Below, piece by piece: positions 1 through 64,000 of a stretch of DNA of 64,000 nucleotides. The DNA is from Clostridia bacterium (GTDB lineage Bacteria; Bacillota; Clostridia; Oscillospirales; CAG-272). How positions within the stretch are numbered: the stretch's first letter is position 1; every line of letters starts with the position of its first letter. The notes beneath the pieces are model-generated. The model worked only from the letters and a program-made list of their open reading frames with translations. It ran no database searches and was not told the origin of the DNA. The stretch lies in assembly GCA_017428635.1 (NCBI GenBank), contig JAFRQK010000046.1, positions 4,874-68,873 of the forward strand, given 5' to 3'. A program made the translations under genes and the position numbers.

Positions 1-1206
1 CTGTCTGTCGCCCTCGAGCGTCGCGGCGAATTCGGGTTCGAACTCGCGTGCCCAGTCGAGGTATCCGTCGAGGACGTCCTCCGCCGTCATCACCGATATG
101 ACGTTCTTCGACACGTCGGTGAGTTTGGCGTAATCGAACAGCGCGCCTGCGGGATTGAGTTTCTTATACGAGAATTTGAAATCACCGATATCCGCCGTCG
201 GTTCCGCTCTGCGCCAGTCCTCGAAATTCGAGTTGAGGACGCCCATGAGGTATTCCTTGACGCTCGCGCGCGGGAAACCCGCCTCGCGGTAATAGGAGAG
301 CGAAAGCTCCGGGTCTTTTCTCTTCGAGAGTTTTCTCTTGGACGCGCCGTCCATCTTCATCAGCGGACCGATGTGCAGGTATTTCGGCGGCCGGAATCCG
401 AGCGCGCGGAAAAGCTGCAGGTGGAACGGCAGGGACGGAAGCCACTCGTCGCCCCGGACGACGTGCGTCGTGCGCATCAGGTGATCGTCGACGGCGTGAG
501 CGAAGTGATAGGTAGGGATCCCGTCGCTCTTCAAGAGAACGTGGTCGATATCGTTCTCCGTCAGGTCAAGTTTGCCCTTTACCAGATCGGTAAACGGTAT
601 TTTGTTTTCGATATTGCCTTCCGAGCGGAAGCGCAGCACCCACGGCTTGCCCGCGTCGATCGCCGATCTTATATCCTCGATCGGTCGGTCGCGCCAGATC
701 GCCCACTTGCCGAAATAGCCGAAATTCGCTTTTTCGGATTCCTGCTCGGCGTGGATCTGCGCGAGTTCATCCTCCGTGCAGAAGCAGGGGTAAGCCATGC
801 CTTCGAGGACGAGCTTTTTGGCGTATACGTGATAGATCGACGCCCTCTGACGCTGTCGGTACGGGCCGTAGTTCCCTTTTTCTCCGTCGGCGGTCACGCC
901 CTCGTCGAAGCCGATGCCGTATTCGCCGAGCCCCTGAAGGAGCATCTCGACGGCGCCCGGGACTTCTCTTTTGGCGTCGGTGTCTTCTATTCGCAGAAAA
1001 TGGACGCCTCCGCTCTGCGCGCACATCCTCTCGGAGATCGTTCCCTGAACGAGGTTCCCGAGATGCACGAAGCCGGTCGGAGACGGCGCCATACGCGAAA
1101 CGACGGCGCCCTCGGGCAGCTCTCTCGGCGGAAAACGCTCCTCGAGATCCTCGGGCGTGTCGCTCACGTTCGGAAACAAAAGGTCGGCAAGTACTGAATA
1201 GTCCAT
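1..1206 (-). CDS. gltX: Glutamate--tRNA ligase (partial; 3' end runs off the window)
   Basis: Manual minus-strand translation from ATG at 1206 gives MDYSVLADLLFPNVSDTPEDLEERFPPRELPEGAVVSRMAPSPTGFVHLGN, which contains the class I HIGH motif typical of GltX. The frame stays open to position 1. It is absent from the ORF track because it has no stop in the window. Confidence 0.85.
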   Translation of the reverse strand, partial: MDYSVLADLLFPNVSDTPEDLEERFPPRELPEGAVVSRMAPSPTGFVHLGNLVQGTISERMCAQSGGVHFLRIEDTDAKREVPGAVEMLLQGLGEYGIGFDEGVTADGEKGNYGPYRQRQRASIYHVYAKKLVLEGMAYPCFCTEDELAQIHAEQESEKANFGYFGKWAIWRDRPIEDIRSAIDAGKPWVLRFRSEGNIENKIPFTDLVKGKLDLTENDIDHVLLKSDGIPTYHFAHAVDDHLMRTTHVVRGDEWLPSLPFHLQLFRALGFRPPKYLHIGPLMKMDGASKRKLSKRKDPELSLSYYREAGFPRASVKEYLMGVLNSNFEDWRRAEPTADIGDFKFSYKKLNPAGALFDYAKLTDVSKNVISVMTAEDVLDGYLDWAREFEPEFAATLEGDRQ

Positions 1207-1823
1207 TACAGTTCTCCGTTCATATATGGATTGAATTTTAATACGTTTTCAAGAGTGTCCGAACCCTCGTGACCCGGATATACGGTCAGGGACGGGTCGA
1301 GTTTTTTCAGTATTTCGAGCGAGCGGAACAGCGCGGCGCGGTCGCCGCCCGGGAAGTCGCTCCTTCCGATCGAATCCGCGAAGAGCGTGTCGCCCGTGAC
1401 GACGAACGTATCGGCGAGGAAGCAGACCGAGCCCGGAGTGTGTCCGGGCGTCGAGATCACACGGACCGACTCTCCGCCGAGCGGGATCCCGTCGCCGTCT
1501 TTCAGCAGACGTTCGGCGGGAGCAAACTTTTTGCCCATTCCGAAAAATGTACGGAAAAGGCTCCTTTTGGGATCGGAAAGCGCGTCCGCTTCGTCTTCGT
1601 GTACGAGGAGCGGCGCGGAAAACGCGCGGCGCGTCTCGTCGAGCGTGAGGACGTGGTCGAAATGGCAATGGGTGAGAAGGATATACCGGACGTGCGCGCC
1701 GCCGAGCAGTTTTTCGACTTCTCTTACGGGCGCGGAGGGGTCGACTATCGCCGCCTCGTTCCCCGAGACGAGCAGATAGGAGTTTGCCGCCATCCCCTTC
1801 GTCGGGATCCGCTTTATTTCCAT
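1206..1823 (-). CDS. MBL-fold metallo-hydrolase (hydroxyacylglutathione hydrolase-like)
   Basis: 205 aa with the HCHFDH metal motif and a later PGHTPGS motif. Its stop overlaps the gltX start (TAATG). Confidence 0.85.
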   Translation of the reverse strand: MEIKRIPTKGMAANSYLLVSGNEAAIVDPSAPVREVEKLLGGAHVRYILLTHCHFDHVLTLDETRRAFSAPLLVHEDEADALSDPKRSLFRTFFGMGKKFAPAERLLKDGDGIPLGGESVRVISTPGHTPGSVCFLADTFVVTGDTLFADSIGRSDFPGGDRAALFRSLEILKKLDPSLTVYPGHEGSDTLENVLKFNPYMNGEL

Positions 1824-1909
1824 TTTCCGCCTCTTTATCCGTAATATACATATAGTAATACAGAATAAAGTATATCACAATACCCGCCCGGTGTCCATAG
1901 GAGATAACG

Positions 1910-2506
1910 ATGAAGACGCTTTTTTTGAAAAGGGCCGGAAGGAAGAGGCGGCTGAGGGTAAGGGCGGTCCTCGTCATCCTCGCCGCCGTTTTCATCCTCG
2001 GCGTGATCCTTTACGAAAGACTGTTCGACGGAAAGATCGAGGGGCCCGCTACGAATCTCGCCGTGACGACCGTCGAGAGGATGATCGCGGAAGCGGCGGC
2101 ACAGATCAGGGGGGACGGCGCGCAGGGCGGGGTCGGCGATTCCGTCGAGATCGATTCAGCCGAACTCAACGAAAAGCGAGAGACGTTCGAGGCGTCGCTT
2201 GAGGAGAAAATGAGGGAAAACGGAACGGTCAAAGTCAGAATACCGCTCGGAACGCTTATCGGAGGGCGGTTTTTGTCAGGTAAGGGTCCGAGGGTGCCGA
2301 CAAAAGTGTACTGCGACTACAAAACGGAGTGCGAGGTGAAGAGCGACCTGCTCTCGGTCGGGATAAATCAGACGATGTACACGGCGACGCTGACGGTCAG
2401 CGTTGACTGTACGCTCTATCTCGATACGGGCGTCAGGACGGTCACGGTGAAGGATGAGATCATACTCGAACAGATGATGTTCATCGGGGGCGTTCCTTTG
2501 GGATAA
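1910..2506 (+). CDS. yunB: Sporulation protein YunB-like
   Basis: 198 aa with an N-terminal TM segment. The C-terminal pattern (VKVRIPLGTLIGG...KSDLLSVGINQT...VPLG) is typical of YunB. AGGAGA SD upstream. Confidence 0.6.
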   Translation: MKTLFLKRAGRKRRLRVRAVLVILAAVFILGVILYERLFDGKIEGPATNLAVTTVERMIAEAAAQIRGDGAQGGVGDSVEIDSAELNEKRETFEASLEEKMRENGTVKVRIPLGTLIGGRFLSGKGPRVPTKVYCDYKTECEVKSDLLSVGINQTMYTATLTVSVDCTLYLDTGVRTVTVKDEIILEQMMFIGGVPLG

Positions 2507-2579
2507 AAATCAGGCAGGTTGATTTTGTCTTTTATATATGCTAAAATAAAAGGCGAAATCGATCGACCGGAGGCGCATA

Positions 2580-3122
2580 ATGGCTGAAAGGATAAAAAAG
2601 ACGTTCAGAGGATCGGTCCGCGGGTTCAAAAAGAAGGACGTAAACGGATATATCCTCGAGCTGTCGAGAAAATATACCGAAGTCGAAAACGAATACCGCG
2701 AGAGGATAGCGGAACTCGAAGAACGGAACGAAAAGCTCTCCGCACAGCTTAAAGAAGCACAGGCGCGCGCCGAGGAGGCCGAGGCGAGAGCGGACGCGGC
2801 GACCGAAGGCAAAGCCGCGCCGAAAGACGCCGAAAAAGCCGCGGAAGCGCTCTCTGAGATAAAAAAGATGCGTTCGCAGCTCAAAAAACGGGTCCGCGAA
2901 TTCGAGGACAAATATCACGACGTGCTTCCCGCGCCGAAGAAAGCAGAAAGCAAGCCCGCCGCGGCGGCCGAGGTCAAAAGCGCGCCGAGGCCGGAAAAGC
3001 CCGCGGTTCCTATCGGCGATTTCGATTCGTATCTCAAAGAATTCAGATCTTCCACGTCGGCGCTGTTCGAGGAGTTCGATAAAAAATACGGAACGAAGAT
3101 CTCGGGCGGTAGCGGAAAATGA
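2580..3122 (+). CDS. DivIVA-domain protein
   Basis: The N-terminus RGFKKKDVNGYILEL resembles the DivIVA GYxxxEVDxFL motif, followed by a coiled-coil, Ala/Glu/Lys-rich region. Confidence 0.6.
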   Translation: MAERIKKTFRGSVRGFKKKDVNGYILELSRKYTEVENEYRERIAELEERNEKLSAQLKEAQARAEEAEARADAATEGKAAPKDAEKAAEALSEIKKMRSQLKKRVREFEDKYHDVLPAPKKAESKPAAAAEVKSAPRPEKPAVPIGDFDSYLKEFRSSTSALFEEFDKKYGTKISGGSGK

Positions 3123-3655
3123 CGGGAAGTCTTCACGTTACGACAGACAGTTTCGCGGTGTGGTCGTCCTCCGTCAAAGCGGGCGATATGATCTTTCTTT
3201 CCGGGACGGTATTCACGGCTCGCGACGCCGCGCATAAAAGGATCTTCGCGGCGATCGAAGACGGCGACCCCCTTCCCTTCGACGTCAAGGGCGCATTCGT
3301 TTACTACGCGGGTCCGACGCCCGCAAAGGCGGGAATGCCCGTCGGGTCGTGCGGCCCCACGACGTCCTCGAGAATGGACGGATACGCGCCGACCCTTTAC
3401 CGCATGGGGCTTTCCGCAACGATAGGCAAGGGTCCGAGGAGCGAGGAAGTCAGGGAGGCGATAAGGGAGACCGGGGCGCTTTACCTCTGCGCCGTAGGCG
3501 GCGCGGGCGCGCTCGCGGCGAAGTGCATCACGTCCGTCGAGGTGATCGCGTACGACGATCTCGGATGCGAGTCTGTCAAAAAAATGACGGTCGCGGATCT
3601 GCCCCTGATCGTCGGGATAGACGCCGCCGGCAATTCCGCGTTTGCGGAGATATAA
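3119..3655 (+). CDS. Fe-S hydro-lyase beta-type subunit (class I fumarate hydratase / tartrate dehydratase beta)
   Basis: 178 aa containing LSGTVFTARDAAHKRI...GPTTSSRMD...IGKG, the characteristic beta-subunit signature. ATGA overlap with the upstream gene. No alpha subunit lies adjacent. Confidence 0.8.
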   Translation: MTGSLHVTTDSFAVWSSSVKAGDMIFLSGTVFTARDAAHKRIFAAIEDGDPLPFDVKGAFVYYAGPTPAKAGMPVGSCGPTTSSRMDGYAPTLYRMGLSATIGKGPRSEEVREAIRETGALYLCAVGGAGALAAKCITSVEVIAYDDLGCESVKKMTVADLPLIVGIDAAGNSAFAEI

Positions 3656-3681
3656 AAAACGTATAAAGTTTCAGCGAATAC

Positions 3682-3711
3682 AAAAAGGGCTGTCGGACGA
3701 CAGCCCTTTTT
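3682..3711. terminator. Bidirectional intrinsic terminator between convergent genes
   Basis: AAAAAGGGCTGTCGGACGACAGCCCTTTTT: a GC-rich hairpin flanked by A and T runs. Confidence 0.6.
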
Positions 3712-4294
3712 ATCCTCCGAACGAATAACCGTCGTTCGGTTTCGTTTTTATAAGCGGAAAGCCCGTCAGGGTTTTCGCTTTTTTGTTGATCCCGTAAACC
3801 GCGGTACGCACCGCGCCGTCGGAGACGGGACCGGGGAAACACGCGGCGGCGATCGCACCGGCCGGAAGATACCGGCCCGGATATACCGACAGAAGGCGGA
3901 CGATCAGTCGTTCCCTTTCGGTCAGCGGGAGCCGCCCGCCGAGGAAGACGCTGACGCCGTTTCTCTCGGCGTACGTCTTTGTGACGAAGTTGTCGAACCG
4001 GACGCCGCTTTTGATCTCGAGGACCTCGTCGATCCGCTCTTTTACCCTCAGCGATTCGCGCGCGGCGGCGCCGGGCGCGTCCGAGGCGAGCGCGGAACGG
4101 TCGGCGAGGACCGCGCGCTCGGGATCGGCGATCGGCGGGATCTCCCCGCCGTCGAAGACGACCGCCGCGAGAGCAGACGAGGACGCCTCACGGTCGGTCG
4201 GCGCGGCATAAAAAGCCGGGTATCCGAGCATAAGCAGAGATCCGCGCAGGACGCGGATCTCTTTTTCGTCTTTGTTGCCTATCAGGGCGATCAT
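3710..4294 (-). CDS. Winged-helix (OmpR/PhoB C-terminal type) DNA-binding protein with a degenerate receiver-like N-terminus
   Basis: The C-terminal part LTERERLIVRLL...AVRTAVYGINKK...GYSF resembles trans_reg_C. The start overlaps the stop of the upstream decarboxylase gene (ATGA). Confidence 0.5.
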   Translation of the reverse strand: MIALIGNKDEKEIRVLRGSLLMLGYPAFYAAPTDREASSSALAAVVFDGGEIPPIADPERAVLADRSALASDAPGAAARESLRVKERIDEVLEIKSGVRFDNFVTKTYAERNGVSVFLGGRLPLTERERLIVRLLSVYPGRYLPAGAIAAACFPGPVSDGAVRTAVYGINKKAKTLTGFPLIKTKPNDGYSFGG

Positions 4295-5688
4295 ACGGTA
4301 TGGACGGCGTTTTCGGGATCGCCGTGTTCGGCGTCGAGACCGTATTTCTTCGCTTTTCTGTACTCGAAGAACTTGAGCGCGACCTGATCGAACAGAGCGT
4401 ACGTCAGAACGTCCTCGTCCTGTTCGAGATACGGTCGAACCTCCTCGCTGAGGCGGTCAAGTTCGGGCTCTATCTTATCGGCGGGGCGATAGTCGATCGG
4501 CTCGGCGTCGCCGATGATCGAGCGGCGGAAGCCCTCGTCTATCTTTACGGGAGTTTTTCCGTACTCGCCCTTGACGAGACCGCGGAACTCCTTGGTGACC
4601 ATCTTGTACCTCTCGCCGGAGACGACGTTGAGGACCGCCTGCGTTCCGACGATCTGCGACGTCGGGGTGACGAGCGGCGGGAAACCCGCGTCCTCTCTGA
4701 CCTTCGGGACCTCGGCGAGCACTTCCTCGAGTTTTTCGCTCTGCCCCGCCTGTTTGAGCTGCGAGACGAGGTTAGAGAGCATACCGCCCGGGACCTGATA
4801 CATCAGACCTCTGACGTCGACCTTGAGGACCTTGGGATCGAGCTGACCGCTCTTGATATATTTCTCTCTTATCGGGGTGAAATACGACGCTATCCCGTTC
4901 AGCGCGTTGAGATCGAGCCCCGTGTCGTACTCCGTCCCTGCGAGGGACGCGACGATCGGCTCTGTCGGCGGCTGAGACGTGCCCATGGCGAACGGAGAGA
5001 TCGCCGTGTCGATGATATCGGCGCCCGCCTCCACGGACTTCAAAACCGTCATTGACGCGAGGCCGGTCGTGTAGTGGGTATGGACCTGGATCGGCACCTT
5101 GACGGTCTCTTTGAGCGCTTTTACGAGTTCGTACGCGGTGTACGGGGTGAGAAGACCCGCCATATCCTTGATACAGACGGAATCGGCGCCCATCTCTTCG
5201 AGTTCCTTCGCGTACGCGGCGAACGATTCGACCGAGTGGACCGGAGAGAGCGTGTAGCTCATCGCCGCCTGAACGTGGCCGCCCTCTTTCTTCGTCGCGT
5301 CGATCGCCGTTCTTAGGTTGCGGGCGTCGTTCAGCGCGTCGAAGATACGGATGACGTCGATACCGTTCGCGATCGACTTCTGAACGAAGTATCTCACGAC
5401 GTCGTCGGCGTAGTGGCGGTAGCCGAGGATATTCTGTCCGCGGAAGAGCATCTGAAGTTTCGTGTTCTTCACGCGGTCTCTTATTTTGCGAAGACGTTCC
5501 CACGGGTCCTCGTTGAGGAAGCGGATGCAGGCGTCGAAAGTTGCGCCCCCCCACGCCTCGAGGGAGTGGTATCCGATCTTATCCATCTTCTCGAGGATCG
5601 GGAGCATCTCGTCCGTCCTCATTCTCGTCGCGATAAGGGACTGGTGGGAGTCTCTCAATACCGTTTCGGTTATCTTTACTTTAGCCAT
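4291..5688 (-). CDS. Oxaloacetate decarboxylase alpha / 5S-type carboxyltransferase (no biotinyl domain)
   Basis: MAKVKITETVLRDSHQSLIATRMRT...EAWGGATFD is the classic HMGL-like carboxyltransferase N-terminus. At 465 aa it ends before any AMKM biotin domain. Confidence 0.85.
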   Translation of the reverse strand: MAKVKITETVLRDSHQSLIATRMRTDEMLPILEKMDKIGYHSLEAWGGATFDACIRFLNEDPWERLRKIRDRVKNTKLQMLFRGQNILGYRHYADDVVRYFVQKSIANGIDVIRIFDALNDARNLRTAIDATKKEGGHVQAAMSYTLSPVHSVESFAAYAKELEEMGADSVCIKDMAGLLTPYTAYELVKALKETVKVPIQVHTHYTTGLASMTVLKSVEAGADIIDTAISPFAMGTSQPPTEPIVASLAGTEYDTGLDLNALNGIASYFTPIREKYIKSGQLDPKVLKVDVRGLMYQVPGGMLSNLVSQLKQAGQSEKLEEVLAEVPKVREDAGFPPLVTPTSQIVGTQAVLNVVSGERYKMVTKEFRGLVKGEYGKTPVKIDEGFRRSIIGDAEPIDYRPADKIEPELDRLSEEVRPYLEQDEDVLTYALFDQVALKFFEYRKAKKYGLDAEHGDPENAVHTV

Positions 5689-5707
5689 AGTGTGACTCCT
5701 TTCGGTC

Positions 5708-6886
5708 TCACGCGAAGAACGTGAGGAATACGCCCGCGGCGACCGCGGATCCGATAACGCCCGCGACGTTCGGTCCCATCGCGTGCATCAAGAGGAAGTT
5801 CGACGGGTTTTCCTTCTGTCCCACGACCTGCGAGACGCGCGCCGCCATCGGAACGGCGGAAACGCCGGCCGACCCGATAAGCGGATTGATCTTGCCCTTC
5901 GTGAGCACGTACATGAGTTTGCCGAGGAGCAGTCCGCCGCACGTGGAGATCGCAAACGCGCAAAGGCCGAGAACGATGATGTAAAGAGTCGTCGGAGACA
6001 GGAAGTTCTCCGCGTTGGCGGTCGCTCCGACGGAGACGCCGAGAAAGATCGTGACGATGTTGATCAGTTCGTTCTGCGCCGTCTTCGACAGACGGTCCGT
6101 AACTCCGCACACGTTGAAAAGGTTTCCGAGCATCAAAAAGCCGACGAGCGGCGCGGCGCTCGGGACGATCAGGGTCACGACGAGCGTGACGAGGATCGGG
6201 AATACGACCTTTTCAAGCTTGGAGACGGGGCGCAGAGTCTTCATCACGACCGAGCGCTCTTTCTTCGTCGTGAGAAGTTTCATGAGCGGCGGCTGGATTA
6301 TCGGTATCAGCGCCATATAACTGTACGCCGCTATCGCTATCGCGCCGAGCAAGACGGGAGCGAGGATCTTCGTGACGAGGATCGCGGTCGGTCCGTCCGC
6401 GCCGCCTATGATGCCGATCGAAGCCGCGGCGTTGGGCGTGAAGCCGATGAAGATCGCGCCGGTGAAGGCGACGAAAACGCCGAGCTGCGCCGCCGCCCCG
6501 AGGAAGAGCGACTTGGGATTCGCTATCAGCGGCGAGAAGTCGGTCATCGCGCCGACGCCCATAAAGATCAGCGACGGATAGATGCCGAGTTTTACGCCGA
6601 GATAAAGGAAATCAAGCAGCGAGCCCTCGCTTATGACTGCCACGATGTCGACGTGATCCGCAAGGAAGAACTTTTCCATGTGGAACAGGTCGGCGCCGGG
6701 AAGGTTTGCGAGCAGCATTCCGAACGCGATCGGGAGCAGGAGCAGCGGCTCGAACCCCTTTTTGATCGCGAGGAAGAACAGCACGCCGATGATGACGTAC
6801 ATTATCAGAGTCTTTATCAGGTGCGCGGGATCGGAAACAAGCTGCGCTATGCCCGTAGACTCGAAAAAATCATATATAAACTGCAA
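5708..6886 (-). CDS. Na+-translocating decarboxylase beta subunit
   Basis: 392 aa polytopic membrane protein with OadB/GcdB/MmdB-like sequence throughout. Confidence 0.9.
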   Translation of the reverse strand: MQFIYDFFESTGIAQLVSDPAHLIKTLIMYVIIGVLFFLAIKKGFEPLLLLPIAFGMLLANLPGADLFHMEKFFLADHVDIVAVISEGSLLDFLYLGVKLGIYPSLIFMGVGAMTDFSPLIANPKSLFLGAAAQLGVFVAFTGAIFIGFTPNAAASIGIIGGADGPTAILVTKILAPVLLGAIAIAAYSYMALIPIIQPPLMKLLTTKKERSVVMKTLRPVSKLEKVVFPILVTLVVTLIVPSAAPLVGFLMLGNLFNVCGVTDRLSKTAQNELINIVTIFLGVSVGATANAENFLSPTTLYIIVLGLCAFAISTCGGLLLGKLMYVLTKGKINPLIGSAGVSAVPMAARVSQVVGQKENPSNFLLMHAMGPNVAGVIGSAVAAGVFLTFFA

Positions 6887-6916
6887 AGCAAAAACTCCTT
6901 TGAACAGTTTTCCCCG

Positions 6917-7282
6917 TTATGCGAGGGTGACGATCGCGTCTCCGGCGTTCACGGTCGCGCCCTGAGGCGCGTTGATCGCGACGACGGTGCCGCCTTCGGG
7001 CGCGAAGATCTCGTTTTCCATCTTCATCGCCTCAAGGATGCAGACGAGCGAATTCTTTTCGATCTTGTCGCCGACTTTGACGTTCATTTTGAGAACGGTA
7101 CCGGGCATCGGCGCCTTGACGGCGACGCCGCCGGCGGGCGCTTCCGCTTTCTTTTCGGGCGCGGGAGCGGGGGAGGCCGCGGGAGCGGACTCGGGCTTCG
7201 CTTCGACCGGAGCGGACCCCCGGATCTCTTCGACTTCTACTTCGTAAACGGTTCCGTTGACTTTAACGCTGTACTTTTTCAT
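6917..7282 (-). CDS. Biotin carboxyl carrier subunit
   Basis: 121 aa with an Ala/Pro linker and the biotinylation motif EAMKMENEI. Confidence 0.9.
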   Translation of the reverse strand: MKKYSVKVNGTVYEVEVEEIRGSAPVEAKPESAPAASPAPAPEKKAEAPAGGVAVKAPMPGTVLKMNVKVGDKIEKNSLVCILEAMKMENEIFAPEGGTVVAINAPQGATVNAGDAIVTLA

Positions 7283-7300
7283 ATCTGCTGATTCCTTTCG

Positions 7301-7696
7301 TTATCTGTTCTTCTTCCACGGGCGCGATACGCCGCGTTTTTCAAACGAGACGACCCTGAACGAGGACGGGGCAAAAGAGCCCTCCTCTTCCCTGTACGCC
7401 GTGATCGCGGCGGTGATCGCCGCCGCGAGCGCGCCGCCGTCTTCCGCCTCATCCTGCCCTTCGACGGGAGCGGGAGCGGCGGGGGCCGGCGCTTTTTTCT
7501 TTTTCGCCCTGTCCATGACAAGACGGAATACCGTGAGGAAAAACCAAATAATGAACAGGACGGCAAAGACCGTTCCCATTCCAATGAGGATCATTTTGAT
7601 TGAGAGCGACGCTTTCTCGGAGAACGACAGACCGTTGTTCAGAACGGAGTTGATGTCGCTCTCGGCGATGACCGCCGCGTTTATAAGCGCGTTCAT
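7301..7696 (-). CDS. OadG-family small membrane subunit
   Basis: 131 aa with a single TM helix followed by an Ala/Pro-rich tail, positioned between the carboxyltransferase and the carrier gene. Confidence 0.65.
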   Translation of the reverse strand: MNALINAAVIAESDINSVLNNGLSFSEKASLSIKMILIGMGTVFAVLFIIWFFLTVFRLVMDRAKKKKAPAPAAPAPVEGQDEAEDGGALAAAITAAITAYREEEGSFAPSSFRVVSFEKRGVSRPWKKNR

Positions 7697-7712
7697 TCCG
7701 TGCCCTCCGATC

Positions 7713-9218
7713 TCAGAGCGACGGGGTCGGGTGACGGCGCGCGTTCCACGCGCCGGACTTGCCGGACGTCATATAGATCGCGGAGCAGATACGCTGACGG
7801 ATCTCGCTCGGGGCTATGATCTCGTCGATCTCGCCGGAGGACGCCGCCTCGGCGGGGTTCGCCACGGTTTCGTCCCAGATCTTTTCAAGCTCCTCGCGGC
7901 TGACCTCCGCGGTGATATCTTTGTTTCTGAGGAACGCGACGGCGGCGGGCGCGGGCATCGCCGCGATCTTCGCCGATCCAAGCGCCATCACGACGTCGGC
8001 TCCGATCGCTTTGGAGGCGAGGACCGCGAACGCGGTGCCGTACGCCTCGCCCGTTATAAGCGTGACGAGAGGCGTCGACGCCGACGCGTAGGCGGCGGCG
8101 AGTTTCGCGAGACTCGACGCGTAAGGAGCGCTCTCCGCGTCGGCGGACTTTTCAAGGCCCGAGGAGTCGACGACGGTGAGGACGGGGATATTGAGCCCGT
8201 CGAAGAAGGACACGACGCGCGCCGCTTTCCTCGCGGCGTCCGATGTGAGAAGTCCTCCGCCCGCCGAGCCGTTCGACGCGACGACGCCGGTCGGCACTCC
8301 GCCGAACGAGCAGAGGCCCGTGACGATCTCGGGGGCGCACTCAGCGTAAAGCTCTATGAACTTGCCGTCGTCCGCGACGGAAGAAAGGAGCTCTTTCGGA
8401 TCGCGCGAGGCAAGATACGACGAGACGTCGACCGTTCTGTTCGCATCGTCGGGAGTGTCGATAAGAAGACCGCCGGACTCGTTGTTGTCGGGCAGGTACG
8501 GAAGAAGAGAACGAATCGCTTTCACGGCCGCGCCGTCGTCCGCGACCCTGCCGCAGACAGCGCCGGACGATGCGGAGAACTCCGCGCCGCCCGCTCCGTC
8601 CGTCAGGAACGGAGGAGAAACGGAGATCGAACCGTCCCCGTCGACGATGAGGGAGATATCGAACATGGAGGCGATCACCGCAGAAGCACCGGAGCAGTAA
8701 CCGGGAATGACGGCGATCTGCGGGACGACGCCCGACGCGCGGGAGGACGCCCTCATGATCCTGCCGTATCCGGCGAGCGCTCTGACGCCCTCGGGGATGA
8801 ACGCCCCGGAGCTGTCGAAGAAACCGACGACGGGAGCGCCGTTCTCGGCCGCGAGACGGTAGATCTCGCAGATCTTCTTGGCGTGCGCCTCGCTGACCGC
8901 GCCGCCCGTGCGGGAGAGGTCCTGCGAGAAGGCGAAGACGAGGCGGCCGCCGACGGAACCCCATCCGGTGATCACGCCCTCGAATTCGTCGGGTTTCTCC
9001 CCGTCGAACTCGCTCATCCTGCGTCTGACGAACGCGCCCGTTTCGGTAAACGTGCCCGCGTCGAAGAGCGCGGTGAGACGCTCTTTCGCCGAGAGTTTGC
9101 CCTCGGTGGGCGTAAATTCGTTTTCGGTCTGCGAGAGGAAATCACGGAACGCCCCGATCGTCATTCTGCCCGTTTTTTTCAGGGCGGACACGAGGCCGTT
9201 CAGATCGAAATTATCCAT
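7713..9218 (-). CDS. Acyl-CoA carboxyltransferase (methylmalonyl-/glutaconyl-CoA decarboxylase alpha type, 12S-like)
   Basis: 501 aa carboxyl_trans-domain sequence (GKLSAKERL...GVITGWGSVGGR...FSQDLSRTGGA...). Confidence 0.85.
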   Translation of the reverse strand: MDNFDLNGLVSALKKTGRMTIGAFRDFLSQTENEFTPTEGKLSAKERLTALFDAGTFTETGAFVRRRMSEFDGEKPDEFEGVITGWGSVGGRLVFAFSQDLSRTGGAVSEAHAKKICEIYRLAAENGAPVVGFFDSSGAFIPEGVRALAGYGRIMRASSRASGVVPQIAVIPGYCSGASAVIASMFDISLIVDGDGSISVSPPFLTDGAGGAEFSASSGAVCGRVADDGAAVKAIRSLLPYLPDNNESGGLLIDTPDDANRTVDVSSYLASRDPKELLSSVADDGKFIELYAECAPEIVTGLCSFGGVPTGVVASNGSAGGGLLTSDAARKAARVVSFFDGLNIPVLTVVDSSGLEKSADAESAPYASSLAKLAAAYASASTPLVTLITGEAYGTAFAVLASKAIGADVVMALGSAKIAAMPAPAAVAFLRNKDITAEVSREELEKIWDETVANPAEAASSGEIDEIIAPSEIRQRICSAIYMTSGKSGAWNARRHPTPSL

Positions 9219-9261
9219 TTGTTCTCTCTGCCTCCGTTTTTTGCGTTTATTATAATATTAT

Positions 9262-9290
9262 ATTATACATCGTAATGATGTTATTTGCAA
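9262..9290 (-). promoter_or_regulatory. Putative sigma-A promoter of the decarboxylase operon
   Basis: Minus strand reads TTGCAA-17 nt-TATAAT, about 45 nt upstream of the ATG at 9218. Confidence 0.4.
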
Positions 9291-9340
9291 GATTCAAAAG
9301 GAGCAAAAAAAAGCGCAAGCCCGAAAGCACGGTTTCGGGC

Positions 9341-9386
9341 AAAAAAAGACCTCTTATGCTGTTAAACATAAGAGGTCTTTTTTTTA
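9341..9386. terminator. Bidirectional intrinsic terminator downstream of cadA
   Basis: AAAAAAAGACCTCTTATG-loop-CATAAGAGGTCTTTTTTTT. Confidence 0.6.
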
Positions 9387-9483
9387 TTTTATGGAAGCCT
9401 TCTTCTCTTCTTTTTCCCGTTATAAAACGATCTGCGTTTAATATGTTATTTCACTTTCTTCAGCTATTGTCTGACCAACAAAC

Positions 9484-11355
9484 TTAGTTTATACGTTTAT
9501 TTTTGACCGTCAGAGCACGGGCGGAGTTCAGGACGGCGAGGATCATAACGCCGACGTCGGCGAAGATCGCGACCCACATACCGGCGATACCGAGCGCGCC
9601 GAGGATAAGGCACGCCGCCTTGACCGCGAGGGAAAAGACGACGTTCTCTTTCGCGATACGGACCGTCTTTCGGGCGATCCTCACGGCGAGCGGAAGCCGT
9701 CTCACGTCGTCGTCCATTATCACGACGTCCGCCGCTTCGATCGCGGCGTCCGAGCCGAGCGCGCCCATAGCGACGCCGACGTCGGCGCGCGCGAGGACGG
9801 GCGCGTCGTTGATGCCGTCGCCCGCGTAAACGAGAGGCGACGTTTCCTTCATTATCGTTTCGAGTTCGCCGACCTTGTCGGCGGGGAGGAGACCCGCGCG
9901 GACGGAGCCGACGCCTACGGCGTCGCCGACGATGCGTGCGGATACCTCACGGTCGCCCGTGAGCATATACGTCTTTTTCACGCCGAGCGCGCCGAGGGCG
10001 GCGAGCGCGTCTTTCGCGCTCTCTTTTACCGTGTCGGAAGCTGTTATAGTCCCCTCTTCAACCCCGTCGATCACGACGGAGACGGTGACGCCCGGGGAAT
10101 CCTGCGGGGCGGCGGACTCACTCTTGCCGACGAACACGCGCCTGCCGAGGACGAGCGCCTCGACGCCGCGGCCGGGTATCTCCGTGAGCTCCGACACGTC
10201 GCCGGAAGCGGGAGTTTCGGGACATTCGGCTCGGATGCAGACGCCGACGGGGTGAGTGCTGACGGATTCCGCAAACGCGGCGTATTTTATAAGTTCTTCC
10301 CTGCCGATCCCGCCTTTCGTTTCAACGTTCGTCACGCGGAATTTGCCCTCGGTCAGCGTACCGGTCTTGTCGAAGACCGCGCCTTCGGCTTTCGCGAGAA
10401 GTTCAAGGTAATTTGCGCCTTTGACCAGAATACCGTTCTTTGAAGCGCATCCGATACCGCCGAAAAACGCCATCGGGACGGACAGAACGAGCGCGCAGGG
10501 ACAGGAGACGACGAGGAAAGTGAGCGCGCGGCCGATCCATTCCCGCCAGGCGGGATCGCCGCGTGAGATCAGCGACGCGAGCGGCGGGATCAGCGCGAGC
10601 GCGAGAGCCGTGCCGCAGACGGCGGGAGTGTAGTATTTCGCGAAGCGGGTGATGAACGCCTCGGGGCGCGATTTGCGCGAAGCGGAGTCCTCGACGAGTT
10701 CGAGGATGCGCGTCACGGTCGAGTCGGTGAACTCTTTGGTCGTTCTGACCTTGATCGCGCCGGTCACGTTGACGCATCCGCTGATCACCTGATCGCCTTC
10801 TCCCGCCTCGACGGGGATCGCCTCTCCGGTAAGAGCGACGGCGTCGAGCGTCGTTTTCCCTTCGATTATTACGCCGTCAAGCGGAATCCGCTCGCCGGGA
10901 TATACGGCTATGACAGAACCTAAGGCGACGTCCTCCGGGTCGACCACCGTCACGCCGTTCTCGCCTACGAGGTTCGCCGTGTCGGGTCTGATCTCGGTCA
11001 GCGCGGCGACGCTCTTTCTGCTCTTGCCGACGGCGACGCTCTGGAAAAGTTCGCCCGTCTGGTAGAAGATCATTACCGCCGCCGCCTCGGAGAACTCGGT
11101 CAGCGCCATCGCCCCGAGGGAGGCTATCGCCATAAGGAAATTCTCGTCGAAGATCCGTCCGCGGACGACGCCGAGCGCGGCTTTGCGCAGAACGTCGTAA
11201 CCCGCGACGATATACGAGGCGATAAGGATACCGCGTCCGATCCACGGCAGCGACGGGGAAAGGAAGAGCGCGCCGACGCCGACGGCGAAAACGGTCGCGG
11301 AGAGGATGATACGGATCAGGAGCCGTTTTTGCTTTTTCGTGAACTTATATTTCAT
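9484..11355 (-). CDS. cadA: Heavy-metal (Cd/Zn-type) P1B-type ATPase
   Basis: 623 aa with the CPC transmembrane metal motif (VVSCPCALV), DKTGTLT phosphorylation site and GDGINDAP hinge. Confidence 0.9.
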   Translation of the reverse strand: MKYKFTKKQKRLLIRIILSATVFAVGVGALFLSPSLPWIGRGILIASYIVAGYDVLRKAALGVVRGRIFDENFLMAIASLGAMALTEFSEAAAVMIFYQTGELFQSVAVGKSRKSVAALTEIRPDTANLVGENGVTVVDPEDVALGSVIAVYPGERIPLDGVIIEGKTTLDAVALTGEAIPVEAGEGDQVISGCVNVTGAIKVRTTKEFTDSTVTRILELVEDSASRKSRPEAFITRFAKYYTPAVCGTALALALIPPLASLISRGDPAWREWIGRALTFLVVSCPCALVLSVPMAFFGGIGCASKNGILVKGANYLELLAKAEGAVFDKTGTLTEGKFRVTNVETKGGIGREELIKYAAFAESVSTHPVGVCIRAECPETPASGDVSELTEIPGRGVEALVLGRRVFVGKSESAAPQDSPGVTVSVVIDGVEEGTITASDTVKESAKDALAALGALGVKKTYMLTGDREVSARIVGDAVGVGSVRAGLLPADKVGELETIMKETSPLVYAGDGINDAPVLARADVGVAMGALGSDAAIEAADVVIMDDDVRRLPLAVRIARKTVRIAKENVVFSLAVKAACLILGALGIAGMWVAIFADVGVMILAVLNSARALTVKNKRIN

Positions 11356-11358
11356 AGA

Positions 11359-11577
11359 TCAAAAGATAATCTCGCAGTCGCTTTCCACTTTTTTGCAGCG
11401 TTTCAGCGCTTCTTTCATGACGGCGGATTCGTCCGCGCCTTCTACGAATTCGACTTTGAGTTTGAGCGTCATAAAGTTGAGGGTCGCCGAGGCGACGCCG
11501 GGCGTGCCCTTAACAGCCTCTTCCATTTTAGCCGCGCAGTTCGCGCAGTCGACCTCGACGGGATACGTTTTTTTCAT
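11359..11577 (-). CDS. Heavy-metal-associated (HMA) domain protein
   Basis: I use the internal Met of track ORF 11359..11763. This gives MKKTYPVEVDCANCAAKMEEAV... (72 aa) with a CxxC metal-binding motif. The longer ORF would overlap the ArsR gene. Confidence 0.8.
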   Translation of the reverse strand: MKKTYPVEVDCANCAAKMEEAVKGTPGVASATLNFMTLKLKVEFVEGADESAVMKEALKRCKKVESDCEIIF

Positions 11578-11593
11578 AGTTCTTCGTCCTTTC

Positions 11594-11965
11594 TCATTCC
11601 TCGACGTGTTCCATACCCATCGAGAGTATCGTCCTGACGTGATCGTCGTCAAGCGAGTAGAAGATGATCTTTCCCTCGCGTCTGAACCTGACGAGTTTGG
11701 CGTCTTTGAGTATTTTGAGCTGATGGCTGACGGCGGACGGACTGAGCGCGAGGATGCCCGCAAGGTCGCCGACGCACAGTTCGCTCTCGAAAAGCGCGTA
11801 GAGGATGCGTATCCTCGTAGAGTCGCCGAACACCTTGAACAGTTCGGCGAGGTCGTAAAGATATTCGTCCGCCGGCTGGCGATCGAGCACCCTTTTCACG
11901 ACGTCTTCGTGAACGGCGAGATAATCGGTCTCCCTCGCGGCGTTATCGGGCTGAGCGTTCGTCAT
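11594..11965 (-). CDS. ArsR/SmtB-family metalloregulator
   Basis: LFKVFGDSTRIRILYAL...CVGDLAGILALSPSAVSHQLKILK is the canonical ArsR wHTH. Confidence 0.9.
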   Translation of the reverse strand: MTNAQPDNAARETDYLAVHEDVVKRVLDRQPADEYLYDLAELFKVFGDSTRIRILYALFESELCVGDLAGILALSPSAVSHQLKILKDAKLVRFRREGKIIFYSLDDDHVRTILSMGMEHVEE

Positions 11966-11989
11966 TTTCGTGTTCCTCCCGGTTTCGTT

Positions 11990-12031
11990 TGTTCATTTGA
12001 ACATTTTTACATCTGTTCATATGTTATTATA
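11990..12031 (-). promoter_or_regulatory. Putative ArsR/SmtB operator palindrome plus -10 box
   Basis: TGTTCATTTGAACA (a perfect 6-2-6 palindrome, 11990-12003) and a further TGTTCA (12014-12019). A minus-strand TATAAT lies at 12026-12031. Confidence 0.45.
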
Positions 12032-12139
12032 TTCCCTCCCGGGACGCTTGTCAACTGTTTTTTGAAATTTCCGCGTATTTTTTTCGAAAAACATGAGAAT
12101 ACTACGAAACGACGATAAGTCACCGAAAGGATCATAACA

Positions 12140-12322
12140 ATGAACGATTGTAAGAAAAACCACTGTATCGAATGTTCCGTCAAGCAGTGCGCGAACCACG
12201 CGGGGAGCGAGGACTACTGCGCGCTCGATAAAGTAAGGATCGGCACGCACGAGGCGAATCCGACCGTTTCGCAGTGCGTCGACTGCGAGTCTTTCGTGCT
12301 CGGAACGGCGAAGAAAGACTAA
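12140..12322 (+). CDS. DUF1540-like cysteine-rich small protein
   Basis: 60 aa with two Cx2C...C...C repeats (CIECSVKQCANH / CVDCESF). Confidence 0.7.
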   Translation: MNDCKKNHCIECSVKQCANHAGSEDYCALDKVRIGTHEANPTVSQCVDCESFVLGTAKKD

Positions 12323-12533
12323 CGAACGCGGAGCGTTCAATTCACGACGGCATTTGCCGTCAATTCATGAGCCCCGCTTTTCAGCGGGGCTCAATTCATG
12401 CGCGAAGCGCAATTCGATTATTTGAATGAATTGTCTCTTTCAAGAAAGAGACGTGAATTGGTTTTTCGCTGTCGCTCAAAACCGTGAATTGCCGTTTTTT
12501 CAAAACGGCATAAATTGTCCCTTCGGGACATGA
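12323..12533. repeat. Mirror-symmetric array of 8 different hairpins, each abutting a CAATTCAYG-type motif
   Basis: It fills the whole intergenic space between the convergent DUF1540 and purA genes. There are four forward motif copies (12339, 12361, 12392, 12411) and four reverse-complement copies (12425, 12452, 12483, 12509). See findings. Confidence 0.7.
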
Positions 12534-13811
12534 TCACATATAAATTATCGCGTCGCGTGCGGCGCCGACGGAGACGTATTTTATCGGGACGCCGACGGCT
12601 TTTTCGATGTAGCGGACGTACTTTCTCGCGTTCTCCGGAAGATCGTCGAACTTGCGGCATCCGGAGATATCGCAGCCCCAGCCGTCAAAATACTCGGTGA
12701 CGGGCTTCGCCCTGTTAAGGCGCGATCCGTGCGGGAAGAAGTCGCACTCTTCCCCGTCGATCAGGTATTTGACCGTCACGGGGATCCGATCGAGGTACGA
12801 GAGAACGTCGAGTTTGGTCAGAGCGATCGAGTCGGCTCCCTGCATCATCGCGCCGTATTTCGACGCGACGACATCGAACCCGCCTACGCGGCGGGGTCTG
12901 CCGGTAGCCGCGCCGTATTCGCCGCCCGCCTCGCGGAGGGCGTCGCCCTCCTCGCCGAAGAGTTCGCAGGTGAACGGGCCCGCGCCGACGCAGCTCGAAT
13001 ACGCTTTCATTATGCCGACCGTCTCGGTGAGAGAGACGAACGGGACGCCCGCCCCGATTGGCGCGTACGACGCGATCGTTGACGAGGACGAGGTGAACGG
13101 ATAGATGCCGAAGTCGATGTCGCGGAGCGCGCCGAGCTGCGCCTCGAACATTATCGATTTACCTTCTTTGACGGCACCCGAGAGGTACGCGGTGGTATCC
13201 GTGATGAACTCTTTGAGCGGCGAGCCGAACTCGTCGAGCCATTTCTTCATCGCGCCCACGTCGACCGCGGGAGCGCGGTAGCCGTCGCGGACCGTGATGT
13301 TCTTCCACTCGACGATCGCGTCGATGCGCTCGTCGATATACCCGGGATCGAGAAGATCGCCGAGACGGAACGCCTTTTTCATATATTTGTCGGCGTACAC
13401 CGGCGCGATGCCGCGGCGGGTGGAGCCGAATCCGCCCGCTCCGAGGCGGTCCTCCTCGAGACAGTCGAGGAGTTTGTGATACGGCATGCAGACCGTCGCT
13501 CTGTCGCTGATTTTCAGATTTTCGGGAGTGACTTTAACTCCCCTCTCGCGGAGGCGTCCGATCTCGCCGCAGAGATGCTCGAGGTCGACGACCATGCCGG
13601 GTCCCATCACGTTGACGCAGTCCTCTCTGAGGATGCCGGACGGGAGCAGGTTGAGGATGAACTGTCCTCTGTCGTTGACGACGGTGTGTCCGGCGTTGTT
13701 TCCTCCCTGATACCTGACTACGACGTCGAACTCGCCCGCGAAGAGGTCGACCATACGGCCCTTGCCCTCGTCGCCCCAGTTTACGCCGACTACGGCGGTT
13801 ATTCTGCCCAT
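12534..13811 (-). CDS. purA: Adenylosuccinate synthase
   Basis: GVNWGDEGKGRMVDL...QGGNNAGHTV N-terminal signature; 425 aa. Confidence 0.95.
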   Translation of the reverse strand: MGRITAVVGVNWGDEGKGRMVDLFAGEFDVVVRYQGGNNAGHTVVNDRGQFILNLLPSGILREDCVNVMGPGMVVDLEHLCGEIGRLRERGVKVTPENLKISDRATVCMPYHKLLDCLEEDRLGAGGFGSTRRGIAPVYADKYMKKAFRLGDLLDPGYIDERIDAIVEWKNITVRDGYRAPAVDVGAMKKWLDEFGSPLKEFITDTTAYLSGAVKEGKSIMFEAQLGALRDIDFGIYPFTSSSSTIASYAPIGAGVPFVSLTETVGIMKAYSSCVGAGPFTCELFGEEGDALREAGGEYGAATGRPRRVGGFDVVASKYGAMMQGADSIALTKLDVLSYLDRIPVTVKYLIDGEECDFFPHGSRLNRAKPVTEYFDGWGCDISGCRKFDDLPENARKYVRYIEKAVGVPIKYVSVGAARDAIIYM

Positions 13812-13827
13812 TTTCGTTTCCTTTCCG

Positions 13828-15264
13828 TTATACGTTTATCTCTATCTCTTCGGTCTCTTCCGCGCCGTATTTTTCAAGCAGCGGGTCGACGACTTCGGAT
13901 AAATATTCCCTCGTCTGTTCCGGGGCTCTGCCGACGAACGATCTGACGTCGCAAAGACGGTCGAGTTCCTCCCGCGTGATACCGAAGCGCGGGTCCGCCT
14001 CGATGCGGTCGAGCAGGTCGTTTTTCGCGCCGGTCTGTTTTATCTCTTTCGCGCAGGCGACGGAGTGCTCCCTGATCGCCTCGTGAAGCTCCTGTCTGTT
14101 GCCGCCCTTCTTAGTACAGTACATAAGGACGTTTTCGGTCGCGATGAACGGGATCTCGTCGTCGAGATGGCGCTTCATCACTCCGGGGTAGACCGTGCCG
14201 CCCGAGACCACGTTCGTCAGCAGACGCAGGATCGCGTCCGTCGCGAGGAACGCCTCGGGAACGGAGATCCTCTTGTTGGCGGAGTCGTCGAGCGTTCTCT
14301 CGAACCACTGGGACGCCGCGGTGAAGGCGGGATTCAAAAGGTCGGTCATCACGTAGCGGGCGAGCGACATGATGCGCTCGCTTCTCATTGGGTTGCGTTT
14401 GTAAGCCATAGCCGAAGAGCCGATCTGCCCTTTCTCAAACGGCTCGTCGAACTCCTTGAGATGAGACAGAAGACGGATATCGTTCGAGAATTTCGCCGCG
14501 CTCTGCGCTATACCCGCGAGAACGGAGAGAACGTCGAAATCGACCTTGCGGGAGTACGTTTGGCACGAGACCGGATAGCACCCGGGAAAGTTCATTTTCT
14601 CGGCGATAAGAGCGTCGAGTTTTTTGACTTTTTCGTGGTCGCCCTCGAAGAGTTTGAGGAAGCTCGCGCCCGTTCCGGTCGTTCCCTTGCACCCGAGCAG
14701 GCGGAGGCCCGAAAGACGGAATTCAAGGGAGTTAAGGTCGGAGACGAGATCCTGTATCCAGAGGACGGCGCGTTTGCCGACGGTCGTCGGCTGAGCCGCC
14801 TGAAAGTGCGTATAAGCGAGCGTCGGGGTATCGGCCTGCTCGCGAGCGAACTTCGCAGCGGCGCGGATCGCCGTGACGAGCAGTTTCCTGATCTCAAGGA
14901 GCGCGTCGCGCATGAGGATAAGGTCGGTGTTGTCGCCGACGTAGCACGACGTTGCGCCGAGATGGATGATGCCCGCGGCGTTCGGGCATACGTCGCCGTA
15001 CGCCTTCACGTGAGCCATAACGTCGTGGCGGACTTCTTTTTCGTAGCGCGCCGCAGCGTCGTAGTCGATATTATATATATTTTCTCGCAGTTCTTCGATC
15101 TGCTCATTCGTGATCGGGATGCCGAGTTCAGCCTCCGCCTCGGCGAGAGCGACCCAGAGTTTTCTCCACGTCGAGAACTTGCGGTCGGGCGAGAAGATCC
15201 TTTTCATCTCGTCCCCGGCGTAGCGGGAGCAGAGCGGGCTTTCGTAAAATTCTTTTTTATCCAT
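13828..15264 (-). CDS. purB: Adenylosuccinate lyase
   Basis: 478 aa lyase_1 family with the GSSAMAYKRNP signature. Confidence 0.95.
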   Translation of the reverse strand: MDKKEFYESPLCSRYAGDEMKRIFSPDRKFSTWRKLWVALAEAEAELGIPITNEQIEELRENIYNIDYDAAARYEKEVRHDVMAHVKAYGDVCPNAAGIIHLGATSCYVGDNTDLILMRDALLEIRKLLVTAIRAAAKFAREQADTPTLAYTHFQAAQPTTVGKRAVLWIQDLVSDLNSLEFRLSGLRLLGCKGTTGTGASFLKLFEGDHEKVKKLDALIAEKMNFPGCYPVSCQTYSRKVDFDVLSVLAGIAQSAAKFSNDIRLLSHLKEFDEPFEKGQIGSSAMAYKRNPMRSERIMSLARYVMTDLLNPAFTAASQWFERTLDDSANKRISVPEAFLATDAILRLLTNVVSGGTVYPGVMKRHLDDEIPFIATENVLMYCTKKGGNRQELHEAIREHSVACAKEIKQTGAKNDLLDRIEADPRFGITREELDRLCDVRSFVGRAPEQTREYLSEVVDPLLEKYGAEETEEIEINV

Positions 15265-16645
15265 TTTCCTTACCTTTCTGCGACTTCGCGAGAAGCGTCA
15301 GGGCGTCGTAAATGCCCGCCATGCCGTAAAGATCGCATCCCTCGGCTTTTTGCACTCCGTTTTTGCCTCCGACCTGCTTTTTAGGCAGGGCGATCTTGCC
15401 GAAGCCGAGCCGCTTCGCCTCGGCGACGCGCTGCGGGACGGACGGGACCGATCTGAACTCGCCCGCGAGTCCTATCTCGCCTACGGCGATCAGATCGTCG
15501 GGAACGGGGATATCCTTGAGCGAGGAGATGAGCGCGAGGACGATCGCCGCGTCGGCGGCGGTGTCGTCGATCCTCATTCCTCCGACGACGTTCAGAAAGA
15601 CGTCATGATTTGAAAACCGCAGCCCGAGCCGTTTTTCGATCACGGCGAGCAGCAGGCACATCCTGTTGTAGTCGATCCCGTCAGCCGTTCTGCGCGGCGT
15701 GGGATAGACGGTCGGCGTGACGAGCGCCTGAACTTCGGCGATCAGCGGTCTGGTCCCCTCGAGAATGCAGGCGGCGCAGCTGCCGGGCACGCCCTCGGGT
15801 CTGCCTTCAAGGAGCATCGAGGAGGGGTTGTCCACCGAGACGAGCCCTTCGCCCGTCATATCGAAAACGCCGATCTCGTTCGTGCTTCCGTATCTGTTCT
15901 TGACCGCGCGGACGATGCGGTGCGGCGCGCCGCGGTCGCCCTCGAAGGAGATCACCGCGTCGACCATGTGCTCGAGCACTTTGGGCCCCGCGATGCCGCC
16001 CTCCTTGTTGACGTGGCCGACGATCAGGAGCGACGCGCCGTCCGTTTTGACCCTCGAGATGAGGGCAGCGGCGCACTCTCTGACCTGAGTCACGCTTCCC
16101 TGCGCCGATCCTACGGCGGAGGAGTTGAGGGTCTGTATCGAGTCGATAATGAGGATATCGGGGTTTATTCGCGTATATTCGGACAGTATCTCTTCAAGGG
16201 AGATCTCGTTCTGAACGAAGAGTTTCTCGGGGTCGACCGAGAGGCGGTCGGCGCGAAGACGGAGCTGCGCGCGGCTTTCCTCTCCGGAAACGTATAGGAT
16301 CTTCAGCCTGTCGCCGAGTTTGCCGCAAAGCTGCATGAGGAGCGTCGACTTGCCGATGCCCGGCTCGCCCGCGACGAGGACGGCGGATCCGACGACGAGG
16401 CCGCCGCCGAGAACGCGGTCGAACTCAGCGATGCCCGTCTCAACCCTCATGTACTCGGGGATCCGCATCTCGCGGAACGGCTCGGCGCGGTCGCCCGTCG
16501 CCTTGCCCGCCGACTGTTCTTTTTTCTCTTCGTACGTTTCCTCGGCAAAAGAATTCCAAGCGCCGCATCCGGGACATCTGCCGAGCCACTTCGGGCTCTG
16601 GTACCCGCATTCGGTACACGAGAATACTGTCTTCGGTGCTTTCAT
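15257..16645 (-). CDS. radA: DNA repair protein RadA/Sms
   Basis: N-terminal zinc ribbon CTECGYQSPKWLGRCPGCGAWN, Walker A GEPGIGKST, and a Lon-like C-terminus. Confidence 0.95.
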   Translation of the reverse strand: MKAPKTVFSCTECGYQSPKWLGRCPGCGAWNSFAEETYEEKKEQSAGKATGDRAEPFREMRIPEYMRVETGIAEFDRVLGGGLVVGSAVLVAGEPGIGKSTLLMQLCGKLGDRLKILYVSGEESRAQLRLRADRLSVDPEKLFVQNEISLEEILSEYTRINPDILIIDSIQTLNSSAVGSAQGSVTQVRECAAALISRVKTDGASLLIVGHVNKEGGIAGPKVLEHMVDAVISFEGDRGAPHRIVRAVKNRYGSTNEIGVFDMTGEGLVSVDNPSSMLLEGRPEGVPGSCAACILEGTRPLIAEVQALVTPTVYPTPRRTADGIDYNRMCLLLAVIEKRLGLRFSNHDVFLNVVGGMRIDDTAADAAIVLALISSLKDIPVPDDLIAVGEIGLAGEFRSVPSVPQRVAEAKRLGFGKIALPKKQVGGKNGVQKAEGCDLYGMAGIYDALTLLAKSQKGKENG

Positions 16646-16649
16646 TTCT

Positions 16650-17396
16650 CTATCCTTTACTGTTCATATATTCTCCGACCGCGGCGAAAATAACGCACGC
16701 GACTGACGCCCTGTATTCGGGCGTTTTGAGAGCGTCAAGCTCGTCGCCGTTCGAGATGAATCCGCATTCGGCGAGAAGGGCGGGCATTTTCGCTCTGTTC
16801 AGAAGGTATATCGAAGAATTCGCTTTTTTGGATTCTTTCCGGTTGTCCGGCTGAAGATTTTCGTTCACGTACTCCTGTACGAGAGACGCCGCGGCGCGGC
16901 TTTCCTCTCCGTTCGGGGAATAAAAGACGTGAATGCCGTGAACGGAGGGGTCGGGGAACTTGTTTGCGTGGACCGAGAGCAGAAGCGCGGCGTCCGCCTC
17001 TTCGGCGACGCGCAGACGCGCCCGAAGGTCGCGCGCTTTTCTGCCGCCCGCGGTATCGTCCGGAAAACGGTCGGCGAGCGATTCGTCGGAGTCTCTGGTC
17101 ATCACGGACGGTACGCCGAACAAAAGACAGAGGGCGTCGATATCCTTCGCTATCGCGAGGTCGATATCCGCTTCTTTCGTGCCGTCCGCCGCCGCGGCTC
17201 CTCCGTCCTCCCCGCCGTGACCGGGGTCGATGACGAGGACGCGCGCGGGCGACGCTCCGTCCGCTTCCGCCGACGTTTTTACGACGGAGACCGGAGCCTT
17301 CGCGCCGCGGACGAACGAATAGACCGTACCCGAGAACGTGAGAAGGATCGCTCCCACGAGGACGATCCCGACGATGCCGGAAAAATCTTTTTTCAA
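16650..17396 (-). CDS. cwlD: N-acetylmuramoyl-L-alanine amidase (CwlD-like)
   Basis: TM anchor followed by VIDPGHGGEDGGA...SVHANKF, Amidase_3 motifs. Confidence 0.8.
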   Translation of the reverse strand: MKKDFSGIVGIVLVGAILLTFSGTVYSFVRGAKAPVSVVKTSAEADGASPARVLVIDPGHGGEDGGAAAADGTKEADIDLAIAKDIDALCLLFGVPSVMTRDSDESLADRFPDDTAGGRKARDLRARLRVAEEADAALLLSVHANKFPDPSVHGIHVFYSPNGEESRAAASLVQEYVNENLQPDNRKESKKANSSIYLLNRAKMPALLAECGFISNGDELDALKTPEYRASVACVIFAAVGEYMNSKG

Positions 17397-17466
17397 ATCA
17401 CAGCCTTCCTTTCGGGGGAGGTTTCCCCGAGAGGATGGTATGAAAAACGCTTATTATCTATTACTG

Positions 17467-17940
17467 TCAGCGAACGAACTCGTCCCGCAGGATCGCCGCT
17501 ACGCCGACGGAGGCGTAATCGCCCTTGACGAAAATGAAATCGCGGAGGATACCCTCGAACTTCATCCCGACTTTCTGCATGACGCGCAGGCTCTTCTCGT
17601 TGCCGACCATATAGTGCGCCTCGATTCGGTGAAGACCGAGATAACCGAACCCGAACCGCAAAACTGCGCGGAGCGCCTCGGGCGCGAGCTCTTCGCCCCA
17701 GCGGGAGCGGTTGAGCACGTAGCCGACCTCGGCGGAGTTCGCGGCGAGGTTGAACGAGGTAAAGCCGCACGTGCCGATCATCTTTCCCGTCGATTTTTCA
17801 ACGACCGCCCAGTCGTAGTAATCGCCGCTTTTGTATCGCGGAAGAGCGTACGCGAGGAACTTGAGCGCGTCGCGCTCGTCTTCGTAGTACGACCACGTCA
17901 GGTACTTCGTGACCTCGGGATCACGGGCGTATTCGTACAA
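17467..17940 (-). CDS. GNAT N-acetyltransferase (RimJ/RimL-like); true start probably upstream
   Basis: The track ORF starts at TTG. The in-frame upstream sequence encodes ...TLETRRLTLRKLKKSDRAD, the conserved first strand of this family, but no ATG/GTG/TTG precedes it (see findings). Confidence 0.8.
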   Translation of the reverse strand: MYEYARDPEVTKYLTWSYYEDERDALKFLAYALPRYKSGDYYDWAVVEKSTGKMIGTCGFTSFNLAANSAEVGYVLNRSRWGEELAPEALRAVLRFGFGYLGLHRIEAHYMVGNEKSLRVMQKVGMKFEGILRDFIFVKGDYASVGVAAILRDEFVR

Positions 17941-18111
17941 GTCGGCGCGGTCGCTCTTTTTGAGTTTGCGGAGCGTCAGCCGTCTCGTCTCGAGGGTCGG
18001 AGGGTCCCTGAAAACGCGTTTGAGTTCTTCTTTGTCCGTACGCCGTCCCTCCCCTCTCTATATCCAATCTATTTTACCATAAAGGGAGCGTTTACACAAC
18101 ATTTTTTTGAG

Positions 18112-18140
18112 TTGACAAACAATAACTTTCAGTATATAAT
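18112..18140 (+). promoter_or_regulatory. Putative sigma-A promoter of hydG-hydF
   Basis: TTGACA-17 nt-TATAAT. Confidence 0.5.
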
Positions 18141-18260
18141 TATCGTGACGGTACGTCTGATGGCAAAGATTTTCTGAGCCCGAAGATGCTTATATCTGAT
18201 CTTTATCCACCGACAGCCGCGCCGTCGGTTTTTTTTATTGGTCTGACAGGAGGAGAAAGA

Positions 18261-19706
18261 ATGTTCAAATACGACCCGAAATCGCTCGTCGCGGACGAGT
18301 TCATCAACCACGAGGAGATCCTCGAAACGCTGAAATACGCGGACGAGAACAAAAACAATCTTCCTCTCATAGAGGAGATCCTCGACAAGGCGAGACCGCA
18401 GTATACCGATCACGGAACGTTCTGCCGGGGCCTTTCTCACCGCGAGGCGTCCGTTCTGCTCGCGTGCGAGGATCGTGACGTCATCGAGAAGACCTACGAG
18501 CTGTCGCGCGAGATCAAGCAGGCGTTCTACGGAAACAGGATCGTCATGTTCGCGCCTCTGTATCTCTCCAACTACTGCGTCAACGGGTGCGTCTACTGCC
18601 CTTACCACAAGGGAAACGACGGCATCGTGCGCAAAAAGCTTTCGCAGGAAGAGATAAAACAGGAAGTGATCGCGCTTCAGGATATGGGCCATAAAAGGCT
18701 CGCGATCGAGGCGGGCGAGGACCCGGTCAACAACCCGATCGAGTACATCCTCGATTCGATAAAGACGATCTATTCGATCAAGCACAAGAACGGGGCGATA
18801 AGACGCGTCAACGTCAACATCGCCGCGACCACCGTTGAGAATTACAGAAAACTCAAGGAAGCCGGGATCGGAACGTATATCCTCTTCCAGGAGACGTACC
18901 ACAAGGAGAGTTACGAAAAACTCCATCCGAAGGGGCCTAAACATAACTACAACTACCACACCGAGGCGATGGACCGCGCGATGGAGGGCGGCATCGACGA
19001 CGTGGGGCTCGGCGTTCTGTTCGGACTCGAACTGTACAGATACGAGTTCGCGGGGCTCCTGATGCACGCGGAGCACCTGGAGGCAGTCCACGGCGTCGGC
19101 CCGCACACGATCAGCGTACCGAGGATCAAACGGGCGGAGGGGATCGACCCCAACGTGTTCGACAACGGGATCTCGGACGAGACTTTCGCCCGCATCTGCG
19201 CCTTGATAAGGATCGCCGTTCCCTACACCGGAATGATCATCTCGACCAGAGAATCGCAGAAAGTCAGAGAGGCGGTCCTGCCTCTCGGCGTGTCGCAGAT
19301 CAGCGGCGCGTCGCGCACGTCCGTCGGCGGATACGCCGAAGAAGAACGGCCGACGGACACGGAGCAGTTCGACGTATCCGATCAGCGGACGCTCGACGAG
19401 GTCGTCAGATGGCTTATGGAAAACGGCCACATCCCGTCGTTCTGCACCGCCTGCTATCGCGAGGGACGGACGGGCGACCGCTTCATGGCGCTTTGCAAAT
19501 CGGGACAGATACAGAACTGCTGCCACCCGAACGCGCTCATGACGCTGAAAGAATATCTCACCGACTACGCGAGCGAGGAAACGCGCCGCGTCGGAGAAAA
19601 GTTGATCGCCGAGGAAGTCGAAAAGGTCCCGAACGAAAAAGTGAGACGGATCTGCAAGGAACGCCTTTACGAGATCGAGAACGGGACGCGCGACTTCAGA
19701 TTCTAA
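18261..19706 (+). CDS. hydG: [FeFe]-hydrogenase maturase HydG (radical SAM tyrosine lyase)
   Basis: I place the start at the ATG preceded by AGGAGAAAGA (MFKYDPKSLVADEFINHEEI). Radical SAM CVNGCVYCPY motif and a C-terminal Cys cluster (CTACYREGRTG...CHPN). Confidence 0.9.
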   Translation: MFKYDPKSLVADEFINHEEILETLKYADENKNNLPLIEEILDKARPQYTDHGTFCRGLSHREASVLLACEDRDVIEKTYELSREIKQAFYGNRIVMFAPLYLSNYCVNGCVYCPYHKGNDGIVRKKLSQEEIKQEVIALQDMGHKRLAIEAGEDPVNNPIEYILDSIKTIYSIKHKNGAIRRVNVNIAATTVENYRKLKEAGIGTYILFQETYHKESYEKLHPKGPKHNYNYHTEAMDRAMEGGIDDVGLGVLFGLELYRYEFAGLLMHAEHLEAVHGVGPHTISVPRIKRAEGIDPNVFDNGISDETFARICALIRIAVPYTGMIISTRESQKVREAVLPLGVSQISGASRTSVGGYAEEERPTDTEQFDVSDQRTLDEVVRWLMENGHIPSFCTACYREGRTGDRFMALCKSGQIQNCCHPNALMTLKEYLTDYASEETRRVGEKLIAEEVEKVPNEKVRRICKERLYEIENGTRDFRF

Positions 19707-19715
19707 GGAGGTCTT

Positions 19716-20906
19716 ATGAGCCTTAATTCCACACCGTCCGCCGACCGCGTCCACATCGCGTTTTTCGGACGCAGGAACGCGGGGAAATCGAGTCTTGTCA
19801 ACGCCGTGACGGGACAGGATCTCGCCGTTGTGTCGCCCGTGAGCGGGACGACGACCGACCCCGTCTTCAAAGCGATGGAACTTCTGCCGCTCGGTCCGGT
19901 CATGATCATCGACACGCCGGGATACGACGACGAGGGAGAACTCGGCGAGAAGCGCGTTGAGAAGACGAAACAAATACTCCGTAAGACCGACATAGCCGTC
20001 GTCGTGACGGACGCGAAAACCGGGATCGGTCCGACGGAGCGCGAACTGATCGCGCTCTTCGAGGAGCGCGGAGCGCCGTTTATTACGGTTTATACGAAAT
20101 CGGATCTTTACGGAGCGGGGGGCGAGACCGCCGTCAGTTCCGTGACGGGCGATGGGATCGAGGATCTGAAAAACCGTCTCGCCGCGCTCGGCGGGAAAGC
20201 GGCAGAGCCGTTTCCGATCGTTTCCGATCTGCTCGCCCCGGGCGACGTCGCCGCGCTCGTTATCCCGATCGACAAGGCCGCGCCTAAGGGTAGACTGATC
20301 CTGCCGCAGCAGCAGACGATCAGGGAGATACTCGACGCGGGCTGTTCCGCCCTCTGCGTGAGAGATACGGAGTTCGCGGATGCGATGAATAAGGTCACCC
20401 CTTCGATCGTGATATGCGACAGTCAGGTCTTCGCGAAAGTCGACGAGCTGACGCCGGAGGACGTACGGATGACTTCGTTCTCCGTTCTCATGGCGCGTCA
20501 CAAAGGAATTCTCGAGACGGCGACGCGCGGCGTCCTCGCGCTCGATACGCTGAAGGACGGCGACCGCGTGCTGATCTCGGAGGGATGCACGCACCACAGA
20601 CAATGCGACGACATCGGCTCGGTCAAACTGCCGCGGCTGATTCGGAAATATACGGGGGTCGAACCCGCGTTTGAGTTCACGTCGGGCGGGGAGTACCCAG
20701 ACGACGTTTCCGGCTATTCTCTCGTGATCCACTGCGGCGGATGCATGCTGAACGGCCGCGAGATGGCGTGGCGAATGAAGAACACGGACGAACAGAACGT
20801 GCCGTTCACAAACTACGGCGTCGCGATCGCGTACATGAACGGGATCCTGAAACGCGCGATCTCGGTTTTTCCCGATCTGAAAGAAACGGCAGAAAAGATG
20901 AAATAA
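19716..20906 (+). CDS. hydF: [FeFe]-hydrogenase maturation GTPase HydF
   Basis: GRRNAGKSSLVNAVTG P-loop, DTPG motif, and C-terminal CTHH...C cluster ligands. Confidence 0.9.
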   Translation: MSLNSTPSADRVHIAFFGRRNAGKSSLVNAVTGQDLAVVSPVSGTTTDPVFKAMELLPLGPVMIIDTPGYDDEGELGEKRVEKTKQILRKTDIAVVVTDAKTGIGPTERELIALFEERGAPFITVYTKSDLYGAGGETAVSSVTGDGIEDLKNRLAALGGKAAEPFPIVSDLLAPGDVAALVIPIDKAAPKGRLILPQQQTIREILDAGCSALCVRDTEFADAMNKVTPSIVICDSQVFAKVDELTPEDVRMTSFSVLMARHKGILETATRGVLALDTLKDGDRVLISEGCTHHRQCDDIGSVKLPRLIRKYTGVEPAFEFTSGGEYPDDVSGYSLVIHCGGCMLNGREMAWRMKNTDEQNVPFTNYGVAIAYMNGILKRAISVFPDLKETAEKMK

Positions 20907-20916
20907 TCGGATCACC

Positions 20917-20958
20917 GAAAAAAAGTTCCGCGGGGCTTTCGCCCCGCGGATCTTTTTT
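20917..20958. terminator. Bidirectional intrinsic terminator (hydF / trpB2)
   Basis: AAAAAAAGTTCCGCGGGGC-TTTC-GCCCCGCGGATCTTTTTT. Confidence 0.6.
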
Positions 20959-22333
20959 ATTTGTTTACCGGAGGAATGGTCGCGAAGCCCTTCGCGAGGT
21001 CTTCGTCGGTCGGGATGTAGTCGCTCATCACGCCGTCGTTGTACTTCTGGTACGCGACGAGGTCGAAGTAGCCGGTCCCGGTGAGGCCGAAGACGATGTT
21101 CTTGGGCTCGCCCGTCTCTTTGCACTTCAGCGCTTCGTCGACGGCGACTCTGATCGCGTGGCTGCTCTCGGGAGCCGGGAGGATGCCCTCGACACGGGCG
21201 AACTGTACCGCCGCGTCGAACACGTTCGTCTGCTCAACGCTCTTGGCTTCAATATAACCGTCTTCGTAAAGCTGGGAGATGATCGAGCTCATGCCGTGGT
21301 AGCGCAGACCGCCCGCGTGGTTCGGGGACGGGATGAAGTCGTGGCCGAGCGTGTACATCTTCGCGAGCGGACAGACCATGCCGGTGTCGCAGAAGTCGTA
21401 TACGTATTTGCCTCTGGTGAGCGACGGGCAGGACGCCGGTTCGACTGCGATGATGCGGTAGTCGTTCTCTCCGCGGAGCATCTCGCCCGCGAACGGAGAG
21501 ATGAGACCGCCGAGGTTGGAACCGCCGCCCGCGCATCCGATAATGATATCGGGTTTGACGCCGATCTTGTCGAACGCAGCCTTCGTCTCAAGACCGATCA
21601 CGGACTGGTGAAGGAGGACCTGGGCGAGAACGGAACCGAGGACGTATCTGTAGCCGTCGCTCGAGACCGCTTTTTCAACCGCCTCGGAGATCGCGCAGCC
21701 GAGAGAGCCGCCCGTTCCCGGGAATTCCTCATTGATCTTTCTGCCGATGTTCGTTTCCATCGACGGGGAGGGGGTGACGTCGGCGCCGTAGGTCCTCATG
21801 ACCTCGCGTCTGAACGGTTTCTGCTCGTAGGAGACCTTGACCATGTAGACCTTGCAGTCGAGGTCAAAGTACGAGCAAGCCATCGAAAGAGCCGTGCCCC
21901 ACTGACCCGCGCCGGTCTCGGTCGTGACGCCCTTGAGACCCTGCTTCTTTGCGTAGTAGGCCTGAGCGATCGCCGAGTTGAGTTTGTGGGAACCGGAGGT
22001 GTTGTTGCCCTCGAACTTGTAGTAGATGTGCGCCGGGGTGCCGAGCGCTTTTTCGAGGAAGTACGCTCTGACGAGCGGAGACGGACGGTACATCCTGTAA
22101 AAGTCTCTGATCTCGTCCGGAATGTCAAAATACGGGGTCACGTCGTCGAGTTCCTGCTCGGCGAGTTCACGGCAGAAAACTCCGGAGAGTTCCTCGACCG
22201 TCATCGGCTCAAGCGTGCCGGGGTTGAGCAGGGGCGCCGGCTTGTTTTTCATATCGGCGCGGACGTTATACCACTGCTTGGGCATCTCGCTCTCTTCCAA
22301 ATAGACTTTGTACGGGATCTTTTCGGTGCTCAT
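20957..22333 (-). CDS. trpB: TrpB-like PLP enzyme (tryptophan synthase beta, type 2)
   Basis: I use the internal ATG at 22333 (MSTEKIPYKVYLEESEMPKQWYNVRADM, the typical TrpB2 N-terminus). PLP lysine context GSHKLNSA. Confidence 0.9.
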   Translation of the reverse strand: MSTEKIPYKVYLEESEMPKQWYNVRADMKNKPAPLLNPGTLEPMTVEELSGVFCRELAEQELDDVTPYFDIPDEIRDFYRMYRPSPLVRAYFLEKALGTPAHIYYKFEGNNTSGSHKLNSAIAQAYYAKKQGLKGVTTETGAGQWGTALSMACSYFDLDCKVYMVKVSYEQKPFRREVMRTYGADVTPSPSMETNIGRKINEEFPGTGGSLGCAISEAVEKAVSSDGYRYVLGSVLAQVLLHQSVIGLETKAAFDKIGVKPDIIIGCAGGGSNLGGLISPFAGEMLRGENDYRIIAVEPASCPSLTRGKYVYDFCDTGMVCPLAKMYTLGHDFIPSPNHAGGLRYHGMSSIISQLYEDGYIEAKSVEQTNVFDAAVQFARVEGILPAPESSHAIRVAVDEALKCKETGEPKNIVFGLTGTGYFDLVAYQKYNDGVMSDYIPTDEDLAKGFATIPPVNK

Positions 22334-22424
22334 AGTAGTTCCTTTCCGCGGTATTACGCCGCTTTGACCGGGTTTTGAATTTCGGCTGCGCCGTACCCGG
22401 TTATTGACTTGTGATCGGGGTACC

Positions 22425-22690
22425 AAAAATAAAACCCTGTCCTGATAATCAGGACAGGGATCGAAATCTCTGCGGTACCACCTGAATTCATCCGGGATCG
22501 CCGGATGCTCTCTTCCGCGTACATACTATACGCTGTCCGCTGTAACGCGCGGCGCGCGTCTTCCCTACCCCCTTCCGGGATCGGGTCGCCCTCACGGGTC
22601 CATTCGTCCGGCATCCGTCACCGCCTCGCACTGACCGGCGGCTCCCTTGAGACGTCACGCTGGATTACTACTCCCGCTCATCGGTTTACG
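22425..22690 (-). promoter_or_regulatory. T-box leader, probable Trp specifier (UGG)
   Basis: Minus strand carries the T-box sequence AATTCAGGTGGTACCGCAG, followed by terminator CCCTGTCCTGATTATCAGGACAGGGTTTTATTTTT. A GAA-UGG-A specifier-like triplet sits at 22602..22600. Confidence 0.75.
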
Positions 22691-22695
22691 GCTTT

Positions 22696-22724
22696 ATTAT
22701 AAACCCGCGTTTTTTATTTGTCAA
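22696..22724 (-). promoter_or_regulatory. Putative sigma-A promoter of the T-box/trpB2 unit
   Basis: Minus strand reads TTGACA-17 nt-TATAAT. The -35 box overlaps the last codons of aroQ. Confidence 0.5.
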
Positions 22725-23172
22725 GCGCAGTTTGCGATTTTTTATTCAGCAAATCGTATAAAAATCTCATCGCTTCGGCGTATCCTTCAAGTCCAAGTCC
22801 GACAAAAGAGGTCTCACACGCCGCCCTGACGTAGGAGATCTGTCTGAAAGATTCGCGCTTGCTGACGTCGGAGATATGGACCTCGACCGCGGGCAATCCG
22901 ACAGCTTTCAAAGCATCGAGGATCGCGACTGACGTGTGCGTGTACGCCGCGGGATTTATGACTATCCCGTCGGCATCGTAATATGCCTCACCTATTTTAT
23001 CGACGATATCGCCCTCGTGGTTCGACTGGAAGACCTCGACTTCGACGCCGAGTTCTCCGCCCGTTTCGTTTATCAGATCGACGAGGTCGGCGTACGTTTT
23101 TTTGCCGTATATCTCCGGCTCACGTATGCCGAGCAGGTTGAGGTTCGGTCCGTTTATGACGAGTATTTTCAT
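22714..23172 (-). CDS. aroQ: Type II 3-dehydroquinate dehydratase
   Basis: MKILVINGPNLNLLGIREPEIYG...; 152 aa. Confidence 0.95.
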   Translation of the reverse strand: MKILVINGPNLNLLGIREPEIYGKKTYADLVDLINETGGELGVEVEVFQSNHEGDIVDKIGEAYYDADGIVINPAAYTHTSVAILDALKAVGLPAVEVHISDVSKRESFRQISYVRAACETSFVGLGLEGYAEAMRFLYDLLNKKSQTALDK

Positions 23173-23173
23173 C

Positions 23174-24400
23174 TTATCCTCCGAGTTTTTCGATTATCAG
23201 ATCCGCGGTTTTTTGGGGATCTCCGTCGTTCGGAACGGCGAAGTCGCTTATCGCTTCGTAAAGAGGAGCGCGCTCGGCGAGCATTTTTTCAAGGTCGGCG
23301 TCCGCCGAGAGCGGTCTTCCCTCTCTCGCGAGGTTTTCGGTCTTTCGAGTGAGGTAAACGACCGTGCCGTTCTGGCGGAGCGGATCGAAGTTGTCGGCGC
23401 GCTTTACGATCCCGCCGCCCGTCGTTACGACGGTCGAGGTGAGTTTGCCGGCGGCTTTCGCGGCGTCCGTTTCGAGTTCGCGGAACTTATCTTCTCCGTA
23501 TTTTTCAAAAATCGCGGGAATGCTCTGCCCTGCGGTCTTTTCGATCGTCTCGTCCGTATCGACAAGCTTTTTTCCGAGCTTGCCCGCAAGGATCGCCCCG
23601 ACAGTCGTTTTACCGCAGCCGGGCATACCGACGAGGACGACGTTTCCGACTTCTCTTTTAAGCGCGCCGTATACTTCGTCGATCACGGCGTCGTCTTTTT
23701 CTGCCCCGAGGAAAAGGTCGGAGCTCTTTTTCGCCTGTGCGACGAGCATATAAAGCCCGCCGGCGCAAGGGACCGAAAGGCGTTCCGCGTCGAGGAGAAG
23801 TTTCGTCCTCAGCGGATTGAAAATGAGGTCGAACACGCCTGAAAGGCGCGGGAAAAGCGAAAGATCGACCGGCGAGACGCCGTTGCCGGGGTACATTCCG
23901 ATGGGCGTCGCGTTGACGATTATTTCAGCATCGGCGTGGAGGCCTAAGTTCCCGTAATTGTTTTCTCCGCGGCGCGATACCGTGACGATATCACGCGCCC
24001 CGAGGTCGGAGAGGACCGCGCGGACGGCTCCCGCCGCTCCGCCGTCTCCGAGAACGAGACATTTCTTTTGCCGGAGCGCGATACCGCTTTTCAGAACGGT
24101 TTTGAGAAAGCCGTAATAATCGGTGTTGTCGCCGTATATCTTCCCGTTCCGATGAACGAGCGTGTTCACCGAACCGCACTTTTCAGCGGTCGCGGAGACC
24201 TCGTCGGCGAGACGGTAAGCCGTTTTTTTGTACGGGATCGTTACGTTGAGTCCGTCCCATTCGCCCGAGAGAATGAATTTTTCCGCTTCATCCGGTCCTC
24301 TTTCAAAAAGCGAGTAGCCGTAACCGCCGAGAAGGCGGTGGATCTTCGGAGAGTGGCTGTGAGAAAGCGTTCTTCCGAGCAGACCGAAACGATAAGTCAT
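23174..24400 (-). CDS. aroE/aroK: Fused shikimate dehydrogenase / shikimate kinase
   Basis: I use the ATG at 24400 (MTYRFGLLGRTLSHSHSPKIH, an AroE signature). The C-terminal half has the GMPGCGKTTVG P-loop of AroK. ATGA overlap with chorismate mutase. Confidence 0.9.
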   Translation of the reverse strand: MTYRFGLLGRTLSHSHSPKIHRLLGGYGYSLFERGPDEAEKFILSGEWDGLNVTIPYKKTAYRLADEVSATAEKCGSVNTLVHRNGKIYGDNTDYYGFLKTVLKSGIALRQKKCLVLGDGGAAGAVRAVLSDLGARDIVTVSRRGENNYGNLGLHADAEIIVNATPIGMYPGNGVSPVDLSLFPRLSGVFDLIFNPLRTKLLLDAERLSVPCAGGLYMLVAQAKKSSDLFLGAEKDDAVIDEVYGALKREVGNVVLVGMPGCGKTTVGAILAGKLGKKLVDTDETIEKTAGQSIPAIFEKYGEDKFRELETDAAKAAGKLTSTVVTTGGGIVKRADNFDPLRQNGTVVYLTRKTENLAREGRPLSADADLEKMLAERAPLYEAISDFAVPNDGDPQKTADLIIEKLGG

Positions 24401-24675
24401 TGGTTCGGGTCCCCCTCGATCAGCGACTGCTGATAGGATCTGCTTATCTCGAAAATGCGTGCGTACAGTTCCGTCACGTAACGCCCGAGTCCGGGACCGC
24501 ACATCTCGGCGATCTCTGCGAGCTTTTGACTTTCGCGGAGCGGATCGCAGACCGGGACGCAGTTTTCTTTCTTATATTCCGCGATCTCTGAAGCGATCCT
24601 CAGCCTTTTCTCGAACAGGGGGACGAGTTCCCCGTCGATCGCGTCGATCTTTTCTCTCAGTTCGTTAATATCCAT
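24397..24675 (-). CDS. Chorismate mutase (AroQ class, CM_2)
   Basis: 92 aa starting MDINELREKIDAIDGELVPLFEKRLRIASEIAEYK. Confidence 0.85.
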   Translation of the reverse strand: MDINELREKIDAIDGELVPLFEKRLRIASEIAEYKKENCVPVCDPLRESQKLAEIAEMCGPGLGRYVTELYARIFEISRSYQQSLIEGDPNQ

Positions 24676-24678
24676 ATC

Positions 24679-25698
24679 TTACTCCGTTTTGAGAATTCGC
24701 CCCTCGGTCAAAAGAGCGTCGAGAATTGCGATCGCGCACGCGGCCTCGACCGCGGGGACCGCGCGGAGGACGACGCACGGGTCGTGGCGTCCTTTGACGG
24801 TCAGTTTCACGTTCTCGAGAGTCGAAAGGTCGACGCTGTCCTGTTCTTTTGCTATCGACGGCGTCGGCTTGAACGCCGCCCTGAACACGAGAGGCGCGCC
24901 GGACGTGATCCCGCCGAGGATCCCGCCGTGATCGTTCTTTGTCGTTACTACCATGCCGTTTTCCACGGCAAACGGATCGTTGTTTTCGGAACCGCGCATC
25001 CTCGCCGCGGCGAAACCCGCGCCGAATTCGATCCCTTTAACCGCGGGGATCGCGAAAACGGCTGAGGAAATAAGTCCTTCCATTCCGCCGAAAAGCGGTC
25101 CTCCGACGCCTGCGGGCATTCCTTCGACCGTGCATTCGACGACGCCGCCGACGGAGTCGCCGTCCGCTTTCGCTTTGGCTATTTCTTCTTTCATCGCGTC
25201 GACGTCGCCCGCGACGCCTCCGATCTCGACCGGCTTTGCGTGAACGGAGATACCGTTCTTTGAAAGAAGTCCGATCGCGAGGGCGCCCGCGACGCAGAGC
25301 GGAGCGGTCATCCTGCCCGAAAACGGTCCGCCGCCCGCCATATCGTATCCGTCGCCGTATTTTACGCGCGCCGCGTAGTCGGCGTGGCCGGGACGGGGCA
25401 CGTTTTTCACGTTATCGTAGTCGGACGGGCGTATATCGCGGTTCTTTATTTCCGCTTTTATCACGCCGCCGGTAGTGACGCCGTTTTCGACGCCCGAGAG
25501 GAATTCGGGAATATCGTCCTCGCGGCGAGCGGTCGAGAGCGGGTCTTTTCCGGGCGCGCGGCGGCTCATAAATTCTGCAAGAGCGTCCGCGTCGATCCGG
25601 TATCCCGCGGGGAATCCGTCGATATCGGTCCCGACAGACGGCGCGTGGGACTGCCCCCACACCGTCACCCGGAGCGTCTGTCCGAAAGAACTCTTCAT
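24679..25698 (-). CDS. aroC: Chorismate synthase
   Basis: FGQTLRVTVWGQSHAPSVG...RPGHADY signatures. Confidence 0.95.
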   Translation of the reverse strand: MKSSFGQTLRVTVWGQSHAPSVGTDIDGFPAGYRIDADALAEFMSRRAPGKDPLSTARREDDIPEFLSGVENGVTTGGVIKAEIKNRDIRPSDYDNVKNVPRPGHADYAARVKYGDGYDMAGGGPFSGRMTAPLCVAGALAIGLLSKNGISVHAKPVEIGGVAGDVDAMKEEIAKAKADGDSVGGVVECTVEGMPAGVGGPLFGGMEGLISSAVFAIPAVKGIEFGAGFAAARMRGSENNDPFAVENGMVVTTKNDHGGILGGITSGAPLVFRAAFKPTPSIAKEQDSVDLSTLENVKLTVKGRHDPCVVLRAVPAVEAACAIAILDALLTEGRILKTE

Positions 25699-26957
25699 CT
25701 TAAATCCTCCGTTATCTTCACGTCGCCGCGGAGTTTTTGAAAGTCGTCCCAGAATCCGGGATACGATTTTGCGACCGACTCCGCCCCGGAAAGCGTGATC
25801 TTCCCAGAGCGGACCGAAGCAACGGCGACAGCCATCGCTATGCGGTGATCGGAAAACGAATCGGCCGCGCCGCCGGGAAGTTTTTCTTTGCCGTGAATGA
25901 GAAGACCGTCTTCGGTCTCTTTGATGTCCGCGCCGAGCGCGCCGAGCGAAGAGGCGAGCGCCGCGAGGCGGTCGGATTCCTTTGCCCTGAGGCGCGACGC
26001 GCCTCGGACGACCGTCACGCCTTTCGATACCGCCGCGAGCGCGGCGACCGGCGGGACGAGATCGGGAATATCAGCCGCGTCGAGTTCAATACCGTGAAGA
26101 TCGCAGCCCGAGGCGGTAACGGCGCCGTCTTTGATCTCAACGGACGCCCCCATCCTGCGAAGAATATCGACGATCGCGCGGTCGCCCTGACGCGACGACG
26201 GCGACAGCCCGTCGATGGTTATCCCGCCGCACGCTGCACCTGCGCAGAGCCAGAACGCCGCTCCCGACCAGTCGCCTTCGACGCTGACCGAGCCGGGACT
26301 TTTGAGTTTTCCGGAAACGGAGATCGTCCCGTCTTTGAATTCCGTGCCGATACCGAAACGCGAGAGCGTGTCGAGCGTCATTTCAATATAACCCGCGGAC
26401 TCGGTTTTGCCGGTAAGACGGACGTATCCGCCGCCCGTGACGGCGAGAGCAAAGAGAATGCCGGAAATATACTGTGAGGAGACGTCCGCGCGGATCGCGT
26501 ATTCGTTCCCCGTGAGTTTTCCGCCGACGCGCAGGACACCTTTTTTCGGAGTTTCAAACTTCGCGCCGTGAGCCGCGAGCGCCTCGATCAGCGGCTCCAT
26601 CGGACGGCTTCCCAGCCGTCCCTCCGTTATGAAATCCGCCGTGACGCCGAGCGACGCCGCAACGGGTACGAGAAAGCGGAAAGTCGAACCGCTCTGCCCG
26701 ACGAAAAGTTCCGTCCTATCGGGAGTTGACTTTGCGGGAGTGACGGTGACGCCGTCATCATTTCGCTCGATACCGACGCCGAGCGCGGAAAGGCAGCGGA
26801 GCGTCGCTCCGACGTCGTCGGGCAGTTCTCCGCAAGCCGAGATCCGCGTCGGCCCGTCGGCAAACGCCGAGCAGATCATGACGCGGTGCATATCCGATTT
26901 TGACGGTACGGCGGAGACGGCCCCCGAGAGCGGTCCGCCTTTGATCATGACTGTCAT
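25695..26957 (-). CDS. aroA: 3-phosphoshikimate 1-carboxyvinyltransferase (EPSP synthase)
   Basis: 420 aa with PSKSDMHR, LFVGQSGSTFRF and DHRIAMA motifs. Confidence 0.95.
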   Translation of the reverse strand: MTVMIKGGPLSGAVSAVPSKSDMHRVMICSAFADGPTRISACGELPDDVGATLRCLSALGVGIERNDDGVTVTPAKSTPDRTELFVGQSGSTFRFLVPVAASLGVTADFITEGRLGSRPMEPLIEALAAHGAKFETPKKGVLRVGGKLTGNEYAIRADVSSQYISGILFALAVTGGGYVRLTGKTESAGYIEMTLDTLSRFGIGTEFKDGTISVSGKLKSPGSVSVEGDWSGAAFWLCAGAACGGITIDGLSPSSRQGDRAIVDILRRMGASVEIKDGAVTASGCDLHGIELDAADIPDLVPPVAALAAVSKGVTVVRGASRLRAKESDRLAALASSLGALGADIKETEDGLLIHGKEKLPGGAADSFSDHRIAMAVAVASVRSGKITLSGAESVAKSYPGFWDDFQKLRGDVKITEDLR

Positions 26958-26973
26958 ATCGTTCTCCGGCAGG

Positions 26974-28029
26974 TCACACGCCCGCCCTCATAAGTTCGTA
27001 CAGTTTTTCTTTGCTCATCGGGACGAGTCTGCACTTCCCGATCTTCTCGGGAATAACGACGGTCGTTTCGTCGCCGCGTCTTTTTTTGTCGTGCGTCATC
27101 GCGTCGAAAACCGCGTCGGGGTCGAGCGGCGCGGGGCACGCGACGGGCAGGGACAACCTTTCAAGAGCCGATACGATCGCGGCGGCGGTCCCTTTTTCGC
27201 AAAGACCGAGTTTCCCCGCGCCGCGTGCGACCGTCGCCGTACCGATAGCTACGGCGGCTCCGTGTGAGATACTGAAACCGCTCGCCCTCTCTACGCCGTG
27301 GCCGAACGTGTGGCCGAGGTTCAAAAGGGCGCGTTCGCCGAGATCGAACTCGTCGCGGCGGACGATATCCGCCTTGATCGAGATACATTCGGATATCACG
27401 TATTCCCTGTCGAATCCTTTTCCTTTTTCGTTTATGTGGGAAAACAGTTCGGGCGAGGTGATAATACCGTATTTGAGCGCCTCGGCGCATCCCTCCGAGA
27501 AGACTTCCGGCGTCAGCGTATCGAGCGCGTCGGGATCGCAGACGACTGCGGCGGGCTGGTGAAAAGCGCCCGCGAGGTTTTTGCCCGCTTCAAGATCGAT
27601 CGCGCATTTTCCTCCGACGGACGAATCGACCGCCGAGAGGAGCGTGGTCGGTATCTGCGCGTACTTTATCCCGCGAAGATACGACGCGGCGGCGAAGCCT
27701 GTGATATCGCCGACCACCCCGCCGCCCAGCGCGATCGCGATATCGGATCGGCACAGCGAGCGTGAGGCGAAAAATTCGAGTATTTCAAGGAACGTTTTTC
27801 CGTTTTTCGACCTTTCGCCGTGAGGAAAAGTAAAGGATACGACGCGCAGACCCGTACTTTCGAGCGATCTGACGACTCTTTGTCCGTAAAGCGAAAAGAC
27901 CGTGTCGTCGGAAACGACGGCGGCGATCTTCGCGCCGCGCGCCGGGATGAATTCACCCGCGCGGTCGAGAATACCGCGCCCGATCACGACGTCGTACGGA
28001 GCCGACGCCTCAACTCTTACCGTCTTCAT
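26974..28029 (-). CDS. aroB: 3-dehydroquinate synthase
   Basis: 351 aa with GGGVVGDITGFAAASYLRGI and LNLGHTFGH motifs. Confidence 0.95.
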   Translation of the reverse strand: MKTVRVEASAPYDVVIGRGILDRAGEFIPARGAKIAAVVSDDTVFSLYGQRVVRSLESTGLRVVSFTFPHGERSKNGKTFLEILEFFASRSLCRSDIAIALGGGVVGDITGFAAASYLRGIKYAQIPTTLLSAVDSSVGGKCAIDLEAGKNLAGAFHQPAAVVCDPDALDTLTPEVFSEGCAEALKYGIITSPELFSHINEKGKGFDREYVISECISIKADIVRRDEFDLGERALLNLGHTFGHGVERASGFSISHGAAVAIGTATVARGAGKLGLCEKGTAAAIVSALERLSLPVACPAPLDPDAVFDAMTHDKKRRGDETTVVIPEKIGKCRLVPMSKEKLYELMRAGV

Positions 28030-28880
28030 CCGTCGACCTCCTCTTTTCTCTTTCTTCCCTCTTCGAGAAGCGTCTCGAGCGCTTCTTTGTCCTCTTTTTC
28101 GAGGGCGTCCTTATATTTTCCGAGTTCCACGAGAAAAGACTCTATCTCGGGGAGCAGATTATCTTTGTTCTCAATGAAAAGCTGCGCCCACATCGCGGGA
28201 TTCAGCCAGGCGACGCGCGTCATATCGCGGTAGCTGCCCGCAGAAAAGCCCTTGTGAGCGGCGGCGGTCGGGCTCTTGATATACGCGCTCGAGATGACGT
28301 GAGCCATCTGCGAGGTGAACGCTATGAGTTTATCGTGTTCTTCCGCCGTCGTGACGGAAAATCGCTTCATACCGAGCGGAGAGAGCGCTTTTTTTGCGCG
28401 GTCGAGGAGCGCCGGATCGTCGAACACCGGAGGTACGATCACGAACGGCGCGCCGCGGAACATATCCGCGTCCGAATATTTGAATCCGGAATTGTGCGTT
28501 CCCGCCATGGGGTGGCCGCCGACAAACGTGAAGCCGCTCTTTTCCGCCTCTTCGAAACCCGCGAGACAGACGTCTTTTTTCGTCCCGCAGAAGTCGATCA
28601 CGAGTTTGCCCGCAAGTTTTTTTGAGTTTTCACGAAGATATTTAACGGCGTCCGAGGGATAAAGAGCGATCAGGACGAGGCCGCATGAGGAAAGCGTCCC
28701 CTCGTCGAGTTCGCCGTCGATCGCGCCGGACAGCTCCGCGAATCCGAGAACGGCGCGGTCGCGGTCCGCGCCGTAGGTGCGCCAACCGGCTCTTTTGTAC
28801 GCTTTCGCGGCGGACCCTCCGATTAGACCGAGGCCGACTACGCCGACAGCGCCCGTTTTTTCTGTCTTTTCTTCACTCAT
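28026..28880 (-). CDS. tyrA: Prephenate dehydrogenase
   Basis: GVVGLGLIGGS Rossmann motif and a GGHPMAG catalytic region. Confidence 0.9.
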   Translation of the reverse strand: MSEEKTEKTGAVGVVGLGLIGGSAAKAYKRAGWRTYGADRDRAVLGFAELSGAIDGELDEGTLSSCGLVLIALYPSDAVKYLRENSKKLAGKLVIDFCGTKKDVCLAGFEEAEKSGFTFVGGHPMAGTHNSGFKYSDADMFRGAPFVIVPPVFDDPALLDRAKKALSPLGMKRFSVTTAEEHDKLIAFTSQMAHVISSAYIKSPTAAAHKGFSAGSYRDMTRVAWLNPAMWAQLFIENKDNLLPEIESFLVELGKYKDALEKEDKEALETLLEEGRKRKEEVDG

Positions 28881-29881
28881 TTTTGAAATATCTCTCTGAT
28901 ACCGGCGATCTTTCCGGCGACTCTGTCAAACTGCTCGGGAGTGAGCGACTGCGCGCCGTCGCAGAGCGCGTGCGGGGGATCGTTGTGGACTTCGATCATG
29001 ATCCCGTCCGCGCCGCACGCCGCAGCAGCCATAGCCATGGGCTCGACGAGGCGGTTGAGGCCCGTCGCGTGGCTCGGGTCGACGATCACGGGCAGGTGGG
29101 TCAGTTCGTGGAGCATCGGAACGGCTGATATGTCGAGCGTGTTTCTCGTGTACGTTTCGAACGTGCGGATGCCGCGCTCGCAGAGGATTATCTTGTCGTT
29201 GCCGCCCGCCATAATGTACTCCGCGCTCATGAGAAGCTCTTTCAGAGTATTGGCGAGTCCGCGTTTGAGAAGGATCGGGCGGTCAGTCTTTCCGAGTTCC
29301 TTGAGAAGCTCGAAATTCTGCATATTTCTCGCGCCGACCTGGATCAGATCGACGTCCTCGAAAAGAGGCAGATGGTTCGCGTTCATGATCTCGGTGACGA
29401 TCGGCAGACCCGTCTCTTTCTTCGCCTCGAGCAGCAGTTCGATGCCGTCCGCCTTCAGCCCCTGAAAATCGTAGGGAGAGGTGCGCGGCTTGAACGCGCC
29501 GCCCCGCAGGAGCGTCGCTCCGGACGCCTTGACCGCCTTCGCGACGGCGATTATCTGTTCTTCGCTCTCGACGGAACAGGGTCCCGCGATCACGGCGAAA
29601 TTACCGCCGCCGATCTTTACGCCGCCGACGTCGACGACCGTGTCCTCGGGGTGGAACTTCCTGCTGCACTGTTTATACGGCTCCGTAACTCTTTTTACGG
29701 ATTCGACGATGTCGAGAGAACCGATGAGGTCCATATCGACGTGCGAAGTGTCGCCTATAAGGCCGAGAACGGTGTAATCGCTTCCTTCGGAAACGTGGAC
29801 GTCAAGTCCCTGCTCTCTCAGCCAAACGATAAGTTGGTCTCTCTGCGCCTGAGACGTGCCCGGCTTCAATACCGTGATCAT
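28877..29881 (-). CDS. aroF: 3-deoxy-7-phosphoheptulonate (DAHP) synthase, type I-beta with N-terminal regulatory domain
   Basis: I place the start at ATG 29881 behind GGAGGAG (MITVLKPG...). The N-terminal domain is ferredoxin-like, followed by a KDO8P/DAHP I-beta core (GPCSVES...KPRTSPY...DPSH). Confidence 0.9.
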   Translation of the reverse strand: MITVLKPGTSQAQRDQLIVWLREQGLDVHVSEGSDYTVLGLIGDTSHVDMDLIGSLDIVESVKRVTEPYKQCSRKFHPEDTVVDVGGVKIGGGNFAVIAGPCSVESEEQIIAVAKAVKASGATLLRGGAFKPRTSPYDFQGLKADGIELLLEAKKETGLPIVTEIMNANHLPLFEDVDLIQVGARNMQNFELLKELGKTDRPILLKRGLANTLKELLMSAEYIMAGGNDKIILCERGIRTFETYTRNTLDISAVPMLHELTHLPVIVDPSHATGLNRLVEPMAMAAAACGADGIMIEVHNDPPHALCDGAQSLTPEQFDRVAGKIAGIREIFQK

Positions 29882-29894
29882 ATTTTCTCCTCCC

Positions 29895-29940
29895 AAAATG
29901 AAAACAGGAACCGCGTGCGGAAGTGACCGTGCGGCTCCTG
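29895..29940 (-). terminator. Leader (attenuator) terminator upstream of aroF
   Basis: Minus strand reads CAGGAGCCGC-16 nt-GCGGTTCCTG followed by TTTTCATTTT, ending about 14 nt before the aroF SD. Confidence 0.6.
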
Positions 29941-29990
29941 CTTGATCGTCTTATTTTACAATCCTGTTCCGACAGCAGCACAAATCACTA

Positions 29991-30050
29991 TTACCCGGTA
30001 AAGCGGTAATAGAAATAATAATATGCTGAAAATCGACCGGTAAGGATCAT
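29991..30050 (-). CDS. Putative 19-aa aromatic leader peptide MILTGRFSAYYYFYYRFTG
   Basis: ATG sits 7 nt after GGGAGG, and 8 of 19 codons are Tyr/Phe (YYYFYY run). It lies between the promoter and the leader terminator of the aromatic operon. Confidence 0.55.
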   Translation of the reverse strand: MILTGRFSAYYYFYYRFTG

Positions 30051-30089
30051 TTTTGCCTCCCGACGGGCGAACCCGTCCCTTCTCCGGTA

Positions 30090-30118
30090 ATTGTATCACC
30101 GGCAGTACGATTTGTCAA
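30090..30118 (-). promoter_or_regulatory. Putative sigma-A promoter of the aromatic operon leader
   Basis: Minus strand reads TTGACA-17 nt-TACAAT. Confidence 0.5.
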
Positions 30119-30128
30119 TAAGTTTTTG

Positions 30129-33089
30129 TCATTCGGTCCTCAGCGCCTCGACCGGATCCTTGCGCGCCGCGATCTTCGAGGGGATCTGACCCGCTATCAG
30201 AGTCAGAAGAACGCTGACGGCGATGAGGATGACCGCTCCGAGCAGCGGAAGCTGCGCGCTGAGCGAGGTTATGCCCGTAAGAGAGTGGATCACGATATTG
30301 ATCGGTACCGTCAGAAGGAGCGTAACGAGGATGCCGAAAACGCCCGCAAAGAACCCGACGATGACCGTCTCGGCGTTGAATACGCGGGAAACGTCCTTTT
30401 TAGACGCGCCGATGGCGCGGAGTATGCCGATCTCCTTCGTTCTTTCGAGAACGGAGACGTAGGTTATGATCCCGATCATGATCGACGAAACGACGAGCGA
30501 GATCGCAACGAACGCGATCAGCACGTACGTTATCGCGTTGATGACGGTCGAGACCGAAGACATGATCAGAGCGACGTAATCGGTGTACGTTATTTTGTCT
30601 TCGTCCCGTTCGGCTTTTTCATTGTATTCGTCAATGAGTTCGGAGACCTTGTCTTTATCCGCAAACCTGTCGGAAAACAGTTCGATCGTATCGGGGCTTT
30701 CCTTGTCAACGTAGCCCAGGATCTTCAGGTTGTCTTCATACGTTGACGAAGAGTATCTGTCCGGCATATACCTCTCGCCGTACGCTATCAGAACGTCGTC
30801 GGGCAGCGTATTGAGATCGATCGACGCGATTATCTGATCCATCGTCATCGAGCCCAGTTTTTTACCGACCTCCGCGGCGAATTCGGACGTGAGCGCCTGC
30901 TCCGTCATGGCGCGGAAAGTGTTTTTGATCTCTTCGTCGCTCATTTTCGAAAGATACTCTTTGACCGACTCGAGATCCGTAACGCCCATTCTCGCCGAGT
31001 ACGCTTCCGTAAGCGTCGCCTCTATCTGTTCCCGCGAATAGTTCTCAAGCATCGACGCGACAGCCGATTCAAGATACTCGCGTGACGGGATCGACATAAG
31101 CGCCGCGTATGCCGCCGCGCGCTCCGTATCGCCTAGTCCCTCAAGGAACTCTTTCACCGCAGCGACGGTCTCTTCCGCGTCGTCTCCGTCCTTTTTGAAC
31201 GGAAGACCGGTTATCGCATCCGTTTCGGGGTCTGAAAGCTGCGATCTGAGCAGTTCTTTTTCATTCGTCTTTTCTATGACGTAATCGGTGAGCGCGGAAG
31301 TGTAAAGGACGGTCGCCCCGCGCATAGAGGACATCCCGCTCTCTCCCGATCTGACGATACCGACGATGCGAAGCGGCGTCATCAGATCTTCGTTCCCGTA
31401 GAGGAACGAAAGACCCGTCTCCGTTTCTGTAAGGTCTACCCACGTGCCGTCTTCCTGCTTTGCGTATCTGTCGGGCAAAAGGACCATGTGGAATTCTCTC
31501 CCGATGATCTCGTCGTAGCCCCAGTCGGAGACGGAATCGGTCTCTACGGTCTCGCCTGCGACGGACGCCTCGACGATCTTTACCATTTCGGAAAAAGGCT
31601 TGAATCCGAGAGAGTAAAGAACGTAGTCGCTTATCCGGTCTTTACGGTCCACGACGAGAACGACCTCGTCGAATTTTTCGGGCCATTTACCGCTCAAAAG
31701 CTCGTATCCCGCCTTGACCGATCCGCTGACCGCCTCTCCGTCCTCTCCGGGCAGCATTTCAGCCCACGGGTCGAAGCCCGCCATGGACGTGTACATAGAC
31801 GAGGAATAAACGGAGCTCAACTCGTCCGAAGCGCCCATCTCCTTCATGACCGCTTCCATCAGCTCGTTCATATCCGAGGAGACTATCACTCCGTCCGGAT
31901 CTTTCGAATACACTTTGAGCCCGACGTCGTACCCGTACCTGATCGCGCTCGTATATTTTTTGAATTCTTCGTTCTCTTCGATATACTTCTTGAAAAGCGA
32001 GAGATCGTTCACTTCCGTTTTGACGGAGGCGAGAGAATTCGTCATATCGTAAAGGACGTTTCCGGAGAAAACGCGGTCGCCGCCGCTCTCTTCCCTCTGC
32101 TCGTCCGATACGGAACCGGCGCCCATCAGCGACGAGATAAGGCCCGACATATCGACGGACTCGGCGCGGATCGTGATCGGATATTCCGTGAGAGTGTCCT
32201 CCTGAACTTTGTTGATATATCTGTTCGTCCCGGTTGAAACGGCGAGGATCAGGGCGATGCCGATTATTCCTATCGAACCCGCAAACGCCGTCATGAACGT
32301 ACGGCCCTTTTTCGTGAGCAGGTTTTTCAGCGACAGGGACAGCGCGGTGCGAGGCGACATCGACGGCTTTTTCGAATTCTGCGCCTGTTCCTCCTGCCCG
32401 TCTCCGATCCCGTCGAACGGGTCGCTGTCGTCGGTCACTTTGCCGTCGAGCAGGCGGATGATGCGCGTCGAATAGTCGCGCGCGAGATCCGGGTTGTGCG
32501 TGACCATAACGACGAGACGGTCGGCGGAGATCTCTTTCAGGATCTCCATTATCTGCACGCTCGTTTCCGAGTCGAGCGCCCCGGTCGGCTCGTCGGCGAG
32601 TACGATATCCGGATCGTTGACGATGGCGCGGGCGATCGCTACGCGCTGCATCTGCCCGCCGGAAAGCTGATTCGGTTTTTTTCTGAGCTGGTCGGAGAGA
32701 CCGACGCGGCAGAGCGCATCCTGAGCTCTTTTTCTTCTTTCTTTTTTTGAAATGCCGGACAAAGTAAGGGAAAGCTCGACGTTTTCGAGGACCGTCTGAT
32801 GAGGGATAAGATTATAATTCTGAAAAACGAATCCGACGGAATGGTTGCGGTATGCGTTCCAGTCCGCCTCCGTGAACTTCTCGGTCGTTTTCCCCCGAAC
32901 GGTCAGAGTTCCCGCGTCGTAGCGGTCGAGCCCGCCGAGAATATTGAGAAGAGTCGTTTTGCCGCATCCGGAAGGTCCGAGGATCGACACGAACTCGTTT
33001 TTTCTGAAACCGACGGTGACGCCGTCAAGAGCGCGGATCCTCTCGTCTCCGAGACGGTATTCCTTTACTATCCCTTCAAGTTTTATCAT
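30129..33089 (-). CDS. Fused ABC ATPase / FtsX-type permease (MacB-like) with a very large periplasmic/extracellular region
   Basis: [11 protein letters not shown]...GPSGCGKTT...[14 protein letters not shown] at the N-terminus and four FtsX-like TM helices at the C-terminus. The track ORF begins 21 nt further upstream, at 33110. Confidence 0.85.
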
Positions 33090-33204
33090 TTCGGGTCCCC
33101 CCCTGCTCATTTACGGTCACGTTCTATTATACCCCGCCGAGGCCGATAGTCAATAGAAACGGGTAAATCTTAACAAACGGTTCATCCCGGGATCAGGGCC
33201 GATC

Positions 33205-33244
33205 CGAAAAAAGCCCCTGAACGGGCAAAAACCCGTTCAGGGGC
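33205..33244 (-). terminator. Intrinsic terminator after the E1 gene
   Basis: Minus strand reads GCCCCTGAACGGG-TTTTTG-CCCGTTCAGGGGCTTTTTT. Confidence 0.65.
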
Positions 33245-33260
33245 GAAAGACGTTTCGTGA

Positions 33261-35744
33261 TCAGACGCCTTTCTTGGAACGCTCGATGTGTTCAAGCTCC
33301 GTCTCGTTGTAGGTCGGAACTCTTCCCGGAAGCGGAAGGAGTTTCTCGCTGATGACGTCGACGATGCCCTCGGCCTGCGGGAAATAGAATTTCTCGAGTT
33401 CGAAAGCGGGAGTGATCCAGTTGCGGGATCCGAAGACGACCGGCGGCGCGTCGAGATAATCGAACGCCATCTCGGCGATGTTGGAAGCCATGTCGCGCAT
33501 TACGGAGTTGCGGTCGACGGCGTCGCCGACGATGATGATGCGTCCGGTCTTCTTGACGGACTCGATGACCTTCTCATAGTTGAACGGAACGATCGAGCGG
33601 GCGTCGATGATCTCCGCGGAAACGCCGTATTTCTCCTCGAGGATCTTCGCGGCGTCGAGCGCGCGGTAGAGGACCGCGCCGATCGAGAGGATGGTGACGT
33701 CGGAACCCGTCTTCTTGACGTCGGGATCGCCGAAGTCGACCTCGTAGTAATCGGTGGGAACGCCGCCCTCGTGGAACTGTTCGCCTACGTCGTAAATACG
33801 CTGGGACTCGAAGAAGACGACCGGGTCGGTGCCGTTGAGCGCCTGGTTCATGAGGCCCTTGGCGTCGTACGGAGTAGCCGGGAAGCAGACCTTGAGTCCG
33901 GGGATATGAGCGGTGAGAGCCGTCCAGTCCTGGCTATGCTGCGCGCCGTACTTGGAACCGACGGAAACGCGGAGCACGACGGGCATCTTGAGGATGCCTG
34001 CGGACATCGACTGCCACTTTGAAAGCTGGTTGAAGATCTCGTCTCCGGCGCAGCCGATGAAGTCCGCGTACATAAGCTCGACGATGGCGCGGCCGCCCGC
34101 CATGGCGTATCCGACGGCGGAACCGACGATCGCGGACTCGGAGATCGGAGCGTTGAAGAAACGGTGATACGGGAGCGCCTCGGTCAGACCGCGGTAGACG
34201 GCGAACGCGCCGCCCCAGTCGCGGTTGTCCTCACCGTAGGCGATCGTGGTGGGATCTTCGTAGAACTTGTCGATGATAGCCTCGAACAGACCGTCGCGCA
34301 GACCGAAGACCTTCATCTTCGGAACGGGTTTGCCGTCCGCGTCGAACGCATAGCGGGATTTGCCCGCGATCTGCTTGACTCTCGGGCTCTCTTCCTTCGG
34401 GATGAGTACTTCGGGCTTTCTGCTCTCGTCCATGCTCTTGACGTGGTTGTTCGAGTACATGATGGAGGAGATCATGTCGGGCTCGGCGGCGAGATCCATT
34501 CTCGGGGAGACCTCGTCGTTGATGGCGAGTTTGATGACCTCGACCATTCTCTCGATGATCGCCTCGTCGATGGCGTCGAACTCGGCGTTCGTCGCGACTC
34601 TCGCCTTGACGAGTTTTTCGCGGTAAGCCTTGATCGGGCAAGCCTCGCGCCACGCCTCGATCTCCTCGGCGGTACGGTAGGTGGAAGCGTCGGACGGGGA
34701 GTGACCCGAGACGCGGTAGGTAGCGACTTCGAGGAGAGCCGGGCCCTCTCCGCGGAGGAGCAGGTCGCGTTTCCTCGTCGTTGCCTCGATGACCGCGAGC
34801 GGATCGTAGCCGTTTACCTTCTCGGCGTGGAGCTGTGTCGGGGAGAATCCCGCCGCAAGACGCGCGGGGTTGCCGAAGCCCATGGTCTCGCCCATGGTCT
34901 GACCGCCCATTCCGTAGAAGTTGTTGAATACGTTGAAGAGGATCGGCATACCGCCGTTCGAGTACTTGCCGTCCATGCCCCAGAGTTTGGTGATCTGGTC
35001 CATCGCGGCGAAGTTCAGGCTCTCGAGAACGGGGCCGCGGCCGAGCGCGCCGTCGCCGGAGTTAGCCACGACGATGCCGGGCTTGCCGTTGCTTCTCTTG
35101 TAAAGAGCCGCGCCGAGCGCGATGGGAGCGGAACCGCCGACGATCGCGTTGTTCGGGAAGATACCGAACGGGATGAAGAACGCGTGCATCGAACCGCCGA
35201 GACCGCGGTTGAAGCCGGTCTTTCTCGCGAAGATCTCCGCGAGCGCCCCGTAGAGCAGGAAGTCTTTGGCGAGTTCTTTGACGTTGTCGGTCTTGAAGTT
35301 CTTCTCAACGACGCCGAGGATCGTGCCGCCGAGGAATTCCTTCATAATCGCGTAAAGCTCGTCCTCGGTGAGTTTGTTGATCGAAGAGAGACCTTTCGCG
35401 AGGATCTCGCCGTGGCTTCTGTGCGAACCGAACGTGAAGTCGTTGATGTCGAGGCAGTATGCCTGACCGACCGCGGACGCCTCCTGACCGATGGACAGGT
35501 GGGCGGGACCGGGGTTGTGATATTCGACGCCGCGGTATTCGCTCTTGACTTTGATCTCGTTGAGCATCGTCTCGAACTCGCGGATCGTTCTCATATCGTG
35601 GTAGATGCGGAGGAAGTCTTCTTTTTTATAATTGGCTTTCTCGTCTTTTATCGTTTTGTTGTAGGTGCAGAGTGGGATCTTTTCGAACTCGGCGTAACCG
35701 GGCTGAAATACCTTACCGGGATCTACGTATTGACTCTTAGGCAT
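33261..35744 (-). CDS. 2-oxoacid dehydrogenase E1 component, fused alpha-beta
   Basis: 827 aa with a TPP-binding alpha part (GDGALGRG...) followed by a transketolase-like beta part. Confidence 0.9.
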   Translation of the reverse strand: MPKSQYVDPGKVFQPGYAEFEKIPLCTYNKTIKDEKANYKKEDFLRIYHDMRTIREFETMLNEIKVKSEYRGVEYHNPGPAHLSIGQEASAVGQAYCLDINDFTFGSHRSHGEILAKGLSSINKLTEDELYAIMKEFLGGTILGVVEKNFKTDNVKELAKDFLLYGALAEIFARKTGFNRGLGGSMHAFFIPFGIFPNNAIVGGSAPIALGAALYKRSNGKPGIVVANSGDGALGRGPVLESLNFAAMDQITKLWGMDGKYSNGGMPILFNVFNNFYGMGGQTMGETMGFGNPARLAAGFSPTQLHAEKVNGYDPLAVIEATTRKRDLLLRGEGPALLEVATYRVSGHSPSDASTYRTAEEIEAWREACPIKAYREKLVKARVATNAEFDAIDEAIIERMVEVIKLAINDEVSPRMDLAAEPDMISSIMYSNNHVKSMDESRKPEVLIPKEESPRVKQIAGKSRYAFDADGKPVPKMKVFGLRDGLFEAIIDKFYEDPTTIAYGEDNRDWGGAFAVYRGLTEALPYHRFFNAPISESAIVGSAVGYAMAGGRAIVELMYADFIGCAGDEIFNQLSKWQSMSAGILKMPVVLRVSVGSKYGAQHSQDWTALTAHIPGLKVCFPATPYDAKGLMNQALNGTDPVVFFESQRIYDVGEQFHEGGVPTDYYEVDFGDPDVKKTGSDVTILSIGAVLYRALDAAKILEEKYGVSAEIIDARSIVPFNYEKVIESVKKTGRIIIVGDAVDRNSVMRDMASNIAEMAFDYLDAPPVVFGSRNWITPAFELEKFYFPQAEGIVDVISEKLLPLPGRVPTYNETELEHIERSKKGV

Positions 35745-35771
35745 TTTTTATATCTCCTTTTAATAATTATT

Positions 35772-37160
35772 TCAGTTTATCGAGAACATAGCCTCGCGGA
35801 TCGCCTCGCACACGCTGGGGTGCGGGAACACGAGACGGCGGACGTCGTCCACTCTCATCTCGCGGGCGACCATCGCGGCGGCGCCGTATATGATCTCGGA
35901 GGCGTAGGAGCCGATCATGTGGACGCCGAGTATATTCTTATGCGCTTTGCCGACGACGATCTTGACGATCCCGTCGCCTCCCTCGTTCTCCGCGACGTAT
36001 CTGCCGCTGTATCTGAGGGAAAGGGTGTGCTCTTCCGCGTCGATGCCTGCGCGCTTCGCGCTCTCGGCGGTCTCGCCTACCGAACCGACCTCGGGGTTCG
36101 TGTAGATGACGGAGGGGATGGAACGGTAGTCGACGCGGTCGGCCTTGCCGACCATATCGGCGACGGCGACCTCGCCCTCTCTGTACGCGGTGTGAGCGAG
36201 CATTATCCGTCCGTTGACGTCGCCCGCCGCCCAGATGCCGGGCACGGAAGTGCGGCATCTCTCGTCGGTCTTGATCGCGCCGCGCTCGGTGAGAACGCCG
36301 ACGGACTCCAGACCGATGTTCGCAGTGCGGGCGCGGCGGCCGGTCGAGACGAGGATCAGGTCGCAGTCGACTTTCTCCGTCTTGCCGCCCATCTCGTAGG
36401 TGACGGCGCCTTTGCCTTTCTTGCCGCTGACCGCGGTGACTTTCGCGCCGAGTTTGAACTCGACTCCGCGCTTTGCGTAGTTGTTCTGGAGGATCTTCGA
36501 GATCTCCGCGTCGGTCGGACCTGCGATCTTGTCGAGCATCTCGATGACCGTGACCTTCGAGCCGACGGAGTTGAAATACGAAGCCATTTCGAGGCCGATG
36601 ACGCCGCCGCCGATGACGACGATCGACTTCGGGATCTCGCGGATATCGAGGATCTCGCGGTTCGTTACCGCAAGCCCCTCGGGAACGGCCTCGCGCAGAC
36701 CGGTCACGGGCGGCACGACCGCTTCGGAACCGGTGCTGATAAGAAGTTTGGAGCCGGTGAACGTCTCGTCGCCCGAGACGACGGTAAAGCCGTCCGCGCT
36801 CTTACCCTTTATAACGCCCGTACCGCGGTGAACGGCGACGCCCGCGCCTTTCATCTTGGCGCCGACGCCTGAAACAAGCGTCTTGACTACGCGGTTCTTG
36901 CGGTCGACGACCTTCGAGTGGTCGAGCGACGCGCCCGTCACGGTGACGCCGTATTTGTCTCCGTGGTGAGCGTAGTCGAGGATCTTGGCGGAGTACAGGA
37001 ACGTCTTTGTCGGGATGCAGCCCTCGTTGAGGCACACGCCGCCGAGTTCCCTCTCCTCTATCACGAGCATTTTCATACCCTCGTGCGCGGCGCGCTCCGC
37101 CGCGTTGTAACCGGCGGGACCTCCGCCGAGTACGATCAGATCGAATTTGTTGTCAGCCAT
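35772..37160 (-). CDS. lpdA: Dihydrolipoyl dehydrogenase (E3)
   Basis: GGGPAGY FAD motif and redox disulfide GGVCLNEGCIPTK. Confidence 0.95.
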   Translation of the reverse strand: MADNKFDLIVLGGGPAGYNAAERAAHEGMKMLVIEERELGGVCLNEGCIPTKTFLYSAKILDYAHHGDKYGVTVTGASLDHSKVVDRKNRVVKTLVSGVGAKMKGAGVAVHRGTGVIKGKSADGFTVVSGDETFTGSKLLISTGSEAVVPPVTGLREAVPEGLAVTNREILDIREIPKSIVVIGGGVIGLEMASYFNSVGSKVTVIEMLDKIAGPTDAEISKILQNNYAKRGVEFKLGAKVTAVSGKKGKGAVTYEMGGKTEKVDCDLILVSTGRRARTANIGLESVGVLTERGAIKTDERCRTSVPGIWAAGDVNGRIMLAHTAYREGEVAVADMVGKADRVDYRSIPSVIYTNPEVGSVGETAESAKRAGIDAEEHTLSLRYSGRYVAENEGGDGIVKIVVGKAHKNILGVHMIGSYASEIIYGAAAMVAREMRVDDVRRLVFPHPSVCEAIREAMFSIN

Positions 37161-37169
37161 TCCCGCACC

Positions 37170-38477
37170 TCATTTCGCGAGGAGCAGATCGAAGGACTCG
37201 AGCGCCGCGCAGAGTTCTTTCAGGAACTTAGCGGCGGGAGCTCCGTCGACCGCTCTGTGGTCAAACGTGAGGGAAAGTCCCATCGCGGGATAGACAGTAC
37301 CGTCCGCTTTAAGACGGTTCGTGGTGCAGCAGACTCCGAGGATCGCCGTCTGCGGCGGATTGATGACGGGAGTGAAGCTCTCGACGCCGAGGGAACCGAG
37401 GTTCGTAACGGTGAAGGAGCCGCCGCTCATCTCGTCGGGCGACAGTTTGCCCTCGCGCGCGCCGCCCGCGAGCCGTTTGGCGTCCGCGGAGACTTCCGCG
37501 AGCGTCTTCTTTTCGGCGCAGGTGATGACGGGAACGAGAAGTCCTCTGTCCGTGTCGACGGCGCATCCGACGTTGGCGTGAGCGAAACGTCTGATCTTGC
37601 CGTCAACGAGATTCGCGTTGATATCCGGGAAGTTCGGGAGGATGCGGCCTACCGCGAAGAGGACCATATCGTTGATGGTGACCTTCGAAAGGCCCATTTC
37701 CTCTCCCTTCTCCTTGAGGAGTTTGCGGTACGCGAGAAGGCGGGTCGCGTCGAACGATGCGTTCAGCGTGAGCTGAGCCATCTCGGAGAGCGACGCGTGC
37801 ATCGACTTCGCGATCACGCGGCGTACGTTCGACATCGGGACCTCTTCGTAAGCGTATACGTCCGCGGAGGGAGCCGCAGCAGCGGGGGCCGCCGCCGGCG
37901 CTTCTGCCTCTTCTTTCTTTTCGGGGACGATACCGCGGAGGAAATCCTCGACCGCGGCGGTAGTGCCTGTCTTGCCCGCGTCGAGCGCGGCGTTGACGTC
38001 GCGTTCGATGATCCTGCCGTGAGGACCGGTCGGGGTGACGGCGGAGAGATCGACGCCGGTCTTGAGCGCGAGGTTCTTCGCGCGCGGGGAGATCCTCAGT
38101 CTGTCTCCCTCGACTTTAGTCGCTTCGGGAGCAGGAGCCGGTTCCGCTTTTCCGGCGGGAGCGGCCTCTTCCTTTTTGACTTCCTCTTTCTTTTCTTCCG
38201 CCGGAGCGGCTCCGCCGAGCAGAGAGGAGATATCCTCGCCCTCTTCGCCTATGATGCAGACGGGCGCGAGACAGTCGACCACGTCGCCCTCTTCCGCAAA
38301 GGTATGAAGGATCACGCCCGAAAACTGGGCGGGCTCGTCAAAGGCGGATTTATCAGTCTCGTAGGAGAAGATGATATCGCCCTCGTTCACACGGTCGCCT
38401 TTCTTCTTCTGCCACGTCGTGATGATACAGCTTTCGACGCTTTGCCCCTGACGGGGCATGATAACAAGATTAGCCAT
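37170..38477 (-). CDS. Dihydrolipoamide acyltransferase (E2)
   Basis: Lipoyl domain (YETDKSAFD), Ala/Pro linker, E3-binding domain, and a catalytic C-terminus with DHRAVDG. Confidence 0.9.
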   Translation of the reverse strand: MANLVIMPRQGQSVESCIITTWQKKKGDRVNEGDIIFSYETDKSAFDEPAQFSGVILHTFAEEGDVVDCLAPVCIIGEEGEDISSLLGGAAPAEEKKEEVKKEEAAPAGKAEPAPAPEATKVEGDRLRISPRAKNLALKTGVDLSAVTPTGPHGRIIERDVNAALDAGKTGTTAAVEDFLRGIVPEKKEEAEAPAAAPAAAAPSADVYAYEEVPMSNVRRVIAKSMHASLSEMAQLTLNASFDATRLLAYRKLLKEKGEEMGLSKVTINDMVLFAVGRILPNFPDINANLVDGKIRRFAHANVGCAVDTDRGLLVPVITCAEKKTLAEVSADAKRLAGGAREGKLSPDEMSGGSFTVTNLGSLGVESFTPVINPPQTAILGVCCTTNRLKADGTVYPAMGLSLTFDHRAVDGAPAAKFLKELCAALESFDLLLAK

Positions 38478-38510
38478 ATATATGTCCTTTCTTTAAAATA
38501 TTAAACGTTG

Positions 38511-39188
38511 TTATTCGCAGACGACGACCGCGGCGCCTACCGCGTCCGCCGCCCGCTCGAGTTCCGGCGGAAGCGGAGCGTCCGTGATCAGGACGTCGAC
38601 GTTTTCCACTCCGCAGAACGTATACGGGAGCGATTTGCCTATCTTAGAGCTGTCGACGAGGACGACGACGCGACGCGCCTTTTCGGCGACGATGCGCTTC
38701 AGTTCGCACTCGTTGAACGAACCGACGGTAAAGCCGTTTTCGAGCGACACGCCCGCCGGGGTCAGAAACGCGATGTCGACGTTGACGTCGTTCAGGAATC
38801 TCGTCGCCTGAAGGCCGGTAACGGTCTGATTGTCGCGCTCGAGCCTGCCGCCGACCATATTAACGACGGACGTTCCCGTCATCAGAAGATCGACCGCGAG
38901 TTTCGGGTCCGTCGTGGTGAATGAGAACCGTCCCTCGGGAACGTAAGCCGGAAGCTGACGGAGCGTCGAGCCGGAGTCGAGGAATATCGACCTGCCCGCC
39001 TCGAGGTAAGATGCCGCGCGCTGTGCAATACGCCGTTTGCCGTCTACGTTTTCTCCCTCTCTTTTCGTGATGGAGTCGACGCCCGTGCGCGGTATGAACT
39101 TGACCGAGCGCGCGCCTCCGCGGACGCGGATGACCTCGCCCGCCGCTTCGAGCGCCTCGACGTCGCGGCGCAGCGTCATCTCCGACAC
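38511..39188 (-). CDS. DeoR/GlpR-family transcriptional regulator; true start probably upstream
   Basis: The track ORF starts at a GTG inside the HTH (VSEMTLRRDVE). The in-frame upstream sequence encodes RSQRLEEIRKIFDVEPFVSLRELSLRFPD, the first half of the DeoR HTH (see findings). Confidence 0.85.
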   Translation of the reverse strand: MSEMTLRRDVEALEAAGEVIRVRGGARSVKFIPRTGVDSITKREGENVDGKRRIAQRAASYLEAGRSIFLDSGSTLRQLPAYVPEGRFSFTTTDPKLAVDLLMTGTSVVNMVGGRLERDNQTVTGLQATRFLNDVNVDIAFLTPAGVSLENGFTVGSFNECELKRIVAEKARRVVVLVDSSKIGKSLPYTFCGVENVDVLITDAPLPPELERAADAVGAAVVVCE

Positions 39189-39395
39189 GTCGGGGAATCG
39201 TAAGGAGAGTTCCCTCAGGGAAACGAACGGCTCGACGTCAAATATCTTTCTGATTTCCTCAAGTCTTTGCGATCTCGTAAGAGGACCTCCCTTCCATGTT
39301 ATGATCTGTGTTTATTTTAATGTAGATATGTGAATTTGTCAACCTTTCGTGTTAAAAAGTGTTAGAAATTTACAAAAATTAAATAAAAAAGGGGG

Positions 39396-39450
39396 TTGAC
39401 AGCCGGTTTTCGGCGTGGTATGATATAGGTGTTATAGTCCACATATAACA
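39396..39450 (+). promoter_or_regulatory. Putative promoter plus inverted-repeat operator of the GntR/ABC operon
   Basis: TTGACA-17 nt-TATGAT (39396-39424), followed by TGTTATA-7 nt-TATAACA (39430-39450). Confidence 0.5.
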
Positions 39451-39477
39451 GTTTGACCGAAAGGAGGACGAAAAAAG

Positions 39478-39867
39478 ATGTACACTATCGATCCGCTCGC
39501 CCGGAAACCGATATACGAACAGATCATCGACCAGCTTGAACTCTTCGTCGCGACGGGCGCTTTCAAGCCGGGAGACAGGATCCCCTCCGTCCGCGCAGTA
39601 TCGACTTCGTCGGGCGTTAACCCGATGACGATACTGAAAGCGTACGGCGAGCTCGACTCGCGCGGAGTCATCTGTTCGGTCCCGGGCCGCGGATATTTCG
39701 TGTCCGAGGGAGCGAAAGAGAAGATAGCCGAGGCGAAGATCAACGGACTCGGCGAACTGAGGGGACAGATAGCCGCACTGTGCCGGCTCGGCATACCCAA
39801 AAGCTCCGTTTACGCGCTCGTCGACGAGGCGTACGGAGAAATAACCGCAGGAGGTGATACTCTGTGA
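39478..39867 (+). CDS. GntR-family (YtrA-subfamily) transcriptional regulator
   Basis: 129 aa containing KPIYEQIIDQL...GDRIPSVRAVS...NPMTILKAY. Confidence 0.9.
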   Translation: MYTIDPLARKPIYEQIIDQLELFVATGAFKPGDRIPSVRAVSTSSGVNPMTILKAYGELDSRGVICSVPGRGYFVSEGAKEKIAEAKINGLGELRGQIAALCRLGIPKSSVYALVDEAYGEITAGGDTL

Positions 39868-40778
39868 TTAAGATCGAAGGAGTTACCAAGAAATTCGGTG
39901 AGGCGGTCGCGCTCGACCGTGTGACCTGCTCCGTCTCCGACGGCAGCATCCTCGGTATGATAGGTTCGAACGGAGCGGGCAAATCGACGCTGCTCCGTAT
40001 ACTCGCGGGCGTATATAAACAGGATGAAGGGACCGTGACGGTCGACGGCGAGACGCTTTGGGACAATCCGTCCGCGAAAAGCAGGATAGCGTTCGTTCCC
40101 GACGAGTCGTATTTTCTCGCGGGATCAAACCTCAGGAGGATGGAGCAGACGTACTCTTCCCTGTTCCCGCGGTTTGATAAAAAGAGATTCGCAGAGTTGA
40201 CGGCGGCGTTCGGTCTCAACCCTGCCGCTGCGATCAATACCTTCTCAAAAGGGATGAAGAGACAAGCGGCGACGATACTTGCGCTCGCGACGCGTTCCGA
40301 TTACATATTCTTTGACGAGACGTTCGACGGACTCGATCCCATCGTCAGGAACTACGTCAAAAGACTGATATGCGAGGACGTCATCGACCGCGGAGCGACC
40401 GCGATCATCACGTCACACTCCCTGCGTGAACTCGAGGATACGTGTGACCAGCTCGCGATGCTTCACCGCGGCGGTCTCGTATTCGAGAGCGACGTGCAGA
40501 ACCTGAGAACGTCGAAATTCAAAGTTCAGGTCGCGTTCCGTGAAGGACCGCCCGAGGGAGTTTTCGACGGGATCGACGTAAAGCACGAGAGCCGTCTCGG
40601 CTCCGTCTTCAACCTGATCGTGAACGGCGACAGAGACGAAACGGTCGGAAAGCTCAAAAAATTCGACCCGGTCGTCCTCGAAATCCTTCCTATGACCCTC
40701 GAGGAAGTATTCACGTACGAACTTGAAGCGCTCGGCTACTTCTGCGACGCCTCGGAAATGGAGGAGCTGATGAAATGA
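39864..40778 (+). CDS. ABC transporter ATP-binding protein
   Basis: GSNGAGKST Walker A; GTGA overlap with the GntR gene. Confidence 0.9.
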   Translation: MIKIEGVTKKFGEAVALDRVTCSVSDGSILGMIGSNGAGKSTLLRILAGVYKQDEGTVTVDGETLWDNPSAKSRIAFVPDESYFLAGSNLRRMEQTYSSLFPRFDKKRFAELTAAFGLNPAAAINTFSKGMKRQAATILALATRSDYIFFDETFDGLDPIVRNYVKRLICEDVIDRGATAIITSHSLRELEDTCDQLAMLHRGGLVFESDVQNLRTSKFKVQVAFREGPPEGVFDGIDVKHESRLGSVFNLIVNGDRDETVGKLKKFDPVVLEILPMTLEEVFTYELEALGYFCDASEMEELMK

Positions 40779-42865
40779 AAAACAAAATATTCTCATACCG
40801 CCTCTGGGTCGAAGGCCTGAGACGTCTGCGCATCCCCGGTTTCATCGCGCTCGGTTTTATCGGGATAAGCGCGATCCTCGTCCCGGCGTCTGTCTTCGTT
40901 GAATCGCGTCTTGCGTACGCGGGTTCGATACGCGACAGTTTTATAACGCCGGAAACGGCAACCCACCCGGGCCTCGTTCTTCTGACGTTCATCGTCGCGC
41001 CCGCGATGGCGCTGACGTTGTTCTCGTTCCTCAACAGACGCAGATCGTCGGATTTCTTCCACGCTCTGCCCTACTCGAGAATTTGCATTTTCACGAGTTT
41101 CTTCCTCTCGATCGCCGCGTGGATCTGCTTTATCGCCGTCTCGACGTCGGCGCTAAATCTCGCCGCGTACGCCGTGTTCGGCTTCAAGGGCGCTTTCTTG
41201 CCGATCCTGAGGGTGCTCCCTCAGGTACTGATCGGCTCGATCCTCGCGAGCGCTTCGGTGACGCTTGCGATGACGCTTACGGGGACGCTCTTCTCGAACC
41301 TGACGGTATCCGCACTGATCCTCTATTTCCCGAAGATCTGCGCGGGTCTGTTCGCGACCGGCGTCACGGAATCCGCGCGCATCGTGCCGCTTGAATACTT
41401 CCCTGTCTGGAGATTTCTCAGATACAATCTCGCAACGTCGGCGTCCGCCTTTTCGACCGATCCGGTCGACGGGAAGGAGCTGACGGTCGCGCTCGTCTAT
41501 TCGGCGGTCCTGGCGATCGTGTATTTCACTCTGTCGTGTATTCTTTTCGTGAAACGCAAGAGTGAGACCGCGGAGCGCTCCGCGCCTAACAGAGCGGTCC
41601 AGACGGTGTTCCGCATAGCGGTCACGATGGTGATCTGCATGCCCGTCTGCACGATGCTTCTGTTCAACGTTACCGACGATTCGTACGTCGTTCTGATCCC
41701 CGTTCTGTTCCTCTACTCCGTTGCGCTTACGGTGTGGGTACTGTGGGAACTCATCACGACGAAACGCTGGATCAACGTGCTGAAAAGTTTGCCTTATCTC
41801 GGTATCGTAGTCGTCCTGAACGTGGCGGTCGTCCTCGGGATGAACGCGGCGAAGAACGAGGCGCTTGATTTCACGCCCGCGCCGGAGGAGATAAAGAGCG
41901 TCACGATCCTCGCGGACAGACAAAGCGGATACTATACGACTTACGATATGGTCGAATACGCCGACAGCCTGAAGGGTGATAAAGTAATAACGAACGCAAA
42001 TTCCGTCAAGACCGTTTCCGAGGTACTTTCCAAAACTGCAAAGTCGATCAAAAGCGCCGGCGGGTATTCATACGATACGGGAATCGATTATTATAACGCG
42101 ACTCTTCGCATAGAATCGACGCGAGGTGTACGGTACAGAGAACTGTCGTTCACGTCAATGCAGTACCGGAGTCTGGCCGAAGGGATCGAAGACGGCTCGA
42201 CCGGCGAAGAGACGAAGATCCCCGAGGAGATCGTCGGAAGGGTCAACGTGCCGTCAATGCCCGAGTTCATGGGCGAAGACGCATGCTACAGGATCCTGTC
42301 GACGATGAGAGACGAACTCAAAGGGGCGGACGCGGGCGAGTGGCGCGACTATCTTCTCACCGTTGATTACGATAATACGGTGAACGTCGAGTTCAGCACG
42401 GTCGTCAACGGTTCTTATATGAATATCCGCGTTCCGCTGAACCGCAAGTTCGCCCCGAAGGCGGCGGACGAGTTCCTCTCCGCGGTCGGAAAGGCGAAGA
42501 ATATCGATCGCGACTACGCGATGAAAGAGGTCGAAAAGATCACAAAATTTCATCTCGCTTACGATCCGGAAAAATCCTACAAGTACGGTGACTACGCCTT
42601 CACGAACGACTATAACGAATACGCGGTCATCCTCGACAAAGAGAGCGGACAGTACCTCGTCGTTTACAACCCCGATTTCACGAACGAAAGCCGAAAAGAG
42701 GTCGTCGACGGTTTGACGGACGAGGCGCCTACGGGCGAGGATTCGTTCTACGTCGTAACGTTATACTTATCCGACCTCGAAACGGGAGAAACGGCGGAGA
42801 AAACGTACGTATCCGCGCTCACGCCCGAAGCAGTCGATTATATTCTGAATAACTGGCATTATTAA
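40775..42865 (+). CDS. Polytopic membrane protein with large C-terminal extracytoplasmic domain (putative permease partner)
   Basis: 696 aa. The N-terminal roughly 350 aa hold multiple hydrophobic helices and the remainder is soluble-looking. ATGA overlap with the ATPase gene. Confidence 0.6.
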   Translation: MKNKIFSYRLWVEGLRRLRIPGFIALGFIGISAILVPASVFVESRLAYAGSIRDSFITPETATHPGLVLLTFIVAPAMALTLFSFLNRRRSSDFFHALPYSRICIFTSFFLSIAAWICFIAVSTSALNLAAYAVFGFKGAFLPILRVLPQVLIGSILASASVTLAMTLTGTLFSNLTVSALILYFPKICAGLFATGVTESARIVPLEYFPVWRFLRYNLATSASAFSTDPVDGKELTVALVYSAVLAIVYFTLSCILFVKRKSETAERSAPNRAVQTVFRIAVTMVICMPVCTMLLFNVTDDSYVVLIPVLFLYSVALTVWVLWELITTKRWINVLKSLPYLGIVVVLNVAVVLGMNAAKNEALDFTPAPEEIKSVTILADRQSGYYTTYDMVEYADSLKGDKVITNANSVKTVSEVLSKTAKSIKSAGGYSYDTGIDYYNATLRIESTRGVRYRELSFTSMQYRSLAEGIEDGSTGEETKIPEEIVGRVNVPSMPEFMGEDACYRILSTMRDELKGADAGEWRDYLLTVDYDNTVNVEFSTVVNGSYMNIRVPLNRKFAPKAADEFLSAVGKAKNIDRDYAMKEVEKITKFHLAYDPEKSYKYGDYAFTNDYNEYAVILDKESGQYLVVYNPDFTNESRKEVVDGLTDEAPTGEDSFYVVTLYLSDLETGETAEKTYVSALTPEAVDYILNNWHY

Positions 42866-42866
42866 A

Positions 42867-42898
42867 TAAAAAAAGACCGGCGGCAGCCGGTCTTTTTT
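42867..42898. terminator. Bidirectional intrinsic terminator
   Basis: AAAAAAAGACCGGC-GGCA-GCCGGTCTTTTTT. Confidence 0.6.
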
Positions 42899-42901
42899 CT
42901 T

Positions 42902-44623
42902 TTACATCGCTCCGTCCGTGACGGAGTGCCAGAGGTCGGCGTAGATGCCGCCTTTTTCGAGGAGTTCCTCGTGTCGTCCGCGTTCCGCGATCCCGTCGTC
43001 GGTGACGACTATGATCTCGTCCGCGCCCTTGACCGTCGTGAGACGGTGGGCGACCACTATCGTCGTGCGTCCGCGGCTGAGTTTTTCGAGGGATTCCTGG
43101 ATCATCACTTCCGTCGTGTTGTCAAGCGCGGAAGTCGCCTCGTCAAGGATCAGGATCGGCGGGTTTTTGAGGAACGCGCGCGCTATCGCGATGCGCTGTT
43201 TCTGACCGCCGGAGAGTTTGACGCCGCGTTCTCCCGTGACGGTGTCGAATCCCTCGGGAAGCGATTCGATGAAATCGTATATGTTCGCCATTTTGGCCGC
43301 TTCGACGACCTGTTCGTAAGTCGCGTCGGGAGCGCCGTAGGCGATATTGTCGTAGATCGAGGAATTGAAGAGAAAGACGTCTTGCGCGACGATGCCTACG
43401 TTCCGCCTGAGCGACGCGCGCGTCATTGAACGGATGTCGATACCGTCGATCGTTATAGCTCCGTCCGTTATCTCGTAAAAGCGCGGGATAAGATGACAGA
43501 TCGTCGTCTTGCCGCCGCCCGTCGGTCCGACGAGAGCGAGGGTATTCCCCGCTTTGACTTTGAGCGACAGGTCGTGAAGGACCTCGTGGCCGCGGTCGCC
43601 GTAAGTGAACGATACGGAGTCAAACTCGATGTCGCCTTTGAGGTCGCCGACGTCGACGGCGTCGGGAGAATCCGCCTCGGGTTCGCAGTCCATTATCTCG
43701 CAGAAGCGCTCAAAGCCGGTGATGCCGTTCTGATACTGCTCGACGAACGAGATCAGGCGGCGGACCGGGTTCATGAAGATACTGATGAACATGATGAACG
43801 CCGTGAAGTCTGCGAGGTCGATCTTGCCGAAGATGCAAAACAGACCGCCCGCAACGTACAGGATCACCTGGAGAACGTCGCCTATGAACGTCGTTCCGCT
43901 GATGAACCGCGCCATGACCTTGTAAGCGAGGGAGCGGACCTTGACGAAACGGCGGTTTCCCTCGTCGAAACGCGTGTTCTCGTAATCTCTGTTCGTGTAC
44001 GCCTTTGATACGCGGATGCCCGCGATACTGTTTTCAAGTCCCGCGTTTACTTCGCCGATCTCGACTCTCGTTTTCTTGAAAGCGTCGCTCATTGCGAGCC
44101 GGTTTTTCGCGGCGAAGACGAGCATTATCGGAAGAGATGCGAAAACGATCAGCGCGAGCGGCCAGTAAATGATCGCCATTATCGTGAACGCGCCGGCGAG
44201 CATAATGATCGAGAGGAAGAGATCCTCCGGGCCGTGGTGCGCCAGCTCGGAAATATCGAAAAGGTCGTTGATTATCCGGCTCATTATCGTTCCGGTCTTG
44301 TTGTCGTCGAAGTACTTCAGCGGAAGCGTCTGAAGGTGAGAAAAAACGTCGTGGCGCATATCCGCCTGCATCCGCACTCCGACTATGTGACCGTAATAAG
44401 CGACGAAATAGTTGAGCGCGAGTTTCAGGCAGTAGATCCCGGCGAGGATCGCGCCGAATATCAGAAGGAGCCTTACGTTGCCGTCGGGGATGAAATCGCG
44501 GATCATCGCGCGAGTGATGAGCGGATAGAAAAGATCCGCCACAGCGAGAATGAACGCGCATATCATATCCGCAATGAAGAGTTTCATATGCGGTTTGTAG
44601 TATTTTGCGAAGCGTCTTATCAT
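42902..44623 (-). CDS. ABC exporter, fused permease/ATPase (MsbA/LmrA-like)
   Basis: 573 aa with six N-terminal TM helices, then GPTGGGKTT, LSGGQKQRIAIARA and ILILDEATSALD. Confidence 0.9.
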   Translation of the reverse strand: MIRRFAKYYKPHMKLFIADMICAFILAVADLFYPLITRAMIRDFIPDGNVRLLLIFGAILAGIYCLKLALNYFVAYYGHIVGVRMQADMRHDVFSHLQTLPLKYFDDNKTGTIMSRIINDLFDISELAHHGPEDLFLSIIMLAGAFTIMAIIYWPLALIVFASLPIMLVFAAKNRLAMSDAFKKTRVEIGEVNAGLENSIAGIRVSKAYTNRDYENTRFDEGNRRFVKVRSLAYKVMARFISGTTFIGDVLQVILYVAGGLFCIFGKIDLADFTAFIMFISIFMNPVRRLISFVEQYQNGITGFERFCEIMDCEPEADSPDAVDVGDLKGDIEFDSVSFTYGDRGHEVLHDLSLKVKAGNTLALVGPTGGGKTTICHLIPRFYEITDGAITIDGIDIRSMTRASLRRNVGIVAQDVFLFNSSIYDNIAYGAPDATYEQVVEAAKMANIYDFIESLPEGFDTVTGERGVKLSGGQKQRIAIARAFLKNPPILILDEATSALDNTTEVMIQESLEKLSRGRTTIVVAHRLTTVKGADEIIVVTDDGIAERGRHEELLEKGGIYADLWHSVTDGAM

Positions 44624-44778
44624 AGGAACACCGTCCCCCGATCAAATTCACGTTATTGTATCACACCTTACGGGAAACATCAATAATTTAAATGTAAACA
44701 ATACATATGGTATAGATCGGTTGACAAAACACAGTGTTTTGTGGTATACTTAACTACGGAAAGGCGGTAATGTGATCT

Positions 44779-45237
44779 ATGAAATGTCCGTTTTGCGCAT
44801 CCCCCGAAAGCAAAGTCGTCGACTCCCGTCCGCTTGAGGAAAACAACAGTATCAGGAGACGGCGCGAATGCCTTGAATGCCACGGCAGATTCACCACCTA
44901 CGAGATCATCGAGGAGTTCCATCCGGTCGTGGTGAAGAAAAACGGCAGCAAGGAACTGTTCGACAGAAACAAGCTGCTCACCGGCCTTATGAAAGCGTGC
45001 CAGAAACGGCCCGTCGATCCGGAGGCGATCGCCAAGGAGGTCGAAGCGGAGATCCGCAACTCGCTGAAACAGGAAGTCACTTCGTCGCAGATCGGCGACA
45101 TGGTCATGGAACGCCTGCGCGAGGCAGACGACGTCGCGTACGTCCGTTTTGCGTCGGTCCACCGCGAGTTCAAGGACATCGACAAGTTCATGGAAGAGTT
45201 GACGAAGCTCAAATCCGAAAGGGACGCCGCTAAATAA
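44779..45237 (+). CDS. nrdR: Transcriptional repressor NrdR
   Basis: [18 protein letters not shown]...[17 protein letters not shown] zinc ribbon plus ATP-cone. Confidence 0.95.
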
Positions 45238-45349
45238 GAAAAACGGCGGGTTTTCAATAATAAATATTCCCCTCGCCACTTGACAAGGGGAAAACCTTTG
45301 TGGTAAAATATCATCCGTGGCTCGGGAGACCGCGCCACGGTGAATATTT

Positions 45350-45436
45350 GCGGATATGGCGGAATTGGCAGACGCGCTAGATTCAGGTTCTAGTCGGGGC
45401 AACTCGGTGAAGGTTCAAGTCCTTTTATCCGCACCA
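45350..45436 (+). tRNA. tRNA-Leu (anticodon CAG), CCA encoded
   Basis: Manual cloverleaf: acceptor GCGGATA/TATCCGC, anticodon arm CTAGA-TTCAGGT-TCTAG, long variable arm, T-loop GGTTCAAGTCC. Confidence 0.9.
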
Positions 45437-45557
45437 AACAGTACAAATCCGAACCCTAAGCCGGTTGGCGAAGGGTTCGGATTTGTTGTTTATTTCGACT
45501 ATCCGAATTTCAACTCCAAGCAAGACAAACAGAAAATGAAAAACGGAGGTCAAGAAA

Positions 45558-45854
45558 ATGAATCTGAACATTGGTAACATTGGAGTCTGGGGATTCCGGC
45601 ACTATGATTATCTCAAGCAAAACCGCCCGTCAACCGTCGGTGTGATGCGCATGAACGGAACGCTTGAAGGGTATCTCAAAGAGGTCAATCAAGAAGCAAC
45701 GGAAATGCTTGAAACGCTTATCCGGCAATATGCAAAGGCGGAAGGCGTCACGGAGGCACTTAAACGCACAGATCAACTCGGCTGGGTGCTAAAAATGAAC
45801 TCCATCCGCAACCGCGCCGAAGAGGTTATACTAAACGAAATCATATACCGGTAA
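45558..45854 (+). CDS. TnpV-like transposon protein (N-terminally short)
   Basis: 98 aa. ...YLKQNRP...GTLEGYLKEVNQEATEMLETLIRQYAKAEGVTEALKRTDQLGWVLKMNSIRNRAEEVILNEIIY matches, from memory, the C-terminal roughly 90 aa pattern of TnpV of Tn4451-type elements. Confidence 0.55.
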   Translation: MNLNIGNIGVWGFRHYDYLKQNRPSTVGVMRMNGTLEGYLKEVNQEATEMLETLIRQYAKAEGVTEALKRTDQLGWVLKMNSIRNRAEEVILNEIIYR

Positions 45855-45861
45855 AACGCAT

Positions 45862-45895
45862 GAGGCGGGGAGATCAACTCCCCGCCTCGTTTTTG
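45862..45895. terminator. Bidirectional intrinsic terminator
   Basis: GAGGCGGGGA-GATCAAC-TCCCCGCCTCGTTTTT. Confidence 0.6.
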
Positions 45896-46180
45896 CTATT
45901 CCTTAGTATCCTCTTTCTTTAATATAATATAACTGCAACTTTTTCCGTTTGCCATTCTTATTACCCGCGCTGTTGATATTTTCCTTCCATGCGCTGCATT
46001 CATTTGACGTTTCGCTACTCCGCTTCTGTAATGACTTTTTAATCTTGGGGTTGCATGTGCGGATCCCTTCGAATATTTTAGTCCTATAGAGTCCAAATAC
46101 CTAAATATTTCTTCTTTAGTCATTTTTGAAAACATTTCATCAATTGATGAAGATACATTCAACTTACTCATTAACATCAC
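45896..46180 (-). CDS. Hypothetical small basic protein, overlaps the 3' end of the upstream gene
   Basis: About 91-94 aa and AT-rich. Candidate starts are at 46177 and 46171, overlapping the stop of ORF 46164..46685. No recognisable motif. Confidence 0.5.
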   Translation of the reverse strand: MMLMSKLNVSSSIDEMFSKMTKEEIFRYLDSIGLKYSKGSAHATPRLKSHYRSGVAKRQMNAAHGRKISTARVIRMANGKSCSYIILKKEDTKE

Positions 46181-46685
46181 CTTTCTTTATCATATGTAAA
46201 TATTTTATTGGGGTGTTATTTCTTATGCAAAACTCTTTTCTTCGTTTCCGAGTATCTATAAGCGTTTTATGAGCACGCTTTGTTACTGCAAAACTTGCGG
46301 TCATCAATTCTAATTGAGGTTTTGAATCCCAAATAACCTTAGCGATAGAACACTGGTTTTGCTCAGCATCCTTATCAAGTGTTATATTTAGTTTTTTACA
46401 CAAATGGTTTTCAGCTTCACTAAGAGCTTCTTTCCCTTCATCCGTGTCAAGATCAAGAATACTCTTTTCATCAACACGTAGTATAGCCAATACTACTGCA
46501 TCTGAATCTCTCCAATTCCAAGCGTCATTAAAATTGTAATAAAAATATATACCGGGTCCAAGCCAATCGTTTTTAGAGTTTGAAAGAATAAATTTACGGC
46601 TAGACATAATTTCACTAGCAGAAGATATATTTGTTCCATGAAATCCTGAAAATAATACTTTGCCCACTGTTTTTCTCCTTAACAT
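46164..46685 (-). CDS. Hypothetical protein with possible ADP-ribosyltransferase-like (H-Y-E order) motifs
   Basis: 173 aa containing GFHGT...WLGPGIYFY...RKEFCIRNNTPIKYLHMI, which by eye resembles the PARP-type H..Y..E arrangement and is also reminiscent of DUF3990. The CDS itself is well supported (ATG, AAAGGA SD). Confidence 0.45.
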   Translation of the reverse strand: MLRRKTVGKVLFSGFHGTNISSASEIMSSRKFILSNSKNDWLGPGIYFYYNFNDAWNWRDSDAVVLAILRVDEKSILDLDTDEGKEALSEAENHLCKKLNITLDKDAEQNQCSIAKVIWDSKPQLELMTASFAVTKRAHKTLIDTRKRRKEFCIRNNTPIKYLHMIKKGDVNE

Positions 46686-46835
46686 AATCCTTTATTTATC
46701 CTTTATTTCAAAAAAACAAATGCTTTGGCGTCCTTGTCTATTCCATCAATCAGTTTTGCAGAAGATATTCTCCTTACAAATTAGAGCAAAGCAGATAGTC
46801 CAACAGTTTGATCTTCATAGTGTGCTACTAATTGT

Positions 46836-47249
46836 TTATTTCACGGCACTTGTTTTATCAGATTGTTTATTACGACTGCTTTTCCACTCTTCAAATTCGC
46901 GTTTTCCTTCTTCTGATTCAAAAAACGCGCGGATATCGGGGAGCATATCGTCCACTATAGCTTGCAGGACGTATTTCGGCACATTGCATTCAGCGCGACG
47001 CTCGCGGAATGTATATTTGAATTGTACACGCAGCCGTGCCCAGAAACCGCCGTGTTCATACTCCTGAATGTCCTTCCAGTACGGCTCCAATCGTTCGGCA
47101 ACAGCTTTTTTGAACTCCCGGTCGATCTCCGCAGCCCGACCCTCGCCGAGCATTTCCGCAACCCGCTTCCTGCCGTACTGCTTCTCCATTTCAGCCAGTT
47201 GGCGCTTCACTTCAAATATCGTGTATTTCTGTAATATCTCTTTTCCCAT
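46836..47249 (-). CDS. Hypothetical protein (mobile-element backbone gene?)
   Basis: 137 aa with higher G+C than its neighbours. It lies directly downstream of structured-repeat copy L, mirroring how the recombinase sits downstream of copy R. Confidence 0.6.
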   Translation of the reverse strand: MGKEILQKYTIFEVKRQLAEMEKQYGRKRVAEMLGEGRAAEIDREFKKAVAERLEPYWKDIQEYEHGGFWARLRVQFKYTFRERRAECNVPKYVLQAIVDDMLPDIRAFFESEEGKREFEEWKSSRNKQSDKTSAVK

Positions 47250-47261
47250 AAATGTCTCCGT

Positions 47262-47498
47262 TCCTGCGGGGTATTAGGGGTGCGGGTGTCCGGTGGACAC
47301 CTCTGCCGGAGGCAGAAGCACCGACCGAGGCGGCAGCCGAGACCTCGCTAACAAGCAGCTGACGAGGCAGGCGTTGTGTTTGCGCAAGCAAACGCGATGC
47401 TTGCCGAAGTAATGCCGGGTATTTGGCTATCCAATTACGTTGCTTGTGAAGGTGTGCCGCCGGATTTGTACGTACAAATCCAGTGCTTGCTAAAACAA
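47262..47498 (-). ncRNA. Structured repeat, copy L (candidate leader/ncRNA)
   Basis: Its reverse complement aligns with 53242-53540. Conserved blocks are separated by hairpins whose differences are compensatory. Confidence 0.5.
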
Positions 47499-47511
47499 AC
47501 ATATTATATTG

Positions 47512-48444
47512 TTAATTGTTATTGTTTTTTATGTTGTGCTCTTCAATGTATTTCAAAAGTTTTGGTTCAGTCATTACTTCGTCATATTGAGACAAGTGCA
47601 TTTGCATACCTTTAATATCGGAAACTGCATCTTTTACAAAGGTCTCGAAGTCTGTATTTGTTTCTACTAATCTATCAACAGTATCCCAATCTATTTTCTC
47701 TCTTTCTCTAGCAGAAAACAATATCTCGCTCTGCTCAATATTTTCAGCATTCAACTTAATGAACCCAATGCCAAATGCATTATTTAATCTAAGCATTTCT
47801 TCGTATAGTTCAGTATCATCCTCATATGATAAAGCAACGAGGTATCCTTCATTTGCCCAGCTTGAATTAGATACAGCCTGAAAGAAATATTCACGTAGAT
47901 TTGAAAAGCAAATTGTTTTTTTTAATTCAAACGAAAACAATTTGAATTTGCTGTCATTTAACGCTTCCAGTAAATTCGTCGTCTGTTGCGAATAGTCATT
48001 GAATGGAAAGTAAACTCCAACCATATCTGGATGAAGCCACTCGTTCTCCCCGCGTTTCTTCTTCTTAGATTTTTCGTGGAAAATCGTTTTCGTTACACAG
48101 TTAAAATGACCATCTGCATAAACAAAACTCGCTAACAAAGGGTGAAGGTCTCTTTCCTTAAAACTTAATTCATCATTGGTTACTTCCGATGTCTTTTTAG
48201 GAACAATGCTTAGATCTTTAATGTAAAAAGTTGCAGGCCTTTTACTGTATTGATATAACCTTGATTGAGGATTATCTCGTATATCAAGATAAACTCTGGC
48301 CGCAATAGTTTTTACTGGAGTTTTTCCAATTGATGATAGTTTATCCCTAAACCCGTATTCTCCAGCTTTCTTCCATATTTCTTCAATGGAAAGCGGAGAT
48401 TGATGCTTTTCGAGTGTCAAATATACTAAATCAAGAAAAGTCAT
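47512..48444 (-). CDS. HARE-HTH domain protein with C-terminal PD-(D/E)xK-like nuclease domain
   Basis: The N-terminus LSIEEIWKKAGEYG...GKTPVKTIAARVYLDIRDNP...FYIK looks HARE-HTH-like. The C-terminus has ERDLHP...WLHPDMVGV...FSFELK...QAVSNSSWA (D...ExK...Q). I use the ATG at 48444; the track ORF starts at GTG 48450. Confidence 0.6.
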   Translation of the reverse strand: MTFLDLVYLTLEKHQSPLSIEEIWKKAGEYGFRDKLSSIGKTPVKTIAARVYLDIRDNPQSRLYQYSKRPATFYIKDLSIVPKKTSEVTNDELSFKERDLHPLLASFVYADGHFNCVTKTIFHEKSKKKKRGENEWLHPDMVGVYFPFNDYSQQTTNLLEALNDSKFKLFSFELKKTICFSNLREYFFQAVSNSSWANEGYLVALSYEDDTELYEEMLRLNNAFGIGFIKLNAENIEQSEILFSAREREKIDWDTVDRLVETNTDFETFVKDAVSDIKGMQMHLSQYDEVMTEPKLLKYIEEHNIKNNNN

Positions 48445-48454
48445 TTCCACACCC

Positions 48455-48931
48455 CTAAATCTTAGGTATCATTGTCGATGCTTCGGGAGCATTTTTAGTG
48501 ATGCTCCAAACAGCAACCTTCATCTTTTTGATACGCTTTCCGTCGCCGAAATCAAGCAAGTCTTCTCTTTTATAAACATTGAGTATTTTGTTCAAGGTTC
48601 CAAGATCCGCTGAGGTCATTAAAAAAGCTTCTTCCGGATCTATCAATTTGCAATACGCCCATAACTGACCCAGATCTCTAAGCGTTAAACTTGTAATTTT
48701 AGCCTCGATGAAAAAGAGCTTAAATCCTTTAGCATTCCTGACAATACCAAGCACATCTATTTGGATATCAATTCCAGTAGCAACGTCGTGGACAATACCA
48801 TATCTGCGTAAGACTCTGTCGAGCCTTTCGCTATGCGCATCCACAACAATCACTTCGTCATTTTTATATTTGTCTTTTAAGTACGTTTCCAACCATTGAC
48901 ACATAGGTGGATATAAGTCAAATTCTTTCAT
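48455..48931 (-). CDS. Small PD-(D/E)xK-type nuclease-fold protein
   Basis: 158 aa containing GIDIQIDVLGIV...KLFFIEAKI (D-x-n-E-x-K), the restriction-endonuclease-like core pattern. Confidence 0.5.
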   Translation of the reverse strand: MKEFDLYPPMCQWLETYLKDKYKNDEVIVVDAHSERLDRVLRRYGIVHDVATGIDIQIDVLGIVRNAKGFKLFFIEAKITSLTLRDLGQLWAYCKLIDPEEAFLMTSADLGTLNKILNVYKREDLLDFGDGKRIKKMKVAVWSITKNAPEASTMIPKI

Positions 48932-48936
48932 TTAAT

Positions 48937-49824
48937 TTACTCTCCATACCCAAGCGCTGCCGCAATATCTTTCCAGGAATTATAGTGGTTTCCCTTGATT
49001 TCAACAGGCAGAAAATCGTCATTTTCTCCAGGATGTATCGGTTTAACTTTTGTTTTTCCCGCACCTTCCCAATAATACTTATGTGTTACATCCTCGACTC
49101 TTTTTCCTTCATCGGCAAGGCCGTTTTTCAATTCATTAGAAAACTGATCTAATGCTTCTCGTTTATGGATTACACCAAACCCGACCGGAACAAATTCATT
49201 AGCCCATATTTTGATCTGGTGCTCTTTTTTCCAAAAATCCGGCTTTCCTTCATTGTACTTTGATAAATTTCCATCGCGCATATTAGGATGTGCCCAATCT
49301 ATTGCTTGAACCGGAATGTCCACATCTTTCAGCAATTTGCAAACATCTACTACCAAATACCAATTATGCGGCACTTCAATGTACACTCTATGCATATATG
49401 GCTTAAAGAAATAGTTGCTTCTTCTAATGTAACCTGTAACATCAGCAAAACCTTGAAGGAAAGAAATCTTTTGATCTCTTGAGAATCGAAACACCTCGTT
49501 ATCAATCCTTATGTTTTCATGAGAAGCAGCATTTCCAACAAATCTAATTATTTCTCGCATTAAATAGTCATCATTTGGCTTAACAAACGAAATAATCGAA
49601 TAGTTATCCTGTTGCGTGAACGATAATCCCGTTCCAACAAGTGGCTCGATGATTGAACGTATATCAGTTATACTGGCTCGAACATAAATTCTGACATCGT
49701 TATTGTTTTCTGTAGCAAGTTTTTTGTGTGGAATTTCAATGGAAATTGTCGTCTCAAATTGTCCCCTTTTTATTTCGCCGTTTCCGCATATCATTCCAAG
49801 CAAATATGACATTTCTCTATTCAT
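48937..49824 (-). CDS. Hypothetical protein with two degenerate LAGLIDADG-like motifs
   Basis: 295 aa. SYLLGMICGNGEI (aa 6-18) and ISFLQGFADVTGYI (aa about 119-132) are spaced like a two-domain LAGLIDADG enzyme. The canonical acidic residues are replaced (N and T). Confidence 0.4.
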   Translation of the reverse strand: MNREMSYLLGMICGNGEIKRGQFETTISIEIPHKKLATENNNDVRIYVRASITDIRSIIEPLVGTGLSFTQQDNYSIISFVKPNDDYLMREIIRFVGNAASHENIRIDNEVFRFSRDQKISFLQGFADVTGYIRRSNYFFKPYMHRVYIEVPHNWYLVVDVCKLLKDVDIPVQAIDWAHPNMRDGNLSKYNEGKPDFWKKEHQIKIWANEFVPVGFGVIHKREALDQFSNELKNGLADEGKRVEDVTHKYYWEGAGKTKVKPIHPGENDDFLPVEIKGNHYNSWKDIAAALGYGE

Positions 49825-49841
49825 TAGCTATCTCCACTCTC

Positions 49842-50189
49842 TCAATTCAAACCGATTTTGTAACCAATTTTGAGTAATTCTGAAATCACCCCATTATCAT
49901 TTAAGCGATATTTATACTCGCTTCGATACACAGTATTGCGAGTAAACATCTTTAATAATGCAGTTGGTGGCGTTTCGGGAACATAAAGGCGTAATTCAAG
50001 TCCCCATTTATTAGCGTTGTTTTCAAGAAGTATGATTCCTTCACTTTGATCATCAATTCTTCCCCTATGAGTAGCGTTGTAATTAATAATAAAGTTGTTA
50101 ATTGCTCCCGGCTTTCCTTCGGCTTCAATAAAGAATGAATTACCTTTTGAAGAAATATCACGCAAAAAATCGATCAGTTTGTCTATCAT
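49842..50189 (-). CDS. Hypothetical protein (about 115 aa), weak paralogue of neighbouring ORFs
   Basis: I place the start at ATG 50189 behind AAAGGAG (MIDKLIDFLRDISSKGNSFFIE...). The LRLYV...RLNDNGVISELLKIGYKIG pattern resembles ORF 50203..50658. Confidence 0.55.
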   Translation of the reverse strand: MIDKLIDFLRDISSKGNSFFIEAEGKPGAINNFIINYNATHRGRIDDQSEGIILLENNANKWGLELRLYVPETPPTALLKMFTRNTVYRSEYKYRLNDNGVISELLKIGYKIGLN

Positions 50190-50202
50190 AAATAAAACTC
50201 CT

Positions 50203-50658
50203 TTACAAATTATAGCCTTTTTCAAATTCATCCATTAGATGTGGATGGTGTTTTCTTACTGCATCACGAATAGCAACAACATCCTGGTATTCTCCAAATG
50301 AAAAACCATAGTCACGAACCACTTTTTCAACAAATTTACCCTTATTTATGCGTTTAACATATGATCCTGTGCCCACTCCAAGAAAAGGAATAAGCACTTG
50401 TGGACAGTTTCGGATGTTATGGAAATATATACGCAATTGGCATCCTTGTTTCATAACATTCCCACCGGTTGTCTCGCCCTGTGTTATCGGGAAATATGGC
50501 GCATTGGGGAACTCTCTTTCAAAAATGAACCCCTTCTCTTCAGGGATTTGAGCTTCGATCAATCCTATACGACCCGGTGCCGCAAGGTATCCCAAGATTA
50601 AACATAGGTCTTTTTCAGGTACTGAAATATCTAAAGCACGATTGCTCAATAGTGACAT
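50203..50658 (-). CDS. Hypothetical protein (151 aa), weak paralogue of neighbouring ORFs
   Basis: LILGYLAAPGRIGLIE (LAGLIDADG-like helix). LRIYFHNIRNCPQVLIPFLGVGTGSY resembles VRIYVRASITDIRSIIEPLVGTGLSF of ORF 48937..49824. Confidence 0.55.
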   Translation of the reverse strand: MSLLSNRALDISVPEKDLCLILGYLAAPGRIGLIEAQIPEEKGFIFEREFPNAPYFPITQGETTGGNVMKQGCQLRIYFHNIRNCPQVLIPFLGVGTGSYVKRINKGKFVEKVVRDYGFSFGEYQDVVAIRDAVRKHHPHLMDEFEKGYNL

Positions 50659-50662
50659 GGAC

Positions 50663-51436
50663 TTACTCCTTTATGAATATCAAGAGATATTCGTGTATTT
50701 TATTGATTCTAAATTTATATGGATATCCTAACGGACGCATATTGTTATAATCTTGTTGTCTGTCCCAAATGATTAGGTCGTCATAGACAAAGCCTATGCT
50801 TTTAAGAGCAGACGCCAAATCACTATGCAATGGATAAAAAGAGCTCTTTTTTCTTATATCCATCACATTTACAATGCAGTAAGATCCTTTTTTCAGCACT
50901 CTATGAACAGATGAAAAAAGCGTCGTAAGCGATTGGATAAACTCATCGTAGTTTGGAATATTGCCAATATCGGTTTTTTTATCAGAATAATTTACAGAGT
51001 CTTTTTGATCGGCACTTCTTTTCATATTTAGAATATCCCAATACGGTGGCGAAGTGACGCAAATGTCAAAATAATCATTTGGAAGCGTTTTGAGAACAGA
51101 AAAACTGTCTCCGTTTATAATGCGAATTCCGTTAGTGTTGCCAATGCGATCCATGGCTACCTTACAAAAATCTTCTGATAAATCTATTCCAACCGCTTCA
51201 CGATTCTGCAATTTAGCAGCAACTGTCGTTGAACCAATACCATTGAATGGATCAAGCACCCGTCCGTCCGGTTTAGAAAAAGTACGAATGATCTTTTCAC
51301 ATAATTCTACAGGGTAAGAAGCCGGATGCTTCAATGCCTTTTCTTCTCTTGTTTTTGATATATCTCTCCAAATGCTAAATGAATTCTGGAGCCATTCTTT
51401 TCCAGAAAGGTCGTTACATTTTTTAGAGTTGTCCAT
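50663..51436 (-). CDS. DNA methyltransferase, N4-cytosine/N6-adenine type (PF01555-like)
   Basis: HPASYPVEL...VLDPFNGIGSTTVAA (AdoMet motif I) precedes TSPPYWD (catalytic motif IV). I use the ATG at 51436 behind AAGGTGG; the track ORF starts at TTG 51442. Confidence 0.85.
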   Translation of the reverse strand: MDNSKKCNDLSGKEWLQNSFSIWRDISKTREEKALKHPASYPVELCEKIIRTFSKPDGRVLDPFNGIGSTTVAAKLQNREAVGIDLSEDFCKVAMDRIGNTNGIRIINGDSFSVLKTLPNDYFDICVTSPPYWDILNMKRSADQKDSVNYSDKKTDIGNIPNYDEFIQSLTTLFSSVHRVLKKGSYCIVNVMDIRKKSSFYPLHSDLASALKSIGFVYDDLIIWDRQQDYNNMRPLGYPYKFRINKIHEYLLIFIKE

Positions 51437-52835
51437 CTGCAATCCACCTTTTTGATTGAATCCTTTTCATTTCAGAATCAATGAAATCCGATTCTTTTTT
51501 TGTAATATTATAAGCCGCATATACAATTTGATTTAATTGCTCTAAACTGTTAAACCAATCTTGGTTCATATAGTCATCAGATTCCAAACTGCCAACTAAC
51601 TTCAAGATTTGTTCAAAATACTGATCCTGAAGTTTTCTGCAGGGTAGAGGTATTTTCTTGAGGTATTTCGCATCGGTATGCATAGTCAACTTTGAGTAAT
51701 TGTAACAATACTTGTATAAGAACAAATTGCAAAGTCTGGAGTGTAGTATTCCGAGAATATAGTGACACATTTTCGGATCACCGTCAGTAAAAACCGTAAC
51801 GGTTTGTGAAGCTTCTAAATTCCCGCCGAACGCTGCTATTACACCAGCCTCAGCGCTATATATATTCTGTATAAATAACGTGTTTCCCTCTGTTGGCAAA
51901 TCGTGGTCTTTGTACCCGAATTTCCGAATGTCTTTGCCGGTAATTGCTTCTTTCGATGTTGACCTTCCGCGTCCAACGTATCCATTGCAAACATCATTCA
52001 ATGTTTTATATGAAGTTGATAACTTTTTGTAAATTGAAAAATCTTCAGAACAGTTAAAAATCAAAATTGTGTCATTATAAAAACTTTGTGGAATAGATGT
52101 CATCGTAACAAATCTATTACTTGAGTATTTTTTTATTTTGATTTTATGATTTTTATCAGCTTTAGCATTTTTAATGGTTAAAACAATCTGCTCACCGCGA
52201 ACATGCTTAAAATATGCTCCAAGATCAACAATTGAAACAATAGATTTTTCCTCAAGTAATTCACGCCTAAACAAACTATAAGAATGAACATGAAGAAAAT
52301 TCTTTGGGATAATATATGAAACCAATCCATTGGGCTTAACGAGGTCCAGCGCACGCATGAGAGCCGCAACAAAAAGATTGTTTCCGGAATCCGACACTCT
52401 ACGTCTAAACAAATAATCGGATTGTAATACGACTTCCGAAGTCAACGGGACATATGGCGGGTTTCCTATAATAATATCAGGATGAACGTCTAAACAAAGA
52501 TGCGAAAGAGTGACGGTTGCATCATTGCCAATTGAATCATCGGCCACAAAGAAAGCTCCGTGTATATTGTTGCGGCAAAAATCAATGGCGTTGTTGTCTT
52601 GATCAATTCCATAAACGTTTTCACACCCATGTTTAATTGCAGCATAAACAAATACGCCAGCGCCACAACATGGATCCAAGATCACAGATGATTTATCCGG
52701 ATTAAGTTCAAAAAGCATTTTTTCGGCAAGAGATAAGTCAGTATAATAAATGCCATTGTCCTTTTTAAAATCTGAATCAAGAGAGCTTTCATAAACATTC
52801 GAAGCATCAATATATGCATTCTGAGCAAGTGACAT
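51423..52835 (-). CDS. N6-adenine DNA methyltransferase, gamma class (Eco57I/TaqI-like) with C-terminal target-recognition domain
   Basis: GIYYTDLSLAEKM, ILDPCCGAGVFV (motif I) and IIGNPPYV (motif IV); 470 aa; AAGGAGGG SD. Confidence 0.9.
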   Translation of the reverse strand: MSLAQNAYIDASNVYESSLDSDFKKDNGIYYTDLSLAEKMLFELNPDKSSVILDPCCGAGVFVYAAIKHGCENVYGIDQDNNAIDFCRNNIHGAFFVADDSIGNDATVTLSHLCLDVHPDIIIGNPPYVPLTSEVVLQSDYLFRRRVSDSGNNLFVAALMRALDLVKPNGLVSYIIPKNFLHVHSYSLFRRELLEEKSIVSIVDLGAYFKHVRGEQIVLTIKNAKADKNHKIKIKKYSSNRFVTMTSIPQSFYNDTILIFNCSEDFSIYKKLSTSYKTLNDVCNGYVGRGRSTSKEAITGKDIRKFGYKDHDLPTEGNTLFIQNIYSAEAGVIAAFGGNLEASQTVTVFTDGDPKMCHYILGILHSRLCNLFLYKYCYNYSKLTMHTDAKYLKKIPLPCRKLQDQYFEQILKLVGSLESDDYMNQDWFNSLEQLNQIVYAAYNITKKESDFIDSEMKRIQSKRWIADGQL

Positions 52836-52852
52836 TGTAAGCCCTCCTTCAA

Positions 52853-53074
52853 TTAATTCTGGCTTTTTTCTGTAATGTCCATAATATCGCCGATATTACA
52901 TTCCAAAACACCACAAATCTTCATCATGACTTCCATAGATACCGGTTGATTTTTACTGAGTTTAGACAATGTAGTTGAACCAATTCCTGTAGCTTCTTTT
53001 AATTGCATTTTCTTCATGTTTTTGTCTATAAGCAATTTCCAAAGTTTGTTGTACGTAACAGCCAACAGTATCAC
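52853..53074 (-). CDS. XRE-family HTH protein (controller/C-protein-like)
   Basis: VTYNKLWKLLIDKNMKKMQLKEATGIGSTTLSKLSKNQPVSMEVMMKICGVLECNIGDIMD. It is the first gene of the operon. The true start may be the TTG at 53065, downstream of GAGGTG. Confidence 0.8.
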   Translation of the reverse strand: MILLAVTYNKLWKLLIDKNMKKMQLKEATGIGSTTLSKLSKNQPVSMEVMMKICGVLECNIGDIMDITEKSQN

Positions 53075-53094
53075 CTCATTTCAAATCTAATAGT

Positions 53095-53162
53095 ATTATA
53101 TCATATCTTCCGATAGAATGCAATATAAAATCGATAATAGAAAAGAAAATTTTCTATTATCG
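53095..53162 (-). promoter_or_regulatory. Operon promoter plus upstream 13-bp-arm palindrome (C-box-like operator)
   Basis: Minus strand reads TTGCAT-17 nt-TATAAT (53123..53095). CGATAATAGAAAA-5 nt-TTTTCTATTATCG (53132-53162) lies just upstream of the -35. Confidence 0.5.
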
Positions 53163-53241
53163 GCAATTATTTTTTCTTTACCTATGGGCAAATCGGCTGA
53201 AATATGATATACTTTTCTTCGCAGAAACAAAGACGCGGCGC

Positions 53242-53540
53242 TGTTTCAGCAAGCACTGGAAAATGTGTACATTTTCCGGCGGTGCTGTTTCGGCAAGCAT
53301 CGTGCTTTGACTCCACCGGAGCAAAACACCACGGCATTGCCTTCACAAGCAACGACTTTGGACTCCCACGTCCAAAGTCAGACTTGCTCGCAGCTCTGCA
53401 AGCATCGCGGAATGATATCATTCCGCACCCGCTTGCTTCGCCCGCCGCTTGTTAGGGAGGTCTCGGCTGCCGGCTCGGTCAGTGCTTCTGCCTACGGCAG
53501 AGGTCTCCACCGGAGACCCGCACCCCTAAAACCCCTGCGA
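53242..53540 (+). ncRNA. Structured repeat, copy R (candidate leader/ncRNA upstream of the recombinase)
   Basis: Homologous to the reverse complement of 47262-47498. A long-range helix pairs AAGCACTG (53251-58) with CAGTGCTT (53480-87), and several internal hairpins show covariation. Confidence 0.5.
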
Positions 53541-53575
53541 AACAATCTTGAGCAGAAGGAGGTGAGAAGAAGAAA

Positions 53576-55045
53576 ATGAAAGGCGTGATCTACGCAAGGT
53601 ATTCCAGCGACAATCAGCGTGAAGAGTCTATCGAAGGTCAGATCCGTGAATGTAAGGCTTTTGCCTACAAAAACGGAATCGACATTATTGAGATCTACAT
53701 CGACCGTGCGTTGTCAGCAAAAACGGATAACCGACCCGATTTTCAGCGGCTGATCAAGGAAAGCGGAAGCAAGAAGTTTGAAGTCTTGCTCGTATGGAAA
53801 CTCGACCGTTTCGCACTGAACAAGTTCGACTCGGCGCACTACAAACGGATCCTGAAAAACAACGGTGTTCGTGTTGTATCGGCAACCGAAGTGATATCGA
53901 CCGGTCCCGAAGGGATCTTGCTTGAATCAATGCTCGAGGGAATGGCGGAATACTATTCAGCCGATCTTTCGGAAAAGGTCATGCGCGGACAGACCGAAAA
54001 CGCACTGAAATGTATGTATAACGGCGGTACGCTCCCAATAGGGTACGTCATCGACAAGGAACAGCACTTTCAGATCGATCCGGTCGCGGCACCGCTGGTA
54101 TTGCAGGCGTTTACCGATTACTCAAACGGCAAGTCGATGCGTGAAGTAACGGACATGCTGAATCTTGCAGGAATCCGCACCAAGCGCGGCGGAAAGGTCA
54201 GCATCAACAGCGTGACGAGAATGCTGCATAACCGCAAGTACATTGGTGAGTATCAATACCGCGACATCGTTCATCCGCACGGAATCCCGGCGATCGTCCC
54301 GGAAGAACTGTTTGAACGCGTACAGGAACGATTGGCTAAAACAAAGAAAGCCCCTGCCAAGTTCAAGGCAGAAGACGAGTATCTGTTAACGACCAAACTG
54401 TTCTGCGGCAAATGCAACTGTTATATGGCGGGAGAATCCGGCACGAGCCACACGGGCATCGTTCATCGGTATTACAAATGCGTGAGCGTGAAGAACCATA
54501 AGGGCTGCGACAAAAAGTCTGTACAAAAAGAGTGGATCGAAAATCTCGTCATCGACCAGATCAAAAAGATCCTGTTCGACGATGAAATGATCGAAAAACT
54601 CGCGGATATGGGCATGGAACGTCAGCGCAAAGAAAACACGGTGCTTCCCATGCTGAAACGCCAGCTTGCCGAAACGGAAAAAGGCATCCGCAACTTCGTT
54701 GACGCGATCCAGCAAGGGATCATCACGGAATCGACGAAGGAGCGGCTTGAAGGGTTGGAAAGAACAAAGAAAGAGCTTTCTGCTCAAATCGCACGGGAAG
54801 AATTACTCCAACCGCCGGAATTCACACGGGATCAGTTCCTGTTCTGGTTCGAGCGGATGCGCAAGTACGACACCACGAAACTCGTTCACCGTCGCCGTCT
54901 GATCGACAGCTTTGTCAACGCGATATACCTTTACGACGACAGGATCACCCTCGTCTTCAATTTCAAAGACGGCACAAAAACGATAACTTTCGCCGAGCTT
55001 GAGGAATCAGGCTTGGGTTCGGATATAAATGCACTCGCTGCATAA
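53576..55045 (+). CDS. Large serine recombinase
   Basis: MKGVIYARYSSDNQ (catalytic Ser), resolvase domain, recombinase domain, zinc ribbon CGKCNCYM...YYKCVSVKNHKGC, and a coiled-coil C-terminus; 489 aa; AAGGAGGTG SD. Confidence 0.95.
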   Translation: MKGVIYARYSSDNQREESIEGQIRECKAFAYKNGIDIIEIYIDRALSAKTDNRPDFQRLIKESGSKKFEVLLVWKLDRFALNKFDSAHYKRILKNNGVRVVSATEVISTGPEGILLESMLEGMAEYYSADLSEKVMRGQTENALKCMYNGGTLPIGYVIDKEQHFQIDPVAAPLVLQAFTDYSNGKSMREVTDMLNLAGIRTKRGGKVSINSVTRMLHNRKYIGEYQYRDIVHPHGIPAIVPEELFERVQERLAKTKKAPAKFKAEDEYLLTTKLFCGKCNCYMAGESGTSHTGIVHRYYKCVSVKNHKGCDKKSVQKEWIENLVIDQIKKILFDDEMIEKLADMGMERQRKENTVLPMLKRQLAETEKGIRNFVDAIQQGIITESTKERLEGLERTKKELSAQIAREELLQPPEFTRDQFLFWFERMRKYDTTKLVHRRRLIDSFVNAIYLYDDRITLVFNFKDGTKTITFAELEESGLGSDINALAA

Positions 55046-55075
55046 AAACAGGGCTGTTTTACAGCCCTGTTTTTA
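55046..55075 (+). terminator. Intrinsic terminator after the recombinase
   Basis: ACAGGGCTGT-TTT-ACAGCCCTGT followed by TTTT. Confidence 0.7.
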
Positions 55076-55091
55076 TGCGGATCTTTAAGGA

Positions 55092-55215
55092 AGGACTTGA
55101 AGGGCGCGCGTGTCAGAAAACAGTCCGGGGGACTGTTTTCCCGCGCGCTGACCGAGGGAGCGTCATTTTTCGTATTTTGCGAAAAATGACTTCGCGCGAC
55201 CGAGAATCAAGTCCT
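55092..55215 (+). repeat. 124-bp three-helix repeat, copy A
   Basis: Termini AGGACTTGA...TCAAGTCCT are inverted, and there are two long internal hairpins. Homologous to 59093-59215. Confidence 0.7.
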
Positions 55216-55441
55216 CTGCCCGCTCCGCGGGCAGCCCTGCTCAACTTGCACTAACCTTCATTTTGACCATTAGAAACGCTCTCCGTTTCTCAACGTTTGA
55301 GTTCCGCTTTTGTTCCACGGTTGAATTTTCAACCCGCATTAGAATTCATCTCAAAAGCAAAGTTATTGCAATACAAAAACAAATCGGTATAATTGAATCA
55401 GGATCAGGCGCCGATCCAATAATAACTGAGAGGTAAAACAA

Positions 55442-56242
55442 ATGAATTTGGGTGAAAAGATCAAATCTCTGCGTAAAAAGCGCGGAGTGTCGCAGGAGTA
55501 TCTCGCCGAAAGGCTCGGGATCTCTTTTCAGGCGGTGAGCAAATGGGAGACAGGAACTACCCTTCCCGACGTCGCCCTGATTCCGGCTATCGCCTCCTTC
55601 TTCGGCGTCAGTACGGACGAGCTTTTCGATTTCGACGTTTACGGGATAGGCAAGAAAGTCGAGGCAGTCGTTGACGAATGGAAGAGATATCTCGATTCGG
55701 ACCCGGATAAAGCCGAAGAAATAATCAGGGATGCACTGAAAACGTATCCCGGGAACGAGGTGCTTCTCAACTGCCTTCTCTCTTCCCTGCCGCTCCCTGA
55801 AAGAGCCGAGGATGCGATCGAGATAGGTCGTCAACTCGCAGCGAATGCGGAAGACGACGCCGTGAGGATCGACGCGTACTGTTTAACAGCGGAAGCGTAT
55901 AGAGCGATCGGAGAAAAAACAATGTGCAGAGAGTACGTTGACAAGATACCTGAAACGTATAATTCATGTCTCTACGTAAAGGCGCTTCTGCTCGACGGCG
56001 AAGACAGTTTTGAGGCGGCGGTTAAGGAAAAATGTCTGTGCTACGAACATTTGGTGCGGATGCTCACTATCCTTGCGGATCGGTACGTCGAAAAAGGCGA
56101 AAAAGATAACGCGATCAAGTCGCTTGAAACGATCAAAAAACTCGCGGAGGCGTTCCGCGACGACCCCGCGACCGACTACACGACTTCGTGTTACGATCCC
56201 GAACTATCCGAGGCCGCTGAGCAAAAACTAAGAAGTCTTTGA
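55442..56242 (+). CDS. XRE-family HTH regulator with TPR-like C-terminal domain
   Basis: MNLGEKIKSLRKKRGVSQEYLAERLGISFQAVSKWETG, followed by a helical repeat region; 266 aa. Confidence 0.8.
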   Translation: MNLGEKIKSLRKKRGVSQEYLAERLGISFQAVSKWETGTTLPDVALIPAIASFFGVSTDELFDFDVYGIGKKVEAVVDEWKRYLDSDPDKAEEIIRDALKTYPGNEVLLNCLLSSLPLPERAEDAIEIGRQLAANAEDDAVRIDAYCLTAEAYRAIGEKTMCREYVDKIPETYNSCLYVKALLLDGEDSFEAAVKEKCLCYEHLVRMLTILADRYVEKGEKDNAIKSLETIKKLAEAFRDDPATDYTTSCYDPELSEAAEQKLRSL

Positions 56243-56407
56243 ACATAATACGCCGCCGGGTCATCCGACGGCGTATTTTTGTTTTCTCTTCACGCCACGC
56301 GTACAGACATTCTCGACATACTCCCCCCATCTTGACTTTTCAAGAAACGTATGTTATATTCAAAGTAAAGTATTCCCTATTTTTTTATCAAAGAAAGGTA
56401 CTCCGCC

Positions 56408-57520
56408 ATGAAAAAAAGATGGATAGGTTATCTCCTCGTTTTGTCTTTTGCGATCACGCTTTTTGCCGGATGCGCATCGGGCAGACCCGCATTCACTCCC
56501 CTTGATGACACAAAGGCAAATACTCCGGCGGATACGGAGGCCGGAAAAGTTGACGACAAGCAGGAAGATATCTTTAAGACACCGATAATCAACATCACTC
56601 CCTCGGAGACAAGCCAAATTAAATACGAAGAGTACGATAACGGTCTGGTCAGCTTTGACATCCCCGAGGGTTGGGAAGTAGACGTTCCCTCCTTCGGATA
56701 TGCGAGTTATTCGTTCAAGGTTTATGATCCGGACGACGAGGACTATATGTTCTTCTTCTGCCTGAAGGTGACAGGATTCCTGAAATCGGAGGATGCGCGC
56801 GCCGCGTTCGCGTCAATGTATCCGGACGCTGCTTTCGGAAAGCTGGCAGCCATTGACCCGCAGACGACGGAAGCGTTTTATAAAGTATGGACCCAAAACG
56901 CAAAACTTTCCAACGACGAGTCTGTCGGATATGACTACTTCCCGTATCTTGACAATTTCACCGTTGTTGAAAACCTCGGTCAGTTCCCTCTCGGCGGCGA
57001 CATACTGAGAGCCACCTTTACGAACGCGAGCGGAGATCTCATGCAGGGTTTGTTTACCGCATCGATCTACGACGCAGGATCGTACTATATGTACGGTTAT
57101 GATTTCGCTCCGCTGAGTTCATACCACAACGTTATGATGACCGCTCCGGACGACGACTTCAACAACTGGCAGCCGATCATGGATCACTGCCTGGGTACCG
57201 TACAGTTCAGCGAAGAATTCATGAACGGTTTTCGCAGAGAAGAAGAAATAATGGTCTCGACCGTTCAGGCAAATGCGAAGATCTACGACGAGATCTCCGA
57301 TATGATAATGGATTCGTGGGAGATGAGAAACAATTCCTACGATATAATCAGTCAGAAGCAGAGCGACGCGACGCTCGGCTATGAAAGAGTGTACGACACC
57401 GAAACGGGAGACGTCTACAGAGCGTATAACGGCTTTACCGACGATTATTCGGGAGACAGATATCAAAGCATTACGGACGATATGTACACCGAAGTCATAA
57501 GCGGATATATTGAAAGGTAA
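56408..57520 (+). CDS. Lipoprotein of unknown function
   Basis: Signal peptide with lipobox LFAGC (MKKRWIGYLLVLSFAITLFAGCASG); 370 aa. Confidence 0.75.
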   Translation: MKKRWIGYLLVLSFAITLFAGCASGRPAFTPLDDTKANTPADTEAGKVDDKQEDIFKTPIINITPSETSQIKYEEYDNGLVSFDIPEGWEVDVPSFGYASYSFKVYDPDDEDYMFFFCLKVTGFLKSEDARAAFASMYPDAAFGKLAAIDPQTTEAFYKVWTQNAKLSNDESVGYDYFPYLDNFTVVENLGQFPLGGDILRATFTNASGDLMQGLFTASIYDAGSYYMYGYDFAPLSSYHNVMMTAPDDDFNNWQPIMDHCLGTVQFSEEFMNGFRREEEIMVSTVQANAKIYDEISDMIMDSWEMRNNSYDIISQKQSDATLGYERVYDTETGDVYRAYNGFTDDYSGDRYQSITDDMYTEVISGYIER

Positions 57521-57675
57521 AGGATCCCTACAGAGAAACATCAAACCGCCTCCGTTCCGTTAAAGGTCCGGGGGCGGTCTTTTCATAAGAACCTGACGGT
57601 GTTCCGCTTGACAAACAACGCCAGTTTTTATATGATTAAATAGACCCCCATTCACTCTGACCCGAGGGAGAAAAA

Positions 57676-58884
57676 ATGAGATTCGACACTCTTGATAAAA
57701 AACCGAAAGTTTGGAATATCGCCGTGCTGACCGCGGTCGTCGCGGCCGCTGTCGCCGCTTTGGTCTTTCTCGGCGGGGACAAGTACGCGCTCGCGGCGTG
57801 CGCCGTCGTTACGGTTTATCTTGCCGCCGTCATTTTCCTCTTGATCAGAGCGTTTTTAAGACAGTTGAGGTATAACCTATACTCGTATAATACGATTTTT
57901 TATATCGGGTTCGCGATCTTTACGTATTCGATCCTCATCACGCACGTTATTCTTCTTGTGAAAATTATCAGGACGCCGGGGACGTACGGCGTCGAGCAGA
58001 TCGCATACGCCCTGCTCAATTCGGCGAGGGATTATATCCTTTACACTTTCCCCGTCGTTCTGATCTTTTCCGTCGGTCTGTGCGTCTCTAACGTATCGCT
58101 CATCAGACACGAGGGTTTCCGTCCCGTAAACCTGCTCGGGATCCTGCTTTCGTTCCTGCTCGTCGGTGGAGCGGTCTTTCTGTTCTTCTTCGATTACGCG
58201 GTATCCGGAAGCGTCGACGAGGTCAGGCTGCACGATCTTATCGGCTCTTTGATTCGAACGATATATCTGTACGTTGAGTGTATGCTGATCGGTACCGTCG
58301 TCGCCAATGCGATCGCCGCGCGCGCGGAACCCGCTCCTGACCGCGATTATCTCATCATTCTGGGCTGCGCGATCAGAAAGGACGGTACGCCTACGCCGCT
58401 GCTTGCGGGAAGGATCGACAGAGCGATAAAATTTTACGAAAAGCAGAAGAGCGAAACCGGGAAAGAACTCTTATTCGTCACGTCCGGAGGCAAGGGCTCC
58501 GACGAGACGTTATCCGAGAGCGCGGTCATGAAGAGATATCTCATCGAACACGGAATACCGGAGGACCGGATAGTCGAAGAGAACAAGTCGGTCGATACTT
58601 ACCAAAATATGAAGTTCTCGAAAGAGAAGATCGACGCGATAGATCCGAGCGGCAAGATCGCCTTTTCAACGACGAACTTTCACGTTTTCAGAAGCGGCAT
58701 ATTCGCGCGGCGTTTCAAGATGCGCGCAATAGGGATCGGCGCAAAAACGAAATGGTACTTCTGGCCCAACGCGTCGGTCAGGGAATTCGTCTGCCTGCTT
58801 ACGAAGCACAAATTGAAACAGGCGATAATTTTTACCGTTATGATCGCAGTCTTTACGGGACTGGTGCTGTTCGTATACAGATAA
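57676..58884 (+). CDS. YdcF/DUF218-family membrane protein
   Basis: N-terminal multi-TM region, then LIILGCAIRKDGTPTPLLAGRIDRAIKFY...TSGGKG...SESAVMKRYL, typical of DUF218. Confidence 0.8.
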   Translation: MRFDTLDKKPKVWNIAVLTAVVAAAVAALVFLGGDKYALAACAVVTVYLAAVIFLLIRAFLRQLRYNLYSYNTIFYIGFAIFTYSILITHVILLVKIIRTPGTYGVEQIAYALLNSARDYILYTFPVVLIFSVGLCVSNVSLIRHEGFRPVNLLGILLSFLLVGGAVFLFFFDYAVSGSVDEVRLHDLIGSLIRTIYLYVECMLIGTVVANAIAARAEPAPDRDYLIILGCAIRKDGTPTPLLAGRIDRAIKFYEKQKSETGKELLFVTSGGKGSDETLSESAVMKRYLIEHGIPEDRIVEENKSVDTYQNMKFSKEKIDAIDPSGKIAFSTTNFHVFRSGIFARRFKMRAIGIGAKTKWYFWPNASVREFVCLLTKHKLKQAIIFTVMIAVFTGLVLFVYR

Positions 58885-58973
58885 AGAATGCCGCCGGGGT
58901 GATCCGGCGGCTTTTTCAAACCGACAGTTCAATTGACAACACACGTTTTAAGTGTTAAAATTATACCGTTCGC

Positions 58974-59053
58974 GCGCCCGTGGCGGAACTGGCAGACGCG
59001 CCGGATTTAGGATCCGGTCCGAAAGGGTGCAGGTTCAAGTCCTGTCGGGCGCA
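58974..59053 (+). tRNA. tRNA-Leu (anticodon TAG), no encoded CCA
   Basis: Acceptor GCGCCCG/CGGGCGC, anticodon arm CCGGA-TTTAGGA-TCCGG, long variable arm, T-arm CAGGTTCAAGTCCTG. Confidence 0.85.
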
Positions 59054-59253
59054 AAAAAGGGGCTTCGGTCCCTTTTTTCGTCCATTGAAAACAGGACTTG
59101 AAGGCCACGCGTGTAAGAAAACAATCCGGGGGATTGTTTTCCCGCGGGGTGACCGAATGAGCGTCAATTTTCGTATTATGCGAAAATTGACCCGCGCGAA
59201 TGAGAATCAAGTCCTGTCGGGCGCAAAAAAGGGGCTTCGGTCCCTTTTTTCGT
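59035..59253 (+). repeat. 47-bp perfect direct repeat (59035-59081 and 59207-59253) bracketing a 125-bp insert
   Basis: Both copies read TCAAGTCCTGTCGGGCGCAAAAAAGGGGCTTCGGTCCCTTTTTTCGT, which is the tRNA-Leu 3' end plus its UUCG-loop terminator. Confidence 0.85.
59093..59215 (+). repeat. 124-bp three-helix repeat, copy B
   Basis: Aligns with 55092-55215. Differences inside both hairpins are compensatory. Confidence 0.7.
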
Positions 59254-59323
59254 TGGACTTTTTCTTCGTTCTGTGTTATACTTTTCAAGGCGGAAAAACT
59301 CTGACAGAAAGGATGATAACACT

Positions 59324-60193
59324 ATGAAAAAAGGAATCGCCGCATTAGTCGGCGCGGCTGTCGCCGCCTCCGCTTTGTTCACGGCATGCAGGTTCAACGT
59401 ATCGCCGGGAGATTACTTTTTCGACAACGACGAAGAATACACCGAATTCACGGGGCAGACCGTCGAACTCGACGAAAAGAACGTCACGAGCCTCGACCTC
59501 GACTGGGTAGCCGGTGAGATCGAGATCAGGGAAGGCGAAAAGCTCACCGTCGCGGAGGAAAACCTCAAAGGGACGTACTGCCCGCTTTACTTCGCCGTCA
59601 AGGACGGCGCCCTCTGCGTGAAGTTCTGCAAATCCGGGACGCTCGGCAGCGTGATCGGAAACTGTTCCAAAAAAGTCACCGTCACACTTCCCGAAGGAAT
59701 GAAAGAAATAAAAGTCAATTCCGTATCGGCGAAAATCGGGACGGATTATCAAAAGAAGCTCGAGTCCGTTACCGTCAATACCGTCAGCGGGGATTGCGCC
59801 GTGGCTTTTGATGCGCTCGAAAGTATCAAAACGGACGCGGTTTCCGCGAACGTCGATATCTCAGTGAACGGCGCCTCCTCGGTCGTCTGCAACTCCGTCA
59901 GCGGAAACGCGCAGATACTCGGCAGCGCGGGTGAGGTCTCGGCGCACAGCGTTTCCGGCGACTTCAAGATCATCGTCAACAACAAGGAACTGAGATCGGT
60001 CAAGATCGATACGATCTCGGGCGACGCGGAGATCGAACTCGACGGTTCGCGCGACTGCTCGCTTGAATACAACACCGTTTCCGGCAAACTCACGAACGAA
60101 GTCGGCGAGGTAAAGAACGCATCCGGCGACAAGATCGGGATCAAGGTCGATTCAGTGAGCGGAAACCTCAATATCGTTAAGAATCAGGACTGA
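59324..60193 (+). CDS. DUF4097-like repeat lipoprotein
   Basis: I use the ATG at 59324 (MKKGIAALVGAAVAASALFTAC lipobox). Repeated xVSG(D/N)xxI strands (TVSGDCAV, SVSGNAQI, SVSGDFKI, TISGDAEI, SVSGNLNI). Confidence 0.75.
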   Translation: MKKGIAALVGAAVAASALFTACRFNVSPGDYFFDNDEEYTEFTGQTVELDEKNVTSLDLDWVAGEIEIREGEKLTVAEENLKGTYCPLYFAVKDGALCVKFCKSGTLGSVIGNCSKKVTVTLPEGMKEIKVNSVSAKIGTDYQKKLESVTVNTVSGDCAVAFDALESIKTDAVSANVDISVNGASSVVCNSVSGNAQILGSAGEVSAHSVSGDFKIIVNNKELRSVKIDTISGDAEIELDGSRDCSLEYNTVSGKLTNEVGEVKNASGDKIGIKVDSVSGNLNIVKNQD

Positions 60194-60266
60194 CTTCTCA
60201 CTTGACAAAAAGAGCGTTTTAAGATAAAATATATCGGCGCGGGAATGCACTCCGCGCCGATGATTT

Positions 60267-60339
60267 CCGGGTGTAGCTCAGTTGGCAGAGCGCGTGGTTT
60301 GGGACCACGAGGCCGCTGGTTCGAGACCAGTCACTCGGA
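60267..60339 (+). tRNA. tRNA-Pro (anticodon TGG)
   Basis: Acceptor CCGGGTG/CACTCGG (one G-U pair), anticodon arm CGTGG-TTTGGGA-CCACG, T-arm GCTGGTTCGAGACCAGT. Confidence 0.9.
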
Positions 60340-60429
60340 CGGCGAAAACCCTGTTACGCAAGTGGCAGGGATTTTCGATTTACCGGACGCGCTCCGTTTC
60401 GGCAAACGTTAAAGAAAGGCAGGAAAAGT

Positions 60430-61797
60430 ATGGCAAAAAAAATCACGGCGTACTCTCTTCTCTTTTCCGCTTTTATGATTATACAGCTCGTTTTCCTCCG
60501 GCTCGGAAACAAAGCGGGGCTCGGTCTTCTTCCCGATGCGATCGCGGAAAACGTATATTACGCGATCCAGATCTTCGTTATCCTGGGTTTCGCCGTCTTT
60601 GCGCTTGTGAAAAGACTGTCCGCCGACGTCTGCGTGCGCATCGTTTCGCTCTGCTCGGTGATCGTTCTCGCATACTGCGCCCTGATGATGATCTTCGTCC
60701 CTTCCGATTCTTTCATGTCGCTGTTTATGACCGCGACGGGTTCCGTTCATCTCGGATTCGTCGGCGGGTTCGTATACCTGAAAATGGCTCAGGCGGCGCA
60801 TGGCGGCGTAAAAGTCGCGATCTGTCTTTCCTTCGGCTGTTCCGTCGCGATCCTGCTTCAGTACGTGCTTCAACTAAAATGGACCGTAACCCCGCTTCTC
60901 GCCATTCTGACAGTTGCGTCGGCAGTCTGCCTCGCACTTTACGCATTCGGAAAAAGCGCGCCGGAAGAGGATTCTGCCCGGGGCGCAGGAGGCCGAATAC
61001 ACGTCAAGACGATCGTACTTACCTCTCTTGTCGCGGCGGCGCTTCTGCTCTTCCCCTCGTTCTTCAACGGATATATCCATCATCTTCAGATAGCGTCCGG
61101 TTATACCGAATTCAACGTGTATACGTGGCCCCGTCTGATGATGATACCCGCTTATCTGCTTTTCGGGTTTTTAGGAACGGTAAAACGCGGAAAGTTTCTC
61201 CCCGTCGCCGCTCTGTGCGCGGCGATCGTCGCGCTTCTCAATTCGGTCCTGGGATGGAGCGGCGTCGGATACCTCGTCAATATGTGCCTTTTCTACGTTT
61301 CGATCGCCGCGTCGGTCGCGTACTACGATCTCTCATTCTGGAAGATCGCGATGCGTACGAGGCATCCCGAAATTTGGGCGTCGTTCGGACGGATCCTTGA
61401 TTCCGCGTGCGTCCTGATAGCGGGCGTCGTGCATATATCCGCGCTCCCGGCCGCCGCGGTCGTGTCCGTCGATATCGCCCTGCTCGCGTTGACTATTGTC
61501 CTTATGGCTCTGAACGGAGATTTCAATTTTCCGGCACCCGATCCCGCGCCGCGGGAAGAATCCGCCTCCGATCCGTTCGACGTCATCGGCGCACGGTACG
61601 GTTTTACGCAAAGTGAATCGCGCGTTTTCCGCGAACTCGTTCTGACCGAAGACAAGCAAACGGCAATTGCCGAAAATCTATCGATCAAGATCCGCACAGT
61701 CCAGGCGAACGTCACTTCGATCTACCGCAAGACCGGCGCTTCTACCCGATCCGGCCTCGTTCAGATCTACCACGATACCGTCTTTGAGAAAGAATAA
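60430..61797 (+). CDS. Membrane-anchored LuxR-family (GerE HTH) regulator
   Basis: About 10 hydrophobic segments, then C-terminal LTQSESRVFRELVLTEDKQTAIAENLSIKIRTVQANVTSIYRKTG. Confidence 0.8.
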   Translation: MAKKITAYSLLFSAFMIIQLVFLRLGNKAGLGLLPDAIAENVYYAIQIFVILGFAVFALVKRLSADVCVRIVSLCSVIVLAYCALMMIFVPSDSFMSLFMTATGSVHLGFVGGFVYLKMAQAAHGGVKVAICLSFGCSVAILLQYVLQLKWTVTPLLAILTVASAVCLALYAFGKSAPEEDSARGAGGRIHVKTIVLTSLVAAALLLFPSFFNGYIHHLQIASGYTEFNVYTWPRLMMIPAYLLFGFLGTVKRGKFLPVAALCAAIVALLNSVLGWSGVGYLVNMCLFYVSIAASVAYYDLSFWKIAMRTRHPEIWASFGRILDSACVLIAGVVHISALPAAAVVSVDIALLALTIVLMALNGDFNFPAPDPAPREESASDPFDVIGARYGFTQSESRVFRELVLTEDKQTAIAENLSIKIRTVQANVTSIYRKTGASTRSGLVQIYHDTVFEKE

Positions 61798-61935
61798 AAA
61801 CAGCCGATCTTTCCCCGTTTTCAAAAGAAAACGGGGCTTTTTTTTGCATTTTGCGGGAAACCGCAGTAGACAAAACGACTATTATATAGTATATTTAATT
61901 TGAAATATTATATATTTTCACGGGAGGACGACTTT

Positions 61936-64000
61936 ATGAAAAAAAGTTTCGGCAAACGAACGGGGGCGGCGCTGATCGCGCTGTTGATCATGATCACCGC
62001 TCTGCCTCTCAACGTACTCGCGGTGAATCCGGTGCTGACCCTGTCGTATGCGTCGGAGTTTACCGTCTACGAGTTCACCGGCGCGACAGACGACGCGCGA
62101 AACGGAACAAGGATAACCGATCACGTGATAGATCTCTCACAGGAGTTCTATTTCATGACCGGAAACAACGTTCGAATGAGCGGCTTCTGTCTCTGGCCCG
62201 TCGAGGAAGACGAACTGCCTCCTACGACGATAAGCAACTCCGGTTACGGAGACAAAGAATACTCGAGCGAGCTGCTCTCGCTTTGGTCGTTATCTTCCAC
62301 AAGCCTTATGTCCGGGACGATTCTCGGAGAAGACGTCGGGTACGACTGGGACAAGGGTCAGTTCTACGCGACCGAGGGCTACACCATGCAGTACGGCGCG
62401 GGCGGCCCGTATTACCCGGAGCCCGGCAAGTACCGTTTCCTTATGTTTTACGGCAACTACGTGTACTATTCCGACGTCTATACGATCACGGATAACACCG
62501 GCCTTGCCGCGAATCAGGGCGTTGCGGAAGCGGTCTGGGTGATAGACGACGCGCCGTCTTCCGTGATCCCCTACAACACCGACGAAAACAAGGCGACCTT
62601 CGATATGTCGATCCTCCTTCCCGCAGACGTCACGGGGATCTCCAGCGTCCGCCTTCTGCACGAAAGCAACGACGCGTTCCTGAGCGACAGTTATTACTGG
62701 TCCGGCGTCAACGTCCCCGGAACCGGTTTTCAGGTCGGAAAGCTAACGGACTACGGCGTTTTTGACGAGGGACACAGCTTCTACCTTGAAGACTGCGAAG
62801 TGAGCTACATGCAGCTCGGCTCGTACCGAGTCAAGGTCATCGCAGGCGACGGACGCGTCTTTATCGACAACACCGTCGTGGAAGTTAAAGAAGTGTCGAC
62901 AGACCCGCCGACGATCAATACGGCTTCGCTTCCGGGCGGGAAGGTCGAGGTGCCTTATTCGGCCCGGCTTGAAGCGACTCCCTGTCAGGGCGGGACCGTC
63001 ATGTGGTCCGTCATCTCGGGTAAGCTTCCGAACGGTCTTTCTATGAGCGCCGACGGAGAGATCTCCGGTACTCCCGAAAAAGACGGCGACTTCAGTTTTA
63101 CGGTCCGCGCGAGCGAGAGCGGAGCCGGATACGCCGATCAGAATTTCAACATCTCGGTCGCAGTCCCCGACCTCGCGATCGTCGGCGACGGCTATTTCTG
63201 GTACAACAGCGTCGACGAACAGATCAAATTCGGAAGTTCGTATTCGCTGGGAATGACCCTGAATCGCGCAGCTTTCTCCGACGAGACCGCTTCCGCGACC
63301 GTTTATTACAAAACGACGGGCGGTACGACAAAGAAGATCGACAACACGCTCGAAACGTACGGATGGACCGGAGCGAGCGGCTACGGTCAGCTTCCCGCGG
63401 ACGCGAAAAGCGTTGAGCGCGTCGAGTTTTTCATAAACGGCGAGCTGGTCGCGACCCATCCCGTCGGGAAGCCTGTCGCGCCGGCTCTTGAACTTAAAGT
63501 CACCGGGACCAGTCAGCAATATCTGTATCTTTCCATTTACGACGAGACCGGCGAATGCGTCAACGGATACGCAGTCGGCTACTCCGGCAAAACGTTCAAT
63601 ATCGATTCTCTGCCCTCCGGAACGTACCGGATCATGATGTCGGGGACCCTTTACGGTTTCGGATATCAGAATTACGGGGAAACTACGGTGACGCTCCGGG
63701 ACGGTATGAAAGAGAGCGTAACGCTTCCCATCGTCCCGCACTACGCGACGAATATCGCCCTCGAGTCGAATGCCGAAGGGTTAGGCTTCTGTTACGCAGC
63801 GTACGAATGGTACGCCGATCCCGAGGGGACGGAGCTGCTGCAGACCGGCGATTCGCGCACCCTTCTCGACGACGAAGCGGTCTACGTGCGCGCCGTGCCG
63901 AAATACAGTACGACGGAAACGAATCTCCCGTCCGAGTTGACCCGCATCGACCGCGGCGGCTCGACTGCGGGATACCGTAAGGTGACTCTCACGCTACCAA
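61936..64000 (+). CDS. Secreted large surface protein with putative Ig-like (He_PIG-type) repeat; partial, continues beyond the window
   Basis: Manual translation from ATG 61936 behind GGGAGGA gives MKKSFGKRTGAALIALLIMITALPLNVLA (signal peptide). The frame stays open to 64000 and contains LPGGKVEVPYSARLEA...GKLPNGLSMSADGEISGTPEKDGDFSFTV. It is absent from the ORF track because there is no stop in the window. Confidence 0.75.
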   Translation, partial: MKKSFGKRTGAALIALLIMITALPLNVLAVNPVLTLSYASEFTVYEFTGATDDARNGTRITDHVIDLSQEFYFMTGNNVRMSGFCLWPVEEDELPPTTISNSGYGDKEYSSELLSLWSLSSTSLMSGTILGEDVGYDWDKGQFYATEGYTMQYGAGGPYYPEPGKYRFLMFYGNYVYYSDVYTITDNTGLAANQGVAEAVWVIDDAPSSVIPYNTDENKATFDMSILLPADVTGISSVRLLHESNDAFLSDSYYWSGVNVPGTGFQVGKLTDYGVFDEGHSFYLEDCEVSYMQLGSYRVKVIAGDGRVFIDNTVVEVKEVSTDPPTINTASLPGGKVEVPYSARLEATPCQGGTVMWSVISGKLPNGLSMSADGEISGTPEKDGDFSFTVRASESGAGYADQNFNISVAVPDLAIVGDGYFWYNSVDEQIKFGSSYSLGMTLNRAAFSDETASATVYYKTTGGTTKKIDNTLETYGWTGASGYGQLPADAKSVERVEFFINGELVATHPVGKPVAPALELKVTGTSQQYLYLSIYDETGECVNGYAVGYSGKTFNIDSLPSGTYRIMMSGTLYGFGYQNYGETTVTLRDGMKESVTLPIVPHYATNIALESNAEGLGFCYAAYEWYADPEGTELLQTGDSRTLLDDEAVYVRAVPKYSTTETNLPSELTRIDRGGSTAGYRKVTLTLP

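Follow-up and report, generated by a model that had tools for sequence, protein, structure and literature searches.

A putative mobile nested-hairpin element of gut and rumen Clostridia, here the 5' leader of two genes in a Tn4451-like island

Two GC-rich, hairpin-filled sequences lie in inverted orientation in the window, i.e. the whole 64-kb stretch of Clostridia DNA analysed here, one before the gene of a large serine recombinase and the other before a 137-aa ORF. The original prediction regarded them as a structured leader or riboregulator of mobile-element genes, and the question raised by this locus is whether such an element is dedicated to the genes it precedes or is a module acquired from elsewhere. 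The two copies and their parts are as follows:

53242..53540, + strand: copy R, full extended element (5' hairpin modules, core and C-rich tail), 5' leader of the large serine recombinase gene
53459..53526, + strand: core of copy R, covariance-model (R1) match of 84.8 bits
53465-53474, + strand: helix H1 of copy R, family structure
53481-53485 / 53520-53524, + strand: helix P2 of copy R, family structure
53485-53503, + strand: helix H2 of copy R, family structure
53502-53518, + strand: helix H3 of copy R, family structure
53452-53457 (TTAGGG) / 53524-53529 (CCCTAA), + strand: closing helix P1 of copy R
47262..47498, - strand: copy L, full extended element, 5' leader of the 137-aa ORF
47277..47344, - strand: core of copy L, R1 match of 95.9 bits
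47346-47351 (TTAGCG) / 47274-47279 (CCCTAA), - strand: closing helix P1 of copy L
53185..53213, + strand: promoter-like site, TGGGCA-17-TATACT with upstream TG (extended -10), a consensus match only

The predicted relationship of the two stretches is borne out by an alignment over their full length, with 77% column identity. Copies L and R are situated one on each side of the cargo, possess extra 5' hairpin modules, and both abut a ribosome-binding site; their GC content is 54-56%, compared with about 35% in the cargo between them. Both are far more stable than shuffled sequences (folding-energy z = -5.8 for copy R and -4.0 for copy L). The 3' core, GGTCTCGG...GCACCCC, is 68 nt long in both copies and differs at five positions, two of which form a compensatory pair; the compensatory change claimed for H3 (GGTCTCC-ACC-GGAGACC versus GGTGTCC-ACC-GGACACC) is thus found between the window cores. 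The hairpins named earlier, GGAAAATGTGTACATTTTCC and GGATTTGTACGTACAAATCC as well as GCAAGC...GCTTGC with the inner GCGGAATGATATCATTCCGC, are present in the minimum-energy folds. A long-range closure proposed between AAGCACTG and CAGTGCTT is missing from these folds and competes with P2 (GGTGC/GCACC), a helix supported by covariation among relatives. The promoter-like site upstream of copy R would start the leader that contains this copy. ORFs overlap the element in the window (e.g. 53265-53579), and the phage record PV036433.1 annotates the element site as a hypothetical protein.

A covariance model (R1) made from relatives outside the window and then run on it recovers both copies, the next best match reaching 13.7 bits, so that the similarity of L and R is not due to chance. 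Among the loci fetched first, the model has 170 matches of at least 42 bits in 156 loci; later scans added at least 120 further viral loci and 86 metagenome loci. The constant part of the family is 47-75 nt long and reads (G)TCTCG-H1-CTCGGTC-P2(optional H2, H3 with loop ACC)-P2', with four covarying helices (H1, P2, the optional H2, and H3) and strongly conserved unpaired junction nucleotides. The family includes 138 distinct instances. In the alignment 98.8% of the helix cells are paired, changes on both sides occur in 274 cells compared with 74 in shuffles, and the covariation score is 0.31 versus about 0.03-0.06 in slid controls, which gives the claim of a conserved structured element statistical support. 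P2 occurs as GGTGC/GCACC (21), GTTGC/GCAAC (12) and GGCGC/GCGCC (7) in scans that did not fix this helix. The core sequence is extremely conserved across bacterial families and is always enclosed by complementary flanks (P1) whose sequence differs from site to site; complementarity of at least 6 bp is found between a copy's own flanks in 47% of copies versus 26% for mismatched flanks, and single-sequence folds close the P1 flanking helices. Most hairpin loops have 3 nt; that of H2, read on the complementary strand, is GNA with a closing C-G pair, the classic and very stable mini-hairpin of DNA. A wobble test of the strand yielded 19 G.U cells and 16 A.C cells in the helices.

A chance similarity or a protein-coding repeat would accommodate the overlapping ORFs and the hypothetical-protein annotation. 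Its probability is nevertheless negligible: both copies score 85-96 bits where the next best match in the window has 13.7, compensatory changes occur in four helices, and the element is found inside tRNA genes. A reading frame cannot explain the conservation either, since the stems change length (H2 by -2 to +8 nt) in steps other than multiples of three. Both versions are therefore regarded as refuted.

In line with the original prediction, no Rfam family accounts for the element: Rfam 15 gave no match, neither at gathering thresholds nor at E<=10, and the element stayed unmatched in searches of the whole window, in permissive runs on 351 nt (only noise, with E of 2 or more) and on 28 related loci. 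BLAST of copy R returned no match among plasmids and only two Ruminococcus phages, over 67 nt, among phages. A full-text literature search with core sequence strings retrieved nothing relevant, and keyword searches on repeats and RNA motifs in these taxa, or on T-loop introns in bacteria, retrieved no description of the element and no such introns, respectively.

It is found on the chromosomes of Oscillospirales from gut and rumen and of some Lachnospiraceae, on contigs of their phages and in small integrative islands, and some genomes are multi-copy. Many copies occupy ordinary intergenic stretches of the chromosome, a long way from mobile elements of any kind, and many neighbour housekeeping genes. 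The 150 nearest ORFs match 140 Pfam families, in which no enrichment of transposase, recombinase, relaxase, Rep or tyrosine integrase was detected; just 11 of the 353 loci with the element hold a large serine recombinase. With respect to adjacent protein genes the element is oriented essentially at random (18 sense, 28 antisense, 19 convergent, 20 divergent) and obeys no rule, pairs of copies occur in every relative orientation, and the same syntenic slot holds the element in opposite orientations in two loci (L001 and L005). Inverted pairs flank gene cassettes in the window and in L102, L147 and L248. Some copies are located directly downstream of a sigma-70-like promoter on the opposite strand. 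No -10 box occurs at a fixed distance from the element on either strand, for which reason a stand-alone small RNA with its own promoter was rejected.

The predicted role of the element as a leader is supported for position and not for function. Copies L and R have the 5' module, core and tail CCCCTAAAACCC in common with six loci (L069, L089, L130, L134, L154 and L169), and both window copies and the five closest relatives are in sense orientation, 10-40 nt upstream of the Shine-Dalgarno sequence and start codon, i.e. 7/7 in the window's own subfamily (L069 has no identified downstream ORF). Only in this small subfamily is the position upstream of genes fixed and in sense. None of 67 relatives of the recombinase (34-54% identity) carries the element within 2.5 kb, after which the reading as a leader of recombinases was rejected. 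A riboregulator of mobile-element genes in general does not agree with the ruleless orientation of the family, the many housekeeping neighbours and the occurrence of the same core in tRNA T-loops, all of which point to the leader role as a local use of a general mobile module. The 7/7 sense-leader subfamily fits a domesticated regulatory role.

The clearest genomic setting of the element is the tRNA gene, where it sits exactly between T-loop nucleotides 60 and 61. Each of the 87 copies found at tRNA loci reads in the same direction as the tRNAs, and in silico removal of the insert restores canonical tRNAs with perfect cloverleaves. The interrupted genes lie in chromosomal arrays and include tRNA-His(gtg). 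Two homologous arrays are reciprocally filled and empty: in L343 tRNA-His and tRNA-Ile(tat) are interrupted, both being intact in L372, and in L372 tRNA-Glu(ctc) and tRNA-Arg(acg) are interrupted, both being intact in L343. This constitutes an insertion polymorphism, and the presence or absence of the element between homologous loci implies that it is mobile on evolutionary time scales. Copy number also varies, with two tandem copies in L188 compared with one in L208. No target duplication is seen at the filled and empty tRNA pairs, no conserved target beyond the T-loop, and no terminal inverted repeats on the element; terminal symmetry of the core, judged by eye, is weak (GTCTCGGCTG.CCGG compared with the reverse complement GTGCGGGTGTCCGG). 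Of 158 unselected instances, 5 have GGTTYRA immediately 5' to the core, with 0.27 expected (p about 9e-6), and at least ten different T-arm and acceptor contexts were observed. In one locus (L385) the gene of a TndX-like recombinase adjoins one intact and one interrupted tRNA-Gly(ccc), and in another (L118) a tRNA-like gene with the insert ends in CCA and is followed by a terminator. In viral contigs T-loop nesting was found three times in sense and never in antisense, these numbers being small, and a search of viral contigs for the empty site of a tRNA-Gly-like unit gave no match.

A T-loop remnant also lies at one end of the island in the window, a roughly 10-kb Tn4451-like element adjoining tRNA-Leu, with the following features:

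45350..45436, + strand: tRNA-Leu(cag), left island border
45558..45854, + strand: TnpV-family ORF (PF14198)
46836..47249, - strand: 137-aa ORF downstream of copy L, no family match
47512..53074, - strand: AT-rich cargo between the inverted copies
53576..55045, + strand: large serine recombinase, TnpX-like (Resolvase, Recombinase and Zn_ribbon_recom domains)
55092..55215, - strand: third copy, tentative and divergent, at the right island end beside a T-loop remnant

The TnpV-family ORF marks the island as Tn4451-like. Its cargo encodes a HARE-HTH protein, unknown ORFs, two DNA methyltransferases and a small HTH regulator, and by this gene content resembles a Type II restriction-modification cassette. 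Variants of the island with other cargo were searched for, and only the same island was found. The T-loop/T-stem sequence TCAAGTCCT of tRNA-Leu(cag) (45415-45423) is repeated at 55207-55215, where it borders the third copy in the arrangement AGGACTTGA|TTCTCGG-long hairpin-CTCGGTC-GCGCGC-(hairpin, 3-nt loop)-GCGCGC-CCT|TCAAGTCCT. This copy folds with z = -5.3 and scores only 8.9 bits with the R1 model (E about 0.9); it probably belongs to the family, an assignment that is not statistically established and is kept tentative because the P2 register is inconsistent in the MAFFT alignment of H2-less forms. Three further loci (L030, L036 and L213) repeat the order of recombinase gene, antisense element and tRNA T-loop remnant, and at these island ends, as in the third copy, the 5' end of the core abuts the T-loop crossover. 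Such a position at the island end, next to the recombinase gene and at the junction with the target, is shared neither by copies L and R nor by most family members.

The scatter of the family through gut Clostridia, phages and islands, together with its nesting in T-loops, argues for a mobile insert and against a switch that serves the recombinase specifically. On balance we therefore consider it somewhat probable that the locus contains an uncatalogued mobile nested-hairpin insertion element, which in this island has become the 5' leader of two genes. Such an element would nest in the loops of pre-existing hairpins, the tRNA T-loop at 60/61 being the clearest case. Its spread may take place as DNA, by insertion that is site-specific or assisted by homology and directed at hairpins or T-arm-like sequences; serine recombinases from islands that terminate in this element may catalyse the insertion in trans. 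Leader copies might act only as stable RNA structures, with possible effects on mRNA stability, insulation or translation. If this reading is right, the leader of the recombinase in the window is an acquired mobile module. The conserved unpaired junctions and the optional variable stem are hallmarks of functional RNAs and unexpected for a purely selfish DNA repeat, and selection at the RNA level, not DNA targeting, could be behind the strict co-orientation with tRNA genes.

These last features lead to an RNA-level explanation, which we judge rather unlikely. It takes the element as a sense-transcribed structured insert of RNA genes and UTRs that is either removed by self-cleavage, splicing or a host RNase (as with rRNA intervening sequences) or tolerated as an extra arm projecting from the tRNA elbow at 60/61, with the non-tRNA copies as secondary colonisations. 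The module at T-loop position 60/61 and in other hairpin loops would then be a bacterial intervening sequence of a new class, excised or functional as an extra arm, and the same module would stand at the T-loop attachment ends of serine-recombinase islands. The exact position, the uniform sense orientation and the restored cloverleaves in chromosomal arrays agree with this, as do the tRNA-like gene ending in CCA before a terminator and the conserved junctions, variable optional stem and closing helix, which are typical of ribozymes and other functional RNAs. Against it, no ribozyme or intron family of Rfam matches, 47-75 nt is too small for group I/II introns, no bulge-helix-bulge geometry is seen, and G.U cells are not in excess over A.C cells. 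The short loops, with GNA closed by C-G on the complementary strand, likewise disfavour it, and of the copies close to protein genes roughly half run antisense to the transcription around them, some of them behind an opposite-strand promoter. A functional site in folded DNA, whose hairpins form in single-stranded or supercoiled DNA, is improbable and would accommodate these loops. It could be an attachment site for T-arm-targeting serine recombinases, like integron attC or CTX-phage attP, or a priming or establishment signal, like EGeRS1 of pLS20, Frpo or single-strand origins. The junction of core and T-loop crossover at recombinase-island ends suggests such a site, and so do the inverted pairs flanking cassettes and a closing helix able to recreate the tRNA T-arm segment TCAAGTCCT as a duplex. 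EGeRS1 is likewise GC-rich, filled with inverted repeats and placed just before the ribosome-binding sites of establishment operons (PMC8708921). The many copies in intergenic DNA distant from mobile elements, their pairing in every relative orientation and the missing enrichment of recombinase, relaxase and Rep genes nevertheless speak against a folded-DNA site, and recombinase att sites do not need covarying hairpins.

Least probable of the functional explanations, though close to the folded-DNA site in our estimation, is a dedicated cis-regulatory leader RNA, i.e. a riboregulator or attenuator of the translation or stability of mobile-element genes such as the recombinase. It draws on the subfamily with its common modules in sense just before the ribosome-binding site, on the promoter-like site upstream of copy R, and on a chromosomal subgroup in which a GGGAGG-like sequence finds its pairing partner in the C-rich tail or in an upstream CCCUC. 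However, the tail in the window has no anti-Shine-Dalgarno complementarity, the downstream genes are mutually unrelated (recombinase, 137-aa ORF, NikA/MobC-like, GGACT and others), the recombinase relatives lack the element throughout, and the random orientation extends to copies between convergent genes and in tRNA T-loops.

Hundreds of sites in Clostridia that are abundant in the human gut and the rumen, and in the phages of these bacteria, carry a tightly conserved and strongly covarying element with no Rfam entry. If the reading as a mobile insertion element is true, annotation pipelines call the element a hypothetical protein and miss interrupted tRNA genes such as tRNA-His and tRNA-Ile of L343, and T-loop-interrupted bacterial tRNAs raise the question of whether they undergo processing, serve unchanged or are dead. 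The ends of Tn4451-like islands that abut a T-loop would offer a handle on the choice of tRNA targets by serine recombinases, and regulatory interpretations of the recombinase leader in the window would have to bear in mind that it was acquired.

Among known systems, a few candidates can be set aside. The antitermination RNA conAn2 was rejected since it is poorly conserved and differs in architecture. An insertion of the IS200/IS605 type was likewise rejected: no conserved 5' target tetranucleotide is visible by eye, and TnpA/TnpB-type families are not among the recurrent Pfam families of neighbouring ORFs. The catalytic core of group I/II introns comprises at least about 200 nt, or domains I-VI, and these introns are excluded by the size of the element and the lack of an Rfam match.

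EGeRS1 of pLS20-family plasmids consists of GC-rich inverted-repeat blocks, several per mobile element, directly upstream of the ribosome-binding sites of unrelated operons (PMC8708921). The window copies, GC-rich blocks abutting ribosome-binding sites, are likened to it by description, not by sequence. EGeRS1 is 420-750 bp long, is found on Bacillus plasmids, is always oriented with the downstream operon, and is not reported in chromosomes or tRNA genes (PMC8708921), whereas the present element has no constant orientation to an operon and is not restricted to transferred elements.

With Tn4451/Tn4453 the window island shares the TnpV protein and the TnpX-like recombinase. Serine-recombinase insertion is expected to leave no duplication. 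A family member at an island end beside the recombinase gene resembles an att site; however, unlike serine-integrase att sites, most copies have no nearby recombinase, and known att sites have no covarying hairpins. The element is similar to attC and CTX attP in that structure is kept over the outer sequence, the closing stem forms a functional duplex, the terminal structure is variable and the sites flank gene cassettes. The boxes of attC are R''/L''...L'/R' (RYYYAAC...GTTRRRY), in cassette arrays beside the integron integrase. In contrast, the element shows neither R'/R'' boxes nor an integron integrase or Xer context, has a highly conserved core sequence, and is not seen in single-orientation cassette arrays. 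Its flanks, GTTAGGG...CCCTAA, have the opposite arrangement, and tyrosine integrases are not enriched.

REP, REPIN and BIME sequences resemble the element in being GC-rich, extragenic, multi-copy, present in both orientations and sometimes tandem, often after genes or between convergent genes. REP/REPIN units, which RAYT mobilises, are single GC-rich imperfect hairpins, about 20-40 nt long, whose 5' foot bears a conserved GTAG. In some genomes copies of the element are embedded among GTAG...CTAC-type palindromes, and GTAGG is found upstream of 16 of 158 copies against a background of 2%. GTAG is thus enriched, yet in a minority of copies, and no Y1_Tnp is among the Pfam families matched by at least two of the 150 neighbouring ORFs; the REP/RAYT reading was rejected. 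The element further differs from these single hairpins by its conserved branched fold of 3-4 hairpins in 47-75 nt, its Clostridia hosts and its insertion into tRNA T-loops.

rRNA intervening sequences and non-canonical tRNA introns are, like the element, structured extras in a hairpin loop, closed by a host helix and sporadic in occurrence, and the element, too, interrupts an intact RNA gene at a defined site in sense orientation. The splicing endonuclease is not known from bacteria. T-loop position 59/60-61 is a known site of non-canonical introns outside bacteria, in archaea and red algae (PMC4090602, PMC9602550). Unlike tRNA introns, the element has bacterial hosts, lacks a bulge-helix-bulge and also occurs, in both orientations, in UTRs and between genes.

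MITEs and modular repeats (BOX, RUP, Correia and Rickettsia palindromic elements) are likewise short, non-coding, mobile and stably folding, combine a core with optional 5' and 3' modules, and can alter expression when located in UTRs. Rickettsia palindromic elements can insert into RNA genes. The present element appears to differ from MITEs in terminal inverted repeats and target-site duplications, neither of which is seen by eye or at the filled and empty tRNA pairs, respectively, and it differs in its extreme conservation across bacterial families and precise, strand-specific insertion into tRNA genes. It shares with them the orthologous presence and absence expected of mobile insertions, which is found at four tRNA genes of L343 and L372 and, as copy number, between L188 and L208.

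The repeated structure in the window is best read as a mobile insertion element of nested hairpins, present in two or perhaps three copies. Both clear copies, L and R, lie in a Tn4451-like serine-recombinase island adjoining a tRNA gene. The island combines a TnpV ORF with a large serine recombinase and is therefore Tn4451/Tn4453-like, here with restriction-modification cargo. In island order, its features are:

45350-45436, tRNA-Leu(cag)
45558-45854 (+), TnpV-family ORF, 98 aa (PF14198; phrog_24764)
46836-47249 (-), 137-aa ORF, last of three small minus-strand ORFs between the TnpV ORF and copy L
47262-47498 (-), copy L
47277-47344 (-), 68-nt core of copy L, GGTCTCGG...GCACCCC
47512-53074 (-), cassette between copies L and R: HARE-HTH protein, unknown ORFs, two DNA methyltransferases, small HTH regulator
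53185-53213, promoter-like site with extended -10, upstream of copy R
53242-53540 (+), copy R
53459-53526 (+), 68-nt core of copy R, GGTCTCGG...GCACCCC
53576-55045, large serine recombinase, after copy R(+), then its terminator
55092-55215 (-), strongly folding segment of 124 nt (z = -5.3), bounded by the terminator of the recombinase gene and the end of the island

The adjacent methyltransferases (50663-52835, -) are of the N6_N4_Mtase and Eco57I/N6_Mtase types, the latter with a TaqI_C-like domain, and are followed by several ORFs without family match, a gene content pointing to a system of Type IIS-like character whose site is asymmetric. An AT-rich palindrome with perfect 14-bp arms (TCGATAATAGAAAAGAAAATTTTCTATTATCGG) at 53131-53163, between the small HTH gene (52853-53074) and copy R, could be a controller-protein operator or a bidirectional terminator; it has a weak, sub-threshold match to traJ_5. 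Elsewhere in the window, a T-box leader (22447-22690, -; 98.9 bits) bears no relation to the element.

The original prediction described the two copies as a duplicated structured element, more likely an RNA than a coding region or a simple DNA repeat, and their similarity is confirmed. Copy R and the reverse complement of copy L show 77% column identity over the alignment, highest across the last ~90 nt, and the cores differ at five positions, two of which form a compensatory pair within one hairpin. Against dinucleotide shuffles, the full-length copies fold with z = -5.8 (R) and z = -4.0 (L). The computed folds of both contain the hairpins listed in the prediction and lack its long-range closure AAGCACTG/CAGTGCTT. 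GC content is 0.54-0.56 in the copies and ~0.35 in the AT-rich adjoining segment.

The element belongs to a large family. An exact pattern of part of the core matches 22 IMG/VR contigs, a second one 55 viral loci and at least 120 genome loci; the genome matches listed are from Ruminococcus, Acutalibacteraceae, Oscillospiraceae, other Clostridia MAGs, Roseburia and [Clostridium] aminophilum. A covariance model (R1), built from an alignment of 138 distinct instances (A5), scores copy L at 95.9 bits and copy R at 84.8 bits, with the next best match in the window at 13.7 bits, and yields 170 matches of at least 42 bits in 156 related loci. No Rfam 15 family matches the element, relaxed settings on 351 nt bring up none either, and a literature text search for its sequence returned no match. 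Deposited Ruminococcus phage genomes (locus L001, 3946-4161; PV036433.1) list a hypothetical protein of 71 aa at the position of the element, very likely a mis-annotation.

The core consists of a variable P1 5' strand, (G)TCTCG, H1 (3 bp, loop UGYC), CUCGGUC, the 5' strand of P2 (GGUGC/GCACC), the variable H2 (CUUC...GAGG), H3 (7 bp, loop ACC), and the 3' strands of P2 and P1. The family begins GGTCTC/GTCTC, a BsaI/BsmAI-type site. Standard pairs occupy 98.8% of helix cells in A5. Covariation, the check proposed with the original prediction, is supported: both sides have changed in 274 cells, versus 74 +/- 6 in shuffles, and the covariation score is 0.31, versus ~0.03-0.06 with partners slid by 1-3 columns. 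Because the first search patterns fixed P2, scans anchored on the H1 region, or on T-loop plus H1, were also run; with P2 left free, it covaries among 63 distinct sequences (GGTGC/GCACC 21, GTTGC/GCAAC 12, GGCGC/GCGCC 7, GGGAC/GTCCC 1). The length of H2 differs by -2 to +8 nt between members, and many have no H2 at all and measure 47-52 nt; this variation rules out a protein-coding reading. The closing helix differs per subfamily: the window copies have TTAGGG/CCCTAA, members lying 5' of GGACT genes have GAAGGGTG/CACCCTTC, and one chromosomal group has CUCCCUC/GAGGGAG with extra hairpins. A copy's own flanks are more complementary than mismatched flanks.

Same-strand tandem or close arrays of two to three elements occur with periods of ~65 to 250 nt (L119 78-381, L181 2095-2390, L106 6637-6971, L402 123-354, and in tandem in L188); in L188 and L115 one copy begins directly after the CCCGC of the preceding copy. 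In L084, L125 and L182 (Bacillota S31_Bin1 and relatives) the element flanks are crowded with other GC-rich palindromes, starting GTAGGG and ending CCCTAC, which resemble REP/REPIN and suggest a second repeat family in these genomes.

The main finding is that copies are nested in the T-loops of tRNA genes. The core lies within the T-loop of a tRNA-Pro-like gene in Acutalibacteraceae (L065, L118, L151, L137) and within tRNA-Gly-like units in viral contigs. GGTTYRA immediately precedes the core in 5 of 158 instances unselected for it (~19-fold enriched, p about 9e-6). When metagenomes were scanned for a T-loop joined to the start of the core, 86 loci came up, in which the T-stem/acceptor contexts number at least 10; the insert invariably separates nucleotide 60 of the T-loop from nucleotide 61 of the T-stem. 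After in silico deletion of the insert, ARAGORN calls tRNA-His(gtg), Ile(tat), Gly(ccc) and Leu(aag). A pair of syntenic chromosomal arrays with 19-20 tRNA genes each (L343, L372), flanked by ordinary bacterial genes (GGDEF, two-component system, ferredoxin, AlkZ-like), differ reciprocally: tRNA-His and tRNA-Ile(tat) are interrupted in L343 and intact in L372, tRNA-Glu(ctc) and tRNA-Arg(acg) intact in L343 and interrupted in L372. This is a genuine presence/absence polymorphism. The inserts are 52 nt each, and comparison of filled and empty genes reveals no target duplication. ARAGORN misses the interrupted tRNA-Ile(tat) and tRNA-His of L343 (1578-1763 and 2925-3075) and tRNA-Arg(acg) and tRNA-Glu(ctc) of L372 (about 6420-6560 and 9130-9255). 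Around the tRNA-Pro of L065 (4400-4445 and 5740-5800), further fragments akin to its anticodon arm (GCTTGCTTTGGGCA...) are present, besides a ~130-nt structured segment 5' of the interrupted T-arm; together they may belong to a more extensive RNA gene of tRNA origin, which L118 also has.

A tRNA link also appears at the island ends. Nine nucleotides of the tRNA-Leu(cag) T-loop/T-stem, TCAAGTCCT (45415-45423), recur at 55207-55215, the right end, followed 3' by degenerate acceptor-like sequence (CTGCCCGCTCC); the two sites are probably the attachment junctions of the island. The 124-nt segment is closed by AGGACTTGA/TCAAGTCCT, which matches this T-loop/T-stem, and retains TCTCGG, the CTCGGTC junction, a P2-like helix and a hairpin with a 3-nt loop. 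It resembles a divergent H2-less member in which a long hairpin replaces H1, and counts as a tentative third copy because R1 gives it only 8.9 bits. Large serine recombinases occur in 11 of 353 element loci, three of which (L030, L036, L213; recombinases 39-47% identical to that of the window) repeat the right-end arrangement: the recombinase gene is followed by an antisense element whose 5' end abuts a reverse-complemented tRNA 3' end (for example ...TGGCAGGGGCAGAAGGACTTG|GTCTCG). The TndX-like recombinase gene of L385 adjoins two tRNA-Gly(ccc), one intact and one interrupted.

A leader or riboregulator of mobile-element genes, as originally interpreted, is retained in part: the element is structured, conserved, unclassified and locally a leader. 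A recombinase-specific riboregulator is rejected, as the element is absent, by model and by loose pattern, from all 67 relatives examined from viral contigs (34-54% identity to the recombinase, 2.5-kb flanks). The 150 ORFs nearest to family members match 140 Pfam families, with slight recurrence in the phage/mobile-element neighbour set alone (Amidoligase_2, N6_N4_Mtase, GGACT and ParB_N, 3-4 ORFs each) and with housekeeping genes (such as DnaA, EF-Ts, MetK and SpoIIP) as frequent neighbours. Nor does a -10 box recur at constant spacing from the element, whichever strand is considered. Unlike the family at large, the window subfamily (L069, L089, L130, L134, L154, L169) has a 5' module and the tail CCCCTAAAACCC in addition to the core, and lies in sense just 5' of a ribosome-binding site, in several cases that of a NikA/MobC-like gene.

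The element may act as RNA or as DNA. Action as RNA is favoured by the conserved junction nucleotides, by one stem being optional and variable, and by the strictly sense orientation in tRNA genes, every copy in tRNA-containing loci being co-oriented with the tRNAs (65 pattern-fetched and 22 additional, 0 opposite); furthermore, the insert-bearing tRNA-like gene of L118 ends in CCA, then a terminator. Action as DNA is favoured by random orientation near protein genes, where there is no orientation rule: de-replicated instances are co-directional with the flanking ORFs in sense (18) or antisense (28), or lie between convergent (19) or divergent (20) genes. The same GGACT-DUF3846 slot holds the element in sense in L001 and antisense in L005, and in several phage groups its reverse complement occupies the 5' UTR from sigma-70-like promoter to ribosome-binding site. 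G.U (19) and A.C (16) helix cells are about equal, also in favour of DNA, as is the minimal loop size: among 73 distinct H2 variants, 48 have a 3-nt loop and 59 a C-G closure. UNC is found in 30 of these 48 loops, making the opposite strand GNA closed by C-G, which is the hyperstable DNA mini-hairpin.

On the best-supported reading, the element colonises hairpin loops, T-loops above all, and in the island its copies now make up the leaders of two genes, the recombinase and the 137-aa ORF, flanking the restriction-modification cargo. Candidate routes of spread are recombinase-mediated insertion, an RNA-mediated process, or gene conversion via T-arm homology; both interrupted genes of L343 have an identical flanking T-arm (GTGGG TTCGAGG...CCCAC). 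The element would represent a structured mobile-repeat type with an unusual and directly testable target, the tRNA T-loop. The nearest known systems are repeats of the REP and MITE types, intervening sequences of rRNA together with non-canonical introns of tRNA, and the pLS20 EGeRS1 blocks (PMC8708921), the defining features of each being only partly shared by the element.

Follow-up and report, generated by a model that had tools for sequence, protein, structure and literature searches.

Folded, tRNA-matched cassettes, devoid of protein genes, downstream of tRNA and tmRNA genes in gut and rumen Clostridia

Two homologous segments, copy A (55092-55215) and copy B (59093-59215), lie as direct repeats in the window studied here, a 64,000-nucleotide stretch of a Clostridia bacterium genome. 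Copy A follows the gene of a large serine recombinase, and both copies carry tRNA-like sequence at their ends. What kind of element are they, and does the recombinase have a part in it? The initial annotation read them as a recombination site, an accessory element or a small RNA of a tRNA-Leu-associated element family. We propose instead, with a probability of about one half, that A and B are gene-less, strongly folded insertion cassettes that dock behind tRNA and tmRNA genes in gut and rumen Clostridia, and that the recombinase is not their partner. The locus of copy A is made up as follows.

45350-45436, plus strand: tRNA-Leu(CAG), the cognate tRNA of cassette A, now parted from A by the recombinase island (ARAGORN, Rfam).
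45437-55042, plus strand: low-GC island with TnpV, an RM operon and the large serine recombinase (53576-55045), situated at the 3' end of tRNA-Leu(CAG) and outside the cassette (Pfam, GC profile).
55040-55078, plus strand: perfect 18-bp terminator hairpin, T1 of cassette A, whose left arm overlaps the recombinase stop codon (inverted-repeat search, sequence).
55076-55082, plus strand: anti-acceptor TGCGGAT, complement of the acceptor 3' strand ATCCGCA of tRNA-Leu(CAG) (sequence reading).
55091-55101, plus strand: anti-T arm AAGGACTTGAA, reverse complement of T54-T64 of tRNA-Leu(CAG) (T-arm TTCAAGTCCTT) and 5' strand of the closing helix P1.
55102-55206, plus strand: conserved core with helix P2, hairpin P3 (GAAAACAGTCC/GGACTGTTTTC), junction CTGACCGAG, hairpin P4 (GTCATTTTTCG/CGAAAAATGAC) and the end ...CGAGAA (alignment, RNAalifold).
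55207-55215, plus strand: T copy TCAAGTCCT, equal to T55-T63 and forming the 3' strand of P1; identity with the tRNA ends after 9 nt.
55216-55265, plus strand: GC hairpin CTGCCCGC-TCC-GCGGGCAG followed by ...GCTCAACTTGCACTAACCTTCATTTTGA, an accessory module found 3' of the T copy in several cassettes.

The homology and common orientation of the two copies, claimed from the start, hold, identity being 88% in the first 99 nt and 91% in the final 23 nt. In both, AGGACTTGA opens the segment and TCAAGTCCT closes it, and the closing 9-mer is indeed T-loop/T-stem sequence of both tRNA-Leu genes of the window, tRNA-Leu(CAG) and tRNA-Leu(TAG) (58974-59053). These ends had been described as a 9-bp terminal inverted repeat. 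Their pairing is real, but the arm complementary to the tRNA is 11-12 nt long (in copy B, ACAGGACTTGAA at 59091-59102) and changes with the neighbouring tRNA. Since the arms vary in this way, TCAAGTCCT is no element terminus; the supposed terminal repeat is the pairing of an anti-T arm with a direct copy of the tRNA, which closes the fold. A reading of the arm as a direct copy of the 5' T-stem and T-loop was rejected, as the non-palindromic Leu loop gives ACTTGAA and the arm is inverse. The core of copy A scored 142 bits against the covariance model R1. Right flanks resembling the module at 55216-55265 follow copies D, E, H, I and J and occur in the sister genome G119, with weak BLAST similarity.

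Searches for further copies in the genome and its relatives, proposed in the initial annotation, were productive. In the genome of the window, about 11 significant tRNA-linked copies follow genes for Leu, Gly, Glu, Ser, Val, Gln or Arg tRNAs, nearly all of them 40-60 nt 3' of the tRNA and in its orientation. An inverse T-arm of at least 9 nt occurs within 150 nt downstream of 9 of 40 tRNAs and upstream of none of the 40. Of 151 genomes of the bacterial family, 49 contained the cassette by the covariance model, as did 37 of the 97 genera; G119 had 21 copies. A strict pattern scan returned at least 120 contigs, nearly all of which belong to Clostridia MAGs. A single core follows 15 or more kinds of tRNA gene, and tmRNA genes as well, with its arms altered to fit each, so the family is not specific to tRNA-Leu as had been thought. 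The tie to tRNA genes itself stands. Of the 31 aligned cases, all 31 have a 5' arm complementary to at least T54-T63 of the local tRNA, and in 29 the 3' T copy begins at T55/C56 of that tRNA and runs toward its 3' end: the cassette arms match the local tRNA. The run of identity with the 3' part of the tRNA is mostly 20-27 nt and reaches the tRNA 3' end, although runs of 8-14 nt (copy A and some others), of 31-66 nt (47 nt in copy B) and of about 100 nt (tandem arrays) also exist. An anti-acceptor of at least 6 nt, with a modal spacer of 7 nt, is present in 13 of 38 tRNA-linked copies. Closely related cores are found at tRNAs with the same T-arm, namely Leu-CAG/Leu-TAG and Gly-CCC/Glu-CTC. Tandem units occur as well, two at tRNA-Ser(TGA) and up to three at tmRNA loci, and decayed copies are present.

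How such a unit came to lie behind an intact tRNA gene is seen most clearly at copy B.

58974-59053, plus strand: tRNA-Leu(TAG), the tRNA carrying cassette B (ARAGORN, Rfam).
59035-59081, plus strand: left copy of a 47-bp direct repeat, from T55 of the T-loop to the terminator end, 100% identical to the right copy (repeat search).
59082-59206, plus strand: 125 bp missing from the sister species, comprising the spacer CCATTGAAA, the anti-T arm (59091-59102) and a core ending in GAGAA (comparison with G119).
59207-59253, plus strand: right copy of the 47-bp direct repeat; the 3' strand of P1 in copy B is made by the initial 9 nt.

The corresponding site in the sister species (G119:C5) is empty: the tRNA is there with a single terminator, and the gene downstream is the same. 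The copy B insert consists of the 125 bp and a perfect 47-bp duplication with strain-specific terminator bases; for the tRNA-linked type, this is the one clean filled/empty pair that was analysed. The converse case was met at tRNA-Thr(GGT), and core subfamilies differ at the same tRNA. The cassette is an insertion; it adds a second copy of the T-loop-to-3' part of the tRNA, and the tRNA itself stays whole. Four metagenome runs with the strain contained the filled site only and yielded no excised form, joint or empty-site contig, it being in the nature of contigs to drop rare variants.

Both copies fold into a closing helix, P1, and two hairpins. The two-hairpin structure of the initial annotation is present, but it lacked the additional helix P2 beneath hairpin 1. 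Fold stability reaches z values of -5.7 to -7.1 relative to shuffled sequences (-6.6 for copy A and -5.7 for copy B), and none of 200 shuffles was equally stable. The two pair-preserving differences first quoted between the copies are both there: ACAGTCC/GGACTGT in A against ACAATCC/GGATTGT in B, and GTCATTTTTCG/CGAAAAATGAC against GTCAATTTTCG/CGAAAATTGAC. Compensatory changes affect 21 of the 42 predicted pairs in an RNAalifold alignment of 8 copies from the same genome and 36 of 42 when 62 copies from many genomes are compared. In the larger set 89% of the cells are paired, as against 68% in shuffles and 31-42% when the partners are slid, and 0 of 500 shuffles matched the observed values. 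P1 is paired at 96.7% and covaries with the tRNA. Given this strong covariation, selection on a single-stranded fold is supported, in agreement with the selection on structure proposed at the outset. Wobble pairs number 56 G:T and 19 A:C, which favours the tRNA-sense strand as the folded strand; the cassette fold is kept by compensatory change with this strand folded. About 35 unpaired nucleotides are also conserved in the alignment. The commoner subfamily has an internal loop with tandem G.A/A.A pairs (pairs 31-80 and 32-77), and in the common subfamily a conserved GTAG adjoins the hairpin. Two readings of the conserved loops were discarded: the hammerhead-like CUGA..GA reading had no Rfam ribozyme match, and for the C/D-box or K-turn reading the K-turn-like loop is missing in the A-D subfamily. 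When the covariance models of Rfam 15 were run on the window and seven related loci, only tRNAs were matched, and nothing beyond noise (E <= 1 or E <= 0.1) fell over the cassettes.

These structural data would also suit a unit that is not mobile but a resident trailer-RNA gene of the tRNA operon, copied to other tRNAs by rare duplication and recombination. According to this explanation, the helix between the inverse arm and the tRNA copy mimics the acceptor/T-stem stack ("top-half" mimicry), so that the RNA could be cut out by RNase P together with RNase Z or E, and the core is functional, for example in protein binding or sponging. The strong covariation, the bias of G:T over A:C toward the tRNA-sense strand, the conserved unpaired nucleotides and the tandem G.A/A.A loop all suit an RNA. 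So do the site between two terminators, as in E. coli RrA/B/F, and the succession of anti-acceptor, spacer and anti-T-stem, which copies the order of the tRNA 5' strand. However, two thirds of the copies are without the acceptor part of the helix, and a strong terminator stands upstream of the core with no recognisable promoter; TTGAAA in the spacer is a possible -35 box, but by eye no -10 box was seen at a workable distance. Moreover, a resident gene accords poorly with presence and absence between sister species, with different core subfamilies at one tRNA, with tandem arrays and decayed copies, and with the occurrence of the core in tRNA-unlinked repeats that show no orientation bias. We consider a resident trailer RNA unlikely.

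The duplicated block from T-loop to 3' end could, on the other hand, be the att identity block of T-loop-class integrases. In that case the cassettes would be CIME-like scars of tyrosine-integrase islands, the core being the remnant attP flank of a single island family from which cargo and integrase were deleted. The extent of the identity block (mostly to the tRNA 3' end, 20-27 nt), the tandem accretion at tRNA and tmRNA genes and the status of tRNA genes as island hotspots in these genomes are consistent with such an origin. However, none of about 85 cassettes in 8 genomes lies beside an integrase; the nearest is 3.4 kb away, and no PF00589 domain was found within 3 kb. Covarying hairpins are not expected in attP arms, an inverse T-arm would serve no purpose in an attP that is double-stranded, no core site resembling the 5' T-stem precedes the T copy, and a single core is common to many tRNA specificities. 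Taken together, these observations make integrase scars very unlikely.

The cassette core is not confined to tRNA genes. The same P2/P3 and GACCGAG core recurs in many intergenic repeats without a tRNA link, which form a larger family. These sit between convergent or co-directional genes, have mosaic flanks and show no orientation bias relative to the flanking ORFs, and one such block is inverted between sister species. Seven viral contigs carry the core pattern; in the one contig examined (L233), no integrase was found near it. A mini-module related to the core is also present in the window, as an inverted repeat within the island.

47268-47373, plus strand: first arm of an inverted repeat with arms of 106 nt; this mini-module is akin to the core of the cassettes (GGTGTCCGGTGGACACC ... 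GCACCGACCGAG ...) (inverted-repeat search, sequence).
53430-53535, minus strand: arm 2 of the 106-nt inverted repeat, just upstream of the recombinase gene (inverted-repeat search, sequence).

G119 has an insert homologous to the mini-module at 47268-47373. The idea that a related mini-module forms an in-frame insert in the G119 TnpV gene was abandoned, the net change being 61 nt and out of frame.

The tRNA-unlinked members raise the question of whether the cassettes are a generic REP/BIME-like intergenic repeat whose association with tRNAs is a by-product of a preference for terminator regions. A generic REP/MITE was the outcome that the initial annotation set against its own proposal, and it agrees with the data in that the core does occur away from tRNA genes, in both orientations and among mosaic flanks. 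Yet the arms of the tRNA-linked copies fit the local T-arm base for base, always in tRNA orientation and at a fixed distance. A test of 11 cassette-bearing genomes showed 9 without RAYT/Y1_Tnp (PF01797), which is also missing from G000 and G119, and there is no phyletic link. A purely generic repeat is thus highly improbable.

There remains the large serine recombinase beside copy A. The island carries Pfam matches to Resolvase, Recombinase and Zn_ribbon_recom and to TnpV. Copy A begins 13 nt, and not 17 nt as first noted, after the recombinase terminator hairpin (55040-55078), and four of 32 recombinase homologues, 38-54% identical, also have a cassette 65-80 nt downstream. In addition, the part of the tRNA duplicated by the cassette is also where the recombinase has its attB half-site (GGTTC, 14 nt, GC). 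The attP arm is found within the 3' end of the recombinase gene, and its distance from GGTTC to the GC crossover is 5 bp longer than that of the attB arm in the tRNA. However, the other 28 of 32 homologues (the window's own recombinase counted apart) are without a cassette, among them the four closest (66-77% identity), and the rate of 4 in 32 resembles the fraction of tRNAs that bear cassettes. Five cassette-rich genomes (G119, G037, G047, G048 and G084) have no recombinase homologue at all. Similarity among homologous islands stops at ...CACTCGCTGCA, at GCA, short of the cassette. Copies do not always abut a large serine recombinase or a tRNA-Leu gene, many other tRNAs being served. The anti-acceptor of copy A fits the tRNA-Leu(CAG) gene 9.6 kb upstream, so that the island must have entered between this tRNA and a pre-existing cassette. 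The link between recombinase and cassette appears incidental, and the view of the cassette as a recombination or accessory site, or small RNA, of large serine recombinase elements at tRNA-Leu is largely refuted and scarcely credible.

The insertion-cassette reading may be put together as follows. From 5' to 3', a full unit comprises a terminator hairpin, sometimes an anti-acceptor with a spacer of about 7 nt, the anti-T arm (reverse complement of T-loop and 3' T-stem), the core (P2/P3, junction CTGACCGAG and P4) and a direct tRNA copy from T55/C56. Targeting would occur by homology or complementarity to the T-arm, and spread would lead from one tRNA gene to another with an identical 9-12 nt stretch of it. 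The acting form may be the folded single strand, whose closing helix would replicate the target duplex by analogy with CTXphi attP or integron attC. Joining could be the work of an enzyme whose gene lies elsewhere, or a result of template switching during replication. No candidate catalyst emerged among recurrent neighbours, Y1/RAYT and tyrosine integrases: in each of two cassette-rich genomes there are just two tyrosine recombinases, and the 137 pattern matches in 127 loci had no recurrent neighbour protein except SmpB beside tmRNA-linked copies. After insertion, transcription from the tRNA would probably extend through the cassette, with trimming at its tRNA-like end, as has been shown for RNAs of the E. 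coli tRNA-linked repeats (TLRs). At copy A, the recombinase island later integrated at the 3' end of tRNA-Leu(CAG) and moved the cassette 9.6 kb away.

It is also conceivable, though quite unlikely, that these cassettes and the E. coli TLRs represent one class of nucleic-acid-guided insertion elements without protein genes. The 10-20-nt arm complementary to the T-arm (and acceptor) would then act as a programmable guide beside a conserved scaffold and, in the form of single-stranded DNA or RNA, would pick the T-loop in a tRNA gene that matches it; a host enzyme or the replication machinery would finish the insertion at T54-C56. Such a guide would explain the constant agreement of arm, target and duplicated end.

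The cassettes have practical consequences for the study of gut Clostridia genomes. They break assemblies, mimic att sites and terminal inverted repeats, and create tRNA 3' fragments, and they can mislead both island finders and annotators. With the present set, cassette mobility and the selection of a new tRNA become directly testable questions.

Several known systems share features with the cassettes. The neighbouring island, and only the island, resembles Tn4451/TnpX-type elements (TnpV with a large serine recombinase) in its Resolvase-Recombinase-Zn-ribbon architecture and its TnpV; the cassette lies outside the conserved island end, and most homologous islands are without it. In contrast to MITEs, the cassettes have no fixed terminal inverted repeats since the arms follow the tRNA, the length of the duplication varies between 8 and more than 100 nt, and no related transposase is nearby. 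REP/BIME repeats, mobilised by RAYT (Y1) transposases, are likewise short GC-rich covarying hairpins, mosaic, intergenic and mostly downstream of genes. They share the GTAG beside the hairpin with the common subfamily, and the cassette core too has tRNA-unlinked members, but the cassette units are much larger and branched, and their tRNA-matched arms have no REP counterpart.

The CTXphi attP(+) used by XerCD (IMEX) and the attC sites of integrons are folded single-stranded attachment sites. As in these, inverted segments about 100 nt apart pair and rebuild a target duplex in the cassette, one strand is active, structure is conserved over sequence, spacers are bulged and the tip is variable or branched. 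However, the cassette targets a tRNA T-arm where these sites use dif or attI, it shows no conserved boxes for Xer or IntI and points to no recombinase, and a single-stranded intermediate is hypothetical. Integrative elements at tRNA/tmRNA genes have reportedly been sorted into sublocation classes by Williams in 2002. The T-loop-class elements and CIMEs resemble the cassettes in that the tRNA is kept intact by a second T-loop-to-3' copy, the direct repeat is about 20 nt, tandem accretion occurs and tmRNA genes are used too. They differ in that the cassettes have no nearby integrase, measure 125-170 bp per unit, contain an inverse target copy and a covarying folded core, and serve many tRNA species with one core.

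The closest known relatives of the cassettes are the E. coli TLRs, and the literature on these was the sole match of our literature search, in which no description of the Clostridia repeat was found. TLRs follow tRNA or rRNA genes and are flanked by two terminators. Their 3' end repeats the final 18-19 bp of the gene upstream, a locus has 1-5 copies, they are transcribed by read-through and they have no protein gene of their own (PMC8144298). RrA, RrB and RrF behind the rrn operons are read-through transcripts that are processed and bind Hfq and CsrA (PMC8144298), and the 178-bp tyrT/tyrV repeats with RttR/RtT RNA (Rfam RF00391) go back to Egan & Landy 1978 and Rudd 1999, as cited in PMC8144298. 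In the tyrT/tyrV units we found an inverse arm, GGGGAAGGAT, that pairs with ATCCTTCCCC about 90 nt downstream; the best matches of model R1 in this locus were the four units, weak at 7-9 bits and limited to the closing helix. The differences are considerable. There is no detectable homology of sequence or core structure, RtT (RF00391) having no match in the window; the copied block starts at T55/C56 in Clostridia and at A58 in E. coli; the Clostridial arm covers the T-loop; and the Clostridial core belongs to a larger superfamily of tRNA-unlinked repeats. Expression has been shown for the E. coli units. The likenesses lie in the architecture: cassettes stand directly behind tRNA/tmRNA genes in the same orientation, 40-60 nt 3' (copy A having been displaced by the later island), lie between two terminators without a protein gene, end in a copy of the tRNA 3' end and occur as one to several tandem units per locus. 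E. coli TLRs have been catalogued since 1978. The Clostridia set is a second one, far larger and more diverse and from an unrelated phylum, and it adds dozens of tRNA specificities on one core, insertion polymorphism between sister species and covariation that names the folded strand.

The two window copies of the 124-bp repeat (hereafter the cassette) lie as follows, in the same direction:

55092-55215: copy A, downstream of the recombinase gene
59093-59215: copy B, downstream of tRNA-Leu(TAG)

These direct repeats are 88-91% identical at a spacing of 4,001 bp, and both start with AGGACTTGA and end with TCAAGTCCT, a 9-mer that the window's two tRNA-Leu genes have as their T-loop/T-stem sequence. 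Homology, direction and shared ends are therefore as the initial annotation had described them. In the predicted fold, helix P1 closes the structure around two hairpins, the long interrupted P2/P3 and P4, and free energies are 5.7-7.1 standard deviations under those of dinucleotide shuffles. Eight own-genome copies served to build a covariance model. In the 62 copies aligned with it, an alignment biased in favour of structure because it is fitted to the model, 89% of the cells were paired, versus 68% in column shuffles and 31-42% with slid partners; 36 of the 42 pairs had changes in both partners, and every observed measure exceeded all 500 shuffles. In an independent MAFFT alignment of the eight copies, 21/42 pairs were compensatory. 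The differences between copies A and B that the initial annotation quoted are likewise real compensatory pairs, and these alignments bear out the earlier claim that the structure is under selection. Since the stems contain 56 G:T wobbles versus 19 A:C mismatches, the strand that folds is the tRNA-sense one, be it RNA or single-stranded DNA. No family matching the cassette was found in Rfam 15. Directly 3' of the terminal tRNA copy of copy A, at 55216-55265, lies a covarying GC hairpin (arms such as CTGCCCGC/GCGGGCAG or CCGCGCC/GGCGCGG) with ...GCTCAAAATGCAGTAACC...; it recurs after five other own-genome copies (D, E, H, I and J), and in such cassettes takes the place of the remaining tRNA 3' copy.

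The search for further copies (nhmmer and BLAST) yielded about 11 significant ones in the 2.27-Mb assembly. They are located 40-60 nt 3' of a tRNA gene in the same orientation, the exceptions being copy A and a contig-end fragment, which was judged from the sister-species genome G119 to belong 3' of tRNA-Arg(ACG). The tRNA genes concerned are:

one cassette: Leu(TAG), Leu(GAG), Gly(CCC), Glu(CTC), Ser(GGA), Val(CAC), Met
two tandem units: Ser(TGA)
added by the T-arm scan: Gln(CTG), Ser(CGA)

The specificity for tRNA-Leu that had been supposed is thus not upheld, as Gly, Glu, Ser, Val, Met and Gln tRNAs are also used, and tmRNA in other genomes. At least 9 nt of the tRNA's own T-arm recur as reverse complement within 150 nt downstream of 9/40 tRNAs and upstream of 0/40. 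The tRNA-Met module (G000:C50:48985-49083, G000 being the window's own genome) is situated within a duplicated 3' part of the tRNA, between ...ACCCGGAGGT and CGGGTGGTTCAAATCCCACTCCCGCAA, so that its position is the variable-loop/T-stem boundary instead of the region 3' of the tRNA.

The arms follow the local tRNA. In all own-genome copies the T-loop and 3' T-stem of that tRNA recur as reverse complement in the 5' arm, and the 3' arm is a direct copy of the tRNA, from T55 or C56:

5' arm, Leu: AGGACTTGAA
5' arm, Gly and Glu: GGGAATCGAA
5' arm, Ser: GGGATTCGAA
5' arm, Val: GGGGCTCGAA
55076-55082, TGCGGAT: anti-acceptor segment of copy A, matching the acceptor of tRNA-Leu(CAG), 9.6 kb upstream

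The cassette ends, judged by these sequences, are not fixed element termini. In an alignment of 31 copies linked to tRNA or tmRNA, drawn from many genomes, the arm matched T54-T63 of the local tRNA in 31/31; the match is frequently longer, with a maximum of 21 nt. At positions where the direct copy has diverged from the tRNA, the arm agrees with the tRNA at 11 and with the copy at 5. Identity between direct copy and tRNA runs to the tRNA 3' end with a mode of 20-27 nt; other runs are 8-14 nt, 31-66 nt and, in tandem arrays, about 100 nt. In 13/38 copies an anti-acceptor segment, the complement of the acceptor 3' strand, precedes the arm at a modal spacing of 7 nt (ATTGAAA or TAAGGAA).

Comparison with G119 shows that copy B is an insertion. 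At the orthologous tRNA-Leu(TAG), G119 shares the downstream gene and has one terminator, no counterpart of 59082-59206, and a single copy of a 47-bp repeat that is present twice in the window (59035-59081 and 59207-59253). As the two window copies are identical and differ from G119 in terminator bases, the duplication was made or homogenised in this lineage. The converse is seen at tRNA-Thr(GGT), where G119 carries a full cassette and G000 none with a core. Here (G000:C79, about 56215-56300) a 28-bp perfect palindrome, with neither core nor direct copy, runs from the last 14 nt of the tRNA through the terminator to their exact 14-nt complement (anti-acceptor/anti-T-stem). Such coreless palindromes, another of which lies behind tRNA-Ser(GCT) on contig C3, are either decayed cassettes or precursors. 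Behind tRNA-Val(CAC), tRNA-Leu(GAG) and tRNA-Glu(CTC), terminators or core subfamilies differ between the two genomes, a pattern that indicates cassette turnover.

The cassette had been read as a recombination or accessory site, or a small RNA, of a large serine recombinase element. ORF 53576-55045 does encode a large serine recombinase, and its island also carries TnpV and DNA methylases. The recombinase is not borne out as the partner of the cassette. A cassette lies downstream of only 4/32 homologues in related genomes, about the rate expected from the fraction of cassette-bearing tRNAs, and none follows the four closest homologues (66-77% identity), whose similarity to the window stops at ...CACTCGCTGCA, just before the TAA stop codon. 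G119 has 21 cassettes and no recombinase homologue, and several more carriers likewise lack one. The last 27 nt of the gene (GGTTCGGATATAAATGCACTCGCTGCA) resemble a tRNA 3' end, with GGTTC 5 bp farther from GC than in tRNA-Leu(CAG): the spacing is GGTTC + 19 nt + GC at the gene (attP side) and GGTTC + 14 nt + GC at the tRNA (attB side). In large serine recombinases, the half-sites of attP and attB usually differ by such a shift of 5 bp. At the left island end, GAACC lies 17-18 nt from the junction (island ends 45433-45460 and 55016-55045). This looks like a family with an attP that overlaps the recombinase stop codon and a tRNA 3' end as attB; on the simplest reading, the island targets the tRNA-Leu 3' end and was inserted between tRNA-Leu(CAG) and a pre-existing cassette. 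Homologues elsewhere have acceptor-like ends adjoining CCA and a terminator. The G119 orthologue of 45350-56283 (contig C5) has a different 5.2-kb island at the same tRNA-Leu(CAG), followed by 12 nt of a displaced tRNA end and by the left end of a window-type island; it has no counterpart of 45686-55317, recombinase and cassette A included. Islands are stacked and eroded at this tRNA.

Other candidate movers were rejected: the presence of Y1/RAYT transposases does not track the family, and tyrosine integrases are never adjacent to cassettes in the eight genomes covered.

The P2/P3 hairpin and GACCGAG junction are common to many repeats that are not linked to tRNAs, five of them in this genome, with different outer modules (...CCTTCCCCTTGAGGGTAGCGAAGCG[core]...GATGAGGTGA). 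These have no recurrent neighbouring gene and no orientation bias, and their presence varies between the sister species. In one case (G000:C44:12410-12552 versus G119:C59, 712-855 of locus L255) a block of about 190 bp, comprising a tRNA-unlinked module and a CCCCTCAAGGGG...CCCCTTGAGGGG repeat, occurs in opposite orientations between identical flanks, which reflects either inversion or independent insertions in both orientations. Related mini-modules occur inside the island:

47268-47373 and 53430-53535: inverted pair bracketing the RM operon

This pair is a 106-nt inverted repeat, 89% complementary, with units akin to the cassette core (hairpin GTGTCCGGTGGACAC followed by GCACCGACCGAG...). 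In G119 the same mini-module breaks a TnpV remnant; the net change is 61 nt and shifts the frame.

Insertion demonstrably duplicates the tRNA segment from the T-loop to the 3' end (X). Related cores are found at tRNAs with identical T-arms (Leu/Leu, Gly/Glu). We infer that targeting depends on T-arm homology or complementarity. The order to be explained is X - terminator - antiX - core - X, for which two routes can be proposed. In the first, a folded single strand would copy the target duplex with its antiX:X helix and one strand would be exchanged in the T-loop, by analogy with CTXphi at dif or integron cassettes at attI. In the second, replication would switch template from the tRNA end or terminator to a donor cassette and return via 9-12-nt T-arm microhomology, and no dedicated enzyme would be required. 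Template switching suits copy B especially, because both duplicates are the recipient's own tRNA end and terminator. The well-matched acceptor complements are explained by neither route. A resident function as trailer RNA is compatible with either; pairing of the copied 3' strand with anti-acceptor, spacer and anti-T-stem would give a helix imitating the acceptor/T-stem stack of the cognate tRNA.

Within the taxonomic family of the window's genome, the covariance model matched 49/151 genomes and 37/97 genera; the highest number in one genome was 21 copies. The strict pattern of the commoner core subfamily occurs in at least 120 contigs among species-representative genomes and also in seven viral contigs; among the matches listed, nearly all are gut or rumen Clostridia MAGs (Oscillospiraceae, Acutalibacteraceae, "Eubacteriales"). 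Cassettes are linked to tmRNA and to at least 15 tRNA species.

The closest known system is the tRNA-linked repeats (TLRs) of E. coli, of which 22 have been reported at ten loci, each locus with one to five; some are flanked by terminators T1 and T2, and some are transcribed by read-through and then processed; they have no known function (PMC8144298). In the MG1655 tyrT-tyrV-rttR locus (1286700-1287620), GGGGAAGGAT precedes ATCCTTCCCC(CACCACCA) by about 90 nt in each 178-bp unit and complements ATCCTTCCCC, the start of the terminal tRNA-Tyr 3'-end copy. The E. coli TLRs therefore share the design of an inverse arm facing a direct copy. The best matches of the cassette model in this locus, although weak, are exactly these four units, via the closing helix only. 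The Clostridial cassettes agree with them in position and end identity but not in sequence homology. The element represents a Clostridial version of the tRNA-linked-repeat phenomenon, one whose fold and insertion polymorphism are proven.
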